The notes beneath the pieces were generated by a model, which was given only the letters and a program-made list of their open reading frames with translations, had not been told where the DNA came from and did not search any database. The position numbers were made by a program, and so were the translations under genes. Shown in pieces: positions 1-25,116 of a DNA stretch of 25,116 nucleotides (positions are counted from its first letter, which is position 1; every line of letters starts with the position of its first letter). The DNA is taken from positions 1 through 25,116 of the forward strand of contig BAAFSQ010000140.1 of assembly GCA_054661495.1 (NCBI GenBank). Reading direction: 5' to 3'. This stretch comes from Zygophlyctis sp. KS116. Taxonomy: Eukaryota > Fungi > Chytridiomycota.

Positions 1-525
1 TAGTAAATATGCGGATTTTGGGGATTCCGATTTTGTAGATCCAGACTTAATAGAGTCAGACTTGGTAGAGTCAGACTATCAAGTAGATTCTTCAGTTGAA
101 ATTGGATCAATTGTATTTGTTGATTTAGCGTCGTGTAATGCTCAAAGCATTCTTTCTGTATCTTCTTTTCTAGTCACTCCTGATCCTCCTAAAGTGGGAC
201 AGAATTTAACTATTATTGCTAGTGGAATACTAAGTTCACCGATTGTAAATGGAGCTACTCTACATATTACTGTAAAACTAGGTTTTATCTCTTTACTTGA
301 TCAAACTCAGAATTTATGTGATCTTACAGGAGAAAATGGTATTAAATGTCCAATCAGTGTTGGTCAACATGATATTAAGGCTGGATTTCCAATTCCTGCT
401 ATTGCACCAAAGGTAATAATTTAGAAAAAATAATTCAAAAGCAAACTTATAAATTGCTATTAAGTGCAAAGAATCCTGATGGATCTGATATTCTATGTCT
501 GGCTGGTAGTATTAAATTAACTTGA
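1..525 (+). CDS. NPC2: ML-domain lipid transfer protein (NPC2 / PG-PI transfer protein), 5' partial; intron 413-441
   Basis: PDPPKVGQNLTI and NLCDL..KCPI motifs. Removing the 29-nt GT..AAG intron gives the C-terminus QTYKLLLSAKNPDGSDILCLAGSIKLT*. The frame is open to the left window edge. Confidence 0.85.
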
Positions 526-565
526 ATATTTTAGCTATTGAGTGAGTTTGAGGCGAGGAGTTGTA

Positions 566-2656
566 ATGAGCAAAATACTTGTTGGTCATCGTTTAAAGAT
601 TTGGAAAGATCAATTAAGAGGAAGGGAAATTGATAAGATCAGGATTAAATTTGGCGATGAATCTATAATGGTTGCTAGAAATTTAACTCGTCCGATGGAT
701 TTGAAAAAAGTTACCAAAGGTTTAACGGCAAAGATTGATAATCAGTTATGGGATATGGGAAAGCCTTTTGATAGAGATTGTAATTTGGAAATTGTTCCTG
801 AAGAGCATGCAATGCAATCAGAATATGCTGCATTACTTGGAAACTCTGGAGCAGTCTTGTTGGGAAGCGCATTGGAAAAAACACATCCAGATCTTGTTTT
901 GGGATCAGAAAGTAAGGATGTAAATCCATTTTATTTGGATCTCGGTCTTTATCAGCCTAAAGATTTAAAGCATTTAAATAGGAAACAATTGATTAATTTG
1001 TCAAACTTTGCACAGCAACTAGGAAAAGAATGTTTACCGTTTGAAAGAATGGATGTTGAAGTTGATGTCGCAAAGGAAATATTTAGATATTCGCCTCTAA
1101 AAAGTTCAATTTTGTCGAAAATGGATGGTTTAATTCCATTAGTTAAACTTGGAAACTTTATTGATATTTCAAATGGGCCATTGGTTGCGCATTCTGGGCA
1201 AGTTTCTGCTGTAAGATGTCTCGAATCAAGTGCTGCAATATTTAAAGCAGATTCAGGAGATATAAATGTGAATAGACTTCATTCAGTAGCATTTCCTACA
1301 CAAGAATCATTACAAAAATGGCTCAATAATAAAGAGAGTATGGTCAAATTAGATCATCGCCATATTGGAAAAGAGCAAAAGCTATTTTATATGCATCCTT
1401 TATCTCCAGGTTCTATTTTTATGCTGCCTCATGGTGTTCGAATTGTCAATAGACTGCTAGAATATTTAAGAAGTCAGTACCGCACTTTTGGATATCATGA
1501 AGTTATTTCTCCCCTTTTATTTAATAAGGCGTTATGGGAATGTTCAGGTCATTGGGAAAATTATAAAGAAGATATGTTTATGATTAATCAAATTGAACAG
1601 TCTTTGGGTACTGAAGTATCTGAAAATCTTGAAATGGGATTAAAGCCCATGAATTGCCCTGGCCATTGTCTTATATATGGGAGTGAAAGTCGTTCCTATC
1701 GTGATTTGCCTCTTCGTTATGCTGACTTTAGTCCTCTTCATAGGTATAGACATATTCAAAAAACTAAAAATAGGAATGAAGAAACAGGGGCTTTAACAGG
1801 ATTAACGAGAGTCCGTAAATTTCATCAAGATGATGGTCATATTTTCTGTCGAGCTGACCAGATTGAGCAGGAAATATCTGCAACTTTAGAATTTGTTCAA
1901 AAAGTGTATTCTATTCTAGGATTTCCAAGTCTCAAATTTTGTTTATCTACTCGCCCTCAAAAATACATGGGTAAACTTCAGGACTGGACAAATGCCGAAA
2001 CAGCTCTAGTGTCTGCATTGAAAAAAAACAATATTGATTATTCTATTAATGAAGGAGATGGTGCATTTTATGGACCAAAGATTGATATACTTGTAAAGGA
2101 TTCATTTGGAAAAAGCCACCAAACTGCCACTGTGCAGCTTGATTTCCAGCTACCCGAGCGTTTTAATCTTGAATTCACAAATAAGCAGGACAGTTTGGAG
2201 AGACCCATAATAATTCATCGTGCTGTGCTGGGATCATTGGAGAGAATGATGGCTATTTTAATCGAGCATTATCAGGGCAAATGGCCGTTTTGGCTATCAC
2301 CACGTCAAGGACTAGTAATGTCAGTTGGTGAAGAATTTAATAATTATGCAGTCGAAGTTGCTAATTTTCTTTCGACAAATGGAAGTTTTTCTGGAGAAAT
2401 TATTACAGGATTACCAGATCGATCAACCAGTGAATATTATTTCATTGATACTGATATTTCTGAAAGAACATTGAAAAAGAAGGTTCATGAAGCGCAATCT
2501 CGAGCATATAACTTTATGATCATTGTAGGAAAGGAAGAGTATACATCAAAAACAGTTTCTATTCGAGCACGCGGCATGGGTAATTCCGAGGTGAAAAAGT
2601 TATCACTGATTGATGCATTGTCATATTTCAAAGAACAGTTTAATAAAAAAGCTTGA
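566..2656 (+). CDS. TARS2: Threonyl-tRNA synthetase, probably mitochondrial; in-frame 30-nt intron 1744-1773
   Basis: KPMNCPGHC, GLTRVRKFHQDDGHIFC, GAFYGPKID and HRAVLGSLER motifs. Splicing restores the conserved LHRNE. First ATG is at 566. Compartment is inferred. Confidence 0.93.
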   Translation: MSKILVGHRLKIWKDQLRGREIDKIRIKFGDESIMVARNLTRPMDLKKVTKGLTAKIDNQLWDMGKPFDRDCNLEIVPEEHAMQSEYAALLGNSGAVLLGSALEKTHPDLVLGSESKDVNPFYLDLGLYQPKDLKHLNRKQLINLSNFAQQLGKECLPFERMDVEVDVAKEIFRYSPLKSSILSKMDGLIPLVKLGNFIDISNGPLVAHSGQVSAVRCLESSAAIFKADSGDINVNRLHSVAFPTQESLQKWLNNKESMVKLDHRHIGKEQKLFYMHPLSPGSIFMLPHGVRIVNRLLEYLRSQYRTFGYHEVISPLLFNKALWECSGHWENYKEDMFMINQIEQSLGTEVSENLEMGLKPMNCPGHCLIYGSESRSYRDLPLRYADFSPLHRYRHIQKTKNRNEETGALTGLTRVRKFHQDDGHIFCRADQIEQEISATLEFVQKVYSILGFPSLKFCLSTRPQKYMGKLQDWTNAETALVSALKKNNIDYSINEGDGAFYGPKIDILVKDSFGKSHQTATVQLDFQLPERFNLEFTNKQDSLERPIIIHRAVLGSLERMMAILIEHYQGKWPFWLSPRQGLVMSVGEEFNNYAVEVANFLSTNGSFSGEIITGLPDRSTSEYYFIDTDISERTLKKKVHEAQSRAYNFMIIVGKEEYTSKTVSIRARGMGNSEVKKLSLIDALSYFKEQFNKKA

Positions 2657-2789
2657 TCATATTATCTCTTGACGCAAGCTTTAATCTTAGCAAGATGTCC
2701 TGGTCAAGGGCACAATTATTCCCACAATTTCTCTAAAATAAAAACCGCAGCAAATTGTTGTAAATAAACGCGCATTTCTTATTTTCGGT

Positions 2790-2974
2790 ATCCTCTCTTG
2801 CCTATTGGCTAAGATCAAGTGTAGTATCTGTTCTATTCAGTGTAACAACTGAATTTTCTGGCATAGCCAGAAGAGTTGTTAAACTTATTTTTGTGATTTG
2901 CTTGATGACGATGTGCTTGCACTAGTCTCTTGCACCGGTGTCCTCAGTCTCGCACTACCTCTGAGTGACGCCAA
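2790..2974 (+). ncRNA. U2: U2 spliceosomal snRNA
   Basis: GGCTAAGATCAAGTGTAGTATCTGTTCT core with the branch-recognition GTAGTA at 2821-2826. Stem IIa TTCAGT..ACTGAA, hairpin TTCTGGC-ATA-GCCAGAA, Sm site ATTTTTG near 2887-2893, and 3' hairpin CTCAG..CTGAG with a GCAC loop. Confidence 0.96.
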
Positions 2975-3089
2975 GACCATTTCTTTAGTCTAAATAACCC
3001 TAAACCTAAACATGACTTCATTTTGAATCTTTTCTTTATAGTATCGGACATGTGTTATATAGGACAAAATAAATTTATTTGTAAAAATT

Positions 3090-3671
3090 CTATAAAAGTC
3101 TCCAATTTTTATGATTTAAATTGATAAAATCTTTTTCTGATGCTATTCGGACCAAATACTTTTCTAAATATTCCAATTCATGATCTTGTTGATAAACTTT
3201 AAATGGTGAAATCTTTAATCCCTGATCAGGATTTAGACTAAAATTCCCTTGATTATCATCTACATGAATTGTATTATGAGCATTAAAATTTTTGAATTGA
3301 TTCCAAATAATTTCTAATGCCTTGACTGAAACTTTCCTCCCATCATTTGCTTTAATTTTGAAAATAAAACTCTTGTCCAAAACAGCAATAATTTTATACT
3401 GAGTATTCAATAACCCGATCGCCTGTAATTTCATAGTCAGAAACTTTATTGGATTATTTGACCAGATAATAATATCATAATATTCTCCAACTTTTACCAA
3501 GAAATCATGTAAGCCTGGTCTTAACTTTTGCGATAATTGCTCAACTTGCGCATTCCCATCCCATAATGTATAATCTAGATCTAAAACCAGCAACTTCTTT
3601 CCTGGTCTTGGGGGAGAAATCAGGGGAATTGGCAATTCTCTAATTGCACTCAACAAATTCTCTTTTGACAT
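3090..3671 (-). CDS. UBLCP1: FCP/SCP (NIF) HAD phosphatase, UBLCP1-like, without the ubiquitin-like domain
   Basis: PRPGKKLLVLDLDYTL, RPGLHDFL, YDIIIWS and NTIHVDD motifs. Confidence 0.8.
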   Translation of the reverse strand: MSKENLLSAIRELPIPLISPPRPGKKLLVLDLDYTLWDGNAQVEQLSQKLRPGLHDFLVKVGEYYDIIIWSNNPIKFLTMKLQAIGLLNTQYKIIAVLDKSFIFKIKANDGRKVSVKALEIIWNQFKNFNAHNTIHVDDNQGNFSLNPDQGLKISPFKVYQQDHELEYLEKYLVRIASEKDFINLNHKNWRLL

Positions 3672-3679
3672 CAAATTTG

Positions 3680-4996
3680 ATGAGAGTTAAACTAGATAAT
3701 AGTGAATTTGGGATTCCCAACTGTTGGTATAACATTACTAGAAAGCATTCAAGGATAGAGGATCTGATTTCTGATCTGACCATCAAGTTTGATTTGCCTG
3801 AAATTCAATTGGAAATTGATGGTTTTTTACTCTTGGAGAATGAATTGACTCTAGATCTGCTCAGAGAAAATGATCTCATAAGTGTCATTCATAAATCTAG
3901 GAAAAGATTATGTACTTTAAAGGCAGTAGAGAAGGGATCGGGAGAGAATGCAATGAGTTTAGAGTCTGGAAAAGTGGATGGTTCTGATTTGAAAGAATTA
4001 AAACCAGGTGTTGTATCTAGGACCTTTTTAGAGTCTGAATCATCATCAGAAGGTTCATCAGATTCATCAGAAGGTTCATCAGATTCATCAGATCAGGTTG
4101 AAAATTCAAAAAAAATAGTCGAGTCAGTTAAAGAATCAGATGATTCAAGCTCAGATAGTGATTCAGAGTCTAGTGGTTCTTCAGGTTCTGTATCAGAAAG
4201 TGATCAGGAATCATCAGTGGATTCTGCTAAAACAGTTACGCAAGATGTAACGGTTCCACCAGTCATGTCATATTATATAAATCCTCCAATGTCTTTAGTC
4301 GGGAAGAATAAAAGAAAATTGGTTCCAAAAATGTTGAATCAGGAGAGAGTGCATCTGCATTTTGAAGGAATAGAAAAGTCTACAGTTCAAGGAGATAATA
4401 AGGCTCAGGAAGAGGAGATTAAGGCTCCGGATAATGTGGTATTCTCAACAGTTAGATTATATGATGATGAACCTAGTGTGCAGCATTTATCAGCATCTCA
4501 GAAAAGAAGAATTCGTCGTAAAAAGGCACAAATATACAAGACACTAGAATCTCTAAATAATTTCAATGATAAAGATGATGGGGGGATTCCTAAAGAACAG
4601 GGTTTAGAATTACAACAGTCTATTACAAATATTTCTCAAAATGATGAATCTCAAAATAATAATAACAGGGGTTCTGGTATTACTAATATTTCAGAATTAA
4701 TTCCTGGAAAGAAGATTGCGTATCAAATCTTGGAAATGTCTTTTTCTTATCAACCTGAAATTTCTGGTTATATGGAAGCTATAGTAATGGCAATAGACTA
4801 TTTAAACAAAATGGTAACTCTAAAAAGTCTTGAAACAATTCAACAAGAAGCTTCAATGGAAGAAGTAGATGGACAGGAAACTCCTTTTCGTAAATTTGAA
4901 TTACCGCCAGATGATGATTATACTCCTATGGCACCTCAAAATGAAGTATTCATAGTTTGTTTTAATGATTTGATTTCAGTAAAAATACTCGAATAA
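3680..4996 (+). CDS. COIL: Coilin-like Cajal body protein
   Basis: N-terminal MRVKL..IEDLI..LEIDGFLL..LLRENDLISV (coilin N-domain pattern), an acidic Ser-rich middle and a basic patch KRRIRRKK. The C-terminal GKKIAYQILEMSFSYQPEISGYMEA matches the coilin Tudor-like motif. Confidence 0.75.
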   Translation: MRVKLDNSEFGIPNCWYNITRKHSRIEDLISDLTIKFDLPEIQLEIDGFLLLENELTLDLLRENDLISVIHKSRKRLCTLKAVEKGSGENAMSLESGKVDGSDLKELKPGVVSRTFLESESSSEGSSDSSEGSSDSSDQVENSKKIVESVKESDDSSSDSDSESSGSSGSVSESDQESSVDSAKTVTQDVTVPPVMSYYINPPMSLVGKNKRKLVPKMLNQERVHLHFEGIEKSTVQGDNKAQEEEIKAPDNVVFSTVRLYDDEPSVQHLSASQKRRIRRKKAQIYKTLESLNNFNDKDDGGIPKEQGLELQQSITNISQNDESQNNNNRGSGITNISELIPGKKIAYQILEMSFSYQPEISGYMEAIVMAIDYLNKMVTLKSLETIQQEASMEEVDGQETPFRKFELPPDDDYTPMAPQNEVFIVCFNDLISVKILE

Positions 4997-5006
4997 AAAA
5001 ACCATA

Positions 5007-5906
5007 TTAATGATTTAGAGGATTCTTGATTCTGTCGTTTCTGAGCCATGTGAGAAATTTTGAAATTCTTTCTTGAGATGCAAGAGACCTTTTTTTATTA
5101 TCATCTTTTGACTTGAATGAGCTGAAAATAAAATAAAATTGAAATAATAAAATAGCTTGAAACATATCCCAAAAAGTGAAATTTGGCCATAAAACTGGAG
5201 TAAAATAAATTAAACATGCTTCAGAAGCCTGCCAAAGCATATAATCACTTAATCTAATTTCTCCCGATGTTCTAATCAACATTTGAAGAGGAGGAAGATC
5301 ACCAGAAAAAAGAGATTCAGAGATTAGATCATCATCAATATCATTTAATTCCAGCAATCCTTCTTGATATCCTTCTTTAATATCATTCATCGCAGTCACT
5401 ATTTCATGACTAGAAGTGTAAGGACAGCAAATATTTAGGACTGCCTTATTATTATTCCTTGTTGCATTCATTGCTTTTACAGCAGCAAGCTGGACAGCTT
5501 TTGGCAACATTTTTAGGGATCCTGAAACTCTGATACGAATCCCTAATCTATCCACTAATGAACTGATTTTAATAAAAAGATGATTCACCTATGCTTTGAG
5601 AATTCTTCGAATTTTGTTCTTGCGAGTTCCATTAAATCTTGAACTTCTTCAGGTTTTCTATTAAAGTTTTCTATACTAAATGCATAAACTGAAACTGCCC
5701 TGACTCCTAATTTTAAGCATATATCTAAAATCTTAATTTTGAAAAATCATTAAAATTACATTTTCCAATTGATTGAATCCTGCTGCATGACCCATTGATG
5801 TTTGAATAGAATTAATTTTTGCATACCTTCTATTCCCATCCATGATAAATGCAATGTGTTCTGGTATAATACCCCATTTTATGCAAGAAATAGCAAGTGA
5901 TTGCAT
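5007..5906 (-). CDS. RER2: cis-prenyltransferase (dehydrodolichyl diphosphate synthase catalytic subunit); introns 5732-5759, 5563-5588
   Basis: [26 protein letters not shown] and [16 protein letters not shown] motifs. An alternative upstream ATG at 5996 overlaps the kinase CDS. Confidence 0.92.
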
Positions 5907-5922
5907 CCAATTTTTAAAAGTT

Positions 5923-7006
5923 TCAAGTAAATTTTTCTTGCAACCAGTTGTCAACTTTAGAGTCGTCTTCTTCTGTCCATTCCAACCATTTTTCATTTAA
6001 TAATTGATCTATATCAGGTCTTTGAGATGGATCTTTTTGTAGACTATGTACATTAATAAAAAAAATTACCATTTAGATATAAAACCACGACAATCATTCG
6101 ACACTCTTGCTGAAGTTAATGGTATTGGTTCTAAGCATATTGCATTAAACAATGCAAAAATAGAATCAAGATTCTTGAAAGGATATTCTCCAGATGCTAT
6201 TTCCAATGCACAGATTCCTAAACTGAAGACATCAGAGACTGATAACGATTCAACTTGATCAGCTAGAACACGTTCAGGAGCCATATACGCCATAGATCCA
6301 ACATCTATAAGTCCCTTTTTGGCTTTGAACCGATCACTTAATTTTCTTGATACTCCAAAATCACCTACCAATCATATCAAATTATAATTTACATAATTTA
6401 ACTATTCCAGCCTTTGACAATAGAATATTTGAAGGCTTAATATCCCCATGAATAATTTCTAGTGTATCCTTGAGATAATTTAATCCTCTCAATACGCTGA
6501 ATATAATCAGTTTAAGAACAGCTTCTGAGATTCCTGAGCTGATCAATGAATCAATCGATGCATCCATTAATTCTATACAAAAGTAAACCTTTGATTCTCT
6601 AAAAAATGCACAGTAGAAATCAATAATATACGGACTTTTAGAAGATGTTAGAATATGTAATTCAATTTGAATTTGCCGCAATGAAAGCTCATCAGAATGG
6701 AATTGAATTTCTTTAAATGCCTAATCATAAAATCTATAGTTTTACCATTGATTGCCTTGTTGGCCGATGATATACTTTATATACTGATGCATAATTCCCC
6801 TTTCCCAATATCTCTAATTTCAGAAATTCATTAAACGATTTAGTTTCGCTCTTTGAGTTTCCATACCAAGTTTCGGACAAGAACGTTCCATTGAGTTTGA
6901 GTCCTAAAAAAGGATCAATTAATGATGATAACTCAGGAGAAATAAGAGATTCATAATCATTAGTTATTGGAGTTGTTTTTATTGCAAGTCCACAAGGATT
7001 CTTCAT
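5923..7006 (-). CDS. STE7/MAP2K-family (Pbs2-like) protein kinase; introns 6721-6745, 6365-6392, 6044-6069
   Basis: GKGNYASV, SPYIIDFY, HGDIKPSNIL, KLCDFGVS (formed by splicing), YMAPER and CLQKDPSQRP. The start could be 7006 or 7036. Confidence 0.85.
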
Positions 7007-7020
7007 GGAAAAAGCCTGTG

Positions 7021-8062
7021 TTAAACAATCTGCCATGCAGCTTTTCTTAATCTATTCATGATTCCCAATCCTATATCTTTTTCTGATATTCCTTGAACAA
7101 AAAGTGCAGATAAATCTTGACTTTCCATATATAAAAGTCCATTAAAAAGACCTTGAGCTATTTCAGTTGGAGAGTCTCCTAAATGCAAATGAACTACTTG
7201 CAAATCATTAGATTTAAAATCTATAGATTGATTTGTACTTAGTATTCCTATTCTTTTTCCTTTATAAGTTGAATAAAATTCTTGTAATTTTTGAGACTGA
7301 TTTCCATTTTTTTCTAATAAAATCACTGGAACATTTGGAGTATAATGTCTATAATCAATCTTCAATTTAAACTTACTTATACTTCATTCCTGGAGTTGTC
7401 GGAATTTCAGGATTAGATTTCCATGCCATTGTTATTCTAGAATCAAATTTAGACAGATCCTCTAAACTCACACCACCAGGTCTTAAAATCACTGGTGGAT
7501 CTAGTAATCCATTGACTACAGTTGATTCTATCCCACAAACACAAGGACCTCCATCTAGAATCAAAGGTATTTTACCTTTTAAATCATTATAAACATGCAA
7601 TGCAAGAGTTGGAGAAGGCCTTCCAGAAGTATTAGCCGACGGAGCAGCCAAAGGAAATCCACAAGATTCAATTAATTCAATGGTCCATGGATTTGAAGGC
7701 ATTCTAATAGCCATGACATCTGATCCACCAGTGACAATCGACGGAAGTAAATCTGATTTTGGAAATAGCAGAGTTAGAGGTCCTGGCCAAAATTCCTTGA
7801 CAAGTGACTCATAAAAGGATGATAATGCAGGTTCCTTTAATAGTTTATAAAGCATTTCCAGAGATGAAATATGAATAATAAGAGGATTATCAGACGGTCT
7901 TCCTTTTGCTTGATAAATTTTAGAAATTGCTGATGAATCAAGTGCATTAGCAGCTAGTCCATACACAGTTTCAGTAGGAATAGCAACAACCTCTCCCCTT
8001 CTAAGATATTCCTTTGCTAGATCGATCGAATTTGAATTTGCAGTTGAAATTTGAGTTTCCAT
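7021..8062 (-). CDS. SUA5: Threonylcarbamoyl-AMP synthase Sua5; intron 7349-7376
   Basis: PTETVYGL, KGRPSDNPLIIH and APSANTSGRPSPT. Splicing restores PGMKYKHYTP. C-terminal IMNRLRKAA. Confidence 0.95.
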
Positions 8063-8159
8063 TAAAAACACAGTCACAACCACTATTTTTTGTTTTAAAA
8101 TAGTATTTAACAGTCTGCCTTGGATTCAAAATGTCAAAAAGACTCAAGATTCAAGATAA

Positions 8160-8411
8160 AAGAGATATCGCATCTATGGCGGTGTTGCTCGGTTTGTCTT
8201 TAATACTGATTCAGATCCTATTGTTGGGGCGTTGGCAGACGCTGATGCTGTTCATGGTTTTCATAAAATTGGTATGGTCACAAGTATATTTTATACATCT
8301 CATACATTACTACACATTATTGTGTCAAGCGATGGAACATTTAAGTTTCTTCACGTTGATGTCGCTTCCCAATATATCGGTGAAGAATTTTTGAACTTTA
8401 TGAGAATATAG
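8160..8411 (+). pseudogene. Fragment of a Crinkler (CRN)/RHS-like protein, in a frame absent from the ORF track
   Basis: Translates KRYRIYGGVARFVFNTDSDPIVGALADADAVHGFHKIGMVTSIFYTSHTLLHIIVSSDGTFKFLHVDVASQYIGEEFLNFMRI*. It is bounded upstream by TAA at 8157-8159 and has no start codon at its 5' end. Family recalled from the YGGVARFV / SHTLLHI / VASQY pattern. Confidence 0.6.
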
Positions 8412-8529
8412 ATTAGATTATATTTTAGAATTGATAGCATTAAGAACGGTTACAGTAATATTTGAGATTTCTGTGCTTTTATTTGATAAATCTCACGATT
8501 GTTTCTAACTTTAAAGGTTAGACACTGGG

Positions 8530-9186
8530 ATGGAGACTAACATTCTTGATTTACCGACAGAAATGAAATGGGAAACTATCAAATATTTAAATCTCAAAAC
8601 TGCTCTTAAATATTGTATTGTATTAAAACTACCGAGAGAAATCGCTTATAGAAATCATATTTTGGAAATTGAAATAATTGATATTTGGCAATGGGTGAAT
8701 TCAATTCAAGTCAAAACAGATTCTAATCCTAAATATTTTGAAGCTTTATTACAAAATTCAAACTGGAAACATTATTTCGGACAAGAAGAAACGTTTACAT
8801 TAGCTGCTGGATTTGGTCTAATTCAAAAGGTAAAACAACTTTTACAAGATTCAAAAGTTGATCCATCTTGTTTTTATAATTTTCCAATTATTCTATCTAG
8901 TAAAAATGCAAGACTAGAAGTAGTACAATTATTATTGGATGATAAAAGAGTTGATCCTTCAGATAGATTTAATAGTGCACTCAGACTAGCATGTGAAAAT
9001 GGACATTTATCAATTGTAAATTTATTATTACAAAATGACAATGTTGATCCATCGGATTTGAATAATTCTGCTATAAAGGCAGCATTAAGTAATAAGCATT
9101 TAGAAATAGTAAACAGACTTTTACAAGATTCGAGGATTAGATTGGACGGATTACAAGATTTATTGGAAATTGATTCTATAGAGTAG
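8530..9186 (+). CDS. Ankyrin-repeat protein with an F-box-like N-terminus, intronless
   Basis: ILDLPTEMKWETIKYL resembles an F-box start. About 4 repeats of the LLLxDxRVDPS..NSALRLACENGH type. Confidence 0.85.
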   Translation: METNILDLPTEMKWETIKYLNLKTALKYCIVLKLPREIAYRNHILEIEIIDIWQWVNSIQVKTDSNPKYFEALLQNSNWKHYFGQEETFTLAAGFGLIQKVKQLLQDSKVDPSCFYNFPIILSSKNARLEVVQLLLDDKRVDPSDRFNSALRLACENGHLSIVNLLLQNDNVDPSDLNNSAIKAALSNKHLEIVNRLLQDSRIRLDGLQDLLEIDSIE

Positions 9187-9305
9187 AATTCAATCGCTTT
9201 GCTCTAGTAAATACAATAGCATATTAATCTTGAGACTCACCACTGAAACTAAAACTAAATAGTCACGAATCTCAAATTGTCCGGGCGGTCGAATCTTTTG
9301 ATTAA

Positions 9306-12300
9306 ATGCAAGAGTTTGCTCTACATGCTGCAGTTACAGAGCTGTTTGGGATTTTAGGTATTAATTCAGAGAATCCAAATGAATTTACTGATTATTTACT
9401 GGGAAAATCTAAAATTAAATTGGACAATTTCAAGGAAAAGATGCAACTTTCAACTACAAATCAGGTTGCTCGTTTAAATGTTTTCCAGGAAAAACACAAG
9501 GGAAACAGGAAAATTGAACCATTATTGACTCTTATTTCTTCTGTAGTAGATGATTCTGTAGAATCTTTTGATGGTGCAACATTGGCAAATTCAACGCCAA
9601 ATATTACACGCTCACAGTCAATGATTGTAATTTGGGATTCTAAATATTAGAAGAATGCTTGGACACCGAGAATGAAGACTTCAAAGAGTTTTAATTTACT
9701 GCCGAAAACTCCAGGATTAAATATTTTTGATGTAGCAGGGACACCAAAGACTCCAGCAATGTCTATTAGAGAACTTAAAAAAGAAAAAAAGGTATTCAAG
9801 CTAGTTCTTACACAAATAAGGAAGCATATTCTTTTAGATCACTGGAAAATAAAAGTCTGCAAGAGCAAGAAGCGTGGGTTATTGAAGATTTATTGTATGT
9901 ATTGATGGTAATAGTTACTAGAATTGATTAAAGGGGATGGATGGGGAATTAATGTGTTTAGTTCCTTGTGTTAAACTTAATGGGATAGAGTCTTTTGATA
10001 CTGTTGTTGAAAAGAATTTAGGTATGGGGATGTAAACTAAAGGATAGATGCTTCTCTTCGCGAATTTGTAATGAAAATACTTGGGATAGCTGTATCATAT
10101 AGGACAACTATGGAATATTTAGAAAAACATTCAGTTTTTAGAGCTGGGATGATAAGTCATGCATTATGTGCGGGAATTAGAGAATTGTTAAATGTATACT
10201 CCAAGATTTATAAATAGGAATATTTAGTTTTGGTTTCGCAATTGGAACATCAAGCACATACAGATGCTACTTTTAGTCTACAAAAAATGTGGTATTATCT
10301 AGAATCATCAAGAGCTACGTTGGATACTGTTTCAAATCTCTTGGTTTCTCTAATTCAGTCAGAGTCGCAAGATGTGTCTACAGATTCATTTTCAAAAGTC
10401 AAAAAGGGATTTAGTGGTGGGAAAATACTGAATATAATCAGTCAGAATATTCAAATTTATAAGGGGTAATGGAAATAGAGTCTGAATAATTAGTGATCCT
10501 GTCAGAACCAAAGTTTATACAGTCTTACTAGAAAAATCTATGCTCCCGTTTTTCGATATGTTGAGGAAATGGATTTTTTCTGGTCATATATCGGATCACT
10601 ATAATGAATTTATGATCTCTGAATCTCAAAATATCTCAAAAGAGACGCTATTAAAAGGTCTAAATGATACATATTGGGAACAACGGTTTTCTCTGCACGA
10701 TGAGTATGTACCAGATTTCCTAGAAGGCGCAAAAGAAAAGATTCTGTTGACAGGAAAATATTTAAATGTACTCAAGGAATGCAAAGCTCCTATACCAGAT
10801 CGAGAGGCTATGGCAGATTTTTACGACAATAGTGAATCAAAGGGAATTATTTTGAGAAGAAAGACAAGCTCTTTTTTCGAAGAGTAAGCCCATTTTAATT
10901 TTCATAATTTAGAATTATGCATGATGTAGAGGTTGCATTTTTCTATGCCAATCAAACTCTTCTAGAATTGCTTTTCAAGAATAAGAATATCCTATCACAA
11001 TTGAGGTAATCGTGTAAATTATTAAATGATGCAGGACAATGAAAATGTATTTTTTGCTCGAACAATCAGACTTTCTTACTCAATTCTTTGATGTAGCGCT
11101 TGTTGATATGGTTCAGCCAGTTGACAAGGTCCCTAAAGAAAAGCTGCAGGTACTTTTTGATCTTGTTCTGCGTTCTCATGGAGGTGCTGGATGTGAGTCT
11201 ATAATTGAATCCATAAAGATTGGCTTAGACTCAACATCACTATTTGAAAAGCTTTTAAAGATCAATTCAGTTGCCGGAGTCGATATTAAACGTTACATGT
11301 CCGAAATTCGTTCAGGTAACATTGCGATTGAGCCCCTTCTCGCCAGAAACAGTATCAAATCCCGAAACGAAACGGATTCTATCTCGATGACAGGTAATTT
11401 CTCCTTGAGCTGAAAGAAAGGTATTGATGCATTTACATTGGAATTCCAGGTTCAGTTTCCGATGTCACTGATCCTTAATAAGAAAATACTGACAAAGTAT
11501 CAATTGCTCTTTCGACATTTGTTTCAATGTAAGTATGTGGAAAGATTATTGATGGGTGCATGGCTAGATCATGCTAAACTTAGACAATCATTTAAAGGAG
11601 GAATCCGATCTGAAAGCAATAGCTATTCACCGTGGCAGGATGAAGTTTCATTCATTGGAAGACTCGGCTCTCTATCGGCCAAAATGCTTCATTTTATTCA
11701 GCAAGTTATGTATTATATGTTTATTGAAGTAATTGAACCAAACTGGGCCAAGATGGAGAAGAATATGTTCAATGTAAGTTTTTTAAACTTATAAAAGGCT
11801 CTCACAATTGATCAAGTTATAAATGGCCACGATGATTTCTTAAATACTTGTTTAAAGGAATGTATGCTAACAAACCCCAAATTAATCAAGGTTCGTATTT
11901 ACTATTAAACTCTTAGTCTTTTAACAAGATTCTGAGCGAAATGAAATCTGTTGTTGAATTTTCTGAATGGTATTGCCGTACAAAACTACATGCGTCGAGT
12001 ACTGAATCTCACGAAAGTCAAGACTTGGGGGCTGGTATTCCTATTTCCCTTGCTCATTTTTCCCATCCTAGCCAATCTATTGGAAAGAATATGTCTGTGC
12101 TTAGTATCTCTGGTTTAAGAAACACGCCAGCATCTGCCACTCCTGCATTAGTAAATTATGAAAAAGAATTTGGCCGCCAAGTCAACGGCCTAATTGATCT
12201 TTTATTAGTGATTGGAAACTCTGAATCTGGCAGTCTTTGCCATTTGTGCAACATGATGGACTATAACCGCTACTACTCACACTCTGCCCCTAATGTGGCC

Positions 12301-12417
12301 TATGTCTCTAGTCCTCTAGTCTCTAAGAAATTTAATGATGTTTTAGGAAGCAATTCTACACTAGGAAAAAGCGGATTAGCAAGTAGCCCATTAAGTGTCT
12401 CTGAAGTTTTAAATTAA
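9306..12417 (+). CDS. TUBGCP2: Gamma-tubulin complex component 2 (Spc97/Alp4); 11 introns: 9627-9650, 9792-9820, 9908-9933, 10022-10047, 10194-10217, 10466-10493, 10884-10912, 11006-11034, 11394-11420, 11774-11797, 11891-11916
   Basis: The spliced product is one open frame with [64 protein letters not shown] and [16 protein letters not shown]. Confidence 0.9.
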
Positions 12418-12454
12418 ATCATTTTTTAGAGAGTGAAAAAGAATAATTTATAAA

Positions 12455-13180
12455 TCAATCCTTCAACAGCATTTCATATCTTGATTTATCAGAGTTTGGA
12501 AGTAACCATCCTAAATTTGCCAAAAAATCCCCAAATATAACTTTTCCATCTCCAACTTGTCTTCCAGCCCATAAACATTCACCCCATTTCCCTACATTAA
12601 CTTGAGAGAATATTTTCCCTTGATTAACTTTTATAACGACAACTTGCAACATTTTTGACCATCCCACCTGTAATTTCCTAAAACAGTCAAACTTTGCTTC
12701 TTCATGTTGAATATTATCCCATCTCATTAATTTATTCTGCAATATATCTGATGCCAGCAATAGATAAGAAGCAGTAGTATCAATCCACTCTATAGAGTCT
12801 GGTAAATTTACAAAATATTCAGCATAGAATGCAATAGAGTCTAGTATTTCAAGATAGTTCCCCTTGACTCTACTATAAGAATAATCATTTGAGAAACTTC
12901 CCAGCGGAAGATTTTTAAAGAGTAATTTGAGTTTAGAGTCTAAAATATCAACTACACTTGAGATAGTGAGAGGAATCATGATAGAAATATCATTTCCAAG
13001 CCAAGAATGTTTATGAATCAATTGAATTAGAATATTTCCAAGAGATTTTGAGTCTAAATCTCTCAAAACCTTTATTAGATTATCATTAGATTTTTCTGTA
13101 GTTTTTGACCTTTTAGGGGATGAATTGTACATGTCATCTTGTATATCAGAGTACTCTCTCTTGCGATCCGTCATCATCAT
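12455..13180 (-). CDS. STS1: Sts1/Cut8 nuclear proteasome tethering factor
   Basis: N-terminal bipartite basic signal RKR..KRSK. LRDLDSKSLGNILIQLIHKH and DYSYSRVK match Cut8/Sts1 motifs. Confidence 0.75.
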   Translation of the reverse strand: MMMTDRKREYSDIQDDMYNSSPKRSKTTEKSNDNLIKVLRDLDSKSLGNILIQLIHKHSWLGNDISIMIPLTISSVVDILDSKLKLLFKNLPLGSFSNDYSYSRVKGNYLEILDSIAFYAEYFVNLPDSIEWIDTTASYLLLASDILQNKLMRWDNIQHEEAKFDCFRKLQVGWSKMLQVVVIKVNQGKIFSQVNVGKWGECLWAGRQVGDGKVIFGDFLANLGWLLPNSDKSRYEMLLKD

Positions 13181-13210
13181 ACTCTGACACACGCCTGAAA
13201 CTTTCTTACC

Positions 13211-13270
13211 CTGCCACGCCTAGTGTCACGGACCATGGACTGCCACGCCTAGTGTCCATGCCTAGTGTCC
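13211..13270. repeat. Short direct repeats in the STS1/PDX3 divergent intergenic region
   Basis: CTGCCACGCCTAGTGTC exact at 13211-13227 and 13240-13256, with a partial third copy CATGCCTAGTGTCC at 13257-13270. Confidence 0.9.
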
Positions 13271-13325
13271 AATCCCTGACATTGACACACACTGGCATAC
13301 ACCCCGAGTAAAGTAAAAAAGAAAA

Positions 13326-13946
13326 ATGTCCCTGTATAATCTTCGAATTAATTATGATCAAGACTCTCTCCTAGAAGATAATCTCCCTAAAGATCCAATG
13401 ATTCTTTTTGACGCTTGGTTTAAACAGTCTGCTGCAAAAGAACCAAATGCAATGTGTTTATCTACTGTAATTGATAATAAACCATCATCTAGAATTGTCT
13501 TGTGTAAATCTTATTCAACTCAAGGATTTACTTTTTTTACAAATTATAATTCAAGAAAAGGAATGGAAATTGAAAGTAATCCTTTTGCTTCTATAGTGTT
13601 TTATTGGGAACAGAGATCTGTAAGAATAGAAGGAAAATTAGATAAAATTTCTGATAAAGAATCTACAGATTATTTTTCTAGTAGACCTAGAGAATCACAA
13701 ATTGGAGCATGGACTTCTCCTCAATCTACAGTCTTGAAAAATAGACAAGAATTGGATGATTTTTATTATAAAACAGTTGAAAAATTCAAAAATGTTGAAA
13801 ATATTCCCAAACCAGAATTTTGGGGAGGATATATACTACGGCCAACAAGTATAGAATTTTGGCAAGGAAGACCTTCTAGATTACATGATCGTATAAAGTA
13901 TATTTTACAGAATTCATGTTATAAAATTGTGCGATTGGCTCCGTAA
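13326..13946 (+). CDS. PDX3: Pyridoxamine 5'-phosphate oxidase, intronless
   Basis: EPNAMCLST, FFTNYNSRKG, YFSSRPRESQIGAW, EFWQGRPSRLHDR and RLAP*. Confidence 0.97.
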   Translation: MSLYNLRINYDQDSLLEDNLPKDPMILFDAWFKQSAAKEPNAMCLSTVIDNKPSSRIVLCKSYSTQGFTFFTNYNSRKGMEIESNPFASIVFYWEQRSVRIEGKLDKISDKESTDYFSSRPRESQIGAWTSPQSTVLKNRQELDDFYYKTVEKFKNVENIPKPEFWGGYILRPTSIEFWQGRPSRLHDRIKYILQNSCYKIVRLAP

Positions 13947-14065
13947 ACTTTTTAATATATTTTCTAATAATTTCTATTCTAATAATTTCTACCATAGACA
14001 ATAGACAGATATGGGAAGACGAGATATGGATAAAATTTGCGCGTTTAGCAAAAATTTGGAAAAAA

Positions 14066-17043
14066 ATGATTGAATTAATCTTGATTTTTGGAGGATTTTC
14101 TTGGATTTTATACAATTATTGGAAATATTTAAAGAGGAAAAGGTTGAATTCTTTAGGGTAATTTATTTTCTCTTACAATAAAGTCCAAAAAGAAGATTTA
14201 TAACTGAAAAATCTCAAATTCCAAAAGTAGTTTTGCAGAAAAAAGTAGAAAAAACAATTTATTTTACTCCGGCAAAGACTAGAGAACAAGTATTCTTTTC
14301 TACTCCTCATTTGCCTTTTAAAACTCCTAGAAATTCAGAGATGGGGAATTTTACACCAATTGTAAAGTTGGACTCTAAAGAGGGAATTGAGGCTGTTAAA
14401 ATTCCTGTAAAATCAATGGAACAGAGGCCAATAGAGATTCAGAGAAATTTAGGGCCAATAGAGATTCAAAATAATTTACAACCTTTAAAATTACAGCAAG
14501 ATAATCTCAATTTTCAGCATTCACAACTTTCAACTCCACAGAAAAGTATAGAAAGTATGCAATTAAGAGTTGAAAAAGAAAATTCAAGAGTAGAAACTGG
14601 GAAAAGTAATAAAAGGGCATTTAATGATGAGGTAGGTCTCTAAATAAATTAATATTAATAGGAGTTGACTCAAGTTAAAAAATCTAGAAAAGAAGTTAGA
14701 TATAAGACTCCAAGGAGGGATAGAGATACTTTGAAGAGGAAATCTACTTTTACAGTTTTAGATAATGAAATTGATAAGGAACTATTGCCGGAAAAAGGTT
14801 GGATTACTCCCATGAGTAGAAGACTGGGAAGGAAAGCTTCTAGAAGTACACAAATAAAGGAAAGAACTAGTGTAATGTGTCAGACTATGCCGGTTCAGCA
14901 AGAGTCTAAAAGGATTAAAGTTACTCCTGCATTAGATAGAGTGAAATTCAAAATACCGGAATCTATTTCTAGACCTGTTTTACAAGGGAATGAATTGGAT
15001 GAGAAGACGGTTCAGGTGTTACTGAATGCAGCAAATGAAGGAATTTCTGGAAGTTTTGTGATTGGGAAGGAAGCAAGTTCTATAGAAGCTATAAAGGCAC
15101 CGCCCTTGGAATTCAAAGCTCCATTAGCAAAAGAAAATATATCTCCAAGTTTCAAGGTTGATGGGGCAGTTGCGCCTGTTCCTCCTTTGTCTGCCCCCAG
15201 TACTGTTGCAACGGAGGTCACGCCTGAAGTTCCAAAGTTTAACTTTAATCTTCCAGTTTCAACATCAGTCTCAACTGGGACGCTATCTCCTCAAAAGCCA
15301 GCATTGACTTTTTCTCTGCCTGGATCTGAAACTCCTATTTTGTCTACAGTTCCTGCAAGAGATTCTGATGTACAAACGCCAAAGTTCTCTTTTGGAGCGC
15401 CTTCAAGCATTACCAGCACTGCAGTCACTACATCTACTATGGCAACTGCCGTTACAAGTTCAATAGCGACTTTTGGGACTCTCACCGCAAGTACAGGTCC
15501 TGCTAGTACTCCTATTACTTCAATGCCTTTTTCAATATCCACTACAGCACCTCCTGTTACTGCAGCTGCTACAAGTGATACTATAACGCCAACTTTTAAT
15601 TTTGGAAAGCCTTCTTCTGGATTCACTCCTCTTCCTACTGTGACAGCACCAACTACTACCACGGCACCTGTAAGTTTTTCTTTTGGGGGGAAAACAAGTG
15701 AAGTGCCTGCTGTTTCTCTGACTAGTTTTGGAAGCAAAGAAACTACGGCCGCTTCTGCTGCTCCTACATTAAATTTTGGAGTTCCTTCATCGACTGCTGC
15801 TGCTCCTATTCCCTCAGCTCCACAGACTACTCCATTTTCTTTTGGGAAGACACCAACTGTATCAACTACACCCTCTACATTTAACTTTGGTTCTTCCAAT
15901 GTGCCTCCGGCCACTTTAGCCCCACAATCTGGCGGCTTATCTCAGCCAGTTTTGGGTAATCAATCTTCTAAAACAGCTGCTCCGATGTTTGGGCAGTTGA
16001 ATCAAACATCTCAGCCGCCAGCAACATCAGCTTTTGGTGGAACTACTGCCCCACCTGTATTTGGACAACCAGCGCCTAGTGCTACCTCTACTTTTGGTCA
16101 ATCAACTTCTGCTCCATTTGGGCAATCTGTATCAGTAACTGCAACACCCTCTTTTGGTCAGCCAGCTCCCATAACATCTGCCACATTTGGTCAACCCGCA
16201 ACATCAGCTTCTGTCCCCTCTTTTGGGCAAGCTATCCCATCAACTTCTGCTCCTTTTGGACAGTCAGCCCCTGTTCAGTCGCCATTTGGTCAAACTAAGG
16301 CTGCTCCTTTCGGACCGCCGTCCATCTCCACTTCAACATCAGCTTTTGGACAATCGGCCCCCTCATCCTCTGTTTCTTCTCCTTTTGGACAAACTACGAC
16401 AGCCCCTGGTTCTTTTGGAGCTGCTGCACCATTTGGAACCACTACAGCCCCTCCTACATTTGGCCAATCACCATCTACTTCTGCTCCTCCTCCATTTGGA
16501 CAGCCTTTTGGTCAGCAATCAGGAAATACAGGTTTTGGTATGACCTCTGGAGCTTCAGCCGGACAGGGATCAAGTGCTCCTGCATTTGGCCAGCCTACCT
16601 CTGGATTCCCACCATCTTCATTTGGACAAGGCTCAACATCTAATTTCAATCAATCAACTCCTGCGGCTCCGTTTGGATCTGCTCCTTCTCCATTTGGAAA
16701 TACATCTACTAATGCCCCTAGTGCTCCAAGCTTTGGATTCTCTAATGCATCGGTTCAGTTTGGAGCCCAAGCTCCTGCAAATCCTCAAGCCCCTTTCAAC
16801 ACACCTTCTGGATCAGCATTCACATTTGGTCAACCTCAAGCTACCGCCCCTTCATTTTCATTTGGAGCCCAATCTCCTGGTATAGCCCCTGCCTCTCCAG
16901 GATTTTCATTCAATGCACCAGGAGCCCCTCAATTACCTCAAATGCCTTCTGGACCAGGATTCTCTCTTGGTGCTGGTGGTGATACTACTCGCAAACTTGC
17001 TCAGCCCAAAGGACGTCTTCGAAAAGCCGGACTAAGACGTTGA
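14066..17043 (+). CDS. FG-repeat nucleoporin of the Nup1/Nup153/POM121 type with a predicted N-terminal TM helix; exons 14066-14157, 14184-14631, 14662-17043 (973 aa)
   Basis: Dozens of FxFG/PFGQ/SFG repeats and a C-terminal FSLG..RKLAQPKGRLRK. Two GT-AG introns (26 and 30 nt) join three exons in frame. Confidence 0.8.
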
Positions 17044-17123
17044 TATTTTAAAAGTATTTAAAAATAATCAAATTCTAAAAGTTTAATGCCGAGAGCAGTA
17101 ATCGGAAAATACTAATAGAGGAA

Positions 17124-17673
17124 ATGTCATTTATCACTGTCCGATATGGCCAAAACGAAGAGAAAATCCTAAATCCCAACTGCTTATCAGCAGTTTTACT
17201 ATCTCATATTAAAAAGTCTTGTGGATTCGAGACACTTTTAGAACCTATTGACCTTTGTTCTGCAGAGACTGGAGAAGTCGTGGATCTCATTTCTAAACCC
17301 AAAGAATACGCTAAAAAGTATTTGGAGCCTAGAGGATCATATGTTCTCTTAAAAGTGATTGGAGATGATTCAGAAGAATCCAGTTCTACATTTGTATCCT
17401 TGCTAGAATCATCTAATCTTAAAATCTCTAGTAATTTTCCTACTTTAATCTCTAGCCAACCCATCAAAATTAAAAGCCAAAAGAACCAAAGCAAACATTT
17501 TAAAATCTGAAAATCCAGACTTGAAGACTAATGACTCTGAAACCAATTCTTCTCAATCTTCAAAAAAACTAGGAATGACACCATTATCAGCCGGATTAAG
17601 AAATTCTAGATCTGATGTGTCTAGTAAACCATTAAACGAAAGAAAGATGGGATCTCCTAAAAAGAAAAAATAG
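17124..17673 (+). CDS. CXorf65/C22orf15-family protein; intron 17431-17455
   Basis: MSFITVRYG..LNPNC..LLSHIKKSCG..IDL..ETGEV..YAKKYLEPRGSYVL pattern. Splicing gives a long basic tail ending SPKKKK*. Confidence 0.7.
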
Positions 17674-18011
17674 ACATGAATAGATTCCTTTATTGACTTT
17701 TGTAATGCCTTTAATGATACAACTTTTCCAAAAGATTTTTGATTCATGAGCATAATTTCTAATAGTTTTTTCCTATAAAACAAATCTGGCGATTCATTAG
17801 AGTCTAGAATTTTTAGAATTTCACTAGGAACAGACACTCCTTTTAAATCTAAATTTAATTTTTCCAAAGCTTTTAATTGTCCAATCCATTGTTCTAGATA
17901 AGATGCAGTATTAATATTGATCTGTCTAGACTCGTATTCTGCAGCACTCATTTGATACAAGATAAAATAACCTTTTTTAAGAATAGATTCCAGTTTATCC
18001 AATTGATCCAT
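17553..18011 (-). CDS. MED10: Mediator subunit Med10 (Nut2), 3' end uncertain
   Basis: VPSEILKILDSNESPDLFY..NQKSFGKVVSL resembles the Med10 IPxEVxxYID.GRNP..Y..NQ..KGK motif. Confidence 0.7.
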   Translation of the reverse strand: MDQLDKLESILKKGYFILYQMSAAEYESRQININTASYLEQWIGQLKALEKLNLDLKGVSVPSEILKILDSNESPDLFYRKKLLEIMLMNQKSFGKVVSLKALQKSIKESIHVYFFFLGDPIFLSFNGLLDTSDLEFLNPADNGVIPSFFED

Positions 18012-18084
18012 CTTGTATTTTGTATTTTGTGGGTTTTACAAATTTGCAGTAGGGCAACTCTTTGGGCCAGGCGCGTGTAAGAAA

Positions 18085-18500
18085 ATGTTTTTGAAAATGA
18101 ATTTCTCTGCAAAAGCCAAATTACTCTCTGCCATGCGATCAAGTAATTTTGATGTTTAAAATTCCTAGATTCAACCACCGCCTCAAAACTCCATGGAAGT
18201 TATCATTGGAGTTATGAAAGAATACTCTCTATAGCAACTATTCCTCTCATCATGAGTGCTTTTACAATGACACATCCTCATATTGATTTCGCGCTTGGGA
18301 TTGTTTTACCTTTACATTGTCATTTAGGACTAGATTGTATTATTACAGATTATTTGCCAAAGAGACGTGTTGGATTATTGCATACTATAGTCAAGACTAC
18401 TCTAGGTCTGTCAACTGTACTCTCAATATATGGACTATACAAGTTGAATACTGAAGATGTTGGGATTACAGAATACGTGAAAAAAGTTTGGAAAAAGTAA
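18085..18500 (+). CDS. SDH4: Succinate dehydrogenase membrane anchor small subunit (CybS); intron 18143-18168
   Basis: Basic presequence MFLKMNFSAKAKLLSAMRS, then HGSYHWSYER and LHCHLGLDCIITDYLP. Confidence 0.92.
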
Positions 18501-18511
18501 TTAAGAAATGA

Positions 18512-20998
18512 TTATAATTTTAATATGCAATTGGTTTGAGAAGAGGTTGAATTACTAGTTAAAATTATTGTTTTTCCTGTAAATAATGTTTTTGCTAAAT
18601 TAATAATTTCAAGAGACATTGAATTAGAGTCTAATAATACAATTTTTGCTTCTCCAAGTAGAATCATAAGTATCGATAGGCGGTGTTTGTGTTTAGGTTC
18701 CAGTCTAGGTTTAGATGTAGTTCAACTTACTCTATTCCGCCTTGTCCGATAATTGTATTGTATCCAAAAGGTAAACTAGAGATATAATCATGTATTTGAG
18801 CCTATAATTAGAAATTTAGAAAATTTACCTTTTTAGAAGCTTCAAAGATTTTTGATTCTAAATAAACTTGAGTTTTAGGTAAAGAAAGGATAATGTTTTC
18901 CTTGATTGAGGCATTAAGAAAAATATGATTTTGAGGTATAATTCCAATGACTGATCTAAGCCATTCAGGATTTGTGATTCTGATATCAATGTTGCCGTCT
19001 AGGAGTATACAGCCTTGAGAAATATCGTAAAAACGAGAACAAAGGTTTAATATAGTAGTTTTTCCTGATCCAGGACCTCCACAAATTACAAATGTTTTAC
19101 CAGAATCAACCTTGAAGCTACAATCTTTGATTATGGGATTTTCTGCTAAAATATCAGATGTTTCATACTACAAGAATAAGAATAATAATAATTACATGAA
19201 AATTGACATTTTGAAATTCAATTCTTCCTTGGAAGTTTTCTATTTTTGCTCCAACATTTAGTGGTATTTTTGGTATACGATCCAAAATTTCAAATATATG
19301 AATACTATCAGCTAAAGACTGACAAAGTGATTTGTATGCACTACTAAATACTCCAAATATCACTACAAGATTTGTAGAATAAAAAAGCTGTGGTTAAAAC
19401 AAATAGAGGAATTACAAAACTTGTAACCATTCCAGTAGTCATTTCCTTACTTAAAACAAAAGAAACTCCAAAGTATAAAACCATGGCTGTTGCAATTTGA
19501 GGGAAAATTCCAGCAGTCCCTGAAAATATTGCTTGGATATTTGCGATACTCTTGCCCACTGTAAATGCTTCTTCTATAAAATCCGTGTATTTCTCATTAA
19601 AGGAATTTTGTTTTTCCTTTCCAAAAGTTTTGATTGTCTTGATCTATTGTAAATTAAAACCAAAATTATTACTCCCATGAAAATATCTGTTGCTACAAAA
19701 TTCGCCATATCTAAATATTCATTAAACTTTATATAAAAGTTGTTAACATAGTTTGTATAAGCCATTGATCCAAATACGACTAATGGTGCGCCTAAAAGTT
19801 TAGAAAAGATAAAATAACTATACAAGAAAATATAATTAGCGATAACTTCCAGCTCAAACTAATCATTAATAACATTGATCCTCCAAATTGGAAAATAAAT
19901 CTACAAAGTGTCGGTATTTCAGATGCAATAGTTTCTTGAAGGCCTTCGACATCTGAGATTAATACATTTTGAAGTTGAGGCAGTTTGGTAGAGTCAAAAA
20001 ATCCCAATTCTTGACAAGTTATGGCCTCCAACAAATCACAACGAAGTCTTCTAGAGAGCCTGTAAGCGCACAAATAAAAAGAGTAAGATCTTTTCTGTTA
20101 CCAATTATTAAAAAAACCTTATATATCCTGTTATCGCAGAGAGAAATGTTACAAACATAAATGAATAAAGTGAAGAATATACTAAATCTGAATCTTGATC
20201 TCTACCAACTGATTTATTCACCAACCCATCAACCAAATTCCCTAAAATATACGGTAAACTTAACTGAGAAATGCAATTTATAAAGAGATTAATCAAACCA
20301 ACGACCAAAATAGGATAATCTGGTTTAATCAATGCGTAATATCGCATAGCTGGTATACCATTGACACTTGAATATACAGCAGAGGAATTTCTTGAGAGTG
20401 GTAATCCATCTCTAATATCATTGTCCAAATCGCAAGCAAAACTCCTTAAAAACAGGAGCATAGACACTAATTGAAAAGCAGTGACTATCAAGACCGTAAA
20501 AGAAATTCCTAGTGCAAATGATCTGGGTATTGGTAGAGCTGAATCATCTCCTATCGTAGAATATATATGTGTTATCTTTCGTGAAACATAAAACGTATTG
20601 ATCCATAACATGGTATATATTGGAATTCTGAATCGGTAGAGCCTCCGAATCCGATAGTTGAAGCGAAACATCAAGAATGATATTACAATTACTAGTGACT
20701 TTATAATCTCCAATAATAGAATATCAAATAAACTCGTCGGTATTGTTGTTGCCTCATACGCAGAGATTGCAATATATTCCTCCCATGAAAACTGAATATG
20801 TTTTCCATCCGATATAATCGCTTTGAATCCCAAGACAAAACCAGCAATCGCAGCGACAGACTCAAGAAGGAAAAACAAAATAATTGGAACTAACAGGAAT
20901 CGAGGACGAAGTCTAACCTCATTGCTGTCTGTTCGACGCATTGATCGTGTTCTAGATGAATCAATCAATGGAGTCTCAATTATTGTACTTGTATCCAT
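18512..20998 (-). CDS. ABCB (TAP/ABCB9/Mdl-like) half transporter with an extra N-terminal membrane domain and degenerate NBD; introns 20090-20117, 19792-19823, 19644-19672, 19388-19415, 19168-19195, 18802-18828, 18705-18730
   Basis: RRLRCDLL..QELGFFD, ISWKLS-like segment, RIEFQNVNFHY, Walker A GGPGSGKTT, RFYD, WLRSVIGIIPQ and LPFGYNTIIG. Start ATG uncertain (20998 or up to 21055). Confidence 0.87.
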
Positions 20999-21047
20999 GA
21001 TTAAAGTAAAATTTATGACATCATTGCGTTCCGATCTCATGATCATG

Positions 21048-24000
21048 CTATCCATACAGAGATAATATCGAATCCTTTCATTAAATTAAATAAAAAACAT
21101 ACTGAATCGGTCGGATTAACCGATAAATATTGTGATCTGAATAATGATTCCTGCGCGATTGCTCTGTAATGCGAGCCCATACTCGTCATATATGCTGACC
21201 AGTTTTCAATAAGATTTGATTTAGGGGACTCAGGCTTATTGGTAAGACCTATTTTAACAGGACTGGTATGAATTGGTATCGGTGGAAATAGACCAGCAGG
21301 TTCCACCATTGCCACAAGTTTTGTGTCCGGAGAAGAAAAGTTTTGCATTAGAGGTTGATTCAAATAAGTCGATGGGATTGATGCGAAAGAATTCTTTTTA
21401 GCAGCATGAATAGTTTTAGATTTCTGGAAATGGTTCAAAGATTTCTCTTTCATCTGATTGTCTTGGATTGTTTTTTTGAGGCGATTAAGAAGATTTACAT
21501 TTATACCTATAGTTAGTGAATAAAGTTTTACAGCTTATTAACTCAGCATCATACTTTTCCAGTTTGGAATTATAGAATTGTAGCTCCAAAAAAAGTTGCT
21601 AGAGTTGAGTGATATATTCTTTCTTACATGTAAAACGTTTTCGTCTTCCTTACTTTTCATAGATCTTTTTAAAATACAGTCGTAAGTGTCAAGAATCTCG
21701 ACAATTTGTGAGACTTCTTTTTGTAAATTTAAAAGTCTGAAGGAATAGCTTCTCTGAATCATAATTGATGAAGGAGAATCTTTTGATTTTTCATTAGTTT
21801 TGCCAATTTTTGGTGTCGATAAACTTGTGAGAGCACCATAATAGTTTTTGTCCGAATCCTGGGATGTCATTGGCGATCGATGTATTCTTTGATAATTACG
21901 ATGGCACCAATTATCGAGATCTGTAAAATATTTCTGGAGCCAAATATCTTCCTCTTCTGATAATTCAACATCTAAAAGTGGGGCCATCTCAAAGCGTATT
22001 ATGGTGTGATTTTCCTTCATTAGAAGTGATATGAGCTTCACACTTCGAATATCCAAATTATTGTATGACACATCAATCTCTCTCACACTTTTCCATTTAT
22101 TAAGACTCTTTGTAAGCATAGTCAAGTCTATAATATGAAAAGATTTAAACGTTTACCTTCCAAATTCAAGTTCGTATTTGCCAAAGAAATCTGTTTTAAA
22201 ACATCATTTTCCTCCATAGCTTCTTTTAAGAGCAAGATCTAGCAGTTAATAAACCATGATTAACATACACCTTCCTTATTCGCTCCAAAAAGGGAATTCC
22301 CAGATAAATCAATCACTTCTAATGATCTGTTAGATTTCTAATTTTTAAAATGTTCAAATACTACCAGTGAAAGAGCCAGAGCAGGAAGACATGATTCTCC
22401 CAGACTTGTATTCCTCAAATTAAGAACTTTGAGCGTTTGACTTCGTGCTATGGCCTGAAACACAGGAAAAGAACCCACCTAATATTGAGATATTTTTAAA
22501 ATTATTACTTTGATACGATTTCCTCTCAAGTCTAGAGAATTCAGTCCCTTGATCTGATCACCAATTATAGGAGTGTTTTTAAGTAACTCTGCTATCAAGG
22601 GACCCGATTCCCAATCCATATGATTATTTTGAATGCTAACATGTATAAGATTGGATTTATGAACAGATGGAGCTAATTTTTAAAATTAGTGAATATACCC
22701 AGCCCACCCAACACTTTACTTGAGATACAGCAATAGTCCATAATCAAATTATGAAGCTTACATTCTTCACTTACTAAAGCCCATGAAAGATAAGAAAGTG
22801 ATTTTTCGGATAGCTTTATCCTTGATAAATTAAATGTCCGGATTTTTTTCGACTAGAAATTTATTCAAGATAAATTCTTACCTTTTTTAGAAATATCGCA
22901 ATGTGCTTAAATTCCTCTTCTCTGATATTTTGATTTGATCCAAATGAAATGTAATTTAGCTGATCTATTTCTCCTAGAATCGCCATTAAAGCTTTGAATA
23001 TCTACGAAATTAACTCTCTTAGTGAATACCTTATTTTCAATGTTGCAGTTTTCCATTACCAATCTAGTGATTTTCCCATTTGATAATAAGACTTCCGCCA
23101 GAGCTTCTAACTGTTTCAAACTAATAATTGTAGTCCCTATTTAATGAGATACTCAAAGACTACTACATACCAGATATATCTATGCAAGTTTTTCTTGAAG
23201 CTAATAGTGGGGTGCGCGGGGGTGATAGCATAGCATGTCTTTCAGTTTTTGAAGGAGTTGGCGTCACATTATTTGACTCGATTGCTTTTGAAATGGTCTG
23301 TTGAAAATCCGAATTTTTGGCTGACTCGATATCTTCATTTAAGGGATTGGTGCTGATAAACGACTGTTCATCCTGAAAGAAGCTATTTTCAGAATATACA
23401 GGAGAGACTGGATGCTGTAAATGAGCGTTAATAGTGATGATCGAGTTTGTAGGAGTTGATGCCATTTTCATATCTTGAAAATCATAGAAATCAAGAATTT
23501 TAGATGCATCCATTTCCAATGACTCTGGAGATAGTGCTTCATTATCTTGAGGCTTGTTCATGTTAGTAGTATAATCCTTTGATTCGTTCGGTTTTTTAAC
23601 GTCACCGGGTAAATTTTCTGAAAGAGGTAAAGCGTCTGAGAATAATCCATTCACTTTGGTTGCTTTAGAAGGAGACGCATGCAAAATAGGCTTATTAAAG
23701 GAAGTTGTCCAATTAAACCTTTTTGGGCTAGTCTTCTTAAATAGTGAAGTTAATGGCAGCTGCTTTTTCGGATGCGGATGTACCACTTCAACTTCTCTTT
23801 TGATTCTTTTTTGAATTGATGTCCCATCTATCGATAGTCTTTTGCCGTATTTTTTCGTCAGGAATGCAAGATTACCCATCTTTACTTGCCGATAGCATTT
23901 TGCAGTCCGAAGATCATCATTTGCATGGATCAGTTTATTATGGAATGTAATCCTTTTAGGAATTTTGGTTGTAACCTTGTTATCTTCAAGAGTCCCTTCT

Positions 24001-24540
24001 ATCCGAATGGTCGCATGAGGCAACAAGAAATTCACTGATTTACTTCCTGATTGTCTCTTTGATGGCGTACTTTTCCTCGCATGAATTTGTTCGACAGGAT
24101 TTTTATAAGAGGATCCAGTTGATGATGAAGGATGTATCAAATGCGGTTTTAGAAGAATATCATCTCCATTGTTTTCCAAAAGTATTCCCTTTGGCCTCTT
24201 AGATACCAGTTTTGGACATTTCTTCTTTGCAATAACAGGAGCATGAACTAGATCTTTAGTCGTAATGATCATTACAAAACGCATTTCTCTTATCAGTTGT
24301 TGGCGTAAGCTGAATAGTTCTTTTGAGTAATTCTTGTTGAAAGTTTATCCTGGTTACATTTGCATTCATACAATCATTATAAGCCTCCTTACATATATCC
24401 ATATCAAATTCCAAAGATAACAGCTTTGAGAACACTTTTTTTAATTCATCAAACGACAATGGCGAATGATCTTGGCTAGCAAAATTATTATTTACAGATT
24501 CAGAAGCATTTAATGATGGTACAACCTGGATATGATTCAT
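21048..24540 (-). CDS. Large RNI-like leucine-rich-repeat protein with a long disordered N-terminus; 12 introns (24248-24275, 23137-23170, 23002-23029, 22853-22881, 22673-22698, 22479-22508, 22338-22364, 22239-22268, 22128-22156, 21599-21627, 21507-21531, 21075-21102)
   Basis: Spliced exons give successive LRRs such as ITRLVMENCNI, LNSLDLRGNRI, LKVLNLRNTSL, SLEVIDLSGN and VREIDVSYNNL. The terminal exon assignments are less certain. Confidence 0.72.
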
Positions 24541-24618
24541 TATCAAAAAATTCAAAACCGATCGGACACTCAATTTTAATGTTTAATATGGCGGAAAGTT
24601 TTACTGCAAAAAGATTTA

Positions 24619-25116
<498 letters not shown>

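Follow-up and report, generated by a model that had tools for sequence, protein, structure and literature searches.

A conserved hidden exon adds a predicted transmembrane helix to an FG nucleoporin of a zoosporic fungus, a POM121-like layout that appears new for fungi

Pom121 carries a short luminal piece, a single transmembrane (TM) segment and several importin-binding nuclear localization signals (NLSs) that are needed for targeting to pores in interphase (PMC3069009). The NLSs of Pom121 and of yeast Heh2 drive import to the inner membrane provided that a long disordered linker separates them from the TM segment, a linker of 53 residues failing in yeast (PMC4569319). POM121 has been called vertebrate-restricted (PMC2951903, PMC4888837), whereas Tetrahymena Pom121, which lies at the nuclear face of the pore, combines an N-terminal TM segment, an NLS and C-terminal FG repeats (PMC5450191), and a 2021 review, resting largely on the ciliate protein, lists POM121 as a candidate component of LECA (PMC8421043). 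The view taken in the original prediction for the locus described here, that this layout is generally animal-restricted, is thus outdated. A possible invertebrate parallel, Drosophila CG14712, is termed an FG nucleoporin in a paper that is silent on a TM segment. In trypanosomes, Nup65 has a TM helix in place of an amphipathic anchor (PMC8421043). A literature search, drawn mostly from papers outside subscription, returned no report of a POM121-type layout in fungi or chytrids.

The locus lies in the window, by which we mean the whole stretch of 25,116 nt that was analysed. Its genome assembly (G000, 12.7 Mb) carries IFT57, many chitin synthases and a Pom152-like gene, and by this gene content the host is a zoosporic fungus, as the original prediction had surmised; IFT20 was not found. 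The window also contains a 450-aa open reading frame (3644-4996, + strand) with a Coilin C-terminal Tudor domain (PF23086) over the cut-off, a coilin-like gene in a fungus. The nucleoporin gene is single-copy in the assembly, and its three exons, joined over GT-AG introns, give a single frame of 973 aa with 36 FG in total. The predicted gene model proved exact in its ATG at 14066, its in-frame 26-nt first intron and its product length, and the N-terminal hydrophobic segment, the basic cluster, the NLS-like motif across intron 2 and the basic tail likewise match. The features are as follows.

14066..14157, + strand: exon 1, 92 nt (30 2/3 codons), with A-run and ATG, helix (aa 1-19/22), aromatic cap and basic cluster (aa 20-26)
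14158..14183, + strand: intron 1, 26 nt, GT-AG, phase 2
14184..14631, + strand: exon 2, with conserved motif aa 31-75 (to 14316), disordered linker and first half of the NLS-like motif
14632..14661, + strand: intron 2, 30 nt, GT-AG, phase 0
14662..17043, + strand: exon 3, aa 181-973 and stop
14611..14691, + strand: bipartite NLS-like motif, aa 174-190, interrupted by intron 2 and kept in three species
15001..15036, + strand: short conserved helix, aa 294-305, the sole helix in the AlphaFold2 exon-3 model
15232..16965, + strand: FG domain, aa 371-948, 35 FG
16951..17040, + strand: basic C-terminal tail, aa 944-973, FSLG...RKLAQPKGRLRK...RR
13326..13946, + strand: PDX3, upstream neighbour (Pfam match)
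14040..14043, no strand assigned: CGCG element, 26 nt 5' of the ATG, candidate promoter or 5'UTR element

Orthologues were retrieved by synteny through the neighbouring gene Cut8, direct searches with the nucleoporin having given none. The comparison set comprises a near strain (L004), two other uncultured species (L006 and L010), a further strain (L002) and a distant fragment (L011); the three species referred to throughout are that of the window, L006 and L010, all closely related. Relative to the window, Cut8 of L006 and L010 is 73-75% identical and exon 3 56-57% identical. Exon 1 is missing from the gene calls at every orthologous locus retrieved. The A-run and ATG, an uncharged helix of 18-22 residues, the basic cluster and the junction SLG/PKRRF are kept in all three species, where exon 1 measures 92, 86 and 92 nt and intron 1, at the same position and in phase 2, 26, 24 and 25 nt. 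Removal of intron 1 restores SLG/PKRRF in each species, and unspliced read-through hits a stop at once. Intron 2 (30, 23 and 25 nt) is also identically placed. Residues 31-75 share 56% identity with the orthologues, and the motifs conserved there need exon 1, because no Met is conserved before aa ~250, and L006 lacks any Met between 10 and 248. Thus, the proposal of a hidden N-terminal exon outside the open reading frame track is borne out by L006 and L010, which share the exon, its splice position and its phase and retain an N-terminal hydrophobic helix. On these comparative grounds, the hidden first exon is real and conserved in three close species. A donor at 14143, which would give a 41-nt intron in the same phase, is possible on paper and was rejected, since what the orthologues retain is SLG together with the 14158 donor. 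Short RNA contigs from two freshwater metatranscriptomes map to exons 2-3, and none covers exon 1 or either junction; we therefore infer splicing of the nucleoporin introns from the comparison rather than from direct observation.

The frame also stays open without an ATG back to 13925, through a second hydrophobic run (FLIYFLIISILII; dG(app) -1.1) that the original prediction had pointed out. This frame exists, but a functional role for it (13925-14065, overlapping the PDX3 3' end) was rejected, because a stop and an indel interrupt it in strains L002 and L004 and the two other species leave no space for it, the PDX3 stop and the nucleoporin ATG lying only 31 nt (L006) and 21 nt (L010) apart. 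With gaps this short, the PDX3 3'UTR and the nucleoporin promoter of these tandem genes must overlap adjoining coding sequence. Out-of-frame ATGs at -55 and -40 give a short open reading frame (14011-14073) that overlaps the exon-1 ATG; they are absent from the two other species and probably lie 5' of the transcript start. The CGCG element is found at -26, -15 and -15 from the ATG in the three species and is otherwise rare, with 8 occurrences in the 25-kb window and a single one in 5.2 kb of L006. It could be an E2F/MBF-type or a general short-promoter element. Further copies at 2769 and 18072 lie in intergenic gaps, one of them between the divergent genes Med10 and CybS.

The membrane propensity of the helix was estimated as dG(app), using approximate Hessa-type parameters that were sanity-checked on the genome's own proteins. 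The values for four sequences are +0.66, +0.24, -0.83 and -0.50, with +0.66 in the window's species and negative values in L006 and L010, compared with at least +2.7 elsewhere in the nucleoporin and +3.2 to +5.7 for soluble neighbours; the Pom152-like and CybS membrane helices of the same genome score -0.66 and +1.24. Mean hydrophobicity is 1.1-1.2 and the hydrophobic moment 0.12-0.20 (aa 1-18), so that the amphipathic scoring named beforehand as an adverse outcome is not seen. The helix is only 24-33% identical between species, yet remains uncharged throughout, with an aromatic cap at its end; net charge is 0 or -1 before it and +6 to +8 after it. It is predicted to be a marginal-to-good TM segment, short, and marginal in the window's species, and all three species are predicted to have a single N-terminal TM helix with the bulk of the protein on the pore side.

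Beyond the conserved motif, the linker (aa 76-170) is poorly conserved (9-17% identity to orthologues), and the distance from the TM segment to the NLS-like motif is 154, 159 and 141 aa in the three species. The motif itself consists of KR, an acidic 10-aa spacer and KKSRK, with additional basic boxes at aa 196-207, 233-238 and 263-266; from their sequence, these basic motifs would function as NLSs. Thr-Pro at aa 59, 196, 229 and 268, candidate mitotic kinase sites, is conserved in three species beside basic boxes. The AlphaFold2 model of exon 3, built from the orthologue alignment, is disordered (mean pLDDT 34) apart from the helix at aa 294-305, a candidate binding motif. The FG domain contains 7 FxFG, 17 FGQ and no GLFG, with 2.8% charged residues and 60% S/T/P/A; across orthologues the figures are 2-3% and about 60%. 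A predicted TM segment, an NLS cluster on a linker of 141-159 aa, and C-terminal FG repeats with a basic tail thus bear out, at the level of prediction, the POM121-like layout that had been proposed.

With its 36 FG, the protein falls outside the fungal Pom class (Ndc1, Pom152 and Pom34), whose members have TM segments and no FG domain. Separate genes for Nsp1, Nup98, Nup54/57, Nup2/50, Nup42 and Nup159/214 were recognized in G000 by family match or inspection, as were Ndc1-like, Pom152-like, ELYS and Tpr genes (contigs C21, C130, C17 and C11). Pom34 has no match over the cut-off in G000, Nup49/58 was not seen in this fragmented assembly, and its FG loci, an incomplete inventory, include no second Nup1/Nup153-like gene. 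One contig start (C84:1-338, locus L050) truncates a C-terminal fragment of an FxFG protein that has no basic tail and could be another basket nucleoporin.

Family membership was examined with the exon pieces singly rather than with the joined 973-aa protein. PF15229 (POM121), a vertebrate-built model of low sensitivity, has no match at E<=10 in the exon pieces or at E<=1 in the genome, and Pfam profiles give no match in the nucleoporin for PF08604, PF10599 or RanBP2-type zinc fingers. Fungal Nup1 proteins are not known to carry such zinc fingers either. Exon 3 regions 1-200 and 742-793 used as queries returned no homologues and also missed the near-identical L004 protein, and are hence uninformative. 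A search of representative sequences yielded, apart from fragments belonging to close relatives, only FG proteins that are unrelated, a metagenome search found one locus, of the L006 species, viral and prokaryote searches gave one spurious match and none, respectively, and the PDB search gave no match. In the ESM Atlas, a query limited to exon 3, and hence free of the TM exon, retrieves 8 POM121 (PF15229) clusters, the best at 0.91 with 172/256 features, as well as an unnamed arthropod cluster (0.92) and Nup153 (0.77, 109 features), with a recognition of 1621, below the 2300 mark, so that the score carries little weight and may stem from composition. The language-model features thus weakly favour POM121 over Nup153. 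The basic tail (last 30 residues), which is 97-100% identical in the three species and 67% in the fourth fragment, L011, resembles the C-terminal end of Nup153, GTSFSGRKIKTAVRRRK (PMC9975678); the tail of L011 reads SGRKL, close to that end. However, a highly basic motif also closes POM121C (PMC13483366), and the tail therefore cannot decide the family.

Vertebrate POM121 shares with the chytrid protein an N-terminal single TM segment, a long disordered linker, several NLS boxes, a C-terminal low-charge FG region, a basic tail and a length of about 1000 aa. The chytrid protein differs in having no PF15229, about 3 luminal residues compared with about 30, a shorter NLS spacer (10 compared with 15 residues) and Pom152 in the same genome. 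Tetrahymena Pom121 (TTHERM_00312730) is similar in its N-terminal TM segment, putative NLS and C-terminal FG, a likeness of layout to a ciliate, macronucleus-specific protein of 129 kDa that was itself named on architecture alone (PMC5450191). Nup153, Nup1 and Nup124 have in common with the chytrid protein FxF(G) followed by uncharged FG repeats, a (G)RK[IL]...RR tail and N-terminal membrane contact, but bind the membrane by amphipathic helices, whereas the chytrid protein has no zinc fingers and its FxFG spacers are uncharged. Trypanosome Nup65 provides a precedent for the exchange of an amphipathic for a TM anchor, but is an RRM protein of the Nup53 family and no FG basket protein. Yeast Heh1 and Heh2 share the import signal of NLS, linker and TM segment (PMC4569319), but are LEM proteins with the opposite order and no FG domain.

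Several other readings of the N-terminus have to be weighed. Since AT-rich DNA readily codes for hydrophobic runs, such as the upstream one, hydrophobicity in a single AT-rich genome is weak evidence alone, and exon 1, whose junction no RNA contig crosses, might be a chance open frame with the protein starting downstream. Yet exon 1 persists in three species with a frame-preserving indel, the Ser before its junction is coded TCT, AGT and TCA, the lengths of intron 1 fall into all three classes modulo 3, and no alternative Met is available, the first exon-2 ATG being GTG in strains L002 and L004. Only 0.1-0.7% of exon 1 shuffles per species are open and equally hydrophobic, and a chance frame seems scarcely credible. 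The segment is also short, extreme N-terminal and moderately hydrophobic, as a cleaved signal peptide or a signal for another membrane would be, and mitochondrial outer-membrane anchors likewise resemble a short helix with basic residues behind it. This is very improbable, however, as the helix is followed by YYYY or YW and then K/R rather than by a small-residue cleavage region, and the remainder of the protein, an NLS-bearing FG nucleoporin, fits no place but the nuclear envelope. A helix lying on the membrane surface (in-plane or monotopic) would make the protein an ordinary Nup1, apart from the unusual hydrophobicity of its helix. Nup1, Nup60 and Nup153 do have N-terminal membrane-binding helices (PMC8700311), and the helix of the window's species, besides its positive dG(app), contains GG, S and N and reaches moments of 0.33-0.36 in windows starting at aa 3-5. 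The helices of L006 and L010, by contrast, have no polar face (moment 0.11-0.25) and a negative dG(app), and the asymmetry of charge matches a signal-anchor, making a surface helix unlikely.

As to descent, one reading is true orthology to POM121: the gene would have come down from the animal-fungal ancestor or LECA, Dikarya would have lost it, and a separate Nup1/Nup153 would have escaped notice. The Atlas ranking, obtained with the TM exon excluded, points this way, as do the uncharged S/T/P/A-rich FG domain, the several basic boxes, the length, the basic end of POM121C and the existence of a ciliate Pom121; the sub-threshold Atlas recognition, the absence of PF15229 from protein and genome, the short luminal piece and NLS spacer and the failure to find a second basket FG-Nup argue against it, and we regard orthology as possible but doubtful. 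Only tentatively, then, may zoosporic fungi be said to keep a true POM121, or a single TM-anchored ancestor of both POM121 and Nup153/Nup1; if so, POM121 would predate the animal-fungal split, its TM form would have been lost in Dikarya, and the chytrid pore would be a hybrid in which POM121 works alongside Pom152 and Ndc1. The simplest account derives the protein from the Nup1/Nup153 lineage, a TM helix replacing the amphipathic one, with true POM121 orthology nearly as likely. The protein has no sequence-level match to POM121, Nup153 or Nup1, and the species compared are three close ones. Nevertheless, we consider it probable that this FG nucleoporin spans the membrane once, is anchored by its N-terminus and acts in the manner of POM121, seemingly filling the nuclear-side Nup1/Nup153 position in this chytrid lineage.

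For such a single-pass nucleoporin, we suggest that the helix would act as an uncleaved reverse signal-anchor, leaving a tiny luminal N-terminus (~3 aa) and the rest facing the cytosol or nucleoplasm. Importin alpha/beta would bind the NLS cluster, held ~150 disordered residues from the membrane, and the importin-bound protein would be drawn to the inner nuclear membrane by way of existing pores, as for Heh2 and Pom121; we infer the same route because the chytrid protein has the Pom121/Heh2 parts at suitable spacing. The conserved N-terminal motifs may then bind scaffold and basket partners at the inner membrane, seeding or holding pores, while the FG domain and tail may bind transport receptors. 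A membrane-anchored, POM121-like function, as read from the sequence, thus appears quite probable.

The conserved hidden TM exon appears to place a known layout on an FG nucleoporin of a zoosporic fungus, apparently for the first time in fungi. It also illustrates why such genes get missed, the anchor being a 92-nt exon behind a 26-nt intron and absent from gene calls. A fungal protein with the full POM121 layout and a Nup153-like tail falls between the view of POM121 as a vertebrate invention and that of an ancient POM121, and bears on the age of POM121 and on how pores are seeded. It suggests that POM121 and Nup153/Nup1 may represent a single design whose membrane anchors can be exchanged.
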